This document shows positions 1-64,000 of a stretch of DNA of 64,000 nt, piece by piece (positions within the stretch are counted from its first letter, which is position 1; each line of letters begins with the position of its first letter). The position numbers were made by a program, and so were the translations under genes. Source of the stretch: an uncultured Calditrichaceae bacterium. Lineage in GTDB: Bacteria; Calditrichota; Calditrichia; RBG-13-44-9. The notes below the pieces were generated by a model. The model saw nothing but the letters and a program-made list of their open reading frames with translations, did not search any database and was not told where the DNA came from. The stretch is from positions 2,925 to 66,924 of the forward strand of contig CAYVKM010000009.1 of the NCBI GenBank assembly GCA_964452045.1, written 5' to 3'.

Positions 1-65
1 CAATATTTCAGAACTGCTTCTTCAATATCAGTAATACTAACTTTACCAGCTCGCTCTTTAAACAT
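1..65 (-). CDS. ileS: Isoleucine--tRNA ligase, N-terminal fragment (runs off window start)
   Basis: Manual translation from ATG at 65: MFKERAGKVSITDIEEAVLKY(W), resembling IleRS N-termini (MFK...E..IL.FW); expected position after yggS-divIVA-PNP. Not in ORF track. Confidence 0.65.
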   Translation of the reverse strand, partial: MFKERAGKVSITDIEEAVLKY

Positions 66-75
66 GTATGTATAC

Positions 76-303
76 CTATTTCTTGAATAACCTAAAAATG
101 AGTAATAGTAACAGGTTTATGATGATAAGGGTCGTTAAGGGGAAATAGAATGTGAAATTCTTTTTCTTAACTATGATGTCGCCCGGCAATTTCCCGATAA
201 ATGGTATTTTAATTCCGTACATGAATAATATGCCTATAACAATTATGATTATTCCGATGACAATTAGGATTTTCCCAAAAGGCTGTAAGGAAAATGATTC
301 CAT
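76..303 (-). CDS. DUF2905 family small membrane protein
   Basis: Two hydrophobic segments flanking GKLPGDI..K..NFTFYFPLTT motif typical of DUF2905. Confidence 0.85.
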   Translation of the reverse strand: MESFSLQPFGKILIVIGIIIIVIGILFMYGIKIPFIGKLPGDIIVKKKNFTFYFPLTTLIIINLLLLLIFRLFKK

Positions 304-308
304 ACTAA

Positions 309-1130
309 TTAAAGCCTCTCAATCACCTTTTTCATCAGCAAGGTCAATTTGGGCTGGGCATCGTTTGCAGTCCTGATAATATCCGCCACATTTGCCGGCT
401 GAAGGGCATCCGGAAAACATTCATCGGTAACTATTGAAATACCAAAAACCTCGATATTCATATGCCGGGCAACGATTACTTCGGGAATGGTAGACATACC
501 CACCACATCGGCTCCAATTCCTCGCAGGAAACGATATTCAGCCCGGGTTTCCAAATTTGGCCCGGAGACGGCTACGTAAACACCCCTTTGGATCTTTATC
601 TTTTCATCCAATGCACATTCCTCGGCAATCCCGATTAAACGCTTACTGTAAGGTTCGGACATATCAGGAAACCGTGGTCCCATTTGGTCATCATTAGGAC
701 CGATCAACGGATTATCTCCAAGTAGGTTGATATGATCTTCCATCACCATCATATCCCCTTTCCGATACAGGGGATTCATTCCTCCCGCAGCATTCGATAT
801 CACCAACGTTTTCACACCCAGAAATTTCATCACTCGGATAGGAAAGGTGATGTCTTTCATATCATAGCCTTCATAGAAATGAAACCGTCCCTGCATGGCA
901 ACCACTGATTTCCCGGAAATTTTGCCAAATATCAATTTTCCGGCATGGGTCTCAACCGTTGAAATTGAGAAATGGGGAATTTCCTTATAGGACAATTCTG
1001 CCGAAATATCAATTTCCTTCACCAGATCGCCCAAGCCGGTTCCCAGAACAATTCCCACTGTGGGCTTTACATCCGATTTCGTTCGGATAAATTGTATCGC
1101 ATCATCTACTTTTTTTCTGATTTCGCTCAT
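309..1130 (-). CDS. punA: Purine-nucleoside phosphorylase (trimeric PNP family)
   Basis: VLGTGLG, QGRFHFYEG, NAAGG, GPNLETRAE, VGMSTIPE motifs. Confidence 0.95.
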   Translation of the reverse strand: MSEIRKKVDDAIQFIRTKSDVKPTVGIVLGTGLGDLVKEIDISAELSYKEIPHFSISTVETHAGKLIFGKISGKSVVAMQGRFHFYEGYDMKDITFPIRVMKFLGVKTLVISNAAGGMNPLYRKGDMMVMEDHINLLGDNPLIGPNDDQMGPRFPDMSEPYSKRLIGIAEECALDEKIKIQRGVYVAVSGPNLETRAEYRFLRGIGADVVGMSTIPEVIVARHMNIEVFGISIVTDECFPDALQPANVADIIRTANDAQPKLTLLMKKVIERL

Positions 1131-1153
1131 AGATTATTCCATTAAGCTGTGGA

Positions 1154-1786
1154 TTATTTTTTCTTCTCCAGCTCATCCTTGAGCTTTTGCTTTTCTTCTT
1201 CAATTTTTTGAAGTTGTTGTTTCTCATCTTCAAGTTCATTTTCAAGATTCTTTTCTGCTTTCCGCATATACCGGATTTTCTGTATAGCTACATCCTTGTC
1301 TTTGTCCTGTCCCCGGATAGCAAACAATATGCTTCCTACAACTGCTCCGGCCCCTGCGGTAAAATAAGGTGGGACGTTTCCCACATCGGCATACCAGAAA
1401 GGCAACCCGACAACCAGACCTGCTGCCCCACCAACCACCGCGCCACCTAAAGCATACCCCCAGGTATTTTTATTATTTTTGTATTTCTCAATCTCTGCCG
1501 CGCTGATCGGATTTGCATCTAAATCGTATACAACATCCAGATGTTCCAGCCGGAGAATATCTTCCCGGGTCGCGGTATGAGTTTGATGATCTGCTTCGGA
1601 AATGTAGGTAATTTTTTCAGGGCCACTTTCCGTGATTATTCCGTTTGCGACATTTCCATCCCGGAAGATTATTTTAACCGCTTGGTAAGTCTTCGCATTT
1701 TTCATCGTCAGATTTTTACTACTGGAACAGGCAGAAAAGAGTAAGGCTAATCCGACAATAAAGCTGATATATAATTTAATTTTCAT
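1154..1786 (-). CDS. Hypothetical lipoprotein with glycine-rich hydrophobic hairpin and C-terminal coiled coil
   Basis: Lipobox LFSA-C; GGAVVGGAAGLVVG and AGAGAVVGS segments; E/K/Q-rich C-terminus; alternative GTG start at 1792 overlaps the divIVA stop. Confidence 0.7.
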   Translation of the reverse strand: MKIKLYISFIVGLALLFSACSSSKNLTMKNAKTYQAVKIIFRDGNVANGIITESGPEKITYISEADHQTHTATREDILRLEHLDVVYDLDANPISAAEIEKYKNNKNTWGYALGGAVVGGAAGLVVGLPFWYADVGNVPPYFTAGAGAVVGSILFAIRGQDKDKDVAIQKIRYMRKAEKNLENELEDEKQQLQKIEEEKQKLKDELEKKK

Positions 1787-1788
1787 AG

Positions 1789-2628
1789 TCACTTCTGTTT
1801 TTTATTATCAATATTTTTTATAAAATCATCAATCTGGATCTCTTTCTTAAAAAACTCATTGATTTCGTCATCTATCTTTTTTTGCCGGGAATCCTTTTCC
1901 GGTGCTTCCTTCTCCTTTTCCGAATTTTCCTTTTTCTCAGATCCTGATTTATCCTCTTCTGACTTACCGGAGGTTTTCTGCTTGTCTTTGGTAGACGAAT
2001 CAGAAGATTTTGCCGCTTCCTCCACACCTTCTACTTCCTCAGCAAGTTCAATATCCGATGCTCTCTCTTCCTTGCCTGATTTAGCTTTTGTCCTCTCCCG
2101 TGATTCACTTTCACTGAGAGGAAAATTCTTTCGGGACCGGAAGTTCTCCAGAAATTTAAATGCTTCCTCGGGCACCGCCTCATCAATTTCCAGCACTGAG
2201 AGAAGTTCAATTTGGGATATCAGAATTTGACGTAATCGGTTAATGAAAGATTCCTTCTGGGTTTTTAGGATACTAACCTCATCCCGCATCTTCCGGGCTT
2301 GCTTACGGGCCAGTTCAATGATTTCCAGAGCTTTTAACTCCGCTTCCTTAATCAGTAGATCTGCCTGCCGCCGGCTGCTCTCTTCGGACTGTTTTTTTAC
2401 TTCCTGGACATTTAACAGCGTTTCCCGGAGATTTTTCTCAGTTTCCTGAAAATCTTTCAATTTGGTTTCCAATTCAATGATCCGATTATTAAGATGTTTA
2501 TTTTCCTGGAGAACCTGCTCATACTCTTCCCCAACCATTTCCAGGAAAGTCTGCACCTCAATCGGATCAAAACCGCGCAGCGTTTTTCTGAATTCCTGTT
2601 TACGAATATCTAATGGCGTCAATTTCAT
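1789..2628 (-). CDS. divIVA: DivIVA domain protein
   Basis: N-terminal LTPLDIRKQEFRKTLRGFDPIEVQTFL, long coiled coil, charged low-complexity tail; follows yggS. Confidence 0.9.
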   Translation of the reverse strand: MKLTPLDIRKQEFRKTLRGFDPIEVQTFLEMVGEEYEQVLQENKHLNNRIIELETKLKDFQETEKNLRETLLNVQEVKKQSEESSRRQADLLIKEAELKALEIIELARKQARKMRDEVSILKTQKESFINRLRQILISQIELLSVLEIDEAVPEEAFKFLENFRSRKNFPLSESESRERTKAKSGKEERASDIELAEEVEGVEEAAKSSDSSTKDKQKTSGKSEEDKSGSEKKENSEKEKEAPEKDSRQKKIDDEINEFFKKEIQIDDFIKNIDNKKQK

Positions 2629-2685
2629 TACGCCCTCCTTTCCGAGAGGGTCTTTATTTATTATTCTGAACTGTTTAGTTTTCGG

Positions 2686-3381
2686 TCAATTTTCATAGTT
2701 TCTGGGTCCAAATATAGCAGTGCCTATCCGAACCATATTCGATCCTTCTTCTATTGCTAATTCGAAATCTGCGGACATTCCCATGGAAATTGTATCTATT
2801 TTAACATTAGGAATGTTTTGTGTTTTCAGGTTTTCAAAAATCTCTCTTAACTTTATAAAACATGGTCTTACCAATGCCGGATCTTCACTAAATAATCCGA
2901 TGGTCATTAATCCCTTAACTTCAACAGATGGCAATTGAGAAACTCGGAAAACCAGATCTTCTGCTTCCTCCGGGTTGCAGCCATATTTGGATTCTTCTCC
3001 ACTGGTGTTTACTTCAATTAAAACCGGCACTTTTTTTTCATTCTTTCCTGCCCGTTTATTTATTTCCTGGGCCAGATGATAAGTATCGACAGATTGAATT
3101 AAATCGAAAAGTTTAATGGCATATTTAACTTTATTGGTTTGTAAATGGCCAATCATATGCCAGGATACCTTTTCCACTTCATTAAACTTTTGTTGGGCTT
3201 CCTGAAATTTATTCTCTCCGATGATCCGAATACCTGCGGTAATGGCTTCATTAATTTTTGCCGGGGGAACCATTTTGCTAACCGCCACCAGGGTAATATC
3301 CTCCAGCTGGCGGCCGGTTTTTTCCGCGGATATAGCCATTTTTTCCATACATCTTTGAATATTGTCAGAGATCGAATTCAT
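2686..3381 (-). CDS. yggS: YggS family pyridoxal-phosphate homeostasis protein
   Basis: LVAVSK (PLP Lys), GEN, WHMIGHLQTNK, GLMTIG, SMGMSAD, VRIGTAIFG. Confidence 0.95.
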   Translation of the reverse strand: MNSISDNIQRCMEKMAISAEKTGRQLEDITLVAVSKMVPPAKINEAITAGIRIIGENKFQEAQQKFNEVEKVSWHMIGHLQTNKVKYAIKLFDLIQSVDTYHLAQEINKRAGKNEKKVPVLIEVNTSGEESKYGCNPEEAEDLVFRVSQLPSVEVKGLMTIGLFSEDPALVRPCFIKLREIFENLKTQNIPNVKIDTISMGMSADFELAIEEGSNMVRIGTAIFGPRNYEN

Positions 3382-3424
3382 TTCATTAAACTGATCCTAC
3401 AGCTCAGTTAATTCAAATTCCCGC

Positions 3425-3754
3425 TTATTTTCCCTCAGGCGGTGGTTGAAATCCAAATTGCCGGTTTCCGGCCTGCAAACCGTGTAGTTTTATTTCACCG
3501 TATTGTGCTTCATATTTTTTAACATTTTCATCCAGAGCCTTTAACAAGCTTTTGGCATGTTGCGGGGTCATAATGATCCGGGCATACACTTTGGTTTTAG
3601 GGACGCCGGGAAGCAGCCTGGTAAAATCTATAACAAATTCCGCAGGAGAATGGGTAATCAGAGCTAAATTTGAATAAATTCCCTCAGCTTGCTCAGGGGA
3701 TAATTCAATATTAATTTGCTGATGTGCTTGTTGCTGTTGATTTTTTTGGTCCAT
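3425..3754 (-). CDS. DUF3467 family protein
   Basis: AEGIYSNLALITHSPAEFVIDF...RIIMTPQHAK motif. Confidence 0.9.
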   Translation of the reverse strand: MDQKNQQQQAHQQINIELSPEQAEGIYSNLALITHSPAEFVIDFTRLLPGVPKTKVYARIIMTPQHAKSLLKALDENVKKYEAQYGEIKLHGLQAGNRQFGFQPPPEGK

Positions 3755-3799
3755 TTAGGTTATTCCTCATGTTATCAAATTTCAAAATAATAAGCGTAG

Positions 3800-3828
3800 A
3801 ATTTACAACATATCAAAAAATAAGTCAA
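3800..3828 (-). promoter_or_regulatory. Putative sigma70-type promoter for the DUF3467-yggS-divIVA-ileS run
   Basis: Minus strand TTGACT-N17-TAAATT in the divergent gap. Confidence 0.5.
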
Positions 3829-3859
3829 GAGAACTATATTTAACAAAATTACTTGGTAA

Positions 3860-5671
3860 ATGCAAAAAATACCAGACCATATAATCGACCGAATACGGGA
3901 TTCAGTGGACATTGTAGAAGTTGTCTCCCGCTATATTTCCCTGAAGAAACAGGGAAAGAATTACAAATCGAGCTGTCCGTTTCATACCGAGAAAACACCC
4001 TCTTTTACGGTTAGCCCGGATAAACAGATTTTTTACTGCTTTGGATGTGGTGCAGGTGGTAACGTCTTTAATTTTTTAATGCGCTATGAAAAAGTCACCT
4101 TTATTGAAGCCGTGCAAAAATTGGCGGCGGAAACCGGAATTGAACTACCAAAATACAAGGTGGATGAACAGCAGGTAAGCGAATATGAAAAGTTATATCG
4201 CGCCCACCAGTTTGCTGCGGACGAGTACTATAATTACCTGAAAGACCATTTTGATGAAATTAAAGAATATTTGGATAAAAGAGGTGTTCAGCAAAAGACA
4301 ATTGATTTTTTCAAGATAGGTTATGTTCCAAATGAATGGGATTATCTTTACAATAGAATTAACCAGGAAAAAATGTCCATCGAACCATTTATCCAGTCCG
4401 GGCTTATCCTGACCAGTGAAAAAGAATCCCGGAAAAAATATGACCGGTTTCGTCAGCGGATTATCTTCCCGATTCACAATCTTTCCGGTCGAATTGTGGC
4501 ATTTGGTGGCAGAACCCTCTCCGCAGACCCGAATAGTCCGAAATATCTAAACTCTCCCGAATCACCGATCTACAATAAAAGCCAGATGCTATATGGTCTG
4601 TATTTTTCCAAAGATTGGATCCGACAGGAAGAATCGGCCATTTTTGTAGAAGGTTACATGGATTTTATTCAACTCTTTCAAAATGGGATCAAAAATATTG
4701 TAGCCACCAGCGGAACAGCGCTTACCGAAGAACATGCCAAACTTATAAAAAGATACACCCGGAATGTTTTTCTTTGCTACGATGCAGATGAGGCAGGAAT
4801 AAATGCCGCCTTAAGAGGTGGTCAGATACTATTTGAGAATGATCTGGAAGTTCGGGTACTTATTTTACCGGAAAATGAGGATCCGGACAGCTATGTGCAA
4901 AAAAATGGACCACCGGCTTTCTACGCTCTGTTAAATGAAGCGAATGAATATTTTCATTTTAAAAATGAATATTTGGAAAATTCGCTCAAAGGAACAGATA
5001 TATCAAAAAGATCCAAAGTTGTTGAAGAGTTAATCACAACCCTGGTTAACCATAAGGATCCGGTGAAACAAAACATGTATGTTAATTTGCTTGCACAACG
5101 ATACGGACTCCAGGAAAATACACTGATGGAGGAGATAAGGAAGAGACAGAAAATCCTCCGATCCAGGGAACGGCGGACAACAAGCATCGACACAGTGAAT
5201 ACATCACCCCTGGCGGAGGTAAAACCGATGACCGGTGCCTGGAGTGCAGAAAAGGATATTATTATTATTTTATTAAAATACTATAAGGAGCTAAAAAATT
5301 TAATTTTCAGTCTGGTAGAGGCTGATGATTTTTTGAATGAAGACTTTCGCAGAGCATACCAGTTTATCCAAGATAATCCAAGTACACAGAGTCAGGAACT
5401 GTTGCATCACATCCTTGCCCTTGATATAGATGAACATAGTTTAAGTTTGTTGACTGGCGACATTTTTCAGGATATCGAGAATCCGGATAAATATTTAAAT
5501 GACTGCATTAAAAAATTAAAGCTGACCCGCTATCAAAGGGATATAGATATGCTTCGGTCGAACCTGAAAACAATGTCACCGCAGGATGCTGATTATCAAA
5601 GTACCCTGAAGAAAATGAACGATTCCCTGCGCCAGATACAGGAATTAAGGAAAGTATTTGACACAAAATAG
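3860..5671 (+). CDS. dnaG: DNA primase
   Basis: CHC2 zinc finger CPFHTEKTPSF...CFGC, PKYLNSPE, TOPRIM VEGYMD and YDAD.AG, DPD motif. Confidence 0.97.
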   Translation: MQKIPDHIIDRIRDSVDIVEVVSRYISLKKQGKNYKSSCPFHTEKTPSFTVSPDKQIFYCFGCGAGGNVFNFLMRYEKVTFIEAVQKLAAETGIELPKYKVDEQQVSEYEKLYRAHQFAADEYYNYLKDHFDEIKEYLDKRGVQQKTIDFFKIGYVPNEWDYLYNRINQEKMSIEPFIQSGLILTSEKESRKKYDRFRQRIIFPIHNLSGRIVAFGGRTLSADPNSPKYLNSPESPIYNKSQMLYGLYFSKDWIRQEESAIFVEGYMDFIQLFQNGIKNIVATSGTALTEEHAKLIKRYTRNVFLCYDADEAGINAALRGGQILFENDLEVRVLILPENEDPDSYVQKNGPPAFYALLNEANEYFHFKNEYLENSLKGTDISKRSKVVEELITTLVNHKDPVKQNMYVNLLAQRYGLQENTLMEEIRKRQKILRSRERRTTSIDTVNTSPLAEVKPMTGAWSAEKDIIIILLKYYKELKNLIFSLVEADDFLNEDFRRAYQFIQDNPSTQSQELLHHILALDIDEHSLSLLTGDIFQDIENPDKYLNDCIKKLKLTRYQRDIDMLRSNLKTMSPQDADYQSTLKKMNDSLRQIQELRKVFDTK

Positions 5672-5765
5672 AAACAAAATTTACCCCATAGCTATCCTAT
5701 CCATCCGATAAAATTTAATAGTTTACCGATTGACTTTCCGGATCAAAACTCCAAAATGACAAGAG

Positions 5766-5802
5766 TGAAATTTTATTCAATTTCATTGTGACATCTGTCA
5801 CC
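5766..5802. promoter_or_regulatory. Two adjacent palindromes, one matching a CRP/FNR-family box
   Basis: TGAAATT-N6-AATTTCA (5766-5785) then TGTGA-CATCTG-TCACC (5787-5802; 9/10 match to TGTGA-N6-TCACA); TTGACC follows at 5808. Confidence 0.45.
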
Positions 5803-5883
5803 CAGACTTGACCTTTACCCGTCTAATTTTATTCAGTCGCAATAAAATGTTTAAAATGATCATAGATATAGAGATTTAAAACA

Positions 5884-6282
5884 ATGATGCCCACTCCATC
5901 CTGCGATATTCTGGTCGTTGATGATAATTACGAACAGGCAAATATCCTTAAATTGCTGATTGAACAGTACGGCTTCAACGCCCGGTTCACGACTGATAGT
6001 ACTACCGCAATGGAGAAAATTGAAGCGTTCAAGCCTCGTCTGGTCATTCTGGATCTCATGATGCCGGAAGTGGATGGGTTGAGACTTTGTAAAGCAATCA
6101 AAGAAAATCCTGACATGGCAGATATAAAAATTATCATATACTCGGGGAAACTATACGATTCTGACAAAAGGAAGGCACTTGCTCTGGGAGCTGATTTATT
6201 TTTAACAAAGCCTACCCGCTCCTATGTCTTGCTGGATGCAATTAAAAATCTATTGCTTCCCGTCACAAATGAAATCCATTAA
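5884..6282 (+). CDS. Single-domain response regulator (REC)
   Basis: ILVVDD, ILDLMMPEVDG (phospho-Asp), YSG, FLTKP. Confidence 0.92.
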   Translation: MMPTPSCDILVVDDNYEQANILKLLIEQYGFNARFTTDSTTAMEKIEAFKPRLVILDLMMPEVDGLRLCKAIKENPDMADIKIIIYSGKLYDSDKRKALALGADLFLTKPTRSYVLLDAIKNLLLPVTNEIH

Positions 6283-7186
6283 TATAAAATTCTGGGGTGT
6301 CAGGGGTTCAATCCCCACTCCGGGTTACTCAACCCTGCATTATGGGGGAAATACCTCATGTGTAGAAGTGGCTTTTAAAAACGGACCTCATGTTATTCTG
6401 GATGCCGGGACCGGGATCAGAGAGTTGGGGAAGTATCTTCAGAAATCAAAAAAACCTTTAAATTCTTATATTTTACTAAGCCATTTCCACTGGGATCATA
6501 TCCAGGGTCTCCCCTTCTTTCGTCCGGCGTTTAATCCGGACAATAAATTTACCATCATCGGTTCGGATGATCCGGCCATTCATCTGGATCAAATCATCTC
6601 ATTTCAGATGGATCCCACTTATTTTCCCATCACTATTGATGATATGAGAGCAGACATCAGTTTTCGGTCAATCAAAGAAGAGAGTTTTTCTTTGGAGGGT
6701 GTGGATGTTCAGACTTTATATTTAAATCATCCGGGTTATGCGCTGGGTTTTCGTTTAACCTTTCAAAATTCATCATTGATTTATATTAGTGATAACGAGC
6801 CCTTTCAACATGACAAAAACACTGAGATAGAAAAAATAAAATCTATCAACAAAGAAAAGATTGAAGAGGTATTCGAATCCTATGTTGAAAACAAAAATCA
6901 AAATTTGATAAAATTTTGTGAAAACGCGGATCTTCTCATCCATGATACCCAGTATCTTGCTGAAGAATATAAAGATAAGATTACCTGGGGACACTCGCCG
7001 GTAAACTTTACCGTGGAATTAGCGATGAGAAGTAAGGTTAAGCAATTGATTCTGTTCCATCATGATCCGGATCATGACGATGCTGCCATTGATCGGATTG
7101 AACAATTGAGCAAAAAAATTCTGAGAAGCTATAAATCCAGGATAGCCTGCCGGGCGGCGCAGGAGGGCATGGTCATCGAGATCTAA
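6269..7186 (+). CDS. MBL-fold metallo-hydrolase (GVRGS...YGGNTSC subfamily, phosphodiesterase/RNase Z-like)
   Basis: WGVRGSIPTPG, YGGNTSCVEV, SHFHWDHIQG (HxHxDH), HPG, SDNE, GHS, FHHDP; start moved to ATG 6269 overlapping the REC gene end. Confidence 0.88.
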   Translation: MKSINIKFWGVRGSIPTPGYSTLHYGGNTSCVEVAFKNGPHVILDAGTGIRELGKYLQKSKKPLNSYILLSHFHWDHIQGLPFFRPAFNPDNKFTIIGSDDPAIHLDQIISFQMDPTYFPITIDDMRADISFRSIKEESFSLEGVDVQTLYLNHPGYALGFRLTFQNSSLIYISDNEPFQHDKNTEIEKIKSINKEKIEEVFESYVENKNQNLIKFCENADLLIHDTQYLAEEYKDKITWGHSPVNFTVELAMRSKVKQLILFHHDPDHDDAAIDRIEQLSKKILRSYKSRIACRAAQEGMVIEI

Positions 7187-7209
7187 TGATACATCCTTTG
7201 CCTTCAATC

Positions 7210-8961
7210 TTATTTCTTTGTTAACACAACGGTTTTCTTAATTTCCTTATACAGATTTTGGGAGGGATCGAATATCTGGATAATTAAAATATAAAGCCCA
7301 ATCCGGGATACTCTGCCATCCTCATTTTTACCATCCCAAATGAACTGGCCTTTTTGTGCAACAGGAGCTCTGTTGGTTAACCTTTTTATTTTCCGACCGG
7401 CCATATCATAAATATCGATCGTCAAAAACCCGGTCAAAATAGGGAGAGAAAAGTCTATGATGGCAACATCTTCAAATCCATCACTATCAGGAGAAAATGG
7501 GTTGGGTTCAATGGTTACCAGAGATTCCGATGATTTCTTTTCAACATAGACAGAATTTATTTCTCCGGGAGTACCCCCTTTTAGACTCACCGATGCCGCC
7601 CAATTATCGGCCAGGGAAGCTGATATTACCGGATTTATTCTCTCCAGGGAAACACCTGCTTCCACTTCGCGACCCATCCAGCTATCGGAATAAGAAACCC
7701 GGTCTACAATCCGACCCGATGGACTCAATATTTTCAGATCATCATAATCATTGTTCAAGGTCGGAAAGGATTTTACAATTGTGACTTTGTGATATGGCAC
7801 CAGGAATGTATCAAAGATAGTAGAATCAGCACAAATTACAAAATAATCCCGACTGTTAATATTGGCTTCCGGGGAGGTAATCCTCGCCGTATCACGCGAA
7901 TCTGCAACATACCAGTTATTCAAATTTATCTGACTTGAATTACCATTATACAATTCTATCCACTCGCTTTTCCCGGTCAATGGTCGGTACATTATTTCAT
8001 TGATTACCAAAGTTTCGGAAGAGGTTTCAACAATAATTTCAAGAAATCCGGAATTATTTGCCAGGTTTTCATCTGGGTCGTAATTAAGAATAGCTCCCAA
8101 AACATAGGGGTCAGCAGACAAACCCTCCACCTCTGTCTGAAAATTCAAGGTATCCTGACCAGCCAGATTTAACAAAATATCATTTTCGTAGAGCAATTCC
8201 CCCGGATCCTCATCATTATTACGATTATAATCATTGAAAACGGTAATATGTGCCAGATTAACAAAATTTAAACCTTCATTTTTTATCACCAGATTAAACT
8301 GGAAATTTTCATATTCCAGGGGATACTCCGGGATAATGTGAAGAGAACCGAGACTTAAATCATAATCATACGGTGTAATGGAATTCCTAAATCCCGGAGT
8401 CCCGCGAAAATGTGTTGAGTTTCCCCAGTTGGAAGGAGAATTATCAGAAGTTAATTGAATTTTTTCGTCGGAATATCCCGGGGGATTGTCAATCGAATAG
8501 GTATAGGATTGCACAGTATCGCCGGCCGGATTTACCAGTCGAACGGACTCGGGATCCGAATTTGACCACCCGAAACTGCCGAAGCTGCCATCATCTATTT
8601 TAACAATTAACGCTTCCTGGGGAATCAGACTGTCGTAAATGGTGGAGTTGCCAAAATAACTTCCATCAAGGATAACCGCAAAACCATTAGCTGATAAATC
8701 CAAACCCTGACCGGCGTCAACAATATTATCCAGTTCAATACCGTCCCCAATTTTCCAATCAGTTAAATTTATCGTGTTATTGCTGGAATTATAAACCTCC
8801 ACATATTCATTATGGCTTTCCAACGTATCGGCATCAAACATGACTTCGGTGAGTATGATCTGGGCGTAAATAGAGTTCATTGTGCAGAGAGTCAGGAAAA
8901 TTATGAAACCCAGAGAAGCAAACTTTTTTGATTTTAAAATGAAAGAACAGAAATATTGCAT
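7210..8961 (-). CDS. Secreted lamin-tail-domain protein (2x LTD, CARDB-like) with FlgD-Ig/T9SS-like C-terminal domain
   Basis: ILTEVMFD...EYVEVYN and VINEIMY...EWIELYN repeats, each ending GTPG; C-terminal NPFSPDSDG...IYDMAGRKIK...WDGKN...GLYI; ATG 8961 preceded by GGAGG. Confidence 0.8.
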   Translation of the reverse strand: MQYFCSFILKSKKFASLGFIIFLTLCTMNSIYAQIILTEVMFDADTLESHNEYVEVYNSSNNTINLTDWKIGDGIELDNIVDAGQGLDLSANGFAVILDGSYFGNSTIYDSLIPQEALIVKIDDGSFGSFGWSNSDPESVRLVNPAGDTVQSYTYSIDNPPGYSDEKIQLTSDNSPSNWGNSTHFRGTPGFRNSITPYDYDLSLGSLHIIPEYPLEYENFQFNLVIKNEGLNFVNLAHITVFNDYNRNNDEDPGELLYENDILLNLAGQDTLNFQTEVEGLSADPYVLGAILNYDPDENLANNSGFLEIIVETSSETLVINEIMYRPLTGKSEWIELYNGNSSQINLNNWYVADSRDTARITSPEANINSRDYFVICADSTIFDTFLVPYHKVTIVKSFPTLNNDYDDLKILSPSGRIVDRVSYSDSWMGREVEAGVSLERINPVISASLADNWAASVSLKGGTPGEINSVYVEKKSSESLVTIEPNPFSPDSDGFEDVAIIDFSLPILTGFLTIDIYDMAGRKIKRLTNRAPVAQKGQFIWDGKNEDGRVSRIGLYILIIQIFDPSQNLYKEIKKTVVLTKK

Positions 8962-9014
8962 AACCACCTCCAACCAATCTCTCAATCACTGTTTAATTTA
9001 TTTTAAATGAGTAA

Positions 9015-9827
9015 TCAATTTTCAGAAAAAATGGTATCCCCTTCCCAATTATTCCACTCTTTTATTTCAATTTTCACATTTCCGATAAATGCTTTCATAT
9101 AGGCTTTTAACGGAACACTCTGTAGATCGGTGGAAAAATAACCTCTGAATTCATTTTTGACGCCTGCAATTCCAATAAACTTAAGTTTCCCGTCCAGATA
9201 GAAACCCGACACCTTGTGACTATTGGCGTCTGTCTCCCGCTCCTCCCCGGTAAAATTGATATGCGTCTTTTCAAATTTATTGTAAGCAAATACGGGCATT
9301 TCCATCTGTAATTTGTTTTTGGCCATGGCCCGGGCAAAATAGAGCATTGAAAGACTATCTTCCACTTTTTCGGGAATGGTAACCAGGGAATCTAATGTCC
9401 TGACCACCTTATCTTTAAATTGCTTTTCAATAATGATCTTCACCACATTCCGGGTATAATCAAAATCATATCTGGTATACAAGACATAATCATTTTCCTG
9501 TTCATAACTTAAAAAAATATGGGAGTAAAAACCATCCGCATCAATATAGCTATCAAAAATACTGTGAAGAGTAATAAAAGGAACAGAGGGATTTGAATCC
9601 ATGTGAATTCGGCAATGGTAAATCGGACGGGAATTAACAGTATCATGGCTTAATACCTGCAATTTCAGTTCTCCCAAAGTTATGAATGTCCATTTTACCG
9701 AATAGGTTAATTCCTCCCCTACCTGCCACTTGAATTCAAAATTATTTTGATCTGCGGGATATAATCCTGATGGATAAAGCAGGATCCAAAAGAGAAAAAC
9801 CAGGGAAATATATTTCACGTTCCTCAT
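9015..9827 (-). CDS. DUF3108 family exported protein
   Basis: Signal peptide; GEELTYSVKW..., DSLSMLYFAR, C-terminal VPLKA...FIGNVKI. Confidence 0.75.
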   Translation of the reverse strand: MRNVKYISLVFLFWILLYPSGLYPADQNNFEFKWQVGEELTYSVKWTFITLGELKLQVLSHDTVNSRPIYHCRIHMDSNPSVPFITLHSIFDSYIDADGFYSHIFLSYEQENDYVLYTRYDFDYTRNVVKIIIEKQFKDKVVRTLDSLVTIPEKVEDSLSMLYFARAMAKNKLQMEMPVFAYNKFEKTHINFTGEERETDANSHKVSGFYLDGKLKFIGIAGVKNEFRGYFSTDLQSVPLKAYMKAFIGNVKIEIKEWNNWEGDTIFSEN

Positions 9828-9844
9828 AACCTTATAACTGATAA

Positions 9845-11017
9845 TTATTTATCCATTTGAAGCATAATATCGGGGATGACTAGTTCCTTAAGTGTTTCCA
9901 CAAAATAACGATCTGTCATTCCCCCAATAAAATCTCTTACTTTCTCTGCATCACTGTATTTTTCCAGATACAGCTTATTTTTTGTATTTAAGAAATGCTT
10001 GTAGATTTTTGAACCTTTATTATTTTTCTCTATATCTTTCATAAATATTTCAAAGAGAATCCCGAAACCTCTTTTAATTTTTTCGTCTTCTCTTTTTAAC
10101 CCGGAGTTCAAATAAATTTTTTGATAATTAAATTTTTTCAACCTTAGCAGTTCTTCCGAGACTTCTTCGCCAAAAGAGATGAACGGTTTGTCCAGACTAT
10201 TATAAACCACATCTTTTACCAGTGTATCAATAATTTCGCCATTGGTGCTACCCAGGGATTTTCTCAAATCCTCGGGAATATCGGATCTTTTTATCAATCC
10301 TATCCTAATAGCATCCTCAATATCCTGTCCGATATAAGCAATGGTATCGGAAATCCTGACCACACAGCCTTCCATGGTCATGGGCATCATCTCGATATCC
10401 GCACCGGTTTTTCTCATCCGGACATACATCATCAGATCATCATTACTTTTATCCTGGACCGGTTTCAGGACTTGATCATGAACCTCACCATCATGGGAAA
10501 GAATCCCATCTCTCACCTGCAAGGTCAGGTTAAGTCCCTTCCCATCTTTAGCCACGTTATCCACTATATGAAGACTCTGAATATGGTGATGATACTCACC
10601 AATCTTATTTGCCATGCACAATTCACTCAAAAATTTTTCCCCGTCATGACCAAATGGGGCATGACCTAAGTCGTGTGCCAGGGCAATAGCTTCAATTAAG
10701 TCCTCATTTAGTGCCAGAAAATTCCCAATTGTCCGTGCAACCTGAGCGACACTTAAGGTATGAATGCTGCGTGAAGACAGCATTTCATTTAACTGTGAGG
10801 TGAAATAAATTACCTGGGTTTTACCGGAATACCTTCGAAATGCCCCACTGTATAGTATCCTGTCCCGGTCCAGAGAAAATGGACTTCTGGCATCCTTTGC
10901 TTCCGGAGTATTTCTCAGTGCGGCAGCACTTTTTGTAGCATACGGGGATAGATTACCTTCTGTGCGTTTTATTAGTTCTTTTTGTAAGGTTTGAAAGAAT
11001 TGAATTTTCGAAGCCAT
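9845..11017 (-). CDS. HD-domain deoxyguanosinetriphosphate triphosphohydrolase-like protein (short form)
   Basis: RSPFSLDRDRILYS.AFRR..GKTQV, R..H, AHDLGHAPFGH.GE, D.IAY...DIEDA, DFIGGMTD.Y. Confidence 0.88.
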   Translation of the reverse strand: MASKIQFFQTLQKELIKRTEGNLSPYATKSAAALRNTPEAKDARSPFSLDRDRILYSGAFRRYSGKTQVIYFTSQLNEMLSSRSIHTLSVAQVARTIGNFLALNEDLIEAIALAHDLGHAPFGHDGEKFLSELCMANKIGEYHHHIQSLHIVDNVAKDGKGLNLTLQVRDGILSHDGEVHDQVLKPVQDKSNDDLMMYVRMRKTGADIEMMPMTMEGCVVRISDTIAYIGQDIEDAIRIGLIKRSDIPEDLRKSLGSTNGEIIDTLVKDVVYNSLDKPFISFGEEVSEELLRLKKFNYQKIYLNSGLKREDEKIKRGFGILFEIFMKDIEKNNKGSKIYKHFLNTKNKLYLEKYSDAEKVRDFIGGMTDRYFVETLKELVIPDIMLQMDK

Positions 11018-11023
11018 GATACT

Positions 11024-12667
11024 CTAGTTTTTCCAGTGATGTTTTTGGTAAAGTTCCGTATCTACAGATATTTTATCCAATTCCAGACTGGCAATGCCTA
11101 AACGGCTTAACAGGGCACCTTTAATATAATCCTTATAAAAAATAAAGTCACGATAATAAATGACCGGACGGATTGGCGCATCCTGAATAATTAAATGCTC
11201 GGCCCGGGTATACAATTCATTTCTTCGGGAAGAATTCTCTTCAAATTTTGCCAATTCCAGAAGTGAATCGACTTTATTATTGGTATAATTAAACAGATTC
11301 ATGGGGGATTCTGACTTAAATAACAGATCAAAAAAGAATTCGGGATCAGGCAGATCCAGCTGCCAGTCAAAAATAAATATATTGGCATCATTCAGGATTT
11401 TATGACGGGATTGCATGTTCATACCGGACAGAAAAGTTTTATTCAAATTAAAATGTAAAGAATCGGCCAAGTCCTGAAAAGCTTCCGCATAAACTGGATT
11501 GTAGTCCAAAGTATCGGTAATTATCGTTAAAGGAACTATATCGTTTCTTTTTCTGGTTGTATCCAGATAGTTTCTGGCCTTTAATATATCAGTGAAAATA
11601 AGGGTTTCTGCAAGTGAATCTCGGGGAAGCAATACCGGGGAAAAAAATTCTGTCGGTTTGGCATTATGCTCATATTTTCTTAAAATCTTATCCGGATCAA
11701 AACCAAAATAAATTGCCTTCCGTAAAGAATCCGAATCGGTAGGTGATTTTTTACAATTCATTCCTAGAAAAACCATACTAAAAGTTGATGCATTTCTGGA
11801 TTCCAAATGGACCGGATTGGTAAAAAACTCCTCAGTGGGATGAATGGTCAAATCAAATCTTTGGTTCAGATAATTCTCACTTCTTTTATGGGTTCTATCC
11901 CGGATAGCCTTAAATTGAAAATACCTTACTTGGGGATGATATATCTCATTTTTTTGGAATGCCTCTAGGATCATCATCTGTTTATCCTTCTTTACCAAGC
12001 GATAAGGACCATTCCCAACCGGTTGAAGTAACAGTTTTCGGGGATTGGACTTTAAGTATTTTGCTGGGAGTATTCTCATTTGGGGTAAGGAAAGAAGTTT
12101 GGGAAAAGGGACGTATGGTTTGATCAGGGTAATCTGGACAGAAAGATCCGATAATTTTTTAATGCCTTTAATTTCCCCACTCTGTCCCATTAAAAAATCG
12201 TCCACACCTTCAATTATTTTGAAATAAGCAATAGAATAATGGAGTGGATAATGCCTGAAAAAATACTTTACACTCCCGATAAAATCATCTACAGTAATCG
12301 GGGTATTGTCATGAAAATAGAGATTCTTACGGAGGTGAAATGTATAAGTTAACCTGTCCCGGGAAATCTCCCAGTATTCGGCCAGATCGGGTACTTCAAT
12401 CAAATTGGAATTTATTTTAGTAAATCCACGATATAGTTGTTTGATCAGAAAAATATCCTCATCATAAATCACCGAAAATGGATCGAGTCTGGACGGAATT
12501 TCCGAGATATAGAACACCAGGGTATCATCAAATCTTTGCGGAGTCTCCACGATCCGGGAAGTCTTTTGGTCACTATTCAGACGGATTAACTGGTAAGAAA
12601 GCCAGGCTATGGCAAGAAGCAGGAGGATCAAAATATAAAATAGTAAAGATTGCTTTGGTAATTTCAT
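11024..12667 (-). CDS. ABC-type substrate-binding protein, family 5 (peptide/nickel), N-terminally membrane-anchored
   Basis: LDPF, PDLAEYWEISRD.LTYTFHLRKNLYFHD, PVGNGPY, LRKAI, YTNNKVDSLL; ATG 12667 preceded by GGAG. Confidence 0.85.
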   Translation of the reverse strand: MKLPKQSLLFYILILLLLAIAWLSYQLIRLNSDQKTSRIVETPQRFDDTLVFYISEIPSRLDPFSVIYDEDIFLIKQLYRGFTKINSNLIEVPDLAEYWEISRDRLTYTFHLRKNLYFHDNTPITVDDFIGSVKYFFRHYPLHYSIAYFKIIEGVDDFLMGQSGEIKGIKKLSDLSVQITLIKPYVPFPKLLSLPQMRILPAKYLKSNPRKLLLQPVGNGPYRLVKKDKQMMILEAFQKNEIYHPQVRYFQFKAIRDRTHKRSENYLNQRFDLTIHPTEEFFTNPVHLESRNASTFSMVFLGMNCKKSPTDSDSLRKAIYFGFDPDKILRKYEHNAKPTEFFSPVLLPRDSLAETLIFTDILKARNYLDTTRKRNDIVPLTIITDTLDYNPVYAEAFQDLADSLHFNLNKTFLSGMNMQSRHKILNDANIFIFDWQLDLPDPEFFFDLLFKSESPMNLFNYTNNKVDSLLELAKFEENSSRRNELYTRAEHLIIQDAPIRPVIYYRDFIFYKDYIKGALLSRLGIASLELDKISVDTELYQKHHWKN

Positions 12668-12858
12668 GGTCACTCCGGAATTATCAGAATATAACAAACT
12701 GTTTCCAAAGCGACAACCCTTAAAGGATGATTTATGTGTGTGTTTAAATTACCTGAGCGAAATCGAGGAAGCAAAGCTGATATTTAGATGGGAAGGCTTT
12801 TTGGTCGTAAGAATGTTCACTTAAAAGAATATAAATATATTTTCTGTGCCGGTTTTCT

Positions 12859-13239
12859 CTATTGCTCAAGGAAGGTGCCACGGCAGGCATCTTTCTCAAC
12901 CGATTTCACCAAATCGTCAAAATCGCAACTATCTTTTTTAGTCAAATAAGAAATTATCATTGGCAAATTCACGCCGGAAATCACATAATAACCTTTATTT
13001 TCCCGAATCAGCATCCTGGCTACCGTCCAGCAATTTCCACCTCTTAAATCCACCATAAACAAAACATTTTCCGGATTATCCTTTGATTCCAAAAATTCCT
13101 TAATTTCGGCAAAAAGTTGCTCGGTAGTTTTAGTGTGATTTGTAAAACCAAACAATTTCTCATCATGTCCGACTATTGATTTTGCTGTGTTAATAAGTTC
13201 CTGGGCCAGATTCTTATGGGTAAGAATAATTGCAACCAT
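12859..13239 (-). CDS. PTS mannose/fructose-family EIIA component
   Basis: IILTH (phospho-His), VDLRGGN, SGVNLPMII; start at ATG 13239 right after the hprK stop. Confidence 0.85.
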   Translation of the reverse strand: MVAIILTHKNLAQELINTAKSIVGHDEKLFGFTNHTKTTEQLFAEIKEFLESKDNPENVLFMVDLRGGNCWTVARMLIRENKGYYVISGVNLPMIISYLTKKDSCDFDDLVKSVEKDACRGTFLEQ

Positions 13240-13240
13240 G

Positions 13241-14236
13241 TTACTCAAAATCCTTGTCAAGAAAATCACGCATTTTTAATTCCTGTAGATGCTTCCTTTC
13301 CTGTTGCCGCATCTTTTCCATAAGACGCTTATTAAATTCTTTCGGTGTATGATGTCCATAAACCTTTAACAGTTGATTTAATGCGATTGTTTCTGCAATG
13401 ACGGTTACGTTCTTTCCCGGATTTATCGGCAGTACAACCAGGGGTATACTTACTCCCAGAACAGTAGTATTTTGTTCGTCCAGACCAGTACGATCGTAAT
13501 CCACCTTTGGATCAAAATCGACCAATTGCACTTCAACCTCTACCCGTTTATGTACCCGCACCGCTCTGATACCAAAGGTGCTCCGGGTATCGATCAATCC
13601 CAATCCGCGAATTTCCAGATGATGTTCGGCCAGTTCCCGACCTTCGCCCATCAGAATTTCTTCCGCTTTTTTGGTTATGATCACCACATCATCTGCCACT
13701 AACCGATGTCCCCGCTCTACCAAATCGAGGGCAATTTCACTTTTTCCAATCCCACTCCGGCCGGTAAAGAGCACCCCAATTCCATAAACATCCACCAGGG
13801 TGCCATGAACAGTGGTTTTTGGGGCAAATTCATTATTCAAATAATCACTCAGCAGATGGAAAAATTGTGAAGTCGGATATTTTGTCCGGAATACGCAAAT
13901 CTGACTGCGGGTGGCAATGGAAATCAATTCTTTGGGCACCTGATTATTATCAGTAATGATGATACAGGGAATTTCCAAACACAGCACATTTTCTAAGCTT
14001 TCTCTTCTCTTTTTTACGGTTAAATTTTCCAAAAAGCGGATCTCTGTGTTTCCCAAAATTTGAATTCGGTCGTAAGTAAACAAATCGAGAAAACCGGCCA
14101 GGGCCAGTCCCGGACGATGAAGTTCGGGTGTGATAATTGTGCGTTCAAAACCCGCATCCGAATTTAATAGCTGAAGTTTGAGCTTTTTTTGGTTGTCCGA
14201 AAAGAAAGTACCAATAATTAAATGTTTTTTTAACAT
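13241..14236 (-). CDS. hprK: HPr(Ser) kinase/phosphorylase
   Basis: RPGLALAG, HGTLVDVYGIG, Walker A GRSGIGKSE, LVADD, LEIRGLG, PGKN. Confidence 0.96.
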   Translation of the reverse strand: MLKKHLIIGTFFSDNQKKLKLQLLNSDAGFERTIITPELHRPGLALAGFLDLFTYDRIQILGNTEIRFLENLTVKKRRESLENVLCLEIPCIIITDNNQVPKELISIATRSQICVFRTKYPTSQFFHLLSDYLNNEFAPKTTVHGTLVDVYGIGVLFTGRSGIGKSEIALDLVERGHRLVADDVVIITKKAEEILMGEGRELAEHHLEIRGLGLIDTRSTFGIRAVRVHKRVEVEVQLVDFDPKVDYDRTGLDEQNTTVLGVSIPLVVLPINPGKNVTVIAETIALNQLLKVYGHHTPKEFNKRLMEKMRQQERKHLQELKMRDFLDKDFE

Positions 14237-14355
14237 TTTTTACCTTCTTTTAATTTTTATTTTAATCATCGGTTTGTCTTTGTTAAATAAGAACATCATT
14301 ATCGCATCGTTCTAAATTAATTCAAATAGATAAAAGAGTATAACATTTTTTTTAT

Positions 14356-14384
14356 AAAAAAACTCCCGCCAAAATTGACGGGAG
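14356..14384 (-). terminator. Intrinsic terminator after hpf
   Basis: Minus strand CTCCCGTCAA-TT-TTGGCGGGAG followed by a T-run. Confidence 0.75.
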
Positions 14385-14412
14385 CTCATGTACATTCTCT
14401 TGTAAGCACGGA

Positions 14413-14721
14413 CTATTGACTTAAAACCCGCGCTTTTGGTGTTTGTATTTTTTCTTTATACCGTTTTAACTGTCTCTCTGCCCTGTTCAAAGCCAAATCA
14501 AAGGATTTTCTGATCTCGTCCGATACCTCCTTGATTACAATCTGCTTATTATAGACATTTATCCGCAGCTCGGTATAGCGGCTTATTTTTTCCCAACCGA
14601 GCACAATGTCCATATCAAGGATGTTTTCGTAATACCTTTCCAGCTTTTGAGCTTTTTCTTCGACATAGCTCTTCAGATCGTCATTTAACTTAAAATGCCG
14701 GGCAGTGATAGTGCGGTTCAT
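14413..14721 (-). CDS. hpf: Ribosome hibernation promoting factor (short HPF/RaiA)
   Basis: MNRTITARHF.L...LKSYVEEK..KLERY...RQLKRYKEK; ATG 14721 with AGGAGG; ORF-track start 14823 is too far upstream. Confidence 0.88.
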   Translation of the reverse strand: MNRTITARHFKLNDDLKSYVEEKAQKLERYYENILDMDIVLGWEKISRYTELRINVYNKQIVIKEVSDEIRKSFDLALNRAERQLKRYKEKIQTPKARVLSQ

Positions 14722-14743
14722 ATAAAACCTCCTTTTAGGTTTT

Positions 14744-15661
14744 TTATTGTGTATGATGAATATCTCTTTCGGACCGTGGGTGGGTTTTCTTGTAGATAAT
14801 TTTGAGGCGGTCCATGCTGACATGGGTGTAGATTTGAGTCGTCGACAGACTCGAGTGCCCCAGTAACTCTTTCACCGCAAATAAATCTGCACCACGATCT
14901 AAGAGATGGGTAGCAAATGAATGACGAAGAACATGTGGACTCAAATGTTCTTGTTCGGAAACTTTAGCCAGGTAATTTTTTACCATTTTCTGGATGGCAA
15001 GCGGGTAGAGTTTTTTTCCTTTCGGATTAACAAAAACTTTTTCCTTGTCCTCAAAGATTTTTATTTTTTCTCTTTCCTGAAGGTAATTTTTTAAAGCCAA
15101 AACTGCGTGCTTTCCCAGTGGTAAGATCCGTTCCTTATTTCTTTTTCCTTCCACTCTTATATAATTAGCATTCAGGTGAATTTGTTTCATTTTCAGGGAA
15201 ATCATTTCTCCAAGCCGTATTCCGCATCCGTAAAAGAGTTCAAGAATTGCCCGATCCCGCAAACCCTGGAAAGTATCATCCGGGGGTAAATCCATAATTT
15301 TTCTGATCTGAGATTCGTCAATAACTACTGGTAACGGTTTTTCCAATTTCGGAGTTCTGATATTCGAGATTGCTTTATCATCAAAATTAAAAGTGCGTTT
15401 AAGATATTTGAAAAATGATCTGATAGCCGATATTTTGCGAGCGATGCTTCGTTTTGCGAGTCCATTAATGTATAATTCTTCCACGAACCGTCTGATATCA
15501 TCTTTATCGACAGAATTTGGCTCCACTTGATCTGAGTGCGAAGTGGTTTCCAGATATTCGATAAATTGAGATAAATCGATTTTATAGGATCGAACGGTAA
15601 GCACCGAAAAGCGACGTTCGGATTTGAGATAATCCAAAAAGTTATCGAGATAAGTCCACAT
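14744..15661 (-). CDS. xerC: Tyrosine recombinase XerC
   Basis: RDRAILELFY.CGIR..E, SPHVLRHSFATHLL, LLGHSSLSTTQIYTH; ATG overlaps the topA stop (TAATG). Confidence 0.92.
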   Translation of the reverse strand: MWTYLDNFLDYLKSERRFSVLTVRSYKIDLSQFIEYLETTSHSDQVEPNSVDKDDIRRFVEELYINGLAKRSIARKISAIRSFFKYLKRTFNFDDKAISNIRTPKLEKPLPVVIDESQIRKIMDLPPDDTFQGLRDRAILELFYGCGIRLGEMISLKMKQIHLNANYIRVEGKRNKERILPLGKHAVLALKNYLQEREKIKIFEDKEKVFVNPKGKKLYPLAIQKMVKNYLAKVSEQEHLSPHVLRHSFATHLLDRGADLFAVKELLGHSSLSTTQIYTHVSMDRLKIIYKKTHPRSERDIHHTQ

Positions 15662-17931
15662 TAGACGACTTTTTCTTCGACCATTTTAAATTTACATTTT
15701 GGACACTGTTTGTAATGACCTTCCGATCGGTTTATTTTCTCCACCATGATCGGATATGAACAATTGGGACACTGTTCATTAATTGGCCTATCCCACAAAG
15801 CAAATTTACATTTGGGATAATTGCTACAGGAATAGAATATTTTCCCTTTTTTAGATTGCCTTTGAACAACCGTACCATTGCAGTCAGGTTCGGGGCAATT
15901 TACCCCGGTGCTGATCGGTCGGGTATTTTTACACTCCGGATAATTAGAGCATGCCAAGAATTCACCGAATCTTCCCCGTTTGATAACCATTGGAGAACCG
16001 CATTTTTCACAGATCTCTTCGGTGGTTTTTTGTTCAGCCTCCTCTAACGGTTTGGTATTCTTACATTCAGGATACCCGGTACAGGCATAAAACTTTCCGT
16101 TTCTACCCCAGCGAATAACCATGGGCCGGCCACAAACCTCACACTTAACACCAGTCTCTTCCTGTAGTCCCTTCTTTATTTCTTTCTTTCGGTCCTTAAC
16201 ATGTTCCAATGAAGCTTTAAATGGAGCATAAAATTCATTCAGGGTATCAACATATTTTGACTGCTTTTCCTCAATCTTATCCAGATTGGCTTCCATTTCA
16301 GCAGTGAACTTTACATTGAATATATCCGGGAAATAATTGATCAATAAATCGACAACTGTCATACCCAGGTCGGTGGGGATCAGGGCCCGATTATCCCGCT
16401 CAATATATTTGCGCATAAATAACGTGGTGATTATCTGAGCATAAGTACTGGGACGACCTATCCCCAATTTATCGAGCAATTTCACCAAAGAACTTTCTGT
16501 GTATCTGGGTGGCGGTTGAGTAAACCGCTGTTCAACAATTAAATCGTTCAATTTTAATATCTGTCCCTTGGCTAACCCATCAGGAATCTGACCATGTGAT
16601 TTATTATTATTTTCATCACCATTGGCTTCCATAAATTCGTCCGAGTAGGCAACCAGATATCCCGGGAAAGTAATGATCTCGCCCTCCACCCTGAATTCAT
16701 ACTTTCCGGCATTAATGGTAATTACGGTTTTCTCGGCGTTCCCTGGCTTCATCTGACAGGCAATAAATCGTTTCCAGATAATTTCATAAATTTTATACTG
16801 ATCGGCTGAGAGATATTTCTTTAATTTTTTGGGTTCATATTCCTCCGATATATAAGTGGGCCGAATGGCTTCATGCGCATCCTGTGCTCCCTTTTTCTTG
16901 CCAAAGTAATTCGGTTTGGGCGGAAGGTAAGTTGGCCCGTAGGAGGAGGTAATATAATTTCGGGTTTTTCCAATGGCCTCCTGACTTATCCGGGTCGAAT
17001 CTGTTCTCATATATGTTATTAGGCTGGTGTTCCCTTTTTGGCCCAGATCTACTCCTTCATACAACTGCTGGGCAATACTCATAACCCGGGAAGTCGTCAT
17101 CCGGTAATAGCGGGAGGCCACCTGCTGAAGTGTGCTGGTAATAAAAGGTGCAGGCGGTTTTTTCGTGACTGTTTTTTTATCAATGTCCGAAATAACATAT
17201 TTCTCAGCCAACAAATTGCGTCGGTGCTCTTCGGCTTCGGATTCATTCTTGATCCTGTATTTATTCGGATCTAATTGGTTGCCCTCTATTTTATACAGCC
17301 GAGCCTTAAATTGCCTGGCATTTTTCGCTTCCAGAAGTGCATCAATGGCCCAGTACTCCACCGATTCAAAATTCTTGATATCTTTCTCCCGTTCGGAAAG
17401 CAAACGCAGGGCCACGGACTGGACCCGGCCGGCACTCAGCCCCCGGTAAATTGTCTCCCAGAGAAAGGGACTTACCTGATATCCCACAATTCGATCCATC
17501 ACCCGTCTGGCCTGCTGGGCATCTACCCGCGCTTCATCAATCGCCCGAGGATGTTCGATGGCCCGTAAAACCGCTTCCCGGGTGATCTCATTAAATTCAA
17601 TCCGGGTAATATCTTTGGCAGATTTCTCAAGTAATTTGGCTATATGATAAGCTATAGCCTCTCCTTCCCGATCCGGGTCTGTGGCTAACAGGATGTGTTC
17701 CACCTTCTTCGCTTGTTCCCGCAGGTCTTTGATTACTTTATTTTTACCTTTTATCGTTACATAGGAAGGTTCAAAATTCTTTTCAATATCCACACCAAAT
17801 TTTGTTTTGGGCAGGTCAATAACATGCCCGATTGATGCAGCCACTTTATAATCTTTACCCAGAATTTTATTGATGGTTTTCGCCTTGGCAGGAGATTCAA
17901 CTATAACTAACTTTTTCCCTTGTGTCGTCAT
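15661..17931 (-). CDS. topA: DNA topoisomerase I
   Basis: LVIVESPAKAKTI, TDPDREGEAI, SAGRVQS, LITYMRTDS (catalytic Tyr), AQDAHEAIRPT, GIGRPSTYA, C-terminal Cys4 zinc ribbons. Confidence 0.98.
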   Translation of the reverse strand: MTTQGKKLVIVESPAKAKTINKILGKDYKVAASIGHVIDLPKTKFGVDIEKNFEPSYVTIKGKNKVIKDLREQAKKVEHILLATDPDREGEAIAYHIAKLLEKSAKDITRIEFNEITREAVLRAIEHPRAIDEARVDAQQARRVMDRIVGYQVSPFLWETIYRGLSAGRVQSVALRLLSEREKDIKNFESVEYWAIDALLEAKNARQFKARLYKIEGNQLDPNKYRIKNESEAEEHRRNLLAEKYVISDIDKKTVTKKPPAPFITSTLQQVASRYYRMTTSRVMSIAQQLYEGVDLGQKGNTSLITYMRTDSTRISQEAIGKTRNYITSSYGPTYLPPKPNYFGKKKGAQDAHEAIRPTYISEEYEPKKLKKYLSADQYKIYEIIWKRFIACQMKPGNAEKTVITINAGKYEFRVEGEIITFPGYLVAYSDEFMEANGDENNNKSHGQIPDGLAKGQILKLNDLIVEQRFTQPPPRYTESSLVKLLDKLGIGRPSTYAQIITTLFMRKYIERDNRALIPTDLGMTVVDLLINYFPDIFNVKFTAEMEANLDKIEEKQSKYVDTLNEFYAPFKASLEHVKDRKKEIKKGLQEETGVKCEVCGRPMVIRWGRNGKFYACTGYPECKNTKPLEEAEQKTTEEICEKCGSPMVIKRGRFGEFLACSNYPECKNTRPISTGVNCPEPDCNGTVVQRQSKKGKIFYSCSNYPKCKFALWDRPINEQCPNCSYPIMVEKINRSEGHYKQCPKCKFKMVEEKVV

Positions 17932-18098
17932 GAATACCTTAATAATTAGTGCAAATTCATTTTTGTTCCATGCTGATTTCTTCGAGATTTACTTTGATAT
18001 CTCAAATCAACAATTAATTAACTTTGATTAAAGTAAATTTTTTAAAGAAAGTTTCTGAGTCATTTAAATATGATTTTTCACCCGAGATTCTACTCATA

Positions 18099-18126
18099 AA
18101 TATAAAGATTTCCAGATATAAGTCAA
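18099..18126 (-). promoter_or_regulatory. Putative sigma70-type promoter for the topA operon
   Basis: Minus strand TTGACT-N16-TATATT. Confidence 0.4.
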
Positions 18127-18158
18127 CTGCTTTTTGCGGATTCTGATAGAATAACTTG

Positions 18159-18221
18159 AAAATCTTACTGAATCTTCATTTCACAAAGATTATGATTAGC
18201 CATTCGATAAAATCTTACTGA
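18159..18221. repeat. 13-bp exact direct repeat AAAATCTTACTGA, 50-bp period
   Basis: Copies at 18159-18171 and 18209-18221, upstream of the DUF362 operon. Confidence 0.7.
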
Positions 18222-18276
18222 TTTTAATATAATTTTATTTTTTCATAAGTTTTCATATTTTATATTCAAAAAACTG

Positions 18277-19188
18277 ATGGGTAAAGCTATGATTCGAAGA
18301 GATTTTATTAAAACTGCGGTAGCAATGGGGACGGTCTCCCTGGTATTTGGGGATCCTCTGAAAATATTGAGTTCTCCCAGCCCGGTACCGGAAGTTATCC
18401 GGGTAAGCGGAGGTGAACCACCCGATCTTCTGGAGAAAGCACTTCAGAGATTTGGCGGATTAAATAAATTTATCTCCAAAGGCGATATTGTGGTAATCAA
18501 ACCAAATATAGGCTGGGACCGGGCGCCGCAATTTGCCGCAAATACCAATCCGGACTTGATCGCCGCACTTATCAAAAGTTGTTTTGATGTCGGTGCTGCC
18601 AAAGTAAAAATATTTGACCGTACCTGCAATAATCCCCAGCGCTGTTACCGCAACAGCGAGATAGAAAAGACGGCCCGGGATCTGGGTGCAGAAGTTGAGC
18701 AAATCAGATCACAGAAATTTAAAAATATTTCCCTCCCGGAAGGGGAAATACTGAAGGAGTGGCCAATCTATCAGGATTATCTGGAGGCAGATAAGGTGAT
18801 AAATGTGCCCATTGCTAAACATCATTCTATGGCCAGAATGACCGGTGGACTTAAGAATTTGATGGGAGTCATGGGTGGTAACCGGGGAGAAATCCATAAT
18901 AAATTCTCTATCAAAATTAATGATATAAATGCCCGAATATTACCGACTTTGACCATCATAGATGGATATCGCATTCTCCTGCGTAACGGGCCAAGCGGTG
19001 GTAATGTCAATGATGTTAAATTGGCCAAAACTTTAATCATGAGCCCATGCACTGTATCTGCCGATTTACAGGCGCTCCAATTATTTAATTTAACGACTAA
19101 TGAGGTATCCTATCTTCAGGAAGCCCTGCGCCGTGGCCTGAATAAATATGATCCGGCAAATCTTAATGTTTTAAAGATCGAAGCTTGA
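18277..19188 (+). CDS. DUF362 family protein with Tat signal peptide
   Basis: IRRDFIK twin-arginine motif; VVIKPNIGW, NTNP, INVPIAKHH, LKNLMG, DG.RIL..NGP.GG. Confidence 0.9.
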   Translation: MGKAMIRRDFIKTAVAMGTVSLVFGDPLKILSSPSPVPEVIRVSGGEPPDLLEKALQRFGGLNKFISKGDIVVIKPNIGWDRAPQFAANTNPDLIAALIKSCFDVGAAKVKIFDRTCNNPQRCYRNSEIEKTARDLGAEVEQIRSQKFKNISLPEGEILKEWPIYQDYLEADKVINVPIAKHHSMARMTGGLKNLMGVMGGNRGEIHNKFSIKINDINARILPTLTIIDGYRILLRNGPSGGNVNDVKLAKTLIMSPCTVSADLQALQLFNLTTNEVSYLQEALRRGLNKYDPANLNVLKIEA

Positions 19189-19192
19189 CGAG

Positions 19193-20743
19193 ATGGCGCG
19201 TGCTCGAAGAATTATCCAGATTTGTTTTCTGGTTTTTTTTGTATTTTTGTTTATGAGGGCAAGATATCCCTATGAGGTAAATCTCGAGAGTGATTTATTT
19301 CTTCGCTTTTCGCCGCTCATCCCACTTTTTTATTTTATCGACAATCTGAAACTGGCTTATTTCTTGTGGCCGGCAATTATCATTCTGTTATTAACTCCAT
19401 TCATCGGGCGTTTTTTCTGCGGATGGATTTGCCCATTAGGTTCGTCCCTGGACGTCTTTCACCGCATTTTCAGACGTAAAAATGAAAACATTAGACTGAA
19501 ACGCACAAACTGGCCCTGGCTTAAATTCGGGATCCTGTCTTCGCTTATACTCCTAGCTATTTTTTCTATCAATTTGTGGGGATATTTTGATCCCCTGGCG
19601 CTGTTGACCCGAATCTTTACCGTACTTCTCTTTCCTTTCTCAACTCTGATTGTTGAAAATTCTTTACTCTCTGCCGCGAAAATTCCCTACCTCGAATCAT
19701 TCAGTTATTCCATTTACGATTCTTTTAAATATAATATAATGCCGGAAGACCAGGTTCGTCTGGCGGGACTGGTGTTAATAATAATCCTGGCAATTATCGT
19801 TTTTAGCATTGAATACTATTCGCGGCGATTTTGGTGCCGGAATATCTGCCCTGCAGGAGCCCTCCTGGGCCTATTATCCTCATTCCGTTTCTATGAGAGA
19901 TTGGTGGGTGAAAGTTGTACCCTGTGCAATAAATGCCAGCGGGATTGTAAAATGAATGCTATACCTGAATCGGATGTAAAAGAAACCAACAAGGTTGAGT
20001 GTATCGAATGTTTTAATTGCTGGGAGAAATGTCCGCCCAAGTCCAAATCAATTGTTTTTCGATTCCGATTAAGGCCGTATCTCAGCAAACCGGATTTAAG
20101 CCGGCGGCAATTCATCGGCTCAACCCTTACCGGTCTTGCCACTATCGGATTGTTCGGTTTAGTCGGGGAAAACAAAACCGCCGAGGCAAAACTGATCCGT
20201 CCACCCGGCGCTTTACCCGAACCAGAATTTTTAGACCACTGTATTCGCTGTCTGGAATGTGTCAGAATTTGTGCTTCCAACGGCAGGTGTCTGCAGCCGG
20301 CCGGATGGGATCAGAAGCTGGTAAATCTATGGACGCCGGTTGCCAACATGCGAGAGGGCTATTGCGAATATAATTGCAACCTGTGCGGCGCCGTTTGCCC
20401 GACTGATGCCATTTTGCCCTTGTCGCTGGAGGTTAAACAGAAAACGCCGATGGGGATCGCCTATTTTGATAAAAATTTGTGTATTCCATTTGTTCGAAAT
20501 GAGGATTGTATTGTTTGCGAAGAGCATTGCCCAACCCCCGACAAAGCAATTAAGTTTGAACAGAAAGAAGCGATCCTCCCGGATGGCACAACCCGGTTTG
20601 TGAAATATCCTTATGTCAGAAGAGATTTATGCATCGGCTGCGGAATCTGTGAAGAAAAATGCCCTATACCTGGCCCGCCGGGGGTATTTGTTATAAAAGA
20701 GAATGAAAAAAGGTGGGATTCACTGCCTGAAAATATTTCTTGA
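19193..20743 (+). CDS. Membrane polyferredoxin (NapH/NapG-like fusion, 4Fe-4S binding)
   Basis: GRFFCGWICPLG and RRFWCRNICPAG motifs, several TM helices, multiple CxxCxxC...CP motifs, internal SRRQFIG followed by a hydrophobic helix and IRPPGA. Confidence 0.9.
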   Translation: MARARRIIQICFLVFFVFLFMRARYPYEVNLESDLFLRFSPLIPLFYFIDNLKLAYFLWPAIIILLLTPFIGRFFCGWICPLGSSLDVFHRIFRRKNENIRLKRTNWPWLKFGILSSLILLAIFSINLWGYFDPLALLTRIFTVLLFPFSTLIVENSLLSAAKIPYLESFSYSIYDSFKYNIMPEDQVRLAGLVLIIILAIIVFSIEYYSRRFWCRNICPAGALLGLLSSFRFYERLVGESCTLCNKCQRDCKMNAIPESDVKETNKVECIECFNCWEKCPPKSKSIVFRFRLRPYLSKPDLSRRQFIGSTLTGLATIGLFGLVGENKTAEAKLIRPPGALPEPEFLDHCIRCLECVRICASNGRCLQPAGWDQKLVNLWTPVANMREGYCEYNCNLCGAVCPTDAILPLSLEVKQKTPMGIAYFDKNLCIPFVRNEDCIVCEEHCPTPDKAIKFEQKEAILPDGTTRFVKYPYVRRDLCIGCGICEEKCPIPGPPGVFVIKENEKRWDSLPENIS

Positions 20744-20788
20744 TAATTCCGGCAAACTGACTCTTAATAAAAATACCATTTAATACAT

Positions 20789-20971
20789 TCAGGAAATTTT
20801 TTCAGCCTCATCAATCAGCATAATCGGGATGTCGTCTTCCACCCGGTATAACAGCTTACATTTGTGACACACCAGTTTCCCGTTTTTATCATTGGTTTTA
20901 TCCGGGGTGTATTCCAGATCACCTTTGCATTTGGGACAGGCAATGATTTCCAGTAATTGTTTATCTAACAT
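20789..20971 (-). CDS. Trm112/YcaR family protein
   Basis: LLEIIACPKCKG.L...LVCHKC...Y.V.DDIPIMLIDEA. Confidence 0.9.
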   Translation of the reverse strand: MLDKQLLEIIACPKCKGDLEYTPDKTNDKNGKLVCHKCKLLYRVEDDIPIMLIDEAEKIS

Positions 20972-21000
20972 AAAGTACTCCAGATAATATTGGCAATTGT

Positions 21001-21987
21001 CTATTTTGATTTAGAAGATTTTTCCGTCCAGTAACCCATTTTGGAAAATTTTTCAATCCGTTTATCGATCAAATCTTTCTTATCCAATTTTTTTAACCGC
21101 GCTATTTCATCCAATAAATGCTTTTTCAGAATTTTTGCTGCCTCATCATGATCCCAATGAGCTCCACCCGGTGGTTCTTTCACAATTTTATCGATAATCC
21201 CCAGTTCCAGTAAATCCGGTGCGGTTAATTTCATAACCTCTGCTGCCTGAGGGGCTTTGGCATTATCCCGCCAGAGAATAGCCGCACAGCCTTCGGGAGA
21301 GATTACCGAATACCAACAATTTTCCAGCATCAGGATAACATCCCCTACACCGATACCTAAAGCGCCACCGGAAGCACCCTCACCAATAATAGCAATGATG
21401 ATCGGTACCGGCAGGCGGGCCATCTCAAAGAGATTTTTGGCGATTGCCTCGGCCTGTCCACGTTCCTCCGCCTGAATTCCCGGGTAGGCGCCGGGAGTAT
21501 CCAGCAGAGAGATCACCGGCATATTAAATTTAGCAGCCAGACTCATAATCCTTCGTGCCTTCCGATAACCCTCCGGATGGGCCATGCCAAAGTTGCGGTA
21601 TAAATTTTCCTTTACATCCCGGCCCTTCTGATGACCGATAATGGCGATTCTCTGATCGTCCAGGAAACCTATTCCTGAGACAATCGCCGGATCATCCGAA
21701 TAATACCGGTCCCCATGCAGTTCGAAGAAATCGGTTACCATCCGTTTGATATAATCCAGGGTGTACGGCCGGTCGGGATGCCGGGCTAACTGAACCCTTT
21801 GCCAGGGCGTTAGTTTGGAATAAATTTCTTTTTGTAAAGTGTATGCTTTTCGGTTCAATCGCTTGATGTCCTCGGAAAGATCCAAACCGGTTTCCCGTGC
21901 GTAGTCTTCCATTTCAATGATCTTTTTTTGCAACTCCACCACCGGTTTTTCAAAATCCAAAACCATGCGAAAACTTTTTTTCAACAT
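21001..21987 (-). CDS. accA: Acetyl-CoA carboxylase carboxyltransferase alpha subunit
   Basis: [60 protein letters not shown]. Confidence 0.97.
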
Positions 21988-22002
21988 AAAAAATTCCTCT
22001 GG

Positions 22003-22734
22003 CTAATACCGCCCGAATAAACTCCACAATTTTAGCTTCCAGACCACAAAGACTGCTTCCATGATGATGCGTTTGGACATTTTTGAAGCACCCTCGGTTC
22101 GGTCATGAAAGATAATAGGAATTTCTTTGATTTTAAACCCTCTTTTCCATGCCTTAAAATTCATTTCAATTTGAAATGAATATCCGCTCGAACTGACTTT
22201 CTCCAGCGGTATGGATTCCAGGACCTGTCGATCAAAACATTTAAAACCACTGGTACAGTCATGAATGGGTAAACCGGTAATAAAACGGGTGTATTTACTG
22301 GCCATCACACTGATAAATAATCGGATCAATGGCCAGTTAATGACATTGACCCCGGTAAGATAACGAGAACCAATCACAAGATCGGTCTCCTTCATGGCAT
22401 TCAAGAAATTCGGGATTTCTTTAGGATCGTGCGACAGATCTGCATCCATTTCAAAAATATACCGATAATCTCGCTCCAGTGCATACTTGAATCCGGTGAC
22501 GTATGCTGTTCCCAGTCCCAGTTTACCCGACCGTTGAATCATAAAAAGTGAGTTTTGGTTTTTCATATACCGCTTGATGAATTCTGCCGTACCATCGGGT
22601 GAATTGTCATCTATTATTAGAACATCCAAATTTTCAATTCCCAGCCCAAACACCACATTCAGCACTTTCTCTATATTTTTGATCTCATTGTATGTTGGTA
22701 TAATAACCAGTACGCGATTCAGATTCTTATCCAT
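22003..22734 (-). CDS. Polyprenol-phosphate mannose synthase (GT2, Dpm1/Ppm1-like)
   Basis: IPTYNE, IDDNSPDGT, GKLGLGTAY, EMDADLSHDP, VIGSRY, DCTSGFKC, GYSFQIE. Confidence 0.9.
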   Translation of the reverse strand: MDKNLNRVLVIIPTYNEIKNIEKVLNVVFGLGIENLDVLIIDDNSPDGTAEFIKRYMKNQNSLFMIQRSGKLGLGTAYVTGFKYALERDYRYIFEMDADLSHDPKEIPNFLNAMKETDLVIGSRYLTGVNVINWPLIRLFISVMASKYTRFITGLPIHDCTSGFKCFDRQVLESIPLEKVSSSGYSFQIEMNFKAWKRGFKIKEIPIIFHDRTEGASKMSKRIIMEAVFVVWKLKLWSLFGRY

Positions 22735-23632
22735 CCTTTTGCAATTTCCATCTTAAAAATATGAGAGATTCTTCAACCGAGCGAGGCGTATAATACAATT
22801 TTTTTTCTGCCAAGTCAATTTTTAAACCGCCTCTGGACGGTCGGTTTGCTGCCTGCCCAAGTTCTTTTGTTTCAATCGGAGCTACCAAGTCTTCCGGTTT
22901 ATTAAAGACACCGCAAATTTTTAGGGTAAAATCATACCGGCTCAGATAGTCCCGACCAGCCAGATGATACTTGCCCAATGCCGCCTGGTCAATTATTAAC
23001 TGACTTCCGAGAGCAAGATCTTCCGCTAAAGTCGGATTATTAAACTGATCTGTCACAACCCGAATTTTTTTATTGTTCTGCAGGTTCTCCAGGACCCAGA
23101 GAAAGAAATTTTTTTTCACATCTACCCCACTGCCATATAGCACACAGGTTCTGACGATGGTAAACGGAAGGCCAATCTGCTGCAGAACATTTTCCGATGC
23201 CAGCTTTGATTTTCCATAATAGCCCAGGGGATTAGGACGGGCAGATTCATCATAAGGCCCATCTTTACCATCAAATACATAATCGGTCGAATAGTGTATC
23301 AGGTGAACATCCAGATTTCTGGCAATCTTGGCCAGATTTTCCACGCCCTTCACATTTACCTGCCAACACAACTCCTTGTCCTTTTCGCATCCATCAACGT
23401 CAGTAAAGGAGGCAGCATTTAAAATTGCTTCCGGATTAAAATCCTTGATGAGGTCCTTACATTTCTGGATATTGGTAATATCCAACTTCTGGTAACCCCA
23501 ACCCTCTTCGGTTAAAAACGGGTGTTTTTCCAGACCCGTTCCCAATATTTCATATTTTTCTTTTAAAACCTGGATCAGGGCCTGACCAAGTAAACCATTT
23601 GCCCCTGTAATTACAACTTTTTTCATATTCAA
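22727..23632 (-). CDS. rfbD: dTDP-4-dehydrorhamnose reductase family SDR
   Basis: TGANGLLG, TDVDGCE, STDYVFDG, YGKSK, DQF.NPT. Confidence 0.85.
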   Translation of the reverse strand: MNMKKVVITGANGLLGQALIQVLKEKYEILGTGLEKHPFLTEEGWGYQKLDITNIQKCKDLIKDFNPEAILNAASFTDVDGCEKDKELCWQVNVKGVENLAKIARNLDVHLIHYSTDYVFDGKDGPYDESARPNPLGYYGKSKLASENVLQQIGLPFTIVRTCVLYGSGVDVKKNFFLWVLENLQNNKKIRVVTDQFNNPTLAEDLALGSQLIIDQAALGKYHLAGRDYLSRYDFTLKICGVFNKPEDLVAPIETKELGQAANRPSRGGLKIDLAEKKLYYTPRSVEESLIFLRWKLQKDG

Positions 23633-23641
23633 TAAATTTTA

Positions 23642-24547
23642 CTAATTAAACTCTTCAATTTTTGATGGGAGCAGATCCATTTCATCGGTACCTTTCAGCA
23701 GACAATTTGCCGCTCCCGCCTTATTGGCAAAATGTAGTGCCTGATTAATATCTTTGGTCTTCAAGTAGCCCCAGACAAAGGCTGCCCCAAACACATCTCC
23801 ACAACCCGTAGTATCTTCCAAATGGCTGAGGGTGATACCAGGAGTTTGCTTATGGCGAATCTTTTTTTCCTTCCGGTAGATCATCCGGGCTCCCTCACGG
23901 CCAAGAGTAATAATTAAGACCTGATCTTTTTTAAAGTACTGCTCATAGAATGCCAGATAGTGCATGGAATTATCGGTGATGATTTCAAATTCTCTCTGGT
24001 TCATCTGAATAAATTTTGATCCCTGTAACCAATTTTTAATACCATCCGGACACCTGGGATAACGGTGGCCCATTTCATCGATTCCCATCACCAGAAAATG
24101 GACATCCAGATACATCCGGTCGTATTTTTTCCGGCTCAATTTCTGATATGCTTTATACGACACATCCCAACCGGTGATCAGATTTACCAGATAAAAATCC
24201 ATGGACAGAAAAGGTTTAATATGCTTCCAGTCCAGCGGCGGAAAATTCAACAGCGCCTGTTCTGCCCGTTCTTCCGGTGATTTATACTCTAAAATCACTT
24301 TATGATTTTTCTGATCGAGCAAAATTAATCCGGACTGGTCTATGTTTGCGTTTTTATCAATCACAGATTCAAACGGATTGGTTAAATCATTACCAATGAA
24401 AGATACTGGAAAAAGTTCGATTTCATTGCTACCCAATTCCGAAAAGGCCGATGTGGTATAAAATATTCCACCGAGACTTTGGATGGGCGCCCCGCCAAAG
24501 GGAAGGATAAGATCCCGGTTAATCGTACCGATAACTGCAATTTTCAT
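23642..24547 (-). CDS. PfkB family carbohydrate kinase
   Basis: ITLGREGA, DTTGCGDVFGAAF signature; ATG 24547 overlaps the purE stop (ATGA). Confidence 0.85.
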   Translation of the reverse strand: MKIAVIGTINRDLILPFGGAPIQSLGGIFYTTSAFSELGSNEIELFPVSFIGNDLTNPFESVIDKNANIDQSGLILLDQKNHKVILEYKSPEERAEQALLNFPPLDWKHIKPFLSMDFYLVNLITGWDVSYKAYQKLSRKKYDRMYLDVHFLVMGIDEMGHRYPRCPDGIKNWLQGSKFIQMNQREFEIITDNSMHYLAFYEQYFKKDQVLIITLGREGARMIYRKEKKIRHKQTPGITLSHLEDTTGCGDVFGAAFVWGYLKTKDINQALHFANKAGAANCLLKGTDEMDLLPSKIEEFN

Positions 24548-25008
24548 CCGGGAATCCGACATTTATTTTGTTTAAACGCTTCCAATTTGGCAGAAACTTT
24601 ATCATCATATCGGGCAATGATCTGGGCAGCAAAAATTGCCGCATTCCTTACTCCTGCCTTGCCGATTGCCATGGTAGCCACCGGAACTCCGGCGGGCATC
24701 TGTACAATTGAATAAAGCGCATCCTGACCCTTAAGCGGACCGGCTTCAAGAGGAACACCAATAACCGGAAGTTTGGTATAGGCTGCCACCACACCCGGCA
24801 AATGCGCCGCCATACCTGCACAGGCGATAATTACCTCAAATTTATTTTTCTCTGCCGATGTCGCAAACTCCTGAACTAGCACCGGCGTCCGATGCGCCGA
24901 GCGGACAAACAACTCCGGCTGAATCCCAAAATATTCCAAAAACGGCAGCGCTTCCTCTACAACTGGTTTATCCGACTCACTTCCCATAATAATGGCTACT
25001 TTTCGCAC
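24544..25008 (-). CDS. purE: N5-CAIR mutase / AIR carboxylase catalytic subunit
   Basis: IIMGSESD, SAHRTP, AGMAAHLPG, PVIGVP, SIVQMPAGVPVAT; GTG start. Confidence 0.96.
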   Translation of the reverse strand: MRKVAIIMGSESDKPVVEEALPFLEYFGIQPELFVRSAHRTPVLVQEFATSAEKNKFEVIIACAGMAAHLPGVVAAYTKLPVIGVPLEAGPLKGQDALYSIVQMPAGVPVATMAIGKAGVRNAAIFAAQIIARYDDKVSAKLEAFKQNKCRIPG

Positions 25009-25019
25009 AGCATAATCCT

Positions 25020-26057
25020 CTATTGTTTGTTTCCTGGTTCTTTCTGAACGTTAAAGGTATAAATCAAAACATCAAGTTGATCCAGATAGGGAACTTTTCT
25101 TTTCCCGATTGCCTGGACATAGTAATCAAGCATATAAATTCTGTTGGTTTCAGAATCAATAAAGGTTATATCACGAAAAGGCCCGCCGACCTGTAGACTG
25201 TCATTTTTCCAGGTGCCTTCCAGTTTAATGGCATTCCATCCTTTAAAATTTATAGAAAAAGCCTGGGTCTCCTCTTCCACCACTTTATCCCCATGAAATA
25301 CTTTTTTGGCTAACCGATTCCGCTCATCAATAACCCGGCGGGAGGTAAGTTGAAAAGTATCCGGCTTGGGTAACCAGTGGACCAGAATGGAACGGTCCGG
25401 ATCGAAACGCCGAATCCAGACATAATTTTCCTGTAAACTTTCATCGGCAATAAAATAATCGTGCTGCACCCGCATGGTGAATGGGAAATGAGCGGCAATA
25501 TATTTCTCCAATTTCTTTTGCTCCATGTGATCAAACATTTCATCCCGTAGCCGGGTAAAATAGTATTTTCTGAAATCCTGATAGGCCAGTTCTCCCAGGT
25601 CGATTATTTTTTGGATCATGTCATCCACCGAATTGGCCACAAAAAACAAAACATACTGATTTCTGACCCAAACATCTTTCTTTGGGATATAAAAGTATTT
25701 TCCGGTTTTTACGCCTTCAATAATGTCCTTATTCAGCAAACTGTTTACGTTTTCGGAAACCGGATCATTGGAATTTAACCTTCCGAGGATAAAAATATTT
25801 TTTGACTTTTTATAGGCATTAAATTTATCAAACGGCACCCATCTTAAAAGATATTCCCTTTCCATGATCGGTGTGCGGACATATTTACCAAAAATATTAT
25901 TTAATGGTTCCTGATAAAGCAGCCAGTCTGACGAATCCGCAAATACATATACAATATCGTCATCTCCCACTGCCGTGCCCATACTACCACAATTGTAGGC
26001 AATAAAAACACAGGACAATAAAACAAGAATCAAGGTGATTAGTTTGAATTTTTTCAT
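25020..26057 (-). CDS. DUF4837 family lipoprotein
   Basis: Lipoprotein-like signal (IAYN-C); KDVW...QY, GTW.N....GGPF, K...L.QL motifs. Confidence 0.75.
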   Translation of the reverse strand: MKKFKLITLILVLLSCVFIAYNCGSMGTAVGDDDIVYVFADSSDWLLYQEPLNNIFGKYVRTPIMEREYLLRWVPFDKFNAYKKSKNIFILGRLNSNDPVSENVNSLLNKDIIEGVKTGKYFYIPKKDVWVRNQYVLFFVANSVDDMIQKIIDLGELAYQDFRKYYFTRLRDEMFDHMEQKKLEKYIAAHFPFTMRVQHDYFIADESLQENYVWIRRFDPDRSILVHWLPKPDTFQLTSRRVIDERNRLAKKVFHGDKVVEEETQAFSINFKGWNAIKLEGTWKNDSLQVGGPFRDITFIDSETNRIYMLDYYVQAIGKRKVPYLDQLDVLIYTFNVQKEPGNKQ

Positions 26058-27031
26058 ATCACGTTTCCTTCCTTTAGTTCGGGCGTTTTAAGACCTTTAT
26101 GTCTATAAAATAGGAAAAAAGCACCACCAATAAAACTAACAATTATGGGAATTACAGTCACCGAAAAGGAAAGTGAAAGTATTTGGGCCGGATGCAATCC
26201 TAGTCTGAGAAGCAGTAACATATATCCGCTGTCCCGCACACCCAGACCGTTAATTGAAGGTAATAAACCGATAACAAAAGTAATTGGTACTACCAAACAA
26301 AGATAACCGAAAGAGATTTCAGTGAGATCCAGCGCCCGGGCTAAAATATAATTCATAATAATCAACATAAATTGCGCTAACAACGAGAAAATATAAGTGC
26401 CCAAAAGGATGCTCTTTTTATCCCGGTAATAATGAAGCGTATCAAAGACTTTGGTAATTTTATCTCCCAGATCATAAAAGGTTAACAGGGAAAGAATTCC
26501 ATTAAAACGCCGGTACAGCCGGCGACTCATGATCACTGCGATAAACATGGCGATAATCAAGCTAATGAATATTGTAATATAGACTATTTTTCTGGTATGA
26601 AAATATTCAGTCAGCCAATAAAGAGAAACGATAGCGAAAGAGAGTGTTGCTAATAATCCAATAAGTCTTTCCAGAAATACGGTTCCGATACTGGCACTCT
26701 TGTCTCCACTGGTTTGCGAAAGATAATAGGCCCGGCTCAGGTCGCCACCAATGCTTGTAGGAAGAAAATTATTAAAGAAAAAACCTATAAAGTAAAAAAT
26801 GGTTAGCTTACCAAATTTGACATGCATACCATAGGATCTGGTTAAAAATTGCCAGCGGGCAGCCATTAAAAATACCGAGAGAACAAAAACAAACATAGCC
26901 AGAAAGATTGATGAGGCATCTAATCTTTCCAACGCTTGCAAGATTTTCCGGATATCAGCGATATAGAGTAAATAAATTAGCAATCCGACACTGATTAGAA
27001 TCCGAATAATGTTAAGAATAACTTTTTTCAT
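26054..27031 (-). CDS. Flippase-like membrane protein (lysylphosphatidylglycerol synthase TM / AglD-like)
   Basis: ARWQ.L, FFNNFLPTSIGGD..R, ERLIG, LP.SINGLGVRD; about 8 TM segments. Confidence 0.88.
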   Translation of the reverse strand: MKKVILNIIRILISVGLLIYLLYIADIRKILQALERLDASSIFLAMFVFVLSVFLMAARWQFLTRSYGMHVKFGKLTIFYFIGFFFNNFLPTSIGGDLSRAYYLSQTSGDKSASIGTVFLERLIGLLATLSFAIVSLYWLTEYFHTRKIVYITIFISLIIAMFIAVIMSRRLYRRFNGILSLLTFYDLGDKITKVFDTLHYYRDKKSILLGTYIFSLLAQFMLIIMNYILARALDLTEISFGYLCLVVPITFVIGLLPSINGLGVRDSGYMLLLLRLGLHPAQILSLSFSVTVIPIIVSFIGGAFFLFYRHKGLKTPELKEGNVI

Positions 27032-27103
27032 CGATTTACAGACTATTCTATGTTTCTACCTGGTATAAAGATTCCGGTTAAACTGTTTACCTACTAAATG
27101 AAG

Positions 27104-27126
27104 ATGAGGAGGGTATTCCTCCTCAT
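27104..27126. terminator. Intergenic hairpin (possible terminator or processing stem)
   Basis: ATGAGGAGG-GTATT-CCTCCTCAT perfect 9-bp stem; no strong U-tract. Confidence 0.4.
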
Positions 27127-27174
27127 TCTTAGACGCAGATCTGACCATTTTCCCAGATAATTTTATCAGCAGAA

Positions 27175-29814
27175 TTACTTCTGCTTATTTTCTTTCGCCA
27201 ATTTCTGGCGATAATCGTTTAAACGGTTCTGCGCACCCTTATCGTTGGGATTATTCTTCAGCCAGTCTTCCAGAATATCGATCGCCTTCTGATAATTTTT
27301 GTTTCTGCCATATAAATCTACCAGATATCCTTTGGCCTGAGTATTAGTAGGATCTGCCCTCAGTACCTCTTCAAAAGCTTGCCGGGCAGCATCATACACC
27401 TGCAAATTAGTCAGGATCTTTCCCATTTCATCCAAATCGCGCAGGGAATAATTATCCGGATTCAGGCTATCCTTAGGAATAATTCCCGAATAAATCCCAT
27501 ACGACTCCATGTAATATTTAATCGCCCGGTTAGTGTAAGGAATCACCGAAGGTGGCATTACCTCATTTGCTTTGGTAATGAGATTGGCAATCTTTTCCTG
27601 ATCATTCTGACTGGCATAATAATTGGCCAGCTGAATAAATGCTGACCGGTAATTTTGCAACAAGGCAATAATATTATCATTAAAATAAACATCAGGATTA
27701 TTCAGGTTACGATACTGGTACTTATTCATCAGATTATCATAAAGTATATCCGCATCGATTGACCAGTTTGATATGGTTGTAATTTTAAAGGCCAATCCGT
27801 CCATACGCAGATAACGCTGTAACCCATCCAGCATATTGTCGCGGGAAACAGTGACTGCAAAATAGAGAGGTTTCCTAAAATTGTTGGCATAGAGAGTATT
27901 GAGGATCAAATAATCCTGCACCCGCAGGTAACGACCAAATATTTTTGGTCCTAGGTCAAACTCCATAGATGTACTGACCTCCGGTTTACCCAGATGAAAA
28001 CTCTCTTGATATTCTTCCTTTTCCCGGTCAACAACTGTTTCCGGTAAATCAATTTTGATCGTCCTTTTTTCCGGCCAGGGAACAGGCATTATTTTGTCGA
28101 TTTCTGCATCGGACAATGAAATGGGTACCTTGGGATCCTTGTGTTTCAGTTGGGAAATGTACCAGTTGGTATTTAGTAAACTTAAATTGGCAACCCGCAC
28201 ATCCCGGCGAACTTCCGGCACTTCCTGCAAATACCAGAGCGGGAAGGTATCATTATCACCATTGGTATAAATGATCCCATCATTTTCGCAGGTTACCAGC
28301 ATATTATAAGAATAATCCCAGGCGACATAGTTGCCGCTCCGATCATGATGATGGAAGTTTTTTATCAAGACCTGCACCGGGGAGATTAGAAATAATATCG
28401 CGGAAAGCGATAGCGGCACAAACGATTTAATGGCCGATTCATGAGTTTGTTTTGAGAACCATTCCAAAATCGCCGCAGCGCCAATGCCTATCCAAACGGA
28501 AAAGGCAAAAAAGGACCCCACATAACTATAGTCCCGTTCCCGGGGCTGCGGATCCGGTTGATTCAGATAAATAATAACAGCCAGACCAGTCATGAAAAAC
28601 AAGGCAAATACCGCTAAACCATATTTCCAATCTCTCTTAAAATGATACCATGCGCCCAGAAGACCAAGGAGGAACGGAATACCTAAAAATTTAGTCCAGC
28701 TGAAACTATCGCTGGTATCACTTTCTCCCATAAAATTCCACAAAAAATAGCGGGTATACATTTTTTGCACCTGATAATTCCAGAAGAAATCCCACACACT
28801 GGAATATTGTTTCCCGTTTGGTGAATCGGCCAGTACTTTTGAGCGATCGAGGGTATGTTCCCCATATTGCTCACGGTTCATATAGCTGATAAATTTTTCG
28901 ATAGTTTCGGGATTATTTTCATCGATATCGGGATCCAGGTTCGAGCGAATGTAAATTGTGGCATAGGTGGAGTACCCGATAACCACCAAAAGAATCGATG
29001 TAATGAGCAGGGCGGCAATATTTTTCTTGTTGTTGACCGTGTAAGCCAGCAAAATTATTAAGACAAGAATGGAAAGTAAGAGTCCAAAAAAACCTCCCTT
29101 TTCTGCTATAACTGGTATCCCCTGAACCACACCCGGATAAATAAGGCCAGTCAACAGCGCACCTACCAAAACCAGAAAAATAAAGGTAGTTCTGTTTAGT
29201 GGATATTTCTTGTAGTAAATGATCATAAAAACCATTGGTAAAGCCAGCACATTCAGCAAATGCACACCAACAGCCAACCCGACAAGATACATGATAAAAA
29301 GAAGGTATTTTTCATTCCCAATTTCTTCAGATCTTTCGCTCCAGAACATGATCAGCCAAACCACCAGGGAAGTAAAAAGCATGGACGGAGCGTACACTTC
29401 TGCTTCTACCGCATTGAACCAGAAACTAGTGGTGAACGCAAAGGTAAGTGCACCAATCATGCTTCCAATAAATGGTACATAACGCATAAAACCATTATTT
29501 TCTTTAAGGTACGCCTTAATCATGATCACCGTGGTCAAATACAGAAACATCACAGTAAAGGCACTGGAAAGTGTGGAGATTAAATTTACCCTCTTGGCGA
29601 TATCCGCAAAAATGGGAATCATACTGAATATCCGGCCTACCAGCAGATAAAGCGGAGCACCCGGAGGATGTGGTACGGCCATGCGGTAAGAGCAGGCAAT
29701 AAATTCACCACAATCCCAGAATGAAACTGTGGGTGCAATAGTCAGATAGTAAATAATAAAACTAAAAAGAAAGACAAAGGCGGCAAATATTCTATTGAGT
29801 TTTCGATCGTCCAT
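27175..29814 (-). CDS. DUF2723 / TMEM260-like GT-C membrane glycosyltransferase with C-terminal TPRs
   Basis: SFWDCGEFI, HPPGAPLY, AVEAEVYA, GVHLL, PRERDYSY, GDNDTFPLWYLQEV, NLSLLNT.WY; TPR-like C-terminus. Confidence 0.88.
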   Translation of the reverse strand: MDDRKLNRIFAAFVFLFSFIIYYLTIAPTVSFWDCGEFIACSYRMAVPHPPGAPLYLLVGRIFSMIPIFADIAKRVNLISTLSSAFTVMFLYLTTVIMIKAYLKENNGFMRYVPFIGSMIGALTFAFTTSFWFNAVEAEVYAPSMLFTSLVVWLIMFWSERSEEIGNEKYLLFIMYLVGLAVGVHLLNVLALPMVFMIIYYKKYPLNRTTFIFLVLVGALLTGLIYPGVVQGIPVIAEKGGFFGLLLSILVLIILLAYTVNNKKNIAALLITSILLVVIGYSTYATIYIRSNLDPDIDENNPETIEKFISYMNREQYGEHTLDRSKVLADSPNGKQYSSVWDFFWNYQVQKMYTRYFLWNFMGESDTSDSFSWTKFLGIPFLLGLLGAWYHFKRDWKYGLAVFALFFMTGLAVIIYLNQPDPQPRERDYSYVGSFFAFSVWIGIGAAAILEWFSKQTHESAIKSFVPLSLSAILFLISPVQVLIKNFHHHDRSGNYVAWDYSYNMLVTCENDGIIYTNGDNDTFPLWYLQEVPEVRRDVRVANLSLLNTNWYISQLKHKDPKVPISLSDAEIDKIMPVPWPEKRTIKIDLPETVVDREKEEYQESFHLGKPEVSTSMEFDLGPKIFGRYLRVQDYLILNTLYANNFRKPLYFAVTVSRDNMLDGLQRYLRMDGLAFKITTISNWSIDADILYDNLMNKYQYRNLNNPDVYFNDNIIALLQNYRSAFIQLANYYASQNDQEKIANLITKANEVMPPSVIPYTNRAIKYYMESYGIYSGIIPKDSLNPDNYSLRDLDEMGKILTNLQVYDAARQAFEEVLRADPTNTQAKGYLVDLYGRNKNYQKAIDILEDWLKNNPNDKGAQNRLNDYRQKLAKENKQK

Positions 29815-29842
29815 CCGAACTTGAACTCCTTCTTTTAATATT

Positions 29843-30916
29843 TCAGGTTTTGACTGAAAATAAATGATTGATTCTTTTTAATTGTAAGACGTTCTTTCGT
29901 CCCCGGATGAAATATTCCCAGGTGATACTCCCCGGATAAACCAGTCTAAATATATCCCGGTCATTAACATTCCTCAATCGTTGGACTTTTTTACGACTTC
30001 TTATTAGCAGTGGTATATGAGAAATCAGCCAGGTGTAGGCCCGTAAAATTGACCAGCTCTTTTTAATTTTACCCTTAATGAGCTCAAATAATAAGGCACT
30101 AAAATCCATAAACAAACGCTGCAAAATAATTCTGGCTAAATTAACCATACTTAGGTTTTTTGCCAAAAGAAAAATATTGTTTCGGAAATTCCAATAGGTT
30201 TTCTGGGGATTATCTACAGATAATGTTCCTCCCCCTTTATGCCAGACTTTCGACTGCGGAATACAATATATTTTTTTTCCGGAAAAATGAATTCGCCAGC
30301 ATAAATCTATCTCTTCCATATGCATGGTAAAATTTTCATCCAGAATGCCAACTCTTTCGAGGATATTCTTTCGGACGAAAAAACAGGCCCCGGTTGACCA
30401 AAATATTTCTATATCCGTATCGTATTGGCTTAAATCCTCTTCCAGATCGAAGAAAAGTCTTCCCCGCATGAACGGATAACCATAACGATCGATATATCCA
30501 CCAGCAGCGCCGGCATATTCAAATTTTTTGGGATTATTTAAATCGAGCACTTTGGGTTGACAAGCCACCATCTCGGGCCGGCTTTGAAAGGCCTGAATTA
30601 TCGGTTCAAGAAAATTTGAATCCACCACAACATCATTATTCAACAGGCAGATAATTTTCCCCTTGGCAATTTTGATTCCCTCATTATTACCCCGGGCAAA
30701 CATATAGTTTTCCGTATTTTGAAGGATTTTGACCTGGGGAAAATTTTTCCGGACAAATTCCACACTTTCATCCACCGAAGCATTATCCACCAGAATCAGT
30801 TCAACTGGTGAATAGCTTATTTTCGCCAAAGAATTGTAAAGAAGTTCAAGGTAATCACGTCCGTTATAATTTACAGTAATTATTGAAACAAGTGGATTTT
30901 GACTGACTTCTGACAT
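29843..30916 (-). CDS. GT2 family glycosyltransferase (rhamnosyltransferase-like)
   Basis: VDNASVD, FARGNN, LLNND, FEYAGAAGG, W.TGACF, HMEEIDLCWR. Confidence 0.9.
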   Translation of the reverse strand: MSEVSQNPLVSIITVNYNGRDYLELLYNSLAKISYSPVELILVDNASVDESVEFVRKNFPQVKILQNTENYMFARGNNEGIKIAKGKIICLLNNDVVVDSNFLEPIIQAFQSRPEMVACQPKVLDLNNPKKFEYAGAAGGYIDRYGYPFMRGRLFFDLEEDLSQYDTDIEIFWSTGACFFVRKNILERVGILDENFTMHMEEIDLCWRIHFSGKKIYCIPQSKVWHKGGGTLSVDNPQKTYWNFRNNIFLLAKNLSMVNLARIILQRLFMDFSALLFELIKGKIKKSWSILRAYTWLISHIPLLIRSRKKVQRLRNVNDRDIFRLVYPGSITWEYFIRGRKNVLQLKRINHLFSVKT

Positions 30917-31147
30917 GGTGAGAACTTACCGACTCCGAACTTTCACGTTTTGATAGAACTACTTTTTCTAACATTACAAAAGGCCATAAATATCTATAGG
31001 TTTTAATGTTGAATCAAGAATAAAAAATATGATTCCTCTTAATGGTTTCAGATAATGACTGAATAAAACTTCATCGTTTTTAACTTAATATTGGATAAAA
31101 AATGCAATTCATCTGAAAATATTTTCGTATCTGATAGTTCAGTTTTT

Positions 31148-31456
31148 CTATGATTTTTCCTGGGTAGTAGTATCACTTTCTTCAGAATCTTTCCCTGCGC
31201 TAACACAACTTAGCTTTAAGTCTGAGATTGTTTGTTTCAAAATTCGATCCTCTTCTTCTCCCAGATTGCCCTTTGTTTTAATTTTCAGCATATCCAGCAT
31301 GTCAATAATAACCTTCACCAGGTTCAGATTCTTTTCAATTTTGTCTGTCACAGGATTTTTTAATTTTCCCAGACTTACCCAGGCCTGCATCTGGTATTGT
31401 TGAATCAAAGTGATAAATAATGCTTCATTTTTTTGCTCTTCAGTCAGTGCATCCAT
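31148..31456 (-). CDS. DUF1844 family protein
   Basis: LGKLKNPVT.K...NL......IDMLDML..KTKGNL..EE. Confidence 0.88.
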   Translation of the reverse strand: MDALTEEQKNEALFITLIQQYQMQAWVSLGKLKNPVTDKIEKNLNLVKVIIDMLDMLKIKTKGNLGEEEDRILKQTISDLKLSCVSAGKDSEESDTTTQEKS

Positions 31457-31597
31457 AAATTCACTCCAATTCTTAATTAAACGTGAAAACTTAAAAAGTT
31501 CATTGAATAAATATCTTTTAATAACTTTTAATTTAAATTATTTTATGAATCCAAAACGGATTATGACAATATAATTCAGGAATTAGAAATTTACCAG

Positions 31598-32662
31598 GTG
31601 TCAATGGAAGAGTTGCCTCAAAATAAATCTTTAGTCGGTTTGAGTAGAATCGAATTATCCGAGCTGATTTTATCCTGGGATCAATCGGAATACCGGGCAA
31701 ACCAAATATATAAATGGGTGCATCATCAAAATGTGGATCGATTCGATGAAATGACCAATCTCTCCAAGCCCCTGCGCAATAGACTGATGGAAAATTTTAT
31801 TTTAAAAACACTTTCGCTTCATCAACGGGAAATTGCCTCCGACGGTACCGAAAAGTATCTCTGGAAATTATACGATGGGCGATTTATCGAGAGTGTTCTT
31901 ATCCCGGAAGCCAAAAGAAATACGATATGTATTTCCTCTCAGGTCGGCTGTTCGCTGGGATGCAAGTTTTGCGCTACCGGAACCATGGGACTTCTAAGAA
32001 ACCTAACCACTGGTGAGATCGTGGAACAGGTTCTGCAAATCAAAAAGATATCCAAACACCAGGTAACCAATGTGGTTTTTATGGGGATGGGAGAACCTTT
32101 TATGAATTATCACCGATCGGTCCAGGCAGCACAAATCCTGGGCGATCCTGAAGGTTTGGCCATCGCCGGCAAAAGGATTACCATTTCAACCAGCGGTGTT
32201 GCCCCAAAAATAATTCAATATGCGGATGAAAAGCTTCCCTTCGGTCTGGCCATTTCCCTGCATGCGCCAACCCAGAATCTGCGGGAAAACATCATGCCCA
32301 TCGCCAAAAAATTTCCGCTGGATGAATTAATGGGGAGTGCAAGATATTATACCAGCGTCAAAAAACGTAATCGGATAACCTTTGAATATGTTCTTCTTCA
32401 CGGCATCAATGATTCTCAGAAACAAGCCAAGGAATTGATAAAATTACTGGCTCCATTAAGATGCAAATTAAACATAATTCCCTGTAATCAGAATGATCTC
32501 GGCTATGTTCCCCCGTCTGATGAAGAGGTCAATAAGTTTACCCAATCGTTAATGCAGGCCCCCTTTGCTATAACGGTACGCAAAAACAGGGGTGAAGATA
32601 TTACTGCCGCCTGTGGCCAACTTGTGGTAAAAACTTCTGAAAAAGTAATTTATATGAAGTAA
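31598..32662 (+). CDS. rlmN: 23S rRNA (A2503-C2)/tRNA methyltransferase, radical SAM
   Basis: CISSQVGCSLGCKFC, MGMGEP, ISTSG, SLHA, EYVL, AACGQL. Confidence 0.96.
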   Translation: MSMEELPQNKSLVGLSRIELSELILSWDQSEYRANQIYKWVHHQNVDRFDEMTNLSKPLRNRLMENFILKTLSLHQREIASDGTEKYLWKLYDGRFIESVLIPEAKRNTICISSQVGCSLGCKFCATGTMGLLRNLTTGEIVEQVLQIKKISKHQVTNVVFMGMGEPFMNYHRSVQAAQILGDPEGLAIAGKRITISTSGVAPKIIQYADEKLPFGLAISLHAPTQNLRENIMPIAKKFPLDELMGSARYYTSVKKRNRITFEYVLLHGINDSQKQAKELIKLLAPLRCKLNIIPCNQNDLGYVPPSDEEVNKFTQSLMQAPFAITVRKNRGEDITAACGQLVVKTSEKVIYMK

Positions 32663-32692
32663 AATGAAAGGTATAGAAAAATAGACAATAAA

Positions 32693-33604
32693 TTACATCA
32701 TCTTTTTTCTTTTCAACATATACCTGATTAAGGCTCTATCGAATGGTTCATCGGTTATGATATTCTGAAAATCGATCTGAAAATTAAGACACTCCTTTTG
32801 TAAATTATTATAAAACTCATCTATGCGCTGGCGATAGCGCTCCCTCAAAAAGAAGGGTTGGGTTTTCACTTTTTCCCCGGTCTCCATATCAATAAATGTG
32901 GCATCCTGTTTAAAATCAAAAAATTTGTCCTGCGGATCTAATATGTTAAATACCAATATTTCATGGTCATAGTGCCGAAAATGCTTTAATCCCTGCAGAA
33001 TTTTTTCCGGATCTTCGTAAAGGAATTCGGTTAATAGGATAATCAATCCCCGGCGTTTGATTTTCTCGGCTAATTCATGGAGCGTTTCACTGACATTTGT
33101 GGTTTGTCTTTCTAATTTAATTTCATTTAATTCCTTGAGGATAAATTGTAAATATCCGGAGGTTGATTTAGGTGGTAGAAAGCGGTGTATCTTATTGGAA
33201 AAAGTCGCCAGACCTACCGCATCCCTCTGCTTTATTAATAAATAAGACAAAGCGGCAGCCAGATAGGTAGCATATTGAATTTTTGAGATCTTTTTACTGG
33301 CATAGCCCATGGATCCTGAGATATCCAGAATAAGATAGGCTTTGAGATTGGTTTCTTCTTCGTACTGCTTTATATAAAAACGGTTTGTCCGACCGTAAAC
33401 CTTCCAGTCTATATCCCGGATATTATCTCCAGGCATATATTGCCGGTGTTCACTAAATTCCACACTAAATCCATGGTACGGACTCTTGTGCAGGCCAACC
33501 AGAAATCCTTCGACAATAAACTTGGCGATTAACTCCAGATTCTTTATAGTCGAAACAACGTCCGGTTGTAAATATTTTTGAAAATTTAAATTTCTTTGTT
33601 CCAT
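32693..33604 (-). CDS. DUF58 / vWA-domain protein
   Basis: GLHKSPYHGFSVEFSEHRQY.PGD.IR.IDWK, KQYEEETN, LDISGSM. Confidence 0.92.
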   Translation of the reverse strand: MEQRNLNFQKYLQPDVVSTIKNLELIAKFIVEGFLVGLHKSPYHGFSVEFSEHRQYMPGDNIRDIDWKVYGRTNRFYIKQYEEETNLKAYLILDISGSMGYASKKISKIQYATYLAAALSYLLIKQRDAVGLATFSNKIHRFLPPKSTSGYLQFILKELNEIKLERQTTNVSETLHELAEKIKRRGLIILLTEFLYEDPEKILQGLKHFRHYDHEILVFNILDPQDKFFDFKQDATFIDMETGEKVKTQPFFLRERYRQRIDEFYNNLQKECLNFQIDFQNIITDEPFDRALIRYMLKRKKMM

Positions 33605-33747
33605 TATTTACCCAATAGCTATTCTATCCGATCAAAAGTAAGAAATTATTTTAGCCGCTAAAATTATTATTTAACTTAACCTGTAACTTTGAAAATAATC
33701 AATACATCCAATGCACGGACTTATGAACAGGAAAAAGGAGTTTTAGT

Positions 33748-34698
33748 ATGACCAAGCAAAAACATTATAAAGTAATTATAATAGGATCCGGTGCTGCCGG
33801 ACTCACCTCGGCGTTGTATGCTTCGCGGGCTAATCTGGAACCCCTGGTCATAGAAGGAATACAGCCAGGTGGTCAGCTGACGATCACCACCGAAGTCGAA
33901 AACTTTCCCGGGTTTCCCGAAGGAATCCAGGGTCCGGATTTAATGGGCCGGATGCATAAACAGGTCGAAAAATTTGGAACAGAATTTCTTTATGGAACTG
34001 TCACCAAAGCAAATCTTTCCAAAAAACCATTCGAACTGGATGTGGAAGGAAATATTTTAACCTGCGATGCATTGATAATAGCCTCAGGCGCCAGTGCAAA
34101 ATTACTGGGTTTGGAATCCGAATCAAGATTAATGGGTCATGGTGTATCCGCCTGTGCTACCTGCGATGGTTTCTTCTTTACCGGTAAAGAGATAGTAGTA
34201 ATCGGCGGAGGGGATTCTGCTATGGAAGAGGCTACTTTTCTGACTAAATTTGCTTCTAAGGTTACAATTATTCACCGGAGAGATGAATTGCGTGCTTCGG
34301 CGATAATGGAGGAACGAGCCAGAAAAAATCCAAAAATTGAATTCCTGTGGAATAAACAGATAACTGAATTTTTAGGATCAGCCGAATCGGGATTAAATGG
34401 TGTTCGTCTAAAGGACACCAAAACCGGGGAAGAATCGGATTTTAAATGCCAGGGCGCTTTCTTGGCCATTGGTCATGTCCCAAATACCGAGGTGTTTAAG
34501 GGTCAGCTTGAGGTGGATAAAACCGGTTACATTTTGACAAAAGGTAAAAATACTAAAACCAATATAACCGGAGTATTTGCTGCAGGGGATGTTCAAGATT
34601 CAGTTTACCGACAAGCAATTTCAGCCGCCGGTACCGGTTGTATGGCTGCCCTGGATGCTCAGCATTATCTGGAAGAACTGGAATTTCAAAACAGTTAA
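33748..34698 (+). CDS. trxB: Thioredoxin-disulfide reductase
   Basis: IIGSGAAG, GGQL, VENFPG, SACATCDG, VIGGGDSA.EE, HRRD, FAAGDVQD. Confidence 0.97.
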   Translation: MTKQKHYKVIIIGSGAAGLTSALYASRANLEPLVIEGIQPGGQLTITTEVENFPGFPEGIQGPDLMGRMHKQVEKFGTEFLYGTVTKANLSKKPFELDVEGNILTCDALIIASGASAKLLGLESESRLMGHGVSACATCDGFFFTGKEIVVIGGGDSAMEEATFLTKFASKVTIIHRRDELRASAIMEERARKNPKIEFLWNKQITEFLGSAESGLNGVRLKDTKTGEESDFKCQGAFLAIGHVPNTEVFKGQLEVDKTGYILTKGKNTKTNITGVFAAGDVQDSVYRQAISAAGTGCMAALDAQHYLEELEFQNS

Positions 34699-34716
34699 TA
34701 TTGAAAAAAACTAAAT

Positions 34717-34754
34717 AAATAGCCTGATAATTTGTTTTTATCAGGCTATTTTTT
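34717..34754. terminator. Bidirectional intrinsic terminator between trxB and the selenoprotein gene
   Basis: AAATAGCCTGATAA-N7-TTATCAGGCTATTT with A-rich and T-rich flanks. Confidence 0.8.
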
Positions 34755-34802
34755 CTATCCTAAATTTAATCTCGTCAAAGCAGTTTCTAGGAAACTATAA
34801 TA

Positions 34803-35030
34803 TCACTTTTTTTCTAAAATACTAATTATTTCCTGATTTTGCGGAAAACGATGTTGTCGTTTTTTGGAAAAAATAAGTTCTCCATCCACAACCACTTCAA
34901 ATACTCCGCCTCCCGAACGGATAAGTTCAGATTTCTTACCAAATTTTTTCTCAATAACCTCTGCCAGACTGGCAGCCTGAGGGTAGTAGTTTCACTCTGC
35001 ACAGTATTCAATTGACATCTTATTAAACAT
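34803..35030 (-). CDS. SelW/SelT/SelH (Rdx family) selenoprotein, CxxU motif
   Basis: Manual translation through in-frame TGA (34992-34994): MFNKMSIEYCAEUNYYPQAASLAEVIEKKFGKKSELIRSGGGVFEVVVDGELIFSKKRQHRFPQNQEIISILEKK*; Rdx hallmarks I.YC..U and GG.FEV.VDG.LIFSK....RFP; SD-like AAGGTG upstream. Confidence 0.92.
34953..34991 (-). promoter_or_regulatory. Candidate bacterial SECIS element
   Basis: 3' of UGA: AACUACUAC-CCU-CAGG-CUGCCA-GUC-UGGCAG-AGG; apical loop begins with G about 23 nt after UGA. Confidence 0.65.
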
Positions 35031-35106
35031 ATTTTTCACCTTTAATTCTAATTTATTATTTAAAAAGCATTAACGCATTTTTAATTATATGAAAACGAGT
35101 GGGCTT

Positions 35107-36501
35107 TTATGGTAAAATAGTCAATAATTTAGTGGCATTTACTGATTGAATATGGAAAACAATATCATAGATTTCCCTGACATTTACCGGATAAAACAGA
35201 CTACCCGGATTGCTGACCACATAATTATATCCAATGAATCGCATTAATCTCGTATCATCCAGCCATTCAGATCCGGGTGGATTTCCCGGATATTTGAGAT
35301 TCAACATAAAGACCGAACTCCCGGCTTCGTGAAAATAAGCTTCATAACTATCGGCTGGTGGCGGTTCTGCCTCATGAATACAGGGATTACCTACCGAAAA
35401 TATTTCCGGATCTTCCGAAGCCGAATTAAATTTTCCATCATAAAAACTGAAACCGATTATTTTAAACTGATCTCCATACTTGCTTTTTAACTGAGACCCA
35501 AGATTGCCGGCAAAATTTCCCAGATAACCACTATGCGAAAAAAGAATAATTTTTGAATCCGGCCCATTACGATTCAATAAATATTCAATGTTTTCTACCA
35601 TATAGGAAAATCTTAATGTAGGATCTTTGGAACGAGAAACCTCCTCTGTTTGCAAAATAAAATAGGCGTTCTGAAGAGCAAAAGCATATTCTTCAGGTGA
35701 TGATAAATTTACATATTTCTCCTGATTATTCTTAAGCGTATCATACATAGCAACCACATATTGGCGACAAAATTGGCGGAGGTAATTTTTGATAAATGGA
35801 TAATGAAAAAAATGTATTCTAAAATAAATATAGGTTGAGGCAGCCAGAACCGCATTTGCTGAATCAACTTCACTTAGGTAATTTATTACATTGCTTATTG
35901 CTCCATAAGGATATAATATGTCAAATCCACCAAAATAAATGATTGGTTCATTTGGTTGACCGGCATTCTCAATTTGCATCCACTTTACTATATTAGTCAT
36001 TTCTTCCGTATCCCACGTCCACAACCAAAGTCCACGTATTAGGAATTTTAGTATACCCTTGCCTGTAAGAATATAGTCATTGATGTAATCACATTCTGTA
36101 AAATTTGCCTGAAGCGCAAAAATATTAAAATTCTTTTCCCGTATCAGAAATTCGACAATCCTCTGACTGACCGTGAAAAATTCATGCGTTCCGTAATTTG
36201 ACATCGTGAGGGCAACAATCCGGGCGTCACCAATCATCTCATTCAATGGTAGCAAATCTGAATAATTTCCAGTAAATTCGGTAGTATCCAAAGCAATTAC
36301 GTTATTTTGAAGCCAGGTTTTATCCTCCGGTGAAATTGGGTTATTTTGATTAGGTGATGTTGGAGCAGAGTTTTCGGGAGTACAGGAAACCATCAAAATC
36401 AACATTGAACACATCATCACAAAAAAAATGCATTTATTCCCGTATTTTCGATTGAATAAAAGAAAAAATTCGGAATACTTCTTCTTATCAGGAGGTGCCA
36501 T
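35107..36501 (-). CDS. Erythromycin-esterase-fold lipoprotein, catalytic motifs degenerate
   Basis: DL.PL...IGDARIVAL, W.W.TEE...VKWM, GFD, MVENI..LL....PDSKII, G.QL...YG, SYE, YDIVFHI; lipobox MVS-C. Confidence 0.8.
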   Translation of the reverse strand: MAPPDKKKYSEFFLLFNRKYGNKCIFFVMMCSMLILMVSCTPENSAPTSPNQNNPISPEDKTWLQNNVIALDTTEFTGNYSDLLPLNEMIGDARIVALTMSNYGTHEFFTVSQRIVEFLIREKNFNIFALQANFTECDYINDYILTGKGILKFLIRGLWLWTWDTEEMTNIVKWMQIENAGQPNEPIIYFGGFDILYPYGAISNVINYLSEVDSANAVLAASTYIYFRIHFFHYPFIKNYLRQFCRQYVVAMYDTLKNNQEKYVNLSSPEEYAFALQNAYFILQTEEVSRSKDPTLRFSYMVENIEYLLNRNGPDSKIILFSHSGYLGNFAGNLGSQLKSKYGDQFKIIGFSFYDGKFNSASEDPEIFSVGNPCIHEAEPPPADSYEAYFHEAGSSVFMLNLKYPGNPPGSEWLDDTRLMRFIGYNYVVSNPGSLFYPVNVREIYDIVFHIQSVNATKLLTILP

Positions 36502-37369
36502 AGTGAACTCTTAAATTAGATTTTATAAATAACAGACCGTTATTCCGCCGAATTGGCCAATCCAGATATGATTTGGTTAATTCAATCGGATCCTGATTAA
36601 AATGGGCAAGGAGCGCTTCGGGAACATCTTCCTGTTCAATCCAAATAATTGGAACAATTTCATATAGTCCGATAGGAAAACTGCAATAATCGTGTTGATA
36701 GTATGCCACCATCGAATGTATTCCGGGTTGAAAAATCTTTGTCTGTGCTCTAGCACTATTTACTTTCTTAATGGTAAACTCATCCTGTTGATCCTCTTTG
36801 CCATGAAAAATTATCCCATTGAGTGTCTCATCCAGATCATAATAACCCATAATACTCACTGGTTTTGACTGGACTGTTAACCTGATATTAACTTTTATTA
36901 AACCATTATAGCAGGTCATTATGAGCTCCGGTGAAACCAGCACATTAATATCCACCAATTTTTCAAGAACGATGGGCAATTTGAGTCTGCCTTTTTCATT
37001 GATATCAGCACTGGCATAAACAAATTCTCCATTTCTGATCACCACCGAAGCAGAATCCAATTCATAATTTACCATATAAAAAAAGAGATTAAAAAGTCCT
37101 GTAACGCTCCCCCCGGCCTGGCTGGCTTTGGGAGGCAGCGTTAATTCAAATTCACCATCATTGTTCGTACGGGTATATATATCGTACTCCTGTAACCAGA
37201 CAAAAACGTCCTGAGGAGAATTTTGATCGTTTAATTGCACTTTACCTTTAACGGTCCTGCGCGAGGTTTCTATATCACCTGAATCCGAAAATGGATTCTG
37301 GGTACATTGAATCATTAGTATAACCACAACCATGAGAACAATTTCTTTGATGGTCAAATATTTACTCAT
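36488..37369 (-). CDS. Hypothetical lipoprotein with carboxypeptidase-regulatory-like (prealbumin-fold) domain
   Basis: Lipobox MIQ-C followed by TQNPF; V.GKV.L...VFVWL.....TRTN.DGEF.L. Confidence 0.7.
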   Translation of the reverse strand: MSKYLTIKEIVLMVVVILMIQCTQNPFSDSGDIETSRRTVKGKVQLNDQNSPQDVFVWLQEYDIYTRTNNDGEFELTLPPKASQAGGSVTGLFNLFFYMVNYELDSASVVIRNGEFVYASADINEKGRLKLPIVLEKLVDINVLVSPELIMTCYNGLIKVNIRLTVQSKPVSIMGYYDLDETLNGIIFHGKEDQQDEFTIKKVNSARAQTKIFQPGIHSMVAYYQHDYCSFPIGLYEIVPIIWIEQEDVPEALLAHFNQDPIELTKSYLDWPIRRNNGLLFIKSNLRVHYGTS

Positions 37370-37387
37370 TTTAATTCAACCTTATAA

Positions 37388-39637
37388 TTAATATTGAAAA
37401 CCCAGGGTTACATAATATCGTCGGTCCCTGAGTGCCAAACCACCGATATCGAATTTAGTATCCAAAATATTCCTGATACTGCCATTCACAAACAGTTTGG
37501 CTTTGTAGACTTCTATCATTTTGCTTAGATGAAAGTCAATATTTTGATATTCTGGTAAAGTAATTTCAGAGAGTACACCCGAATTCTGTCTGATCCATCC
37601 GGTTTGCTCACTTTCCCTGAAAGCAAAAATCTGCGCCGAATATCCGGCATGATCAAAATATACGGATACCGTTCTTTTAAAATCTGACTTAAATGGGAAC
37701 GCGGATTTTTCACTGATCGAATATTTTGAAATACCAACCTCAACCGACAATTTCTTATTCAGCAAAAAGACGGTTGGTTTTGCCTCAATTCCCGAAATTC
37801 CAGCAGTTTTTACATTATCATAAAAGGATATTGGTAAACCGGGGATATAATAAGTTCTGAATTTGTTTTCGTAGGAATTCTTAAAATAACTGACCTCAAT
37901 CTGCCAGCCATCCACATTGACCTTATTTTTAATTTCCCGGATTATCTTGAATCCAATGTCGAAACTACGATTAATCTCGGGTTCAAGCTTGGTCTGGTCG
38001 GATGGTAAATTGGTGATTAATCGTGGTGAACTGATTTGCTGAAGAAGGGTAGGAAATTTAATGTTAGTCCCATAATTCATAAAGGCATCAAAAGCAAATT
38101 TGCCCAATCCGCCGCCTAAATGCGTCGAAAATTTCCAGAGGAGTGCATCCCAGGAATTATTACCAAATATCCCCGTGGAATCCATACTACCGGAAGGATC
38201 TCTTAATTCTGCGGCCAACTGATCGTCTTTTACGTTATCGTACCTCACACTAAAATCAAAATCTGAAAAATCGACAAAATCACTACCAGTAGGTCCCTTA
38301 AATTTCGAAATAAAGGCAATCCCATGATGATCTCTTTGGATCTTTCCTTGCTCCAATCCCAATTGCGGTTCTGCTAAAGATCCCCGGTCATCAGTAAACT
38401 GGAGTTTGCCCCGCTGATACTGATAAGCCAGGCGCCATTCGAAATAATTATACTCTATGGCCTTGTCGAAATTTAGATGAATCGCCCGGTTTTCTATATC
38501 CCTCTCCAGTAAATTATAACCAGTCAAAAGAAATTCTGTCTCATCCAGCCACTGATAGGCTACAGAAAGTTTAACCTTGCTCAATTTATATAGAGTCCCA
38601 TCGAATTTTGCAGAGAGTAATTGATTATAATTTAAGATGCTTTCATTATCCCGGGTATCCTGATAGTCGAGCTTACTCCTTAGATAGAGCAAGCTGACCG
38701 ATGAAGGATTCTTATTTTCCGGATTTTTTGATAGATCATAAAGAACCGACGCGGTATGAAATTCCGATTTATTTACCAGGGCAAGGCTTGTAAAATCCGA
38801 ATATCTGCGGGTGGAGCCGCCTTTACGAATACTATAATTCAAATGTAATTTATTAAATCCGTAATTAACACCGGCATTCCAAATTCCGGAATCGTAACTC
38901 CCGAATTGTTGTTTGAAACGAATATTATAATCACGAAAAACTTTCGGAACAATATTGATCACCCCGGAAAATGCTTCCGGACCAAATATTGCTGTATTAC
39001 TGCCTTTTATAATTTCAAAACGATCCACATCATCCAGATCGATCAGGGCCAGATTAAATACATTATCATATAAATTGTTAAGCTTTATGCCGTCATATAG
39101 TACAAGGACTTCATCGGGATTGCCCCCACGGATCGCTGCAGTTTTTCTACCGCTGATTTCCTCTTCCACCTGTACACTCTGATCGGTTCGAAGCAGGTCA
39201 CCAGCATCAATAAATCCTTTAAGCTCAAACTGGCGGGCTTCATAAAGGGTAACCGTCTGGGGCAAATCTTTCTCGATTTCGATCTTTTCCCGAGTGGCTT
39301 CAACTTCAATTGCGGGAAGGGGAATGACTCGCTCGGTAAGATAGATGTTTGAATTTATTTGCAGATCGGCCACGCTTCGTTTTAGTGTATCATAGCCGAC
39401 ATGTTGAAAAACAAGTATTGTCTGGTCAGTCGCCCGCGGAATACGCAGAAGGAACTTTCCGGAAATGTTGGTAACCGTTCCAATATCCTGGTCCTCCACA
39501 TAAACATTTACTCCGCAAATTTCATAACGAGTGTTGATGTCTCTTACTTTGCCCTCCAGAACAACTCCCTGACCCAGCAGGAATCGGAAACAAATTAAAA
39601 GAGAAAGGAACAAATAGTGATACTTTACTGTTGACAT
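37388..39637 (-). CDS. TonB-dependent outer-membrane receptor
   Basis: Signal peptide, CarboxypepD-like N-domain, plug IRGG...VLVLYDG...VDRFEIIKG...AIFG..A.SGVINIV, LEPE motif, C-terminal aromatic beta-signal YVTLGFQY. Confidence 0.92.
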   Translation of the reverse strand: MSTVKYHYLFLSLLICFRFLLGQGVVLEGKVRDINTRYEICGVNVYVEDQDIGTVTNISGKFLLRIPRATDQTILVFQHVGYDTLKRSVADLQINSNIYLTERVIPLPAIEVEATREKIEIEKDLPQTVTLYEARQFELKGFIDAGDLLRTDQSVQVEEEISGRKTAAIRGGNPDEVLVLYDGIKLNNLYDNVFNLALIDLDDVDRFEIIKGSNTAIFGPEAFSGVINIVPKVFRDYNIRFKQQFGSYDSGIWNAGVNYGFNKLHLNYSIRKGGSTRRYSDFTSLALVNKSEFHTASVLYDLSKNPENKNPSSVSLLYLRSKLDYQDTRDNESILNYNQLLSAKFDGTLYKLSKVKLSVAYQWLDETEFLLTGYNLLERDIENRAIHLNFDKAIEYNYFEWRLAYQYQRGKLQFTDDRGSLAEPQLGLEQGKIQRDHHGIAFISKFKGPTGSDFVDFSDFDFSVRYDNVKDDQLAAELRDPSGSMDSTGIFGNNSWDALLWKFSTHLGGGLGKFAFDAFMNYGTNIKFPTLLQQISSPRLITNLPSDQTKLEPEINRSFDIGFKIIREIKNKVNVDGWQIEVSYFKNSYENKFRTYYIPGLPISFYDNVKTAGISGIEAKPTVFLLNKKLSVEVGISKYSISEKSAFPFKSDFKRTVSVYFDHAGYSAQIFAFRESEQTGWIRQNSGVLSEITLPEYQNIDFHLSKMIEVYKAKLFVNGSIRNILDTKFDIGGLALRDRRYYVTLGFQY

Positions 39638-39904
39638 GGTCGAGTTCCGTTGAACTCTAAATAAAGTTTTAGTAAACCTGCTATTCTATTTATTTTCAGT
39701 TAGGTGCTCAAATCACCTGTTTGGTACAAGATTAAAATTCAATTGATAAATTGCAACTAAAACTTATTATTGTATCAAAGAGGTATAATCTTTATATTTT
39801 TATATGTGATTAGAATATTTAACTTTCTCAAAATTCCCTACGAGATTTATTCATCGTTGTTACAATAATCAAATGAAAATAGAATAAAAAAATTGGAGGA
39901 TTCT

Positions 39905-40888
39905 ATGCAAGATAATATGCCATTTGATCTGAACAAATTCCGACCCCCTAACCTGAATTCTAAAATGATTCAGTGGATTGCCATCGGAATTGTTTTGCTC
40001 GTTTTAATTTTCACCTCATTCTTTACCATTGGGCCGGAAGAAGTCGGCGTCATATTACGGTTTGGTAAATTTGCCCGAATTGTCGATCCCGGCTTAAATT
40101 TTAAACTGCCTTTCGGTATTGAAACGCTGGACAAAGTTCCAGTAGAAAGGCAACTAAAACAGGAATTTGGTTTCAGAACCGCGGAACCGGGTGTAAGAAC
40201 GCAGTATGCCACTCGGGGTTACGAGGGCGAATCCCTAATGTTAACCGGGGATTTAAATGCGGCGGAAGTCGAATGGATTGTTCAGTTTAGGGTGGCTGAT
40301 CCATATAAATTTTTATTTAAGGTTCGCAATGCTGTTCAGACCTTCCGGGATATGAATGAAGCTGTAATGAGAGAAATAGTTGGCGACCGCAGCATAAATG
40401 AGGTATTGACTGTCGGCCGTGTGGAAATTGCGAATACAGTAACGGAAATGCTGCAGGAGTTATGTGATCAGTATGAAACAGGAATAAAAGTAGACCAGGT
40501 TGTTTTGCAGGATGTCAATCCTCCCGATCCGGTAAAGCCTGCCTTTAACGAGGTCAATGAGGCCCAGCAAGAAAGGGAAAAACTTATCAACCAGGCGAAA
40601 TCCGAATATAACAAGGTAATTCCAAAAGCCCGCGGAGATGCAGACCGAATAATTGAGGAAGCAAAAGGTTATGCGGTTAAAAGAGTAAATGAAGCCAAGG
40701 GAGATGCTTCCAGATTCACTTCTGTTTTCAGGGAATATCAGAAAGCTCCGGAGGTAACCAGACAAAGAATTTACCTGGAAACAATGAATGATATATTACC
40801 AAAGGTGGGCAGAAAATTAGTGACCGACGAAAAAAGTGCGGGAATATTACCGCTGTTTAATCTAAGCAAGGAGGGCCCACAACAATGA
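39905..40888 (+). CDS. hflK: FtsH protease modulator HflK
   Basis: TM anchor, GV.LRFGK, MLTGD.N, VNPP..V..AF.EV, YQKAPEVTRQRIYLETM; ATG 39905 after GGAGG. Confidence 0.95.
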   Translation: MQDNMPFDLNKFRPPNLNSKMIQWIAIGIVLLVLIFTSFFTIGPEEVGVILRFGKFARIVDPGLNFKLPFGIETLDKVPVERQLKQEFGFRTAEPGVRTQYATRGYEGESLMLTGDLNAAEVEWIVQFRVADPYKFLFKVRNAVQTFRDMNEAVMREIVGDRSINEVLTVGRVEIANTVTEMLQELCDQYETGIKVDQVVLQDVNPPDPVKPAFNEVNEAQQEREKLINQAKSEYNKVIPKARGDADRIIEEAKGYAVKRVNEAKGDASRFTSVFREYQKAPEVTRQRIYLETMNDILPKVGRKLVTDEKSAGILPLFNLSKEGPQQ

Positions 40889-41838
40889 AACAATTAACTT
40901 TAATTTTTATAATAGTCGCTGCATTCGTTGCACTCGTGTTAGTTTTATCGTCCGTGTTTATTGTAAATGAGACAGAACAGGTTATTATTACGCGTTTTGG
41001 TAAACCGGTGAGAGATCCCATCGTGACTCCCGGTATTCACATAAAGTACCCATTCATTGAACAGGCAAATTTTTTCGATAAAAGATTTCTGGAGTGGGAT
41101 GGGGATCCCAATCAGATTCCCACCAAAGATAAAAGATTTATCTGGGTCGATACCTATGCACGGTGGCGTATTACCGATCCCCTGCTCTTTTTCCAGCGCT
41201 TACGTGACGAAAGGGGTGCACAATCTCGCCTGGATGATATTCTGGACGGTGAAACCAGAAACGCTGTGGCTGGGCATGATCTGGTAGAAATTATCCGCTC
41301 TACCAACAGAAAGCTGGAAATTAGTGAAGTAATGGAAGAAATCCTGGAATCCGAACTGGATTTTAAAATCAAGTATGGCCGCGATCAAATCACTAAACTG
41401 ATTGTTGAAGCTGTTTCACCCAAATTGAACGAACTCGGTATTGAATTGCTGGATCTTCGATTTAAACGGATTAATTATGTGGAGGAAGTGCAGCAGAAAA
41501 TCTATGAAAGGATGAGCGCCGAACGGAAAAGAATAGCCGATAAATACCGGTCGGAGGGTCAGGGAGAGGCCGCAAAAATTTTGGGAGATAAAGAACGGGA
41601 TCTAAAACAGATCGAATCAGAAGCGTACCGTACTGCCCAGGAAATTAAGGGTAAAGCCGATGCCGAGGCAACAGCTATTTATGCTAAAGCCTACAATCAA
41701 AATCAATCTTCCCGGGATTTTTATAAATTTATCAAAACCATGGAGACCTATCAGACCACTCTTTCCGAGAAGGACTGGCTTATTTTATCGACTGAAGGTG
41801 ATTTCTTTAAATATTTGCAGAAACAATCCGGACGATAG
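40885..41838 (+). CDS. hflC: FtsH protease modulator HflC
   Basis: VNETEQVIITRFGKP, TKDK..I.VD.YARWRI.DP, RM.AER.RIA..YRSEG; ATGA overlap with hflK. Confidence 0.95.
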   Translation: MKQLTLIFIIVAAFVALVLVLSSVFIVNETEQVIITRFGKPVRDPIVTPGIHIKYPFIEQANFFDKRFLEWDGDPNQIPTKDKRFIWVDTYARWRITDPLLFFQRLRDERGAQSRLDDILDGETRNAVAGHDLVEIIRSTNRKLEISEVMEEILESELDFKIKYGRDQITKLIVEAVSPKLNELGIELLDLRFKRINYVEEVQQKIYERMSAERKRIADKYRSEGQGEAAKILGDKERDLKQIESEAYRTAQEIKGKADAEATAIYAKAYNQNQSSRDFYKFIKTMETYQTTLSEKDWLILSTEGDFFKYLQKQSGR

Positions 41839-41860
41839 CTTATTCTGCTGAACCATAAAC

Positions 41861-41894
41861 AAAAAGCCGGTAAAAGTTTTTACCGGCTTTTTTT
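41861..41894. terminator. Bidirectional intrinsic terminator between hflC and osmC-like gene
   Basis: AAAAAGCCGGTAAA-AGTT-TTTACCGGCTTTTT. Confidence 0.88.
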
Positions 41895-41918
41895 ATTACC
41901 TCTCACCAATGAATAAAT

Positions 41919-42335
41919 TTATTCTGAAACTGCCTGCGTTTCAGTTACGTTGGTAAAAACATCAAATTCAGGTGGATTTTCAAAATGTTTTTTCACAGCA
42001 CACTGATCTGCCGCTCTAACTAGGGCAGCGTGATACTTCTCCGGAAAATCTGTGGGTACCTGAATTTCCAGTTCCACTTTACCCACCAAACCAGTAAACG
42101 GGTTCGACCTCATTCTCTGAATTATTCGAATTCCTTCGGTAGGAAGTCCCCGTTGTTTGCAAAATCCAAGAATATAAATGCCGGCACATGTCCCAATTGA
42201 TGCCAGAAAGGTAGCAAAAGGAGTTGGGGAAATCCCTGGTTTACCATTCATATCAGGCTGATCTGTTTGAACCTTGTGAGGCCCAAAATGAGCGTCAACT
42301 CTTAATCCTTCCGGAAAATCAATAATCATATCCAT
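41919..42335 (-). CDS. OsmC family protein
   Basis: TDQP, P.PF..FLASIGTCAG, QCAVKKH (two conserved Cys). Confidence 0.88.
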   Translation of the reverse strand: MDMIIDFPEGLRVDAHFGPHKVQTDQPDMNGKPGISPTPFATFLASIGTCAGIYILGFCKQRGLPTEGIRIIQRMRSNPFTGLVGKVELEIQVPTDFPEKYHAALVRAADQCAVKKHFENPPEFDVFTNVTETQAVSE

Positions 42336-42467
42336 TTAAACACTTCTCCTATGTAACAAGGTTATATATTTTCAACTTATTACCAAATTGTTAATATAGA
42401 TGTTTCCACCATATAAAAGTTACAGAGACTGAAATTTAGGGTTATAGGAGAGTAGGAAGGCAAAATT

Positions 42468-43574
42468 CTAGTTTAATAATTTTCGTTCTAACTGAAATTC
42501 AAGATAAGATTCAATCTGATTTATCATCTTATCTAGTGAAAGATTTTCTAAAATGTACTTCCGGGCATTCTGACCAATTTCCTGGCATAATTGAGGATTT
42601 TTCAGCAATTCTACGGCCTTCAAGAACATTTCCTGCTGATTATCTGGTTGGGTAATAAAACCGGTTTTATCTGTTTCGATTAATTCGCCTACTCCACCAA
42701 CGTTAAAAGCGACCACTGTTTTAGCGGAAAGCATGGCCTCCATCACCACATTTGGAAAACCCTCTTCCTCGGAAGTTAATAATACCACATCGCAAACTGC
42801 ATAGAGTGGAAACGGATTTGACAGGTGACTGATAAAAATTACCTCATTTTCCAGTCCCAATTCTTTAACCCTGATTTCCAGTTCCTGCTTCAGAGGTCCG
42901 TCTCCGATAATCAGAAATTTAACCTGAGGTATTTCATTTTTCATCCTATGGGCAATTTCCAGAAAAATATGATGTTGTTTCTGTTTGACTAACCTGCCAA
43001 AAATACCGATAAATTTACATTCTTCCGGAAGATTGTATTCCCGAATTACTTGATCCCGCGGATAATCAACTTTTTGACTGGTATCGATGCCATTATGGAT
43101 CACTTTGATAAAATCATCAGATAACCAGCCATAAGATAAATACCGGTTCTTAATGGCGTTGGTATTTGTGATGATGCCATCCACCAGCCGGGTGTATGTG
43201 AGCCGGTACCGCCAATTATTTTGCAGAATAGGTAAACCGTTTCGGGCCAGTAATATTTGGACCGGAGAGCATTTGGCTGCCAGAACAGATAGCCGGATAT
43301 CCTTGTTAAAGTTCGCAATAATTATATTTATAGAGTTCTTTCTAAAGTATTTCGTTAACTTAAAAATATTAATTAAACCAAAATCTCCTTTAATGGATAG
43401 TCCAAATATGGGAAAATTATTTTCCGAGCATACACTCAGAAACTTGGAACCTTTTCTGCCACCAAAATAAACATGATGTCCACGGGATCTTAAACCGATC
43501 GCAGACATCAGCATCCATTTTTCTCCACCTCCCCAGGTGGTCTCACCTATGCTATTGATAAAAAAAATATTCAT
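42468..43574 (-). CDS. GT4 glycosyltransferase (LPS/cell-envelope)
   Basis: WGGGEKW, IHNGID, GRLVKQK, IGDGPL, S.EEGFPNVVMEAM. Confidence 0.9.
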   Translation of the reverse strand: MNIFFINSIGETTWGGGEKWMLMSAIGLRSRGHHVYFGGRKGSKFLSVCSENNFPIFGLSIKGDFGLINIFKLTKYFRKNSINIIIANFNKDIRLSVLAAKCSPVQILLARNGLPILQNNWRYRLTYTRLVDGIITNTNAIKNRYLSYGWLSDDFIKVIHNGIDTSQKVDYPRDQVIREYNLPEECKFIGIFGRLVKQKQHHIFLEIAHRMKNEIPQVKFLIIGDGPLKQELEIRVKELGLENEVIFISHLSNPFPLYAVCDVVLLTSEEEGFPNVVMEAMLSAKTVVAFNVGGVGELIETDKTGFITQPDNQQEMFLKAVELLKNPQLCQEIGQNARKYILENLSLDKMINQIESYLEFQLERKLLN

Positions 43575-43577
43575 TAT

Positions 43578-45449
43578 CTATATGGCAAACTGGAGTTCGT
43601 AGAGATGCCGGTATCGATCCGAGCGCTGGATCAGTTCGGTATGAGTTCCAATATCCAAAATCTTACCTTCATCCAACAGAATTATTTTATCTGCATTAAT
43701 AACCGAGGAAAGGCGATGAGCAATAATCAAAACAGTCCGATCCTTCATCAGATTCTCGATGGCTTCCTGGATAAGGTGTTCTGCTTCCGAATCCAGCGAA
43801 GAAGTGGCTTCATCAAATATAAGAATTGCTGGATTTTTTAATATCGCCCGTGCAATGGATAAACGCTGTCGTTGGCCACCGGAGAGTCTGGTACCTCTTT
43901 CCCCGATAATTGTCTCATAACCTTTGGGCATTTGTTGGATGAATTCAGAGGCATTTGCTAATTTTGCAGCCCATTCAATTTGTTCCAGGGTGTAATCTGC
44001 CCTTCCATAGGCAATATTATTGGCAACCGTTTCATTAAAGAGGATAACTTCCTGGGTAACAATCCCCATCAATCCCCGCAGATCCTGTAATTTCAAATCT
44101 CGGATATCCAGGTCATCAATTAGAATCGCACCCTTTTCAATATCATAAAAGCGGGGTAATAAATTAACCAGCGTAGTTTTACCGGCACCACTGCTTCCCA
44201 CCAGGGCAATTTTCTCATTTTTAATTACTTCCAGATTTATGCCATTAAGGACCCATCCTTCGTCCGCATCATATCTGAAATAAACATCCCGATAGGCAAT
44301 AATCCGGTCAAAGTTTTTCTTCTCCCTGGCATCGGGTTTATCTGTAATGACATTTGGGGTATCCAGGATATCAAAAATTCTTTTACCGGAAGCCAGGGCA
44401 GTTTGAACATTGTTGTTGAGTTCACCCAGACTTTTAATTGGCTCCATTATGGAAAACAGGATGACAATGAATCGAATAAAATCCTCCGGATCCAGGAGAT
44501 CCCCGGAAAGAACCAAGCGACCGCCAAACCATAATACACTCACCATAATACCTATACCAAGCGTCTCGGAAAGGGGTGAGGACAATCTATTTAATCGTAC
44601 TTGTCTCAATACTGCTTTAAAATGTTTAAGCGTTCGATTCTCAAATTTTTTTCTCTCAAATTCTTCCATGGAAAAGGCTTTGACGACTCTGATACCGGAA
44701 ATCGTTTCCTGCAGGACCGTGGTGATCTCTGCGATCCTTTCCTGTACCCTCCGGCTTTTTCTTTTCAGACTCTGACCGATTCGCTGAATTAGCACACCAC
44801 TCACCGGAACAACAATTAACGCTACCAGGGTTAATCGCCAGCTTATACTTACCAAAAGGGATAAAAAGATGATAATGACAATCGGATCCCTGATTATTTT
44901 GGTAAAACTTCGGTTAACCGCGACATTGAGGGAGTTGATATCATTGGTAATCCGGGACATCAGATTACCCGTCTCATAACGCTGGAAGAAACTGAACGGT
45001 TGCAGGAGAATATGGCCGTAGACCTGGTCCCGTAAATCTTTAATCACTCTCTGTTCAACAAAACTCACCCAGAACGCTTCTAAGAAGCTGAAGGTATTCT
45101 TTAAGAAGAAAGTGATAAAAATAATAACACACAACACCTGAAGCGCTTTTAACCGGTTATCCTGGGGGATAAAATGCTCGGTTTTGGATTTCAACCATTT
45201 ATTGAGGTTTAGTATGCTAGTATTCTGCTCTTCTTCCGGTGGTTGAATTTGCTGTTCGACCGCCGGTTTACCAGACTCAAAAAGCGTACTGATGAAAGGG
45301 GCAACCATCCAAATGGATAAGGTATTAAAAATTACATAAAGAAAGTTAAGCGTTAGTATGACCAGCAACAGGAAAGCATAAGGCCGGAGATATCCCAGGA
45401 TCCTCAGATAGAGTTTAAGACTTTTTTCGTCAGATTTCTTTTTCATCAA
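43578..45449 (-). CDS. msbA: MsbA-like ABC exporter (permease + ATPase)
   Basis: 6-TM domain, GSSGAGKT, LSGGQRQR, IFDEATSSLD, IAHRLS; flanked by two GT4 genes. Confidence 0.8.
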   Translation of the reverse strand: MMKKKSDEKSLKLYLRILGYLRPYAFLLLVILTLNFLYVIFNTLSIWMVAPFISTLFESGKPAVEQQIQPPEEEQNTSILNLNKWLKSKTEHFIPQDNRLKALQVLCVIIFITFFLKNTFSFLEAFWVSFVEQRVIKDLRDQVYGHILLQPFSFFQRYETGNLMSRITNDINSLNVAVNRSFTKIIRDPIVIIIFLSLLVSISWRLTLVALIVVPVSGVLIQRIGQSLKRKSRRVQERIAEITTVLQETISGIRVVKAFSMEEFERKKFENRTLKHFKAVLRQVRLNRLSSPLSETLGIGIMVSVLWFGGRLVLSGDLLDPEDFIRFIVILFSIMEPIKSLGELNNNVQTALASGKRIFDILDTPNVITDKPDAREKKNFDRIIAYRDVYFRYDADEGWVLNGINLEVIKNEKIALVGSSGAGKTTLVNLLPRFYDIEKGAILIDDLDIRDLKLQDLRGLMGIVTQEVILFNETVANNIAYGRADYTLEQIEWAAKLANASEFIQQMPKGYETIIGERGTRLSGGQRQRLSIARAILKNPAILIFDEATSSLDSEAEHLIQEAIENLMKDRTVLIIAHRLSSVINADKIILLDEGKILDIGTHTELIQRSDRYRHLYELQFAI

Positions 45450-46548
45450 TTAAATCCGCTAGCAGAACTTCCAATTGATCGGCCATTGACCGGAGGCTGA
45501 ACCTGCTTTTAACCAACTTAAAAGCATCATCCCTTAATTTGTATCGAAGTTCGGCATTTTTCAAGAGCGATTCCATTGATTTCATAATTACCTGCTCATT
45601 CAGCCGATTTACCAATATACCATTTTCCATATGAGTGATTATTTCGCCAGCACCAGCCACATCACTTATGATTACCGGAACGCCGTTGGCCATAGCTTCC
45701 AAGGCTACATTTGGGAAACCCTCATTTTCTGATAACAATACCAATGCATCGGCTTGAGATAACAATTCCGGTACATCCCTTCTCTGTCCCCAAAATTTAA
45801 CCTCATCCTGAAGATTGAGTTTTTGCGTTAGAATTTTCAGAGATTCCTGTTCCGACCCTTCCCCTACAATCCACAATTGTAGATAAATATGTTTTGTTTT
45901 CTCCTTTACATTACTAAATATCTCCAGCAGTCTATCCGCATTTTTCCTTTGGATCAGACTGCCGACATATATAAAAGTAAAGGGATCCGGATTTTTGCGA
46001 AATTCAGGAAGTTGAGCAGGAATTTTTACCCCGTTATAGATAATATTAATTTTCCGGGTTGGTATAAATTCACTTTTTGCCAATGTTTCCTGAATCGCCT
46101 TCGCATTCACCAGTATTCGGTCAGCCCATTTTCCATAAAGATTTCTGTTCTTCCATTTCTTTTTAATGGGACGATCAATTCCCAATCTTATGATGCTTTT
46201 CCGATGAGCCAGCCTGGCTGCAATCGTCCCTAACCAGTATTCTTTTACTTTGGTGGGAATAACAACCTGAATACCCTCTTTTTTTATAAATCGAACCAAA
46301 GATAATACACTAAGAAAATCGGCATCGTTTTTCAGCGGAAAGTAAACGGTTTTTAGTCCCACTGTTTCAGCATAATCCCGTATAATCCCGTACCGGTAAC
46401 CCACAAAAACCTGATGACCACATAATTTTAGTTCTTTTGCAGCATTGATCGTCCATCTTTCGGTTCCGCCAAAAATTGCAGAAGAATTAAGGAACAAAAT
46501 TTGATGTTTTGTCTTCGAATCTTTGGATTTTTTTCTTGGCATATTCAA
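45430..46548 (-). CDS. GT4 glycosyltransferase
   Basis: FGGTERW, IYNGV, VGSLIQRK, VGEG, S.NEGFPNVALEAM. Confidence 0.9.
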   Translation of the reverse strand: MNMPRKKSKDSKTKHQILFLNSSAIFGGTERWTINAAKELKLCGHQVFVGYRYGIIRDYAETVGLKTVYFPLKNDADFLSVLSLVRFIKKEGIQVVIPTKVKEYWLGTIAARLAHRKSIIRLGIDRPIKKKWKNRNLYGKWADRILVNAKAIQETLAKSEFIPTRKINIIYNGVKIPAQLPEFRKNPDPFTFIYVGSLIQRKNADRLLEIFSNVKEKTKHIYLQLWIVGEGSEQESLKILTQKLNLQDEVKFWGQRRDVPELLSQADALVLLSENEGFPNVALEAMANGVPVIISDVAGAGEIITHMENGILVNRLNEQVIMKSMESLLKNAELRYKLRDDAFKLVKSRFSLRSMADQLEVLLADLIDEKEI

Positions 46549-46605
46549 TGACTTAATACCCGAATCCTTATTCTGGCAGGACGTCTTAAGGTAGAGTAAA
46601 AAGTT

Positions 46606-47394
46606 TTAACTGGAAATCCGGATTAGATCCATCAGGATCTCATTAAACTGTTCGGTTTGTTCAATATTGCTTAAATGGGCCGAATCCAATATTGTTAATT
46701 GAGAACCGGGAATTAATTCGCTCATTTTTTCAGCATCCTGGACCTTGATGAGCTCATCATGCCTTCCGGTGATTATGGAGACCGGAAATTTAATTGCTTT
46801 CAATACGTCGGTCGAATCCGGCCGGTTGGCCATGGCGAGCTGTGCCTGGATAACCCCGGCCACCGTGCTTTCCATCATCAAATCTTTAATTTCCTCTACT
46901 CTGTCCGGGAATTTTTTTCGGAAGTCCGGTTTGAAAAACTTATCCAGGTGACTTGAGATCAACGGACCCAAATCCATTTCTCTTTTTAATTCTTCTACCA
47001 TTTTAGATCGTCTCTGTTTGCCCGCATCATCATCGGCTGTTGCCCGGGTATTGGAAAGCAATAAACCGGCAAAACACTCGGAGTGATATCTGAAAAGGGT
47101 TAATGCTACATAACCACCCATACTTAAACCCACAAATATGGCTTTATCAATACCCAGCGAATGCAGGATCTGATGTGTCAAATCTGCATAGTCTTTCATA
47201 CTGATTTCGGATTTGATCAATTTACTCCCCCCGAATCCCGGATAGTCAAATGTTACAGTATTAAATCCCTTATTCTGTAGAAATTCGGTTTGCGGCTGCC
47301 ACATTCGGGAATTGACCGGGAAGGCATGTAAAAAAACAATGAGCGGTTTCGCACAACGGATATTGGTTTTAATATCACATTGAAATTGTAACAT
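46606..47394 (-). CDS. Alpha/beta hydrolase (enol-lactonase/MhpC-like)
   Basis: LHAFP oxyanion motif, GLSMGG nucleophile elbow, GRHD acid, SAHLSN His. Confidence 0.9.
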   Translation of the reverse strand: MLQFQCDIKTNIRCAKPLIVFLHAFPVNSRMWQPQTEFLQNKGFNTVTFDYPGFGGSKLIKSEISMKDYADLTHQILHSLGIDKAIFVGLSMGGYVALTLFRYHSECFAGLLLSNTRATADDDAGKQRRSKMVEELKREMDLGPLISSHLDKFFKPDFRKKFPDRVEEIKDLMMESTVAGVIQAQLAMANRPDSTDVLKAIKFPVSIITGRHDELIKVQDAEKMSELIPGSQLTILDSAHLSNIEQTEQFNEILMDLIRISS

Positions 47395-47397
47395 GAT

Positions 47398-50226
47398 TTA
47401 TTCCTTGATTTGGTTTATTTTATACTCATCTGCCCACTGAATAATATCCTGATGGAATCTGGCTTCGATAAATTGAGTACCCAAAATTTCATCCTGCATA
47501 TTTTCTTTCATTTTTTTAAAAAAAGTTATCGTCTTTTTCAGGGCCGGTAAAAATTTCCCATCATTTCTTGAAGCATGATAAAGACGAACGGCCTCACAAT
47601 TTAATAAATACTGTATTTGAGGTAAATTCCATTTTTGGGCAATTTTCTGGCCGGACCTGAATGACCTTTCTGCATCCTGATATTTTTTTTCAGATATATT
47701 TATTTTGGTGAGTAAATAATTTGCTGCGGCCTGGTATCGGGGTAGATTTTCCGACTTCTTTTTGATCAAACTGATTACACTCCGAAGATGATCTGCCCGA
47801 TTAACGGCGAAAAGCCAGGCACCGAGATAAAAAAGATAATTCAAATGATCTATTAAATTTTGCGACAGGTTCACTGCTTTTTTGGCATCCCGCAAAAATT
47901 TACGGGATTTATCATTCCGCATATTCTGCAATTCATAGTATGATAAATACAAATTCGACAAGAGGAGGATTTCCCTTGCTTTCTCCCTGGATGCCCAGGC
48001 AAAAGCCTGCTGTAAATACTCATAGGCCCTTAACATCCCATGTGCCAGTAAATATATATGTCCCAAATGAAGTTTTATCTCATATTGCTGCATCTGATAG
48101 TCAAATTGAAAACAAATTTCCAATCCCTGCTCCAGTGCCATTTTAGCCTCTCCGTAGCGGGCCTGTTCTTTAAACAACATGCCCAGCTGAATCAGTGTCT
48201 GGACACGCAGACTGGGTCTGTGTTGAACATAGAGATTTTTACCTTCCCTTCTCATTAAACTGATCGCCAACTGCCATTTTCCGAATTGGCTGTAGGTCTC
48301 TGTAAAATAGAGAGCAAGTTGAAAATGTATTTTCGGTTCATAAACCCGCAACAGATTGCGGCGAAGTTGAATACACAGCTTTAACGACTCCGGATATTTT
48401 TTTTCCAGCATATACAGTTTTATCAGGTCTAACAGTATTCCATCCAGATGTTCCGGTTTTTTGTTCAATTGCAACAACAGATCATAAATCTTCAGATTTA
48501 ATTTGATAAAATTTTCCTGATCATTTTTTAATAACTGTTTTAATTTTTTGTAGACTCTCAGAATATCTTCCGCCTGTTTTGCCTTCTGGTAGTAATTTAT
48601 GGCTTCTCGATAATTTCTACTGGCGTATTCAAAATGTCCAAGATTCGATTCAATGTCACCGGTGAATTCAACACACCTACCTTTGGAAGAAAAATCGCAA
48701 TATTTCTTGATTTGGGATTCTCTTATCAGATATCGTGCTTCCAGATATGCATCCATGGCAATAAGGGACTCCGCCATTTTCAGGTTAACTTCCACCCATT
48801 TTTGATGGGCTTCCCCTGCCGGTTCATTTTTCGTCTTTTCCAATAACAACGACCTTTGCCGTTTAAGAATCTCAAAAGCATTGTCAAAGGCACCTATGCG
48901 TAAATAGATATCACTCAATTTCCCAAGAATCCATTCAATATCCTTTATCTGATCTGAATTGAGATCCCACATCCTCACCAGAAAATACAGCCTATCCGCA
49001 GCCTGGGAGAACTTGTTCTGCTCCATCAACCATATTGCTTCCGCCCGGGCTATCTCAATGGCATTTTCTAATTTATCGATATCATACAAAAGGTGGGAAA
49101 TCTGATAGTTTCCCGATATTTTTCCGGTGTTGATTAAGCGGGAAACGTTTACCAGAATTTTCTCCAATTTTTCAACCGGTATATTTGTCCGTAACCAGTT
49201 TTCCCACTCTCGGAAATCAATACTAATAGCTGTCTGACCACCGAATACAGAAATTTTTCTGATAAAACCAGCATCCTCCCAGATTCTTAATATATCTCTG
49301 GGAAGCTTTAAATCTTTACAGATCACCTGTAGATCCGATTCGAGAATCGGATTTTCCAGCTGGGCAATGAATCCCAGCAAGGTCAGGGCGCTTTCATTCA
49401 TCCGACTGGTAGCAATTTGGAAAATTTGATCCCAATCTCCGGAAATTTTAATTTTCTTCAACTTCTGGATATTAAGCACTTCATCATCGGTACTCTCCAG
49501 CACGGATTTGTAAATCGTATTTGTTAAAAATCTGATTTTTAGCGGAATGCCAGCTGTTTTTAAATAGAGATGATTGGTAATAAGCCGCGCATTTAAAGGG
49601 CTGGTTTGGTAAAATTCCTGAATACATTTTTCGGTGGTTTGAATTGAAAGTTTTTCAAGAATAAAACGTTTACAGGGACCAAATTCGCGAAAGAAGGGAC
49701 CCGCTTCATCATAGGTAAATATAGTCTGGATAGGCAGGTAATTAAATTTATCAATAAACCTTTCCATCTTATCAATCTGAAAGCTGTCCGCATTCTGGAT
49801 ATTTTCAAAAATAAAGGTCAGGATATTTTTTTCTCCCAGATGATTCAAAAATTGAGAAAAAATTTCCTCGTACCAATCCGATTCATCGACTTGAAATTGG
49901 GGCAATTTTGCCAATTTGTTCTTTATATAAACTCGGGAGCCTTTACTAAACTTCTTAAGAAATATTCTGAACTCCGAATTCAGTAAGGTTTTGTTTTGCT
50001 GAAGAAATTCAAATATGATATCCTGCGGTTCCTGAACATTTTTCGCCAGATTAACTCTGGTAACGATAAAAACGTTTTTCTGCATCCGGGTTAAAAGAAA
50101 ATCCACGAAGGCGGACTTTCCGGCTCCCTTGCCACCTTCAATCAACACTTTCCTTCCGGGCGCCTGCACCGGTTGTCGGGCGAATTCAATCGCATTTTCC
50201 ATCAGACTGTCTTCAAACCAATGCAT
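47398..50226 (-). CDS. Large P-loop NTPase (STAND/AAA_16-like) with C-terminal TPR-like helical repeats
   Basis: Walker A GGKGAGKS, Walker-B-like FIFENIQNAD, KTAGIPL (GxP), then helical repeats (LG.IY...G...A patterns). Confidence 0.7.
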   Translation of the reverse strand: MHWFEDSLMENAIEFARQPVQAPGRKVLIEGGKGAGKSAFVDFLLTRMQKNVFIVTRVNLAKNVQEPQDIIFEFLQQNKTLLNSEFRIFLKKFSKGSRVYIKNKLAKLPQFQVDESDWYEEIFSQFLNHLGEKNILTFIFENIQNADSFQIDKMERFIDKFNYLPIQTIFTYDEAGPFFREFGPCKRFILEKLSIQTTEKCIQEFYQTSPLNARLITNHLYLKTAGIPLKIRFLTNTIYKSVLESTDDEVLNIQKLKKIKISGDWDQIFQIATSRMNESALTLLGFIAQLENPILESDLQVICKDLKLPRDILRIWEDAGFIRKISVFGGQTAISIDFREWENWLRTNIPVEKLEKILVNVSRLINTGKISGNYQISHLLYDIDKLENAIEIARAEAIWLMEQNKFSQAADRLYFLVRMWDLNSDQIKDIEWILGKLSDIYLRIGAFDNAFEILKRQRSLLLEKTKNEPAGEAHQKWVEVNLKMAESLIAMDAYLEARYLIRESQIKKYCDFSSKGRCVEFTGDIESNLGHFEYASRNYREAINYYQKAKQAEDILRVYKKLKQLLKNDQENFIKLNLKIYDLLLQLNKKPEHLDGILLDLIKLYMLEKKYPESLKLCIQLRRNLLRVYEPKIHFQLALYFTETYSQFGKWQLAISLMRREGKNLYVQHRPSLRVQTLIQLGMLFKEQARYGEAKMALEQGLEICFQFDYQMQQYEIKLHLGHIYLLAHGMLRAYEYLQQAFAWASREKAREILLLSNLYLSYYELQNMRNDKSRKFLRDAKKAVNLSQNLIDHLNYLFYLGAWLFAVNRADHLRSVISLIKKKSENLPRYQAAANYLLTKINISEKKYQDAERSFRSGQKIAQKWNLPQIQYLLNCEAVRLYHASRNDGKFLPALKKTITFFKKMKENMQDEILGTQFIEARFHQDIIQWADEYKINQIKE

Positions 50227-50368
50227 GTAACCGCTTTTTCTCCGATACTACTATTTTGTGGGTGATTAAAACCTTAAAAATTTATAGAAAATTAACTTTT
50301 GTGAAATCTATTTTTTCTGATTAGTAAAAGGCTTAACCAAATTGTTAAAGACACCTTCTGCCAGACAA

Positions 50369-51772
50369 TTAATCGATCTCTTCCATTACAGCCGTAAAAT
50401 GTCGCAGAAAAGGAGGCTCGTAAATCAGTTTCAATCCTTTTAAAGACTGTTTTTTATCCCGAATTTTAACCATTGCTTCAGCTACATATTCAAGATGTGA
50501 ACTGGTGTAGACTCGACGCGGAATAGCCAACCTGACCAATTCCAGTTCAGGATATTTCCACTGGCCGGTATTCGGATCCTTTGCAGCAAACATCAGACTA
50601 CCAATTTCCACCACCCGGATTCCGGCCTCCCGATACATCGCCACTGTGAGTGCCTGGCCGGGAAATTTGGATTGGGGAATATGGGGCAAGAATCGCTTGG
50701 CATCAATATAGACTGCGTGTCCTCCGATGGGTTTTACAATCGGGATTCCAGCCTCAGAAATCATATTTGCCAAATAAGCCGTATGTTGAATCCGGTACTG
50801 CAGATAGTCCTCGTGTAAAACATCCCGTAAACCGCGGGCTATCGCCTCCAGATCACGACCGGCTAATCCTCCGTAGGTGGGAAAACCTTCCTGAAGTATC
50901 AGTAAATTTTGCAGCTTTTGAAATAAATCCCCATCCCTCAGTGCAATAAATCCACCGATATTGACCATTGCATCTTTCTTGGCACTCACCCAACATCCAT
51001 CTGCGTAAGAAAACATTTCCTTTACAATTGAATGAATCGATTTATCAGCATATCCCTGTTCTCGCAGTTTAATAAAATAAGCATTCTCGGCAAATCGGGC
51101 AGCATCGATCAAAAGCTTTAGCTTATGCTTCTTACAAATTAGACTGATTTCTTTGATATTCTGTATGGATACCGGCTGTCCGCCACCACTATTATTCGTT
51201 ATGGTTAAAGCTACTAAGGGAATATTCTCTCTTCCATGTTCTTCGATGACCTTTTCCAATTTTTGGGGATCCATATTCCCCTTAAAGGGATGTTCCAGTT
51301 CGGGATCAAGACCCTCATCTATTACACAATCCAGAGCCACCGCACCTATAAATTCTATATTGGCCCGGGTTGTATCAAAATGAATATTGCTGGGAATAAC
51401 ATCTCCCTTTTTAGCCATTGTATGAAAGAGTATGTTTTCAGCAGCCCTTCCCTGATGCGTCGGGAGAATAAAATCAAAACCAAATATATCATTGACCGTT
51501 TCCTTCAAATGGTAAAAATTCCGGCATCCGGCATACGATTCATCTCCGGTCATTATTCCGGCCCACTGATTATCGCTCATGGCTGAAGTTCCGGAATCGG
51601 TTAACAAGTCAATAAAAATGGACTCTGCCGGCAGCTTGAATACATTAAATCCGGCCTCGCGGATCATATGGTCCCGTTCGGTCCGATCCAGAAGTTTAAC
51701 AGGTTCAACAACTTTAATGCGAAACGGCTCAATTGGTGATTTCATCCATAACCTCTTTTCAGACTTGTTCAT
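50369..51772 (-). CDS. tnaA: Tryptophanase
   Basis: EPFRIKVVE, DLLTDSGT, HQGRAAE, SAKKD (PLP Lys), GFPTYGGL, GGHA, RLAIPRRVY, LRHFTA (His, as in tryptophanase; tyrosine phenol-lyase has SGKKD/LRFFTA). Confidence 0.9.
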   Translation of the reverse strand: MNKSEKRLWMKSPIEPFRIKVVEPVKLLDRTERDHMIREAGFNVFKLPAESIFIDLLTDSGTSAMSDNQWAGIMTGDESYAGCRNFYHLKETVNDIFGFDFILPTHQGRAAENILFHTMAKKGDVIPSNIHFDTTRANIEFIGAVALDCVIDEGLDPELEHPFKGNMDPQKLEKVIEEHGRENIPLVALTITNNSGGGQPVSIQNIKEISLICKKHKLKLLIDAARFAENAYFIKLREQGYADKSIHSIVKEMFSYADGCWVSAKKDAMVNIGGFIALRDGDLFQKLQNLLILQEGFPTYGGLAGRDLEAIARGLRDVLHEDYLQYRIQHTAYLANMISEAGIPIVKPIGGHAVYIDAKRFLPHIPQSKFPGQALTVAMYREAGIRVVEIGSLMFAAKDPNTGQWKYPELELVRLAIPRRVYTSSHLEYVAEAMVKIRDKKQSLKGLKLIYEPPFLRHFTAVMEEID

Positions 51773-51808
51773 TAACTTTTGGTAAGCTTAAGGAATTAAC
51801 CATTCGAT

Positions 51809-52174
51809 TTACAACAGGTTCTTTATCAGATTTTGAAATTTTTCAATTGTAAAAGGCTTGGCCAGAAACATTGCCCCGTCATCAACCAGTACTCTTTTCA
51901 GTTCATCAGAGACATTCAGGCCGCTGGTAAAGATCGCTTTTCCCCGAAAATCCGGATTATGTTCAACGATATCCTTATAGAGCTGAAGCCCAGTTTTATC
52001 GGGCAGGGTAAGATCAATAATAAAATAGTCAAATTTATTTTGTTGCATTGTTTTGATTGCCTTTTCCGCATTTTCAGCAATCTGACCCTTTGCGCCAAAA
52101 ACTTCGATCATATTCAAAATGATTGCTGACAGATCGGATTCATCTTCTATTATTAAGAAATTTTTTAATTCCAT
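51809..52174 (-). CDS. Single-domain response regulator (REC)
   Basis: LIIEDE, IIDLTLPD, FTSG, FLAKPF. Confidence 0.9.
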   Translation of the reverse strand: MELKNFLIIEDESDLSAIILNMIEVFGAKGQIAENAEKAIKTMQQNKFDYFIIDLTLPDKTGLQLYKDIVEHNPDFRGKAIFTSGLNVSDELKRVLVDDGAMFLAKPFTIEKFQNLIKNLL

Positions 52175-52340
52175 GGTAATTATACCTCAGTATTCCCGCG
52201 AATTTGATTCTCAAAAGACCACTATATCCGTATTAATAAAATAATAAAAAACTTCTGATTTTCCATAGGAATATTCATTTAGGATACACCGTTTCCTGAA
52301 AGCAGAAATTAGATATCCGTCAAAGAGTGAGTAAAATGTC

Positions 52341-52397
52341 AAAAAAATAAAAACCGGACAGCGACCTTTTTAAATTTCAGAATCACTACCCGGTTTT
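52341..52397 (-). terminator. Probable intrinsic terminator after tatA
   Basis: Minus strand AAAACCGGGTAGTGAT...GTCGCTGTCCGGTTTT (with G-U pairs) followed by TATTTTTTT. Confidence 0.55.
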
Positions 52398-52516
52398 AAA
52401 ATGGGAAGAATTTCAAAATTTGAACGAAGAAAAAATCCTTTCCGTAATCTATGTTTCGTTAATCTACTAACTGTTCAATCTGAAAAAGTAAAATCGAATT
52501 CTCTTTATGAATACCG

Positions 52517-52765
52517 TTAACCTGCTAAATCGTCCTTTGCAGATGATTTCTCTTCTTTCTTGTTCCCGGTGCCAACTTCGCTCTTCGGCACATTTTTGTC
52601 GTCTTTGGTGACATCAAGATCATCTTTTATGTTCTGAGTGGCATTCTTAAACTCATTTATCGAACGACCCAGAGACTTTGCCAATTCCGGTAAGCGTTTG
52701 GCGCCAAACAGGATCAGGATAATCAAAAAGATAACAATTAATTCAGGAGGACCAATTCCAAACAT
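52517..52765 (-). CDS. tatA: Twin-arginine translocase TatA/E
   Basis: MFGIGPPEL.VI..IILILFGAKRLPELAKSLGRSINEFK. Confidence 0.95.
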   Translation of the reverse strand: MFGIGPPELIVIFLIILILFGAKRLPELAKSLGRSINEFKNATQNIKDDLDVTKDDKNVPKSEVGTGNKKEEKSSAKDDLAG

Positions 52766-52841
52766 ATTTACTTCCTTTTTATTAATTACAACTAAAATTA
52801 ACTGAAAAAAACCAAATTAGCTATATATTTTTATGAAATCT

Positions 52842-53105
52842 TTACTGCGTCCATCTCAGGAAATAAGCGGCTATTCCAATCCCCAAAACACCGATCACAT
52901 TTATTTTAACGCTAAAACCAAGGGTAAAGGTCAGAATAATAAGATTGAGTGTTGCCGGACCGACGCTAAATACCGCTGCTCTCAGGAAAAATTCTTTCAC
53001 CACACCTACCGGTAAAATTAATGCTAATACCTCCCCCAGCGCGCTTCCAACAAAAGCTCCCAGTAAAATGATGACTAGTATCCAGCCTAAACTTTTTTTG
53101 CGCAT
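52842..53105 (-). CDS. DUF4321 family membrane protein
   Basis: LGA.VGS.LGE...LP.GVVK.FFL...L.L.ILTFTLG...K.N. Confidence 0.82.
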   Translation of the reverse strand: MRKKSLGWILVIILLGAFVGSALGEVLALILPVGVVKEFFLRAAVFSVGPATLNLIILTFTLGFSVKINVIGVLGIGIAAYFLRWTQ

Positions 53106-53125
53106 GGAGTATCTCTCCCAAAAAA

Positions 53126-53806
53126 TTAATTTTTTAAAGACTCAAATATGTATCGCCCGTCATCGGATCCAAGTAACAATTCCATTGCCCGTTCCGGATG
53201 AGGCATCATTCCCAGAACATTTCCCTGTTTGTTGATAATCCCGGCAATATTATCCAGCGATCCATTGGGATTAGCTTCCGGTTTTGTTTCTCCATATTGA
53301 TCTACGTATCGAAAAATTATTTGTTGATTATCCTGGAGTTCATTTAGACCTTTCTGGTCAATAAAATAATTGCCTTCCCCATGGGCGATGGGAATTTTTA
53401 GAATACGTTTTGATTCCAAAGATCTGGTAAAATGAGTATTTGAATTTTCTGTCCGGATAAAAACATGACGACAGACAAAGCGTAAATCCTGGTTTCTCTT
53501 CAAAGCGCCAGGTAAAAGCCCGCATTCAGAAAGAATCTGAAAGCCGTTGCATATGCCCAGTACAGGTTTGCCATTTCCGGCAAAACGGATAACCTCATTC
53601 ATGATCGGGGAAAATCTGGCCACAGCTCCAGCCCTGAGATAATCTCCATAAGAAAAACCACCGGGCAGGACAACCGCATCATAACCATCCAGAGAGACAT
53701 CCTGATGCCAGATGAAATCTACCTGAAATCCCATCACTTTTTTCAGGGCATAGAACATATCATGATCACAATTTGATCCGGGAAAAACAACCACGGCGTA
53801 TTTCAA
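53126..53806 (-). CDS. purQ: FGAM synthase glutaminase subunit
   Basis: [44 protein letters not shown]. Confidence 0.97.
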
Positions 53807-53807
53807 T

Positions 53808-54053
53808 TTATTCCCCTGTTATTTCATAGGTAAAATCTTCGATTACCGGATTAGCCAGCAACTTCCGACAAGCTTCCTCAATTTTTTGAGCAGCAATCGC
53901 TTTATCAGATTCTGCTATCTCCAGTTCAATGAGCTTTCCGATACGAACATTCTGGATATTTTTAAATCCGAGGTGATCCAGAGCGTTATTAACCGTTTTT
54001 CCCTGTGGATCGAGAATTCCCTTTTTTAATCTCACATTAATCACTGCTTTCAT
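53808..54053 (-). CDS. purS: FGAM synthase subunit PurS
   Basis: [20 protein letters not shown]. Confidence 0.96.
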
Positions 54054-54790
54054 TCTTTCTTGTCCTTTGAACTTTTTTGATTAGCTGAATCCTGGTTTCT
54101 AAAAATAGCCCAGATCAAACCTACCGGCCCGGATAAAACATAAAGCGCGGACAGCGGGAAAAATGATTCCTGGGGGAAAATGGCTATCAGGAGAATCCCA
54201 GTTAACACCACTAAAAACTTACGACGATTCGAGGCGCTGCTCTGAAAGGTTAAATTCGGGAAAGTGGCAAATCGAAAGCCGGTGACCATCATAATTGACA
54301 CAGCAATAATAATAAATAGGAATACTTTTTCCCAGCGCAGATAACCCCAGATATTAAAATTAAAGATCACAAATGTTGAAATAGTGACTGCGGCTGCCGG
54401 AATGGGCAAACCTTCAAAAAATTCTTTATCGAATTTCTTTAACCGGACATTAAAACGAGCCAGACGGATGGATCCGAAAACAAGTGGTCCGAAGCTAATT
54501 AGGAGTCCGATCATTCCCCAGGATTTGAACGCTACGCTATAAACCAGGAAGGAAGTGGCAAAGCCAAATGATATAACATCCGCTAGCGAATCGTATTCCA
54601 CGCCAAACTGTGAGGAAGATTTGGTAAACCGGGCAACTTTGCCATCAATGGCATCCAACACTGCCGCTGCTACAATCAGCCATGATGCCTGAACAAATTT
54701 GGCATTGGTTGCCAAGATAACCGAAAAGTAACCACAAAACAGATTGGCCATGGTCAAGGCGCTTGGAACCCAGGTTGTTTTTACCTTCAC
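54050..54790 (-). CDS. pssA: CDP-diacylglycerol--serine O-phosphatidyltransferase
   Basis: DAIDGKVAR......FG.EYDSLAD.ISFG, RLARFN, F.GLPIP. Confidence 0.93.
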   Translation of the reverse strand: MKVKTTWVPSALTMANLFCGYFSVILATNAKFVQASWLIVAAAVLDAIDGKVARFTKSSSQFGVEYDSLADVISFGFATSFLVYSVAFKSWGMIGLLISFGPLVFGSIRLARFNVRLKKFDKEFFEGLPIPAAAVTISTFVIFNFNIWGYLRWEKVFLFIIIAVSIMMVTGFRFATFPNLTFQSSASNRRKFLVVLTGILLIAIFPQESFFPLSALYVLSGPVGLIWAIFRNQDSANQKSSKDKKE

Positions 54791-55440
54791 TTAAATTCCC
54801 CCAGAATTGTTTCGCCACCTTTTACTTTATCTCCTAAACTCACCTTCAAATCCACTGTGGCCGGATCGAAGTAAACATCCACTCTCGACCCATAGCGGAT
54901 CATGCCCATGCGGTCGCCTGCCGTTACCTGATGTCCCTCCCGCAAAGTGCAGACAATGCGTCTGGCAATGATACCGGCAATCTGGGTAAACATGACTTTC
55001 CTTAGTGAGCTATCCACAATACCAATTGCCGTTTGTTCGTTATCCTCAGACGCCTTTTCATTAAAAGCCGGCAGAAATGACCCTTTATTATAGCGAAAAT
55101 ATTCTACTTTTCCGGAAACCGGGACCCGGTTGACATGCACGTTGAAAACAGACAAAAATATACTGATCCTTTTGGTCTGGGCCTTAAAAAATTCATTTTC
55201 TATTACTTCGGCGATTTGGATGACTTTACCATCCGCCGGGGATAATATCGCATTCGGATTCTGCGGTATCTTTCTATCCGGATCGCGGAAAAAGAACAAA
55301 TTAAAGATGCTAAAAACCCCAATAATTAGTCCCAATACGGATAATACCGGATTTTTTAGGATATAAGCTAAAACCACAAAAATCCCAAAAATTATCCAGC
55401 TAGCCAGAACCAAAACTATGCCAAATTTAGTTATAGGCAT
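54787..55440 (-). CDS. psd: Phosphatidylserine decarboxylase proenzyme
   Basis: FFRDPDR, SPADG, IFLSVFNVHVNR, NE, QIAG.IARRI, YGSRVD self-cleavage motif. Confidence 0.93.
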   Translation of the reverse strand: MPITKFGIVLVLASWIIFGIFVVLAYILKNPVLSVLGLIIGVFSIFNLFFFRDPDRKIPQNPNAILSPADGKVIQIAEVIENEFFKAQTKRISIFLSVFNVHVNRVPVSGKVEYFRYNKGSFLPAFNEKASEDNEQTAIGIVDSSLRKVMFTQIAGIIARRIVCTLREGHQVTAGDRMGMIRYGSRVDVYFDPATVDLKVSLGDKVKGGETILGEFK

Positions 55441-55449
55441 TTCAAAACC

Positions 55450-56151
55450 TTACTTTAATAAAATATCATGTAATTTCGGATAAACCTTTTTGGCTGATTC
55501 AGGTGTTATCTGATACATTTTTTTATCCAGCTTGCTGTCATCCTGCTGTGCCCAGACAACAAAAGTATCCGGGGAGATTTCATCGCCCAAAATAACCTGA
55601 TTTCCGGTTTTGCCAAATTCCAAAGTGAAATTGGCCAGGACTAACTGTTTCCTCTGGAAGAAGGATTTTAGAACGGCATTTACTTTGGTTGCAATCCGTT
55701 GAATAGTATTCATATCATTCCGGTCACAGAGTTCCAAAGCATAAGCATGATACTCATTAATCAACGGATTTTTTAATTTCGCATTTTTCAAATACATTTC
55801 AATTACCGGAGTATTCAGCATTGCTCCTTCCTTCAATCCCAAACGCTTTGCCAGCGATTCACTGGCCAGATTCCAGATGGTTAATTGAATGGGAATCATT
55901 TCCAGTTTCTTGACCAGAATGCTTTTCTCATCGAGTTTTTTAATATAATGGGTTGGAACATTATAACTGGCCAGGTATTCGAAAATAAGCGAGGTAATAT
56001 CTAAATTAATTGTTTTTTTACCCTTCAGAGTCACTTTTTTCGTACCGGTGACCGGTAAGTTATCCAGAAATTCCATCACCAGTTGTTCTTCATGATCAGT
56101 CCGGTATAATTTTTTGGTTTGTCCTTCTGCAAGTACATCTTGAATTTTCAA
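55450..56151 (-). CDS. purC: SAICAR synthetase (PurC)-fold protein with degenerate active site
   Basis: Overall PurC pattern (PTH, VKKLEMIP, SL.KRLG..EG, P.IN, LEFG, LGDEISPD) and position after purB; TTG start with GGAGG; many conserved residues substituted (see findings). Confidence 0.75.
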   Translation of the reverse strand: MKIQDVLAEGQTKKLYRTDHEEQLVMEFLDNLPVTGTKKVTLKGKKTINLDITSLIFEYLASYNVPTHYIKKLDEKSILVKKLEMIPIQLTIWNLASESLAKRLGLKEGAMLNTPVIEMYLKNAKLKNPLINEYHAYALELCDRNDMNTIQRIATKVNAVLKSFFQRKQLVLANFTLEFGKTGNQVILGDEISPDTFVVWAQQDDSKLDKKMYQITPESAKKVYPKLHDILLK

Positions 56152-56165
56152 GAGAGTCCTCCGGT

Positions 56166-57461
56166 TTAAATAAGATTTAGCTTTTTAAATACATAATTTA
56201 CATTTTTCAGGCGGTTTCCCAAATTACAAATCAGATCAACTTCTTCCGGGGTTAAGAGTTTTTTAATTTCCTTATCCGCCATAAGGTTATCCTTAAATTC
56301 AGTTTTATTTTCCCATACCTTCATAGCATTCTGCTGTACCAGCCGGTAAGCCTCCTCTCGGCTCAATCCTTTCTCCACCAATTTTAACAGCAATGGCTGG
56401 GAATAGATCAATCCATGGGTCAAATTTAAATTTCTTATCATATTTTCGGGATGAACAACCATTCCTTTAATCACCTGAATTGTCTTATAAAGCATATAAT
56501 ACAGAGTTATCGTCGCATCCGGAATAATAACCCGTTCCACCGAAGAATGAGAAATGTCCCTTTCGTGCCATAATGCTATATTTTCCATGGCGGTGGTTGC
56601 CCAGCCCCTGAGTAAACGGGCCATTCCACTGATTCGTTCGGATATAATCGGATTTTTTTTGTGTGGCATGGCGGAAGATCCCTTTTGCCCCTTTCCAAAA
56701 GGCTCTTCTGCTTCGAGTACCTCAGTTTTCTGCAAATGCCGGAGCTCCACTGCAATTTTCTCCAGGTTGGCACCAATGACTGCCAGCGTATTCATATAGT
56801 AGGCATGCCGGTCCCGTTGAATAATCTGAGTGGATATTGGGGCCGGCTTCAAATTCAATTTTTTACAGACATATTCCTCCACACTCGGATCCAAATGATC
56901 GTATGTCCCCACCGCTCCCGATATTTGCCCATAGGAAATTAACTCCAGTGCATTTTCCAGCTGGACAATGCTTCTCAGGGTGTCGCTGTACCACAGGGCT
57001 AATTTTAATCCAAAGGTAACGGGTTCCGCATGGATACCATGGGTTCTGCCTACCATGATGGTATTTTTGTAAAGAACTGCTTTTTCGCTTAAAATTATCT
57101 TTAAGTCATTCAATTTTTTCAGAATCAATTCCCCGGCCTGTCGCATCTGAACGGCAAGTGTGGTATCCAGAATGTCCGATGAGGTCATGCCAAAATGGAT
57201 ATAGCGGGAATTCGGCCCAACATATTCGGCTACATTGGTCAGGAAGGCAATAACATCATGCTGAACGGTTTCTTCGATTTCCAAAATCCGTTTCACTTCA
57301 AAATCAGCCTTTTTTCGAATTTCCCGAACAGCTTTTTTAGGAATAATACCCAATTCAGCCTGGGCTTCACAGGCAAGGATCTCTATCTCCAACCAGATGG
57401 CAAATTTATTCTGGTCATCCCAAATTTTTCCAATTTCCGGCAAAGTATACCGTTCAATCAT
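56166..57461 (-). CDS. purB: Adenylosuccinate lyase
   Basis: MIERY, HDVIAF, HFGMTSSD, GRTHGIHAEP, SGAVG, GSSAMPHKKNP, LWHERDISHSS. Confidence 0.97.
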   Translation of the reverse strand: MIERYTLPEIGKIWDDQNKFAIWLEIEILACEAQAELGIIPKKAVREIRKKADFEVKRILEIEETVQHDVIAFLTNVAEYVGPNSRYIHFGMTSSDILDTTLAVQMRQAGELILKKLNDLKIILSEKAVLYKNTIMVGRTHGIHAEPVTFGLKLALWYSDTLRSIVQLENALELISYGQISGAVGTYDHLDPSVEEYVCKKLNLKPAPISTQIIQRDRHAYYMNTLAVIGANLEKIAVELRHLQKTEVLEAEEPFGKGQKGSSAMPHKKNPIISERISGMARLLRGWATTAMENIALWHERDISHSSVERVIIPDATITLYYMLYKTIQVIKGMVVHPENMIRNLNLTHGLIYSQPLLLKLVEKGLSREEAYRLVQQNAMKVWENKTEFKDNLMADKEIKKLLTPEEVDLICNLGNRLKNVNYVFKKLNLI

Positions 57462-58681
57462 TTTTGCGAGCCGCCTTCTAATAATCTCATATTGATTTTT
57501 TTCTCTTCCTTATTCCGTAGGATAATTAAATCCAGCTTATCTCCCACCTGCAAATCCGTATCGGTGAGAATTGAGATCAAACTTTCCGAATCGGTTACCC
57601 TATGGTTATTTACCTTGATGATAACATCTTCAGTCGCCAGTCCGGCTATTGCTGCGGAACTTCCGGGATCGACCTGAGTGATAATAACCCCGTCTTTGGT
57701 TTTCAGACCCAGTGCTTTGGTTATCACCGGATTCAGATCCTGTACCCTGAATCCCAGCCAGTAATTACGGTTAACTCCGCCCTTCTGCTTAATCTGATCG
57801 ATTATCCTCAAAATGCGGTTTATCGGAATGGCAAATCCAATTCCAACTGATCCTTCTTCATAGCGGCTTCCGGTGAATATAAACGTATTCATCCCTATCA
57901 CCTGCCCCATGGCATTCACCAGCGGACCACCACTATTTCCGTGATTGATGGCGGCATCGGTCTGGATCATGTCCATGTAGATTCGGCCTTCCGGGACTCT
58001 GCCCCAATCCCGGTTAATCGCACTGATTACCCCAACTGTAACTGTTGGCTGATCATTCAACTGGAAAAGTCCGAAAGGATTTCCCAGGGCAATGGCCCAT
58101 TCACCGACTATCAGATCATCCGAATTGCCGGTCGGCAGATAGGGAAAATCATTTCCGGTAATTTTAAGCAGGGAAATATCCGATACCTTATCTTTTCCCA
58201 CCAGTTCTGCGTTATGTTTCTCTCCCCCTGGCAAAGTTACAATAATCTCAGTGCCTTCCCCCACCACATGGTCGTTGGTGACAATATATCCCTCTGGTGA
58301 AATGATAAATCCACTTCCCAGACTCTGCAATTTTTGTTCATATACCCGGTCTTTGAACAACTCGGGAAACAACTGTTGCCAGTATGGATCCGCCATATAG
58401 AATGGACTGCGCTGAGTGATTTTTACGATCTCAATCACATTAATACCAACCACTGCCGGACTGGCCGCTGCCGCGGCTTTGGTAATGGCATTCTGTCGTG
58501 ATGTGGAAATGGTTTCGTTTCTTTGTAACAGGGAATCGGAAACGGTTTGCGCATTGGCGGACTTCAGGAAAAGCGAATCATCACCGGAAGCGCGGTTATC
58601 ATTATTTTGCTGGCATCTCGGTATGAAAGCCATAAATAGTAATAAAGCAAATGGAGTGAAAATTTTTAAAAACACTTTCAA
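57458..58681 (-). CDS. HtrA/DegP-family serine protease, one PDZ domain
   Basis: GSGFIIS, TNDHVV (His), DISLLK (Asp), QTDAAINHGNSGGPL (Ser), PDZ LGFRVQ. Confidence 0.93.
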   Translation of the reverse strand: MKVFLKIFTPFALLLFMAFIPRCQQNNDNRASGDDSLFLKSANAQTVSDSLLQRNETISTSRQNAITKAAAAASPAVVGINVIEIVKITQRSPFYMADPYWQQLFPELFKDRVYEQKLQSLGSGFIISPEGYIVTNDHVVGEGTEIIVTLPGGEKHNAELVGKDKVSDISLLKITGNDFPYLPTGNSDDLIVGEWAIALGNPFGLFQLNDQPTVTVGVISAINRDWGRVPEGRIYMDMIQTDAAINHGNSGGPLVNAMGQVIGMNTFIFTGSRYEEGSVGIGFAIPINRILRIIDQIKQKGGVNRNYWLGFRVQDLNPVITKALGLKTKDGVIITQVDPGSSAAIAGLATEDVIIKVNNHRVTDSESLISILTDTDLQVGDKLDLIILRNKEEKKINMRLLEGGSQK

Positions 58682-58697
58682 TTTTTCTCCAAAATGA

Positions 58698-59435
58698 TTA
58701 ATTGTAAAAAATTTCTTCCAGAAAAAGGCCGCGAGCCGGAGCAGCTACTCCAGCCTCAGTCCGGTCCTTCGATTTAAAAATCTGTTTGAACTGTTGCATG
58801 GTGAATCTACCACGGGAGACATCCATCATTGTGCCAACCAAGCCTCGAACCATACCATGTAAAAACCGGTTGGCCGAAATCCGATAAATCAAAAACTGAT
58901 TTTCCTGTCGCCAGACAGATTCATGCACAGTACATACTTTGTGTTCCGCTTGGACTTGATATTTAACAAAGGCACCAAAATCGTGTTCACCAATGAGCAG
59001 TGCAGCCATTTCCTGCAATAAATCAAAATTGATTTTATGAAAATACTCCCAGCTGTATTTCCGATAGATTGCTGTCCGTTCCAGACTCACAAAATATTGA
59101 TAAATGCGCTTCCTCGCATCAAACCGGGCATTAAAATCCAATGGGACCTGATCAACTTTTTTCACCACAATATCCAGAGGTAGATACGAATTAATGCCTT
59201 TCATGATTTTCGATAAGGCAATTTTTCTAGCCAATACGAAGTTGACCACCTGTCCCCGGGCATGAACCCCGGTATCGGTCCTTCCTGCTGCTGTCGTTGT
59301 CACTTTTTCTTGCGTCATCTGTTGAATAGCACTCTCCAAAGTTTCCTGAATACTATTTGCATTTTTCTGTCGTTGCCAACCGTGGTAATTTGTGCCATCG
59401 TATTCGATAACCAGCCGGATATTTCGTCTATCCAT
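58698..59435 (-). CDS. truA: tRNA pseudouridine(38-40) synthase
   Basis: YDGTNYHGWQ, AGRTDTGVHA.GQ, FNARF.A, HDF.AF, FLHGMVR, APARGLFL. Confidence 0.96.
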   Translation of the reverse strand: MDRRNIRLVIEYDGTNYHGWQRQKNANSIQETLESAIQQMTQEKVTTTAAGRTDTGVHARGQVVNFVLARKIALSKIMKGINSYLPLDIVVKKVDQVPLDFNARFDARKRIYQYFVSLERTAIYRKYSWEYFHKINFDLLQEMAALLIGEHDFGAFVKYQVQAEHKVCTVHESVWRQENQFLIYRISANRFLHGMVRGLVGTMMDVSRGRFTMQQFKQIFKSKDRTEAGVAAPARGLFLEEIFYN

Positions 59436-59745
59436 AAAGCTCTGAGTATGAAAATGAACTTCGATGCAGGAAATACTTTAGAATTTTATCTATACCCGAA
59501 ATAAAATACTGGACAAGGAAAATTGCTTCAGACATTAAGAATATCCAAAATTATCCACAAATCACTAAAACATAATAAGACCGCAAAATATAATAAAAGT
59601 TCAACTTAAAACAAAATATAATAAATACCTTAAGAGATACCAAATCCTGGGGATTTGTATATCGCTTTCATTTTTTGAAATCGAAAAAAAAGAGGTTAAG
59701 TTTTAATTATTTGGGTAATGGTGGAGAATCGAACTCAAATCTGTT

Positions 59746-61005
59746 TTACTTCTGAGGCAAGACAATTCTTACCCAATCCACTTTGCGGCGGGTTGCCCTG
59801 GAGACGGTAAATTTGAATCCATCGAAGGTAAATGTTTCGTCCCTTTTAGGAATATGTCCAAGATAACTGAGAATAAAACCGGCTAATGTCTCATAATTTC
59901 CTTCCGGTAGTTCAATGCCCAATTCTTCCTTAAGCTGCTCAGGTTCAATCCGGGTATTCACACTATAAAGATTTTCACCTAAAACCTTTATCAAAGCAGA
60001 GGCTTCATCATATTCGTCGATAATCTCTCCTACCAGCTCTTCAATTAAATCTTCGGCTGTGACCAACCCGGCAGTACCACCATATTCGTCAACTACAATT
60101 GCAATGGTGGTATTCTCCTTGCGGAATTCTCTTAATAATTGTAAAGTGCGCTTGGTTTCGGGCACAAACATAATGTTTCTGATAATCTCTTTAAGGGATT
60201 GAGGCTGCAGAAACAGGTCTTTCAGGAAGACCACCCCAATGATATTATCCAGATTTTCCCGAAATACCGGTATTTTGGTAAAACCTGATTTTTGGAAGAC
60301 GGTTATCAAATCATCAAGTGAAGTATTATCCTCCACCGCTATAATTTCCGTTCTGGGTATCTGGGCTTCCCTAACCCGTAAAGAACGAAAATTAAATAAT
60401 CTGGCCAGAATTTTACTTTCCTCTGCATCCAGATCTGCATATCTTCTGCTCTCACGGATAAGTATTTCGATGTCTTTCTTGGAGAAAAAATCGGTAAGTT
60501 CAGTATCGGGATATTTTAAAAGTTTTAAGACAAACCGGCTGATATGATTGACGATCCAGATAATCGGCTGAAAGAGGTAATAAAACAATTGCAGGAGATA
60601 AGCCACTTTTCTTACGATAAAATCCGCCAAGCTTCGAAACAGGGTTTTGGGGATGATTTCTCCGAACAGGATGGTAACACTGGTGATCAACAACCAGGTA
60701 ATCTTTTCATCGAAATAGTGATGCAGATAAATCGTGGCATAGGAAGCAAATGCGACATTGGCGATATTATTTCCAATTAGCGTGGTATATATAAATCTCT
60801 CCGGCTTCAGCAGAAACCGGAAGATAATCTCCCCCGCCCGACTTTTTTGTCTGCGCCAAAGTTCAATACGGACCCGGTTTACCGAAAGAAAAGCGGTTTC
60901 CGTTCCTGAAAAATAAAAGGTAAGAACCAGAGAAACAAGAATAATAATTTCTATCAATGAAATAATTCCGTCTTTTAAAAATCTCTTTTCATATTTTGGG
61001 TTCAA
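59746..61005 (-). CDS. Hemolysin/CNNM (DUF21-CBS-CorC) family protein
   Basis: FSGTETAF, TLIGNNIAN, FGEIIPK, PRTEI, VDEYGGTAGLVT.EDLIEELVGEI.DEYD, YETLAG; exact start uncertain. Confidence 0.92.
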   Translation of the reverse strand: MNPKYEKRFLKDGIISLIEIIILVSLVLTFYFSGTETAFLSVNRVRIELWRRQKSRAGEIIFRFLLKPERFIYTTLIGNNIANVAFASYATIYLHHYFDEKITWLLITSVTILFGEIIPKTLFRSLADFIVRKVAYLLQLFYYLFQPIIWIVNHISRFVLKLLKYPDTELTDFFSKKDIEILIRESRRYADLDAEESKILARLFNFRSLRVREAQIPRTEIIAVEDNTSLDDLITVFQKSGFTKIPVFRENLDNIIGVVFLKDLFLQPQSLKEIIRNIMFVPETKRTLQLLREFRKENTTIAIVVDEYGGTAGLVTAEDLIEELVGEIIDEYDEASALIKVLGENLYSVNTRIEPEQLKEELGIELPEGNYETLAGFILSYLGHIPKRDETFTFDGFKFTVSRATRRKVDWVRIVLPQK

Positions 61006-61108
61006 AAATTACATTAAAAAAACCCATAATACAAAATACATTTATTCACTGCATAGATCAGTAAAATTTTTTAATATTAGAGGAAATTTTTAAATGTGAG
61101 GCCAATAT

Positions 61109-63379
61109 ATGCGACTAGCAGGTATGCTTATTCTTTCCATTTTCCTAGTCCAATTTTCCTGTGCACCCAATTATTACATCGAATATGCTAAAATTCAGGG
61201 ATATAATTGGTTTGAGGTCACTTATCAGGGTGCACTTGCTCAGGACGATGTGAATAAGTGGAAAATCGAACCTGAAGTAAAAATTGAAAATGTCGAGATT
61301 TCCGAGAGTAAGGCAAAAATTAGAGTTTCCAAAAATTTCAAGTTAGATGAACATTATTATCTCCATACCGGGAAAAATAAATTTTTCCTAATACCGGATG
61401 GAATTTTAGATTCGCTTTACTCCGATAAACCGCTGGGATACCATATAGAAGGAAGTAATATTTATTTCAGGGTTTTTGCTCCTCGGGCAAAATGGGTAAA
61501 GATTCTACATTTCCGGGATGTCAGGGATAAGGATGGGGAATCATCTTTGATGACCCGGGATAAAGATGGCGTGTGGGAATTTACCACTTCTTCAGATTGG
61601 CAGGGCGATTTTTATGGTTATAAAGTCTGGGGACCAACCGGAAATGGCGATATATTTGATTCTACCATCGTCATTGCGGATCCATACAGCCCTGCAGTGG
61701 CGACGATCAACCATTATACCCATCCCGGAAAAACATTGATTCAAAAACCTTCAAAGAATAATTGGAAGGGAAATCGATGGCAAAAAATGGATTGGCGGGA
61801 TCTGATTATTTATGAGATGCATGTTCGCGATCTGACTGCTCATCCTTCATCCGGATTAAAGAAAGAAGACCGAGGGTATTATCGTAGCCTGCTGGAGAAG
61901 AATCAAAAAGGAGGCCTGACTTACATTAAATCCTTGGGTGTTAATGCCGTTGAACTCTTGCCGGCGCAGGATTTCGCCAATATCGAAGTGCCATACGAAG
62001 ATAAAGATGCCCCGGTTTACAATACCTGGAATCCATACGCCCGGAATCACTGGGGCTATATGACCAGTTATTTTTTCGCGCCGGAGTCTTACTATGCAGA
62101 TCACGGCAATATGGTTGAGGGAGATATAAATGGTGCAGATGGCTTGCAGATCAATGAATTTAAAGAAATGGTACAAGCTTTTCATCAAAATGGGATTGCT
62201 GTTTTGATGGACGTGGTTTATAACCATGTATCTCAGTACGATTACAACCCCCTCAAATATATCGATAAATTCTATTATTTCCGTCTGAATGATGATTGCA
62301 CATTTGAATCGGTCAGTGGATGTGGAAATGATTTCAAGACCGAAAGGCCAATGGCCCGGCGGCTGATTGTGGAAAGCGTTCTGCACTGGATAAATGAATA
62401 TCACGTGGACGGCTTCCGTTTTGATCTGGCAAAACTAATTGACTGGCAGACATGTGATGATATTTTGCAGGCCGCCCAAAAAGTAAATCCGCAGGTGGTT
62501 ATTATTGCCGAACCCTGGGGTGGCGGCTACGATCCCTATGGATTTTCCGATCATGGCTGGGCATCCTGGAATGACCAGATTCGTAATGGTGTTAAGGGTC
62601 AAAATCCGAATGACGGTCTAGGATTCATTTTTGGTGACTGGCAGGGAGATAACGATCGGAAATCACTGCAGCGGTATGTGATGGGTTCGCTCCGGGAGTT
62701 TGGTGGACAGTACCGCCAGACTACTCACTCGGTCAATTATCTGGCCTCGCATGATGACAATACCCTGGGGGATTTTATCCGCCTGGGGCTGCGAGAGGTC
62801 AGTGAGCAGGACAGTATTACCGATCTGGTCAAGAATGCTCAACTCTCTCCGCTAAATCTGAAAACGAATAAGCTGGCAGCAATATTTTTGCTCACTGTTC
62901 AGGGACCGGTAATGATTCATGAAGGGCAGGAATTTGCCCGGAGTAAAGTGATCGCCCCAACAGATGTTCCTGACAAAAATGTTGGACGGATAGACCATAA
63001 CAGCTATGACAAGGATAATCCTACCAACTGGTTAAATTTTGATTTTGCTGAAATGAACAGCGAGTTAGTGAATTACTACCGGGGATTAGTTGAAATGCGC
63101 AAGGCCCATTTGGCATTCCGGCATGCAAATCCGGAAAATTTCACCTTCCTAGATACTTCGGATTCTCTTTTTCTGGTTTATGAACTGAATTTTAATCGGA
63201 ATCATTACCTTGTCCTTTTGAATGGGAATCAATCAGTTTCGCAAAATTTTGAAATGCCGGAGGGCACCTGGGGGGTACTGGCAGACTGGGAGAAAGCCGG
63301 ATCTACGCCATATCGGGTGATATCTCGATCTGTTTTGGAGATTCCCCCCACTAGTGGTATGGTTTTGGTGAAAGAATGA
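61109..63379 (+). CDS. pulA: Pullulanase / type I debranching enzyme (GH13), probable lipoprotein
   Basis: Lipobox QFS-C; FRVFAP, ADPYS, IYEMHVRD, NHWGY, MDVVYNH, DGFRFDL (Asp), AEPW (Glu), SHDD (Asp), GQEF. Confidence 0.9.
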   Translation: MRLAGMLILSIFLVQFSCAPNYYIEYAKIQGYNWFEVTYQGALAQDDVNKWKIEPEVKIENVEISESKAKIRVSKNFKLDEHYYLHTGKNKFFLIPDGILDSLYSDKPLGYHIEGSNIYFRVFAPRAKWVKILHFRDVRDKDGESSLMTRDKDGVWEFTTSSDWQGDFYGYKVWGPTGNGDIFDSTIVIADPYSPAVATINHYTHPGKTLIQKPSKNNWKGNRWQKMDWRDLIIYEMHVRDLTAHPSSGLKKEDRGYYRSLLEKNQKGGLTYIKSLGVNAVELLPAQDFANIEVPYEDKDAPVYNTWNPYARNHWGYMTSYFFAPESYYADHGNMVEGDINGADGLQINEFKEMVQAFHQNGIAVLMDVVYNHVSQYDYNPLKYIDKFYYFRLNDDCTFESVSGCGNDFKTERPMARRLIVESVLHWINEYHVDGFRFDLAKLIDWQTCDDILQAAQKVNPQVVIIAEPWGGGYDPYGFSDHGWASWNDQIRNGVKGQNPNDGLGFIFGDWQGDNDRKSLQRYVMGSLREFGGQYRQTTHSVNYLASHDDNTLGDFIRLGLREVSEQDSITDLVKNAQLSPLNLKTNKLAAIFLLTVQGPVMIHEGQEFARSKVIAPTDVPDKNVGRIDHNSYDKDNPTNWLNFDFAEMNSELVNYYRGLVEMRKAHLAFRHANPENFTFLDTSDSLFLVYELNFNRNHYLVLLNGNQSVSQNFEMPEGTWGVLADWEKAGSTPYRVISRSVLEIPPTSGMVLVKE

Positions 63380-63492
63380 AAATGGGTGGTACTTCTTATC
63401 GGAGATAGTTGCAATATTTATCCCTGGGCCATTCCTCCACGCGGGGATAACTTCTCCCGCAGCTGTGGGATCGAAAAGACAGCCATTATTTG

Positions 63493-63573
63493 TGTCATAC
63501 CCGCATGCATAAAGCGGGTATCCATTTGTCTCATCCTTGGATTCTGGATCCCGGCTCTCCGGCCGGGATGACA
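63493..63573. repeat. Palindromic REP/RPE-like element, GTCAT.CCCGC type
   Basis: TGTCATACCCGC-ATGCATAAA-GCGGGTATCCA ... TGGATCCCGGC-TCTCCG-GCCGGGATGACA: terminal inverted repeats with two internal hairpins. Confidence 0.8.
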
Positions 63574-63581
63574 AAAGAGTA

Positions 63582-63712
63582 GTCATCGCCCCAAAGGGAC
63601 CACTTTGTGGCAAGCGAAGCGCGGCGATCTCGCTTGGTTAATTTTAGTAATATTCCTCCCTGAGTAAATCCCACACAAGGGGATTGCCACGGCCTCCTTG
63701 CCTCGCAAAAAC
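63582..63712. repeat. Second, degenerate palindromic element, GTCAT.GCGAG type
   Basis: GTCATCGC...GCAAGCGAAGCGCGGCGATCTC ... GGGATTGCCACGGCCTCCTTGCCTCGCAAAAAC. Confidence 0.65.
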
Positions 63713-63838
63713 AAAAAAAGCAGTTCTCACAGTAATTATAATCAATGCCACAAAAATTGATTTCAACTTTGCATTTTTCTCCATCTTCGTATTACTTTAT
63801 GAAAATTTCAAAACCAGAATTAAAAATCGGAGAGCTTT

Positions 63839-64000
63839 ATGGCAGATGATACCAAAGTAAAACAGGGCTTCACCTCATTTCCTTTCCTTTTCTGGCTGGT
63901 AGTTATTTTCGAATTCTTTGAACGCGGTTCCTATTACGGCATGATGAGTATCCTCTCTGTCTATATGACCGAACATCTCCACTTTGCCAAAGAAAGTGTG
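63839..64000 (+). CDS. POT/PTR-family (MFS) peptide transporter, N-terminal fragment (runs off window end)
   Basis: Manual translation MADDTKVKQGFTSFPFLFWLVVIFEFFERGSYYGMMSILSVYM...; ExxER..YYG motif; GGAGAG upstream. Not in ORF track. Confidence 0.85.
   Translation, partial: MADDTKVKQGFTSFPFLFWLVVIFEFFERGSYYGMMSILSVYMTEHLHFAKESV

Follow-up and report, generated by a model that had tools for sequence, protein, structure and literature searches.

The 64,000-nucleotide window analysed here, from an uncultured Calditrichaceae bacterium, contains a gene cluster in the order truA-htrA-purB-purC-psd-pssA-purS-purQ-DUF4321-tatA, in which purC encodes a degenerate short-type SAICAR synthetase that we call pseudo-PurC. 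Its gene (55450..56151, minus strand) has a TTG start and no internal stops and specifies 233 aa. A Shine-Dalgarno sequence, GGAGG (56158..56162, minus), lies 6 nt 5′ of the TTG within the 14-bp gap that follows the stop (56166) of the upstream adenylosuccinate lyase gene, purB (56166..57461, minus), in agreement with the full-length, well-initiated frame described in the initial annotation. On the downstream side, psd (phosphatidylserine decarboxylase; 54787..55440, minus) starts 9 bp past the pseudo-purC stop and is followed by pssA (phosphatidylserine synthase; 54050..54790, minus), purS (53808..54053, minus) and purQ (53126..53806, minus). Of these neighbors, purB is no longer at the locus in a number of lineages with a pseudo-purC, and purS is not needed for retention of pseudo-purC. 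A promoter and terminator scan returned chance-level counts (22 vs 19.9 and 9 vs 8.4), and the single RNA run, with a word share of 0.06, covered no useful part of the gene. Two features of the surroundings vary among relatives. A tryptophanase gene (NF009709 above cut-off; window 50369-52174), with an ORF resembling a single-domain response regulator in front of it, is found 3′ of the cluster in several genomes of family f1, and a transaldolase-like gene that lies between truA and htrA in most relatives (L040, L076, L091 and L111, for example) is absent here (window 58681-58698) and forms a tandem duplicate in many genomes of family f6.

Relative to the E. coli K-12 sequence (PurC of NC_000913.3), pseudo-PurC shows the replacements K11Q, E90Q, R94W, D129N, D175N, K177T, R199V and R215Q (E. 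coli numbering), exactly as first read from the sequence, together with the loss of D125. K13, S100, K123, E179, D191, D196 and K211 are retained, and the five of these originally named (K13, K123, E179, D191 and D196) were likewise all found in place. Within the window, Q89 and W93 (55873..55887, minus) stand for the Mg ligand E90 and the CAIR contact R94, N128 (55768..55770, minus) for the Mg ligand D129, N174 and T176 (55624..55632, minus) for D175 and K177, and V198 and Q214 (55510..55560, minus) for R199 and R215. According to PMC3261824, CAIR is contacted by R94, S100, D175, R199 and R215 and ADP by E179; S100 is the only one of the five CAIR contacts that pseudo-PurC retains. The same source assigns K11 and K13 to CAIR, whereas PMC9376930 puts the corresponding GKTK motif within the ATP site and describes Glu97 and Asp137 of human PAICS as bridging two Mg ions. 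Judged by motif spacing, these residues would correspond to E. coli E90 and D129, both of which are gone (Q89 and N128). The adenine-nucleotide site formed by K13, K123, E179 and D191 is complete, and with K11 changed to Q the nucleotide site is largely kept, in support of the proposal that part of it survives. Pseudo-PurC matches PF01259 with 173 bits against a cut-off of 20, and scores 152.1 bits against TIGR00081, below the cut-off of 189.9. Its predicted model (pLDDT 95.2) aligns with 2GQR, E. coli PurC, at Z 30.8 and rmsd 1.7 over 228 residues, and with 3NUA at Z 31.5. The names of homologue records present these dead proteins as active SAICAR synthetases, a systematic mis-annotation that our analysis flags.

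Throughout the order, catalytic ligands are almost entirely absent from the aligned copies (R94 and K177 in 0/35, R215 in 0/33, D129 and R199 in 1/35, E90 in 2/35 and D175 in 3/35), and nucleotide-site residues are almost always present (K13 in 33/33, D191 in 35/35, K123 in 33/35 and E179 in 31/35). Near-total ligand loss set against the retention of K13 and D191 in 35 aligned copies indicates that the pattern did not arise by chance. The E-to-Q and D-to-N changes that the initial annotation regarded as isosteric are real in this protein but are not conserved; at these columns the orthologues differ very widely, with a mean of 2.5 bits. One explanation for a retained Mg-ATP half is that the protein has become an ATP-dependent kinase or ligase acting on a different acceptor. 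The order-wide persistence of the nucleotide-site residues fits this idea, as does the R94 position (window 55873-55875), which is aromatic in all 35 order copies (W in 20, Y in 13, H in 2) and is W, Y or H again and again in independent dead lineages, including copies from the KSB1 phylum. Against it, the hypervariable acceptor site has not been re-specialized, the substitutions differ in each independent lineage, and ATP-site residues decay in G020, G022, G031, G034, much of family f4 and many distant copies. We consider a new ATP-dependent enzyme rather unlikely.

Analysis of substitution rates (Nei-Gojobori) demonstrated that the degenerate gene is under purifying selection. In nine of ten pairs from the order, dN/dS falls between 0.030 and 0.091 (one pair is saturated and three share genomes), and comparison of this genome with its congener gave 0.046 for pseudo-purC and 0.042 for purB. 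Degenerate pairs from other lineages gave 0.042-0.209 in 12 of 13 cases, and canonical pairs 0.007-0.036 in four cases and 0.146 in a fifth, in which a second copy is present. Frames are intact order-wide in copies 46-95% identical to the one described here. The prediction that syntenic orthologues would share the degeneration at dN/dS below 1 was borne out, since all 35 aligned copies are degenerate and dN/dS is 0.03-0.09; with ligands lost and the frame intact, these same values support the original view of a maintained pseudoenzyme. Neutral decay of a redundant gene, or continued SAICAR synthesis by an altered mechanism, might be suspected from the deletion of the gene in several lineages, from constraint weaker than in live copies (0.007-0.036 in four pairs), and from three genomes (G089, G136 and G214) in which only a dead copy was found. 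Yet the dN/dS of pseudo-purC equals that of purB, psd and pssA, which refutes neutral decay, and the intact frames, together with the loss of the two acids that bridge Mg and of every listed CAIR contact except S100, make either alternative highly improbable.

The initial annotation postulated that SAICAR is made by a second purC elsewhere, and a genome search located one. Besides pseudo-purC, the only PF01259 match in the genome is P0123, a 304-aa long-type PurC with canonical motifs encoded in a plsY-purC-gpsA cluster on contig C167 (L001:369-2930; counterparts in L004-L031). Judging from its motifs, this protein is likely responsible for SAICAR synthesis. Among 28 loci checked, genes of the P0123 type are adjoined by plsY and/or gpsA in all 27 that belong to the order. 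As far as gene names can be read from sequence, both purC copies sit in phospholipid gene clusters throughout the order. The short copy is present in 36 of 37 order genomes, 31 of which also have a second purC when fragments are counted. Across 86 genomes of the phylum, replacement PurCs are of the long type, PurC-PurE fusions, or a 345-370-aa type. The last of these is divergent (PF01259 E about 1e-25), serves as the replacement in families f4, f5 and f7, and is the only match in most f5 genomes (L070:1715-2743, L071:3657-4577, L101-L105). A fourth type, ∼270 aa long and with canonical ligands, occurs as a second copy in KSB1-phylum genomes (L272, L273) and lacks the surface patch described below. 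Outside the phylum, a second purC accompanies a degenerate copy in 12 of 13 genomes and a canonical copy in 11 of 30, kin not being independent in these counts. Judged on scores only, among 114 genomes from the KSB1 phylum, 22 of the 25 with a best score of E≤1e-82 have a single match; of the 87 remaining genomes that have any match, 75 have two or more. This assembly, 91.6% complete, has purS and purQ and no purL match; a congener has purL, and its absence here is probably an assembly gap. Catalytic residues have thus been lost from an intact, foldable ORF that is under purifying selection and whose reaction another gene likely supplies, and we infer that pseudo-PurC is an inactive pseudoenzyme with a non-catalytic role.

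Degeneration of this gene has occurred repeatedly. Within the phylum, the syntenic short purC retains the full set of seven tested ligands in just three genomes, G038, G076 and G077, each of which is without a second copy. It is degenerate, with differing substitutions, in families f1-f3, f4 and f6, is partly altered in G041, and has been cleanly deleted in G040, G049, G051-G053, G068, G073, G075 and G085. Sixteen of 18 syntenic copies from the KSB1 phylum, picked mostly for low score, are without three or more ligands, and PurC proteins of Kryptonia are degenerate as well. Parsimony on an 82-row tree of Psd+PssA+HtrA, from which 21 rows, mostly of the order, had been thinned out, required six changes; on a 73-row PurC tree with the catalytic and patch columns left out, it required at least three. 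A single clade of all dead copies was rejected (p-AU 0.021); monophyly restricted to dead copies from Calditrichota was not (p-AU 0.085). The same gene has therefore degenerated three to six times independently, in Calditrichota and in KSB1, usually beside a replacement purC.

What selection has preserved points to a predicted surface patch specific to this lineage group. It comprises Y59 and Y63 (codons 59-63; 55963..55977, minus), in helix 1, and a face of the long helix 144-166 that includes R152, K156, A159, K162, S163, R167 and K168 (codons 152-168; 55648..55698, minus), the latter segment being the best-conserved part of the dead copies. In the predicted model, residues 152, 156, 159, 163 and 167 share one face of the helix; Y59 and Y63 appear to adjoin it, with Y59 pairing with a small residue at 155 and L59 with L or F155. 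A set of 323 short PurCs was compared at Y59, Y63, R152, K156, A159, S163 and R167. Conservation of these residues is 84-100% across 194 dead copies and 78-100% across 51 live copies of the lineage, figures to be read with the caution that lineage sets were defined by Y/F63, which makes that one column circular, and that sequences were gathered with dead-copy queries, which favors patch-bearing proteins. Such conservation was not seen in 42 other live PurCs. In 108 further relatives, and likewise in solved homologues, the patch columns are variable and for the most part charged, a pattern suggestive of surface exposure; helix periodicity and this outgroup variability also place the patch, by prediction, outside the dimer interface. 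Site entropies within the order average 2.5 bits in the CAIR/aspartate site and 0.43 in the ADP site, and fall to 0.10 in the patch (protein median 1.24). Even in 18 very divergent dead copies, in which the ATP site often varies, K156, N158, R167 and R168 are invariant. The patch is carried by still-canonical copies and is older than the loss of the ligands.

Live copies have a bimodal distribution of patch scores. Of the dead copies, 196 of 202 reach at least five of seven, and the six without a patch show that dead PurCs can persist without it. Also lacking a patch is G038, the sole canonical copy of family f5, whose nine relatives have another purC type and zero short-type matches, with clean deletion of the short purC in the three loci examined. 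G038 sits just outside the patch clade and may have come in as a replacement instead of losing the patch by vertical descent, this being one contrast only.

Composition of the patch raises the possibility of a nucleic-acid-binding or nucleotide-sensing regulator, for which PyrR and B. subtilis PurR offer analogies, and in which the patch would bind RNA, DNA or a signalling nucleotide. It is rich in Arg, Lys and Tyr, and dead copies are more positively charged (median net charge +2; +6 for this protein) than the live copies of the lineage (median -2). PurC also appears as an unvalidated ppGpp binder in PMC10912719. Several observations weigh against regulation of this kind: zero Rfam elements were found in window 48000-64000, inspection by eye, with no formal motif search, revealed no leader common to the eight pur genes of the genome, and two small residues at the center of the patch, A159 and S163, are invariant, which suggests close packing on a protein. 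We judge it unlikely. The nucleotide sensor of the initial annotation is possible as such but would not be the core function, because some lineages have a decaying ATP site and still keep the patch.

A second proposal was that pseudo-PurC is a scaffold for the purine enzymes PurB and PurS/PurQ, to which PurE can be added. The gene lies between purB and purS/purQ across the order, and PurC is a central hub in bacterial two-hybrid networks of purine enzymes, as described in PMC10912719 and bioRxiv 10.1101/2025.07.15.664858. Evidence against the proposal comes from lineages in which native purine genes have been replaced. Family f6 and the KSB1-phylum genome G091 carry a foreign operon, purF-N-D-B-CE-H-Q-L-M-A-guaB. 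This operon, which includes a PurC-PurE fusion and a ∼1000-aa PurL, displaced the native pur genes (L201, L203, L204). Among genomes tested that keep a dead copy, native-type purB was not found in 5/5 (best matches 28-29% identity), standalone purS is found in 0/5, and PurE exists solely as the foreign fusion in 4/4; purH is single in the foreign-operon genomes, and their PurL is of the large foreign type. The dead copy nevertheless remains under selection in f6 (dN/dS 0.05-0.13) and in two KSB1-phylum genomes that likewise have a foreign pur operon and in which native purB, purS and purE were not found, and conversely it has been deleted from G085 despite the presence of purB, purS and purQ. 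Survival through the replacement of native purB, purS and purE argues against a PurB/PurSQ scaffold, and we regard a purinosome role as quite unlikely.

Two other candidate partners were rejected. DUF4321 (window 52842-53105), a small hydrophobic protein found in 61 of 86 phylum genomes and in 0/10 of family f5, is kept in G049, G051-G053 and G085, where pseudo-purC is deleted, and is missing from G044, G045 and G065, where pseudo-purC is kept. A native small PurL was set aside as the ∼740-aa AIRS_C protein reads, from sequence, as a cysteine desulfurase/SelD fusion, and f6 has just the foreign ∼1000-aa PurL. The 739-aa protein in question, by the same reading a cysteine desulfurase/selenocysteine lyase-SelD fusion, is encoded at C2:52113-54329 (minus; L207), and AIRS_C frames of similar length occur in G042, G044, G058 and G091.

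The tightest gene linkage is to the phospholipid genes psd and pssA, whose products the initial annotation had named as possible partners. Among 160 loci, some of which may represent one lineage sampled twice, psd is directly downstream in 145 of the 146 with room and pssA lies downstream within 1.4 kb in 127 of 127, compared with a native-like purB upstream in 112 of 141. In the exception, G201, psd is off the locus, with psd-family fragments elsewhere, and the dead copy stays; psd and pssA, for their part, persist in lineages that deleted pseudo-purC. The gene linkage in that suggestion holds, but linkage is not binding. No co-evolving columns common to three loss lineages were detected in Psd, PssA, PurB, HtrA, TatA or TruA. 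A complex prediction for two copies of pseudo-PurC and Psd residues 45-217 scored 0.02 (mark 0.32), a result that weighs neither way, and a Pfam scan of 25 longer PurC representatives revealed fusions with PurS, PurB, PurH and others and none with Psd.

Our preferred reading, which we hold to be probable rather than secure, is that pseudo-PurC is kept as a non-catalytic binding protein, a pseudoenzyme that preserves an older moonlighting role through the predicted patch. In this lineage group, the ancestral short-type enzyme would have combined catalysis with binding via the patch. Arrival of a non-orthologous purC, of which four types are seen, would then have relaxed selection on the CAIR/aspartate site, and the patch, mostly along with the ADP/ATP pocket, would have stayed under selection. 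Docking through the patch would involve a partner outside the native purine pathway, with adenine-nucleotide binding possibly acting as a modulator. Several observations run counter to a moonlighting role. Deletion of the gene in G040, G049, G051-G053 and G085, sister lineages of patch-bearing ones, makes the role dispensable; in addition, there are six patch-less dead copies and three genomes in which only a dead copy was found. As to the partner, PssA/Psd is our leading guess, and a tentative one; otherwise it may be an unlinked protein or a ligand. More speculatively still, and with considerable doubt, the ancestral PurC of Calditrichota, KSB1 and neighboring phyla could have been a nucleotide-sensitive partner of phosphatidylserine synthase/decarboxylase, which each takeover by a foreign purC stripped from enzyme to regulator. 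If true, this would connect a purine enzyme with the synthesis of membrane lipids in a way not recognized before.

Textbooks treat PurC as an enzyme with a single function. The repeated, independent survival of its dead orthologue, even after native purine genes have been replaced, points to a hidden second function, and comparison of live with dead copies narrows the candidate to about seven residues. The system thus offers a replicated natural case of subfunctionalization after gene displacement. A search of the ESM Atlas with the homologue P0008 returned ordinary PurC clusters alone, and the literature searched, which mostly excluded subscription journals, held no description of a dead PurC. 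We conclude that pseudo-PurC is a genuine pseudoenzyme form of PurC, undescribed in that literature, and that the predicted patch is a localized candidate for its second function.

Comparison with known systems places the protein among, and apart from, its relatives. It resembles short-type PurC (EC 6.3.2.6; PF01259, TIGR00081; structures 3NUA, 2GQR, 4FE2 and 2YWV) in length, fold and retention of the ADP site, and its orthologues at the syntenic position in G076, G077 and many KSB1 and LCP-89 genomes are canonical. Unlike short-type PurC it is without E90, R94, D129, D175, K177, R199 and R215 and falls below the TIGR00081 cut-off, and its Tyr/Arg/Lys patch is lineage-specific, the solved short-type homologues having variable charged residues there. 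Long-type PurC (yeast Ade1 1A48 and Mycobacterium abscessus 6YVQ), represented here by P0123, belongs to the same Pfam family and is only a distant relative, differing in its 304-aa length, canonical motifs and plsY-purC-gpsA setting. Second purC genes of Thermococcus, which the available part of PMC3261824 describes as truncated before R215 with other ligands conserved, are similarly purC-like genes suspected to be inactive; pseudo-purC, by contrast, is full length, and for the truncated genes no selection analysis or second function is described in that part of the source. A further parallel is with subfunctionalized pseudoenzymes, which share an intact fold, lost catalytic residues, purifying selection and an active counterpart elsewhere. 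What distinguishes pseudo-PurC from these is that its active counterpart came in as a replacement and is not an orthologue, and that it was the original orthologue that died, repeatedly.
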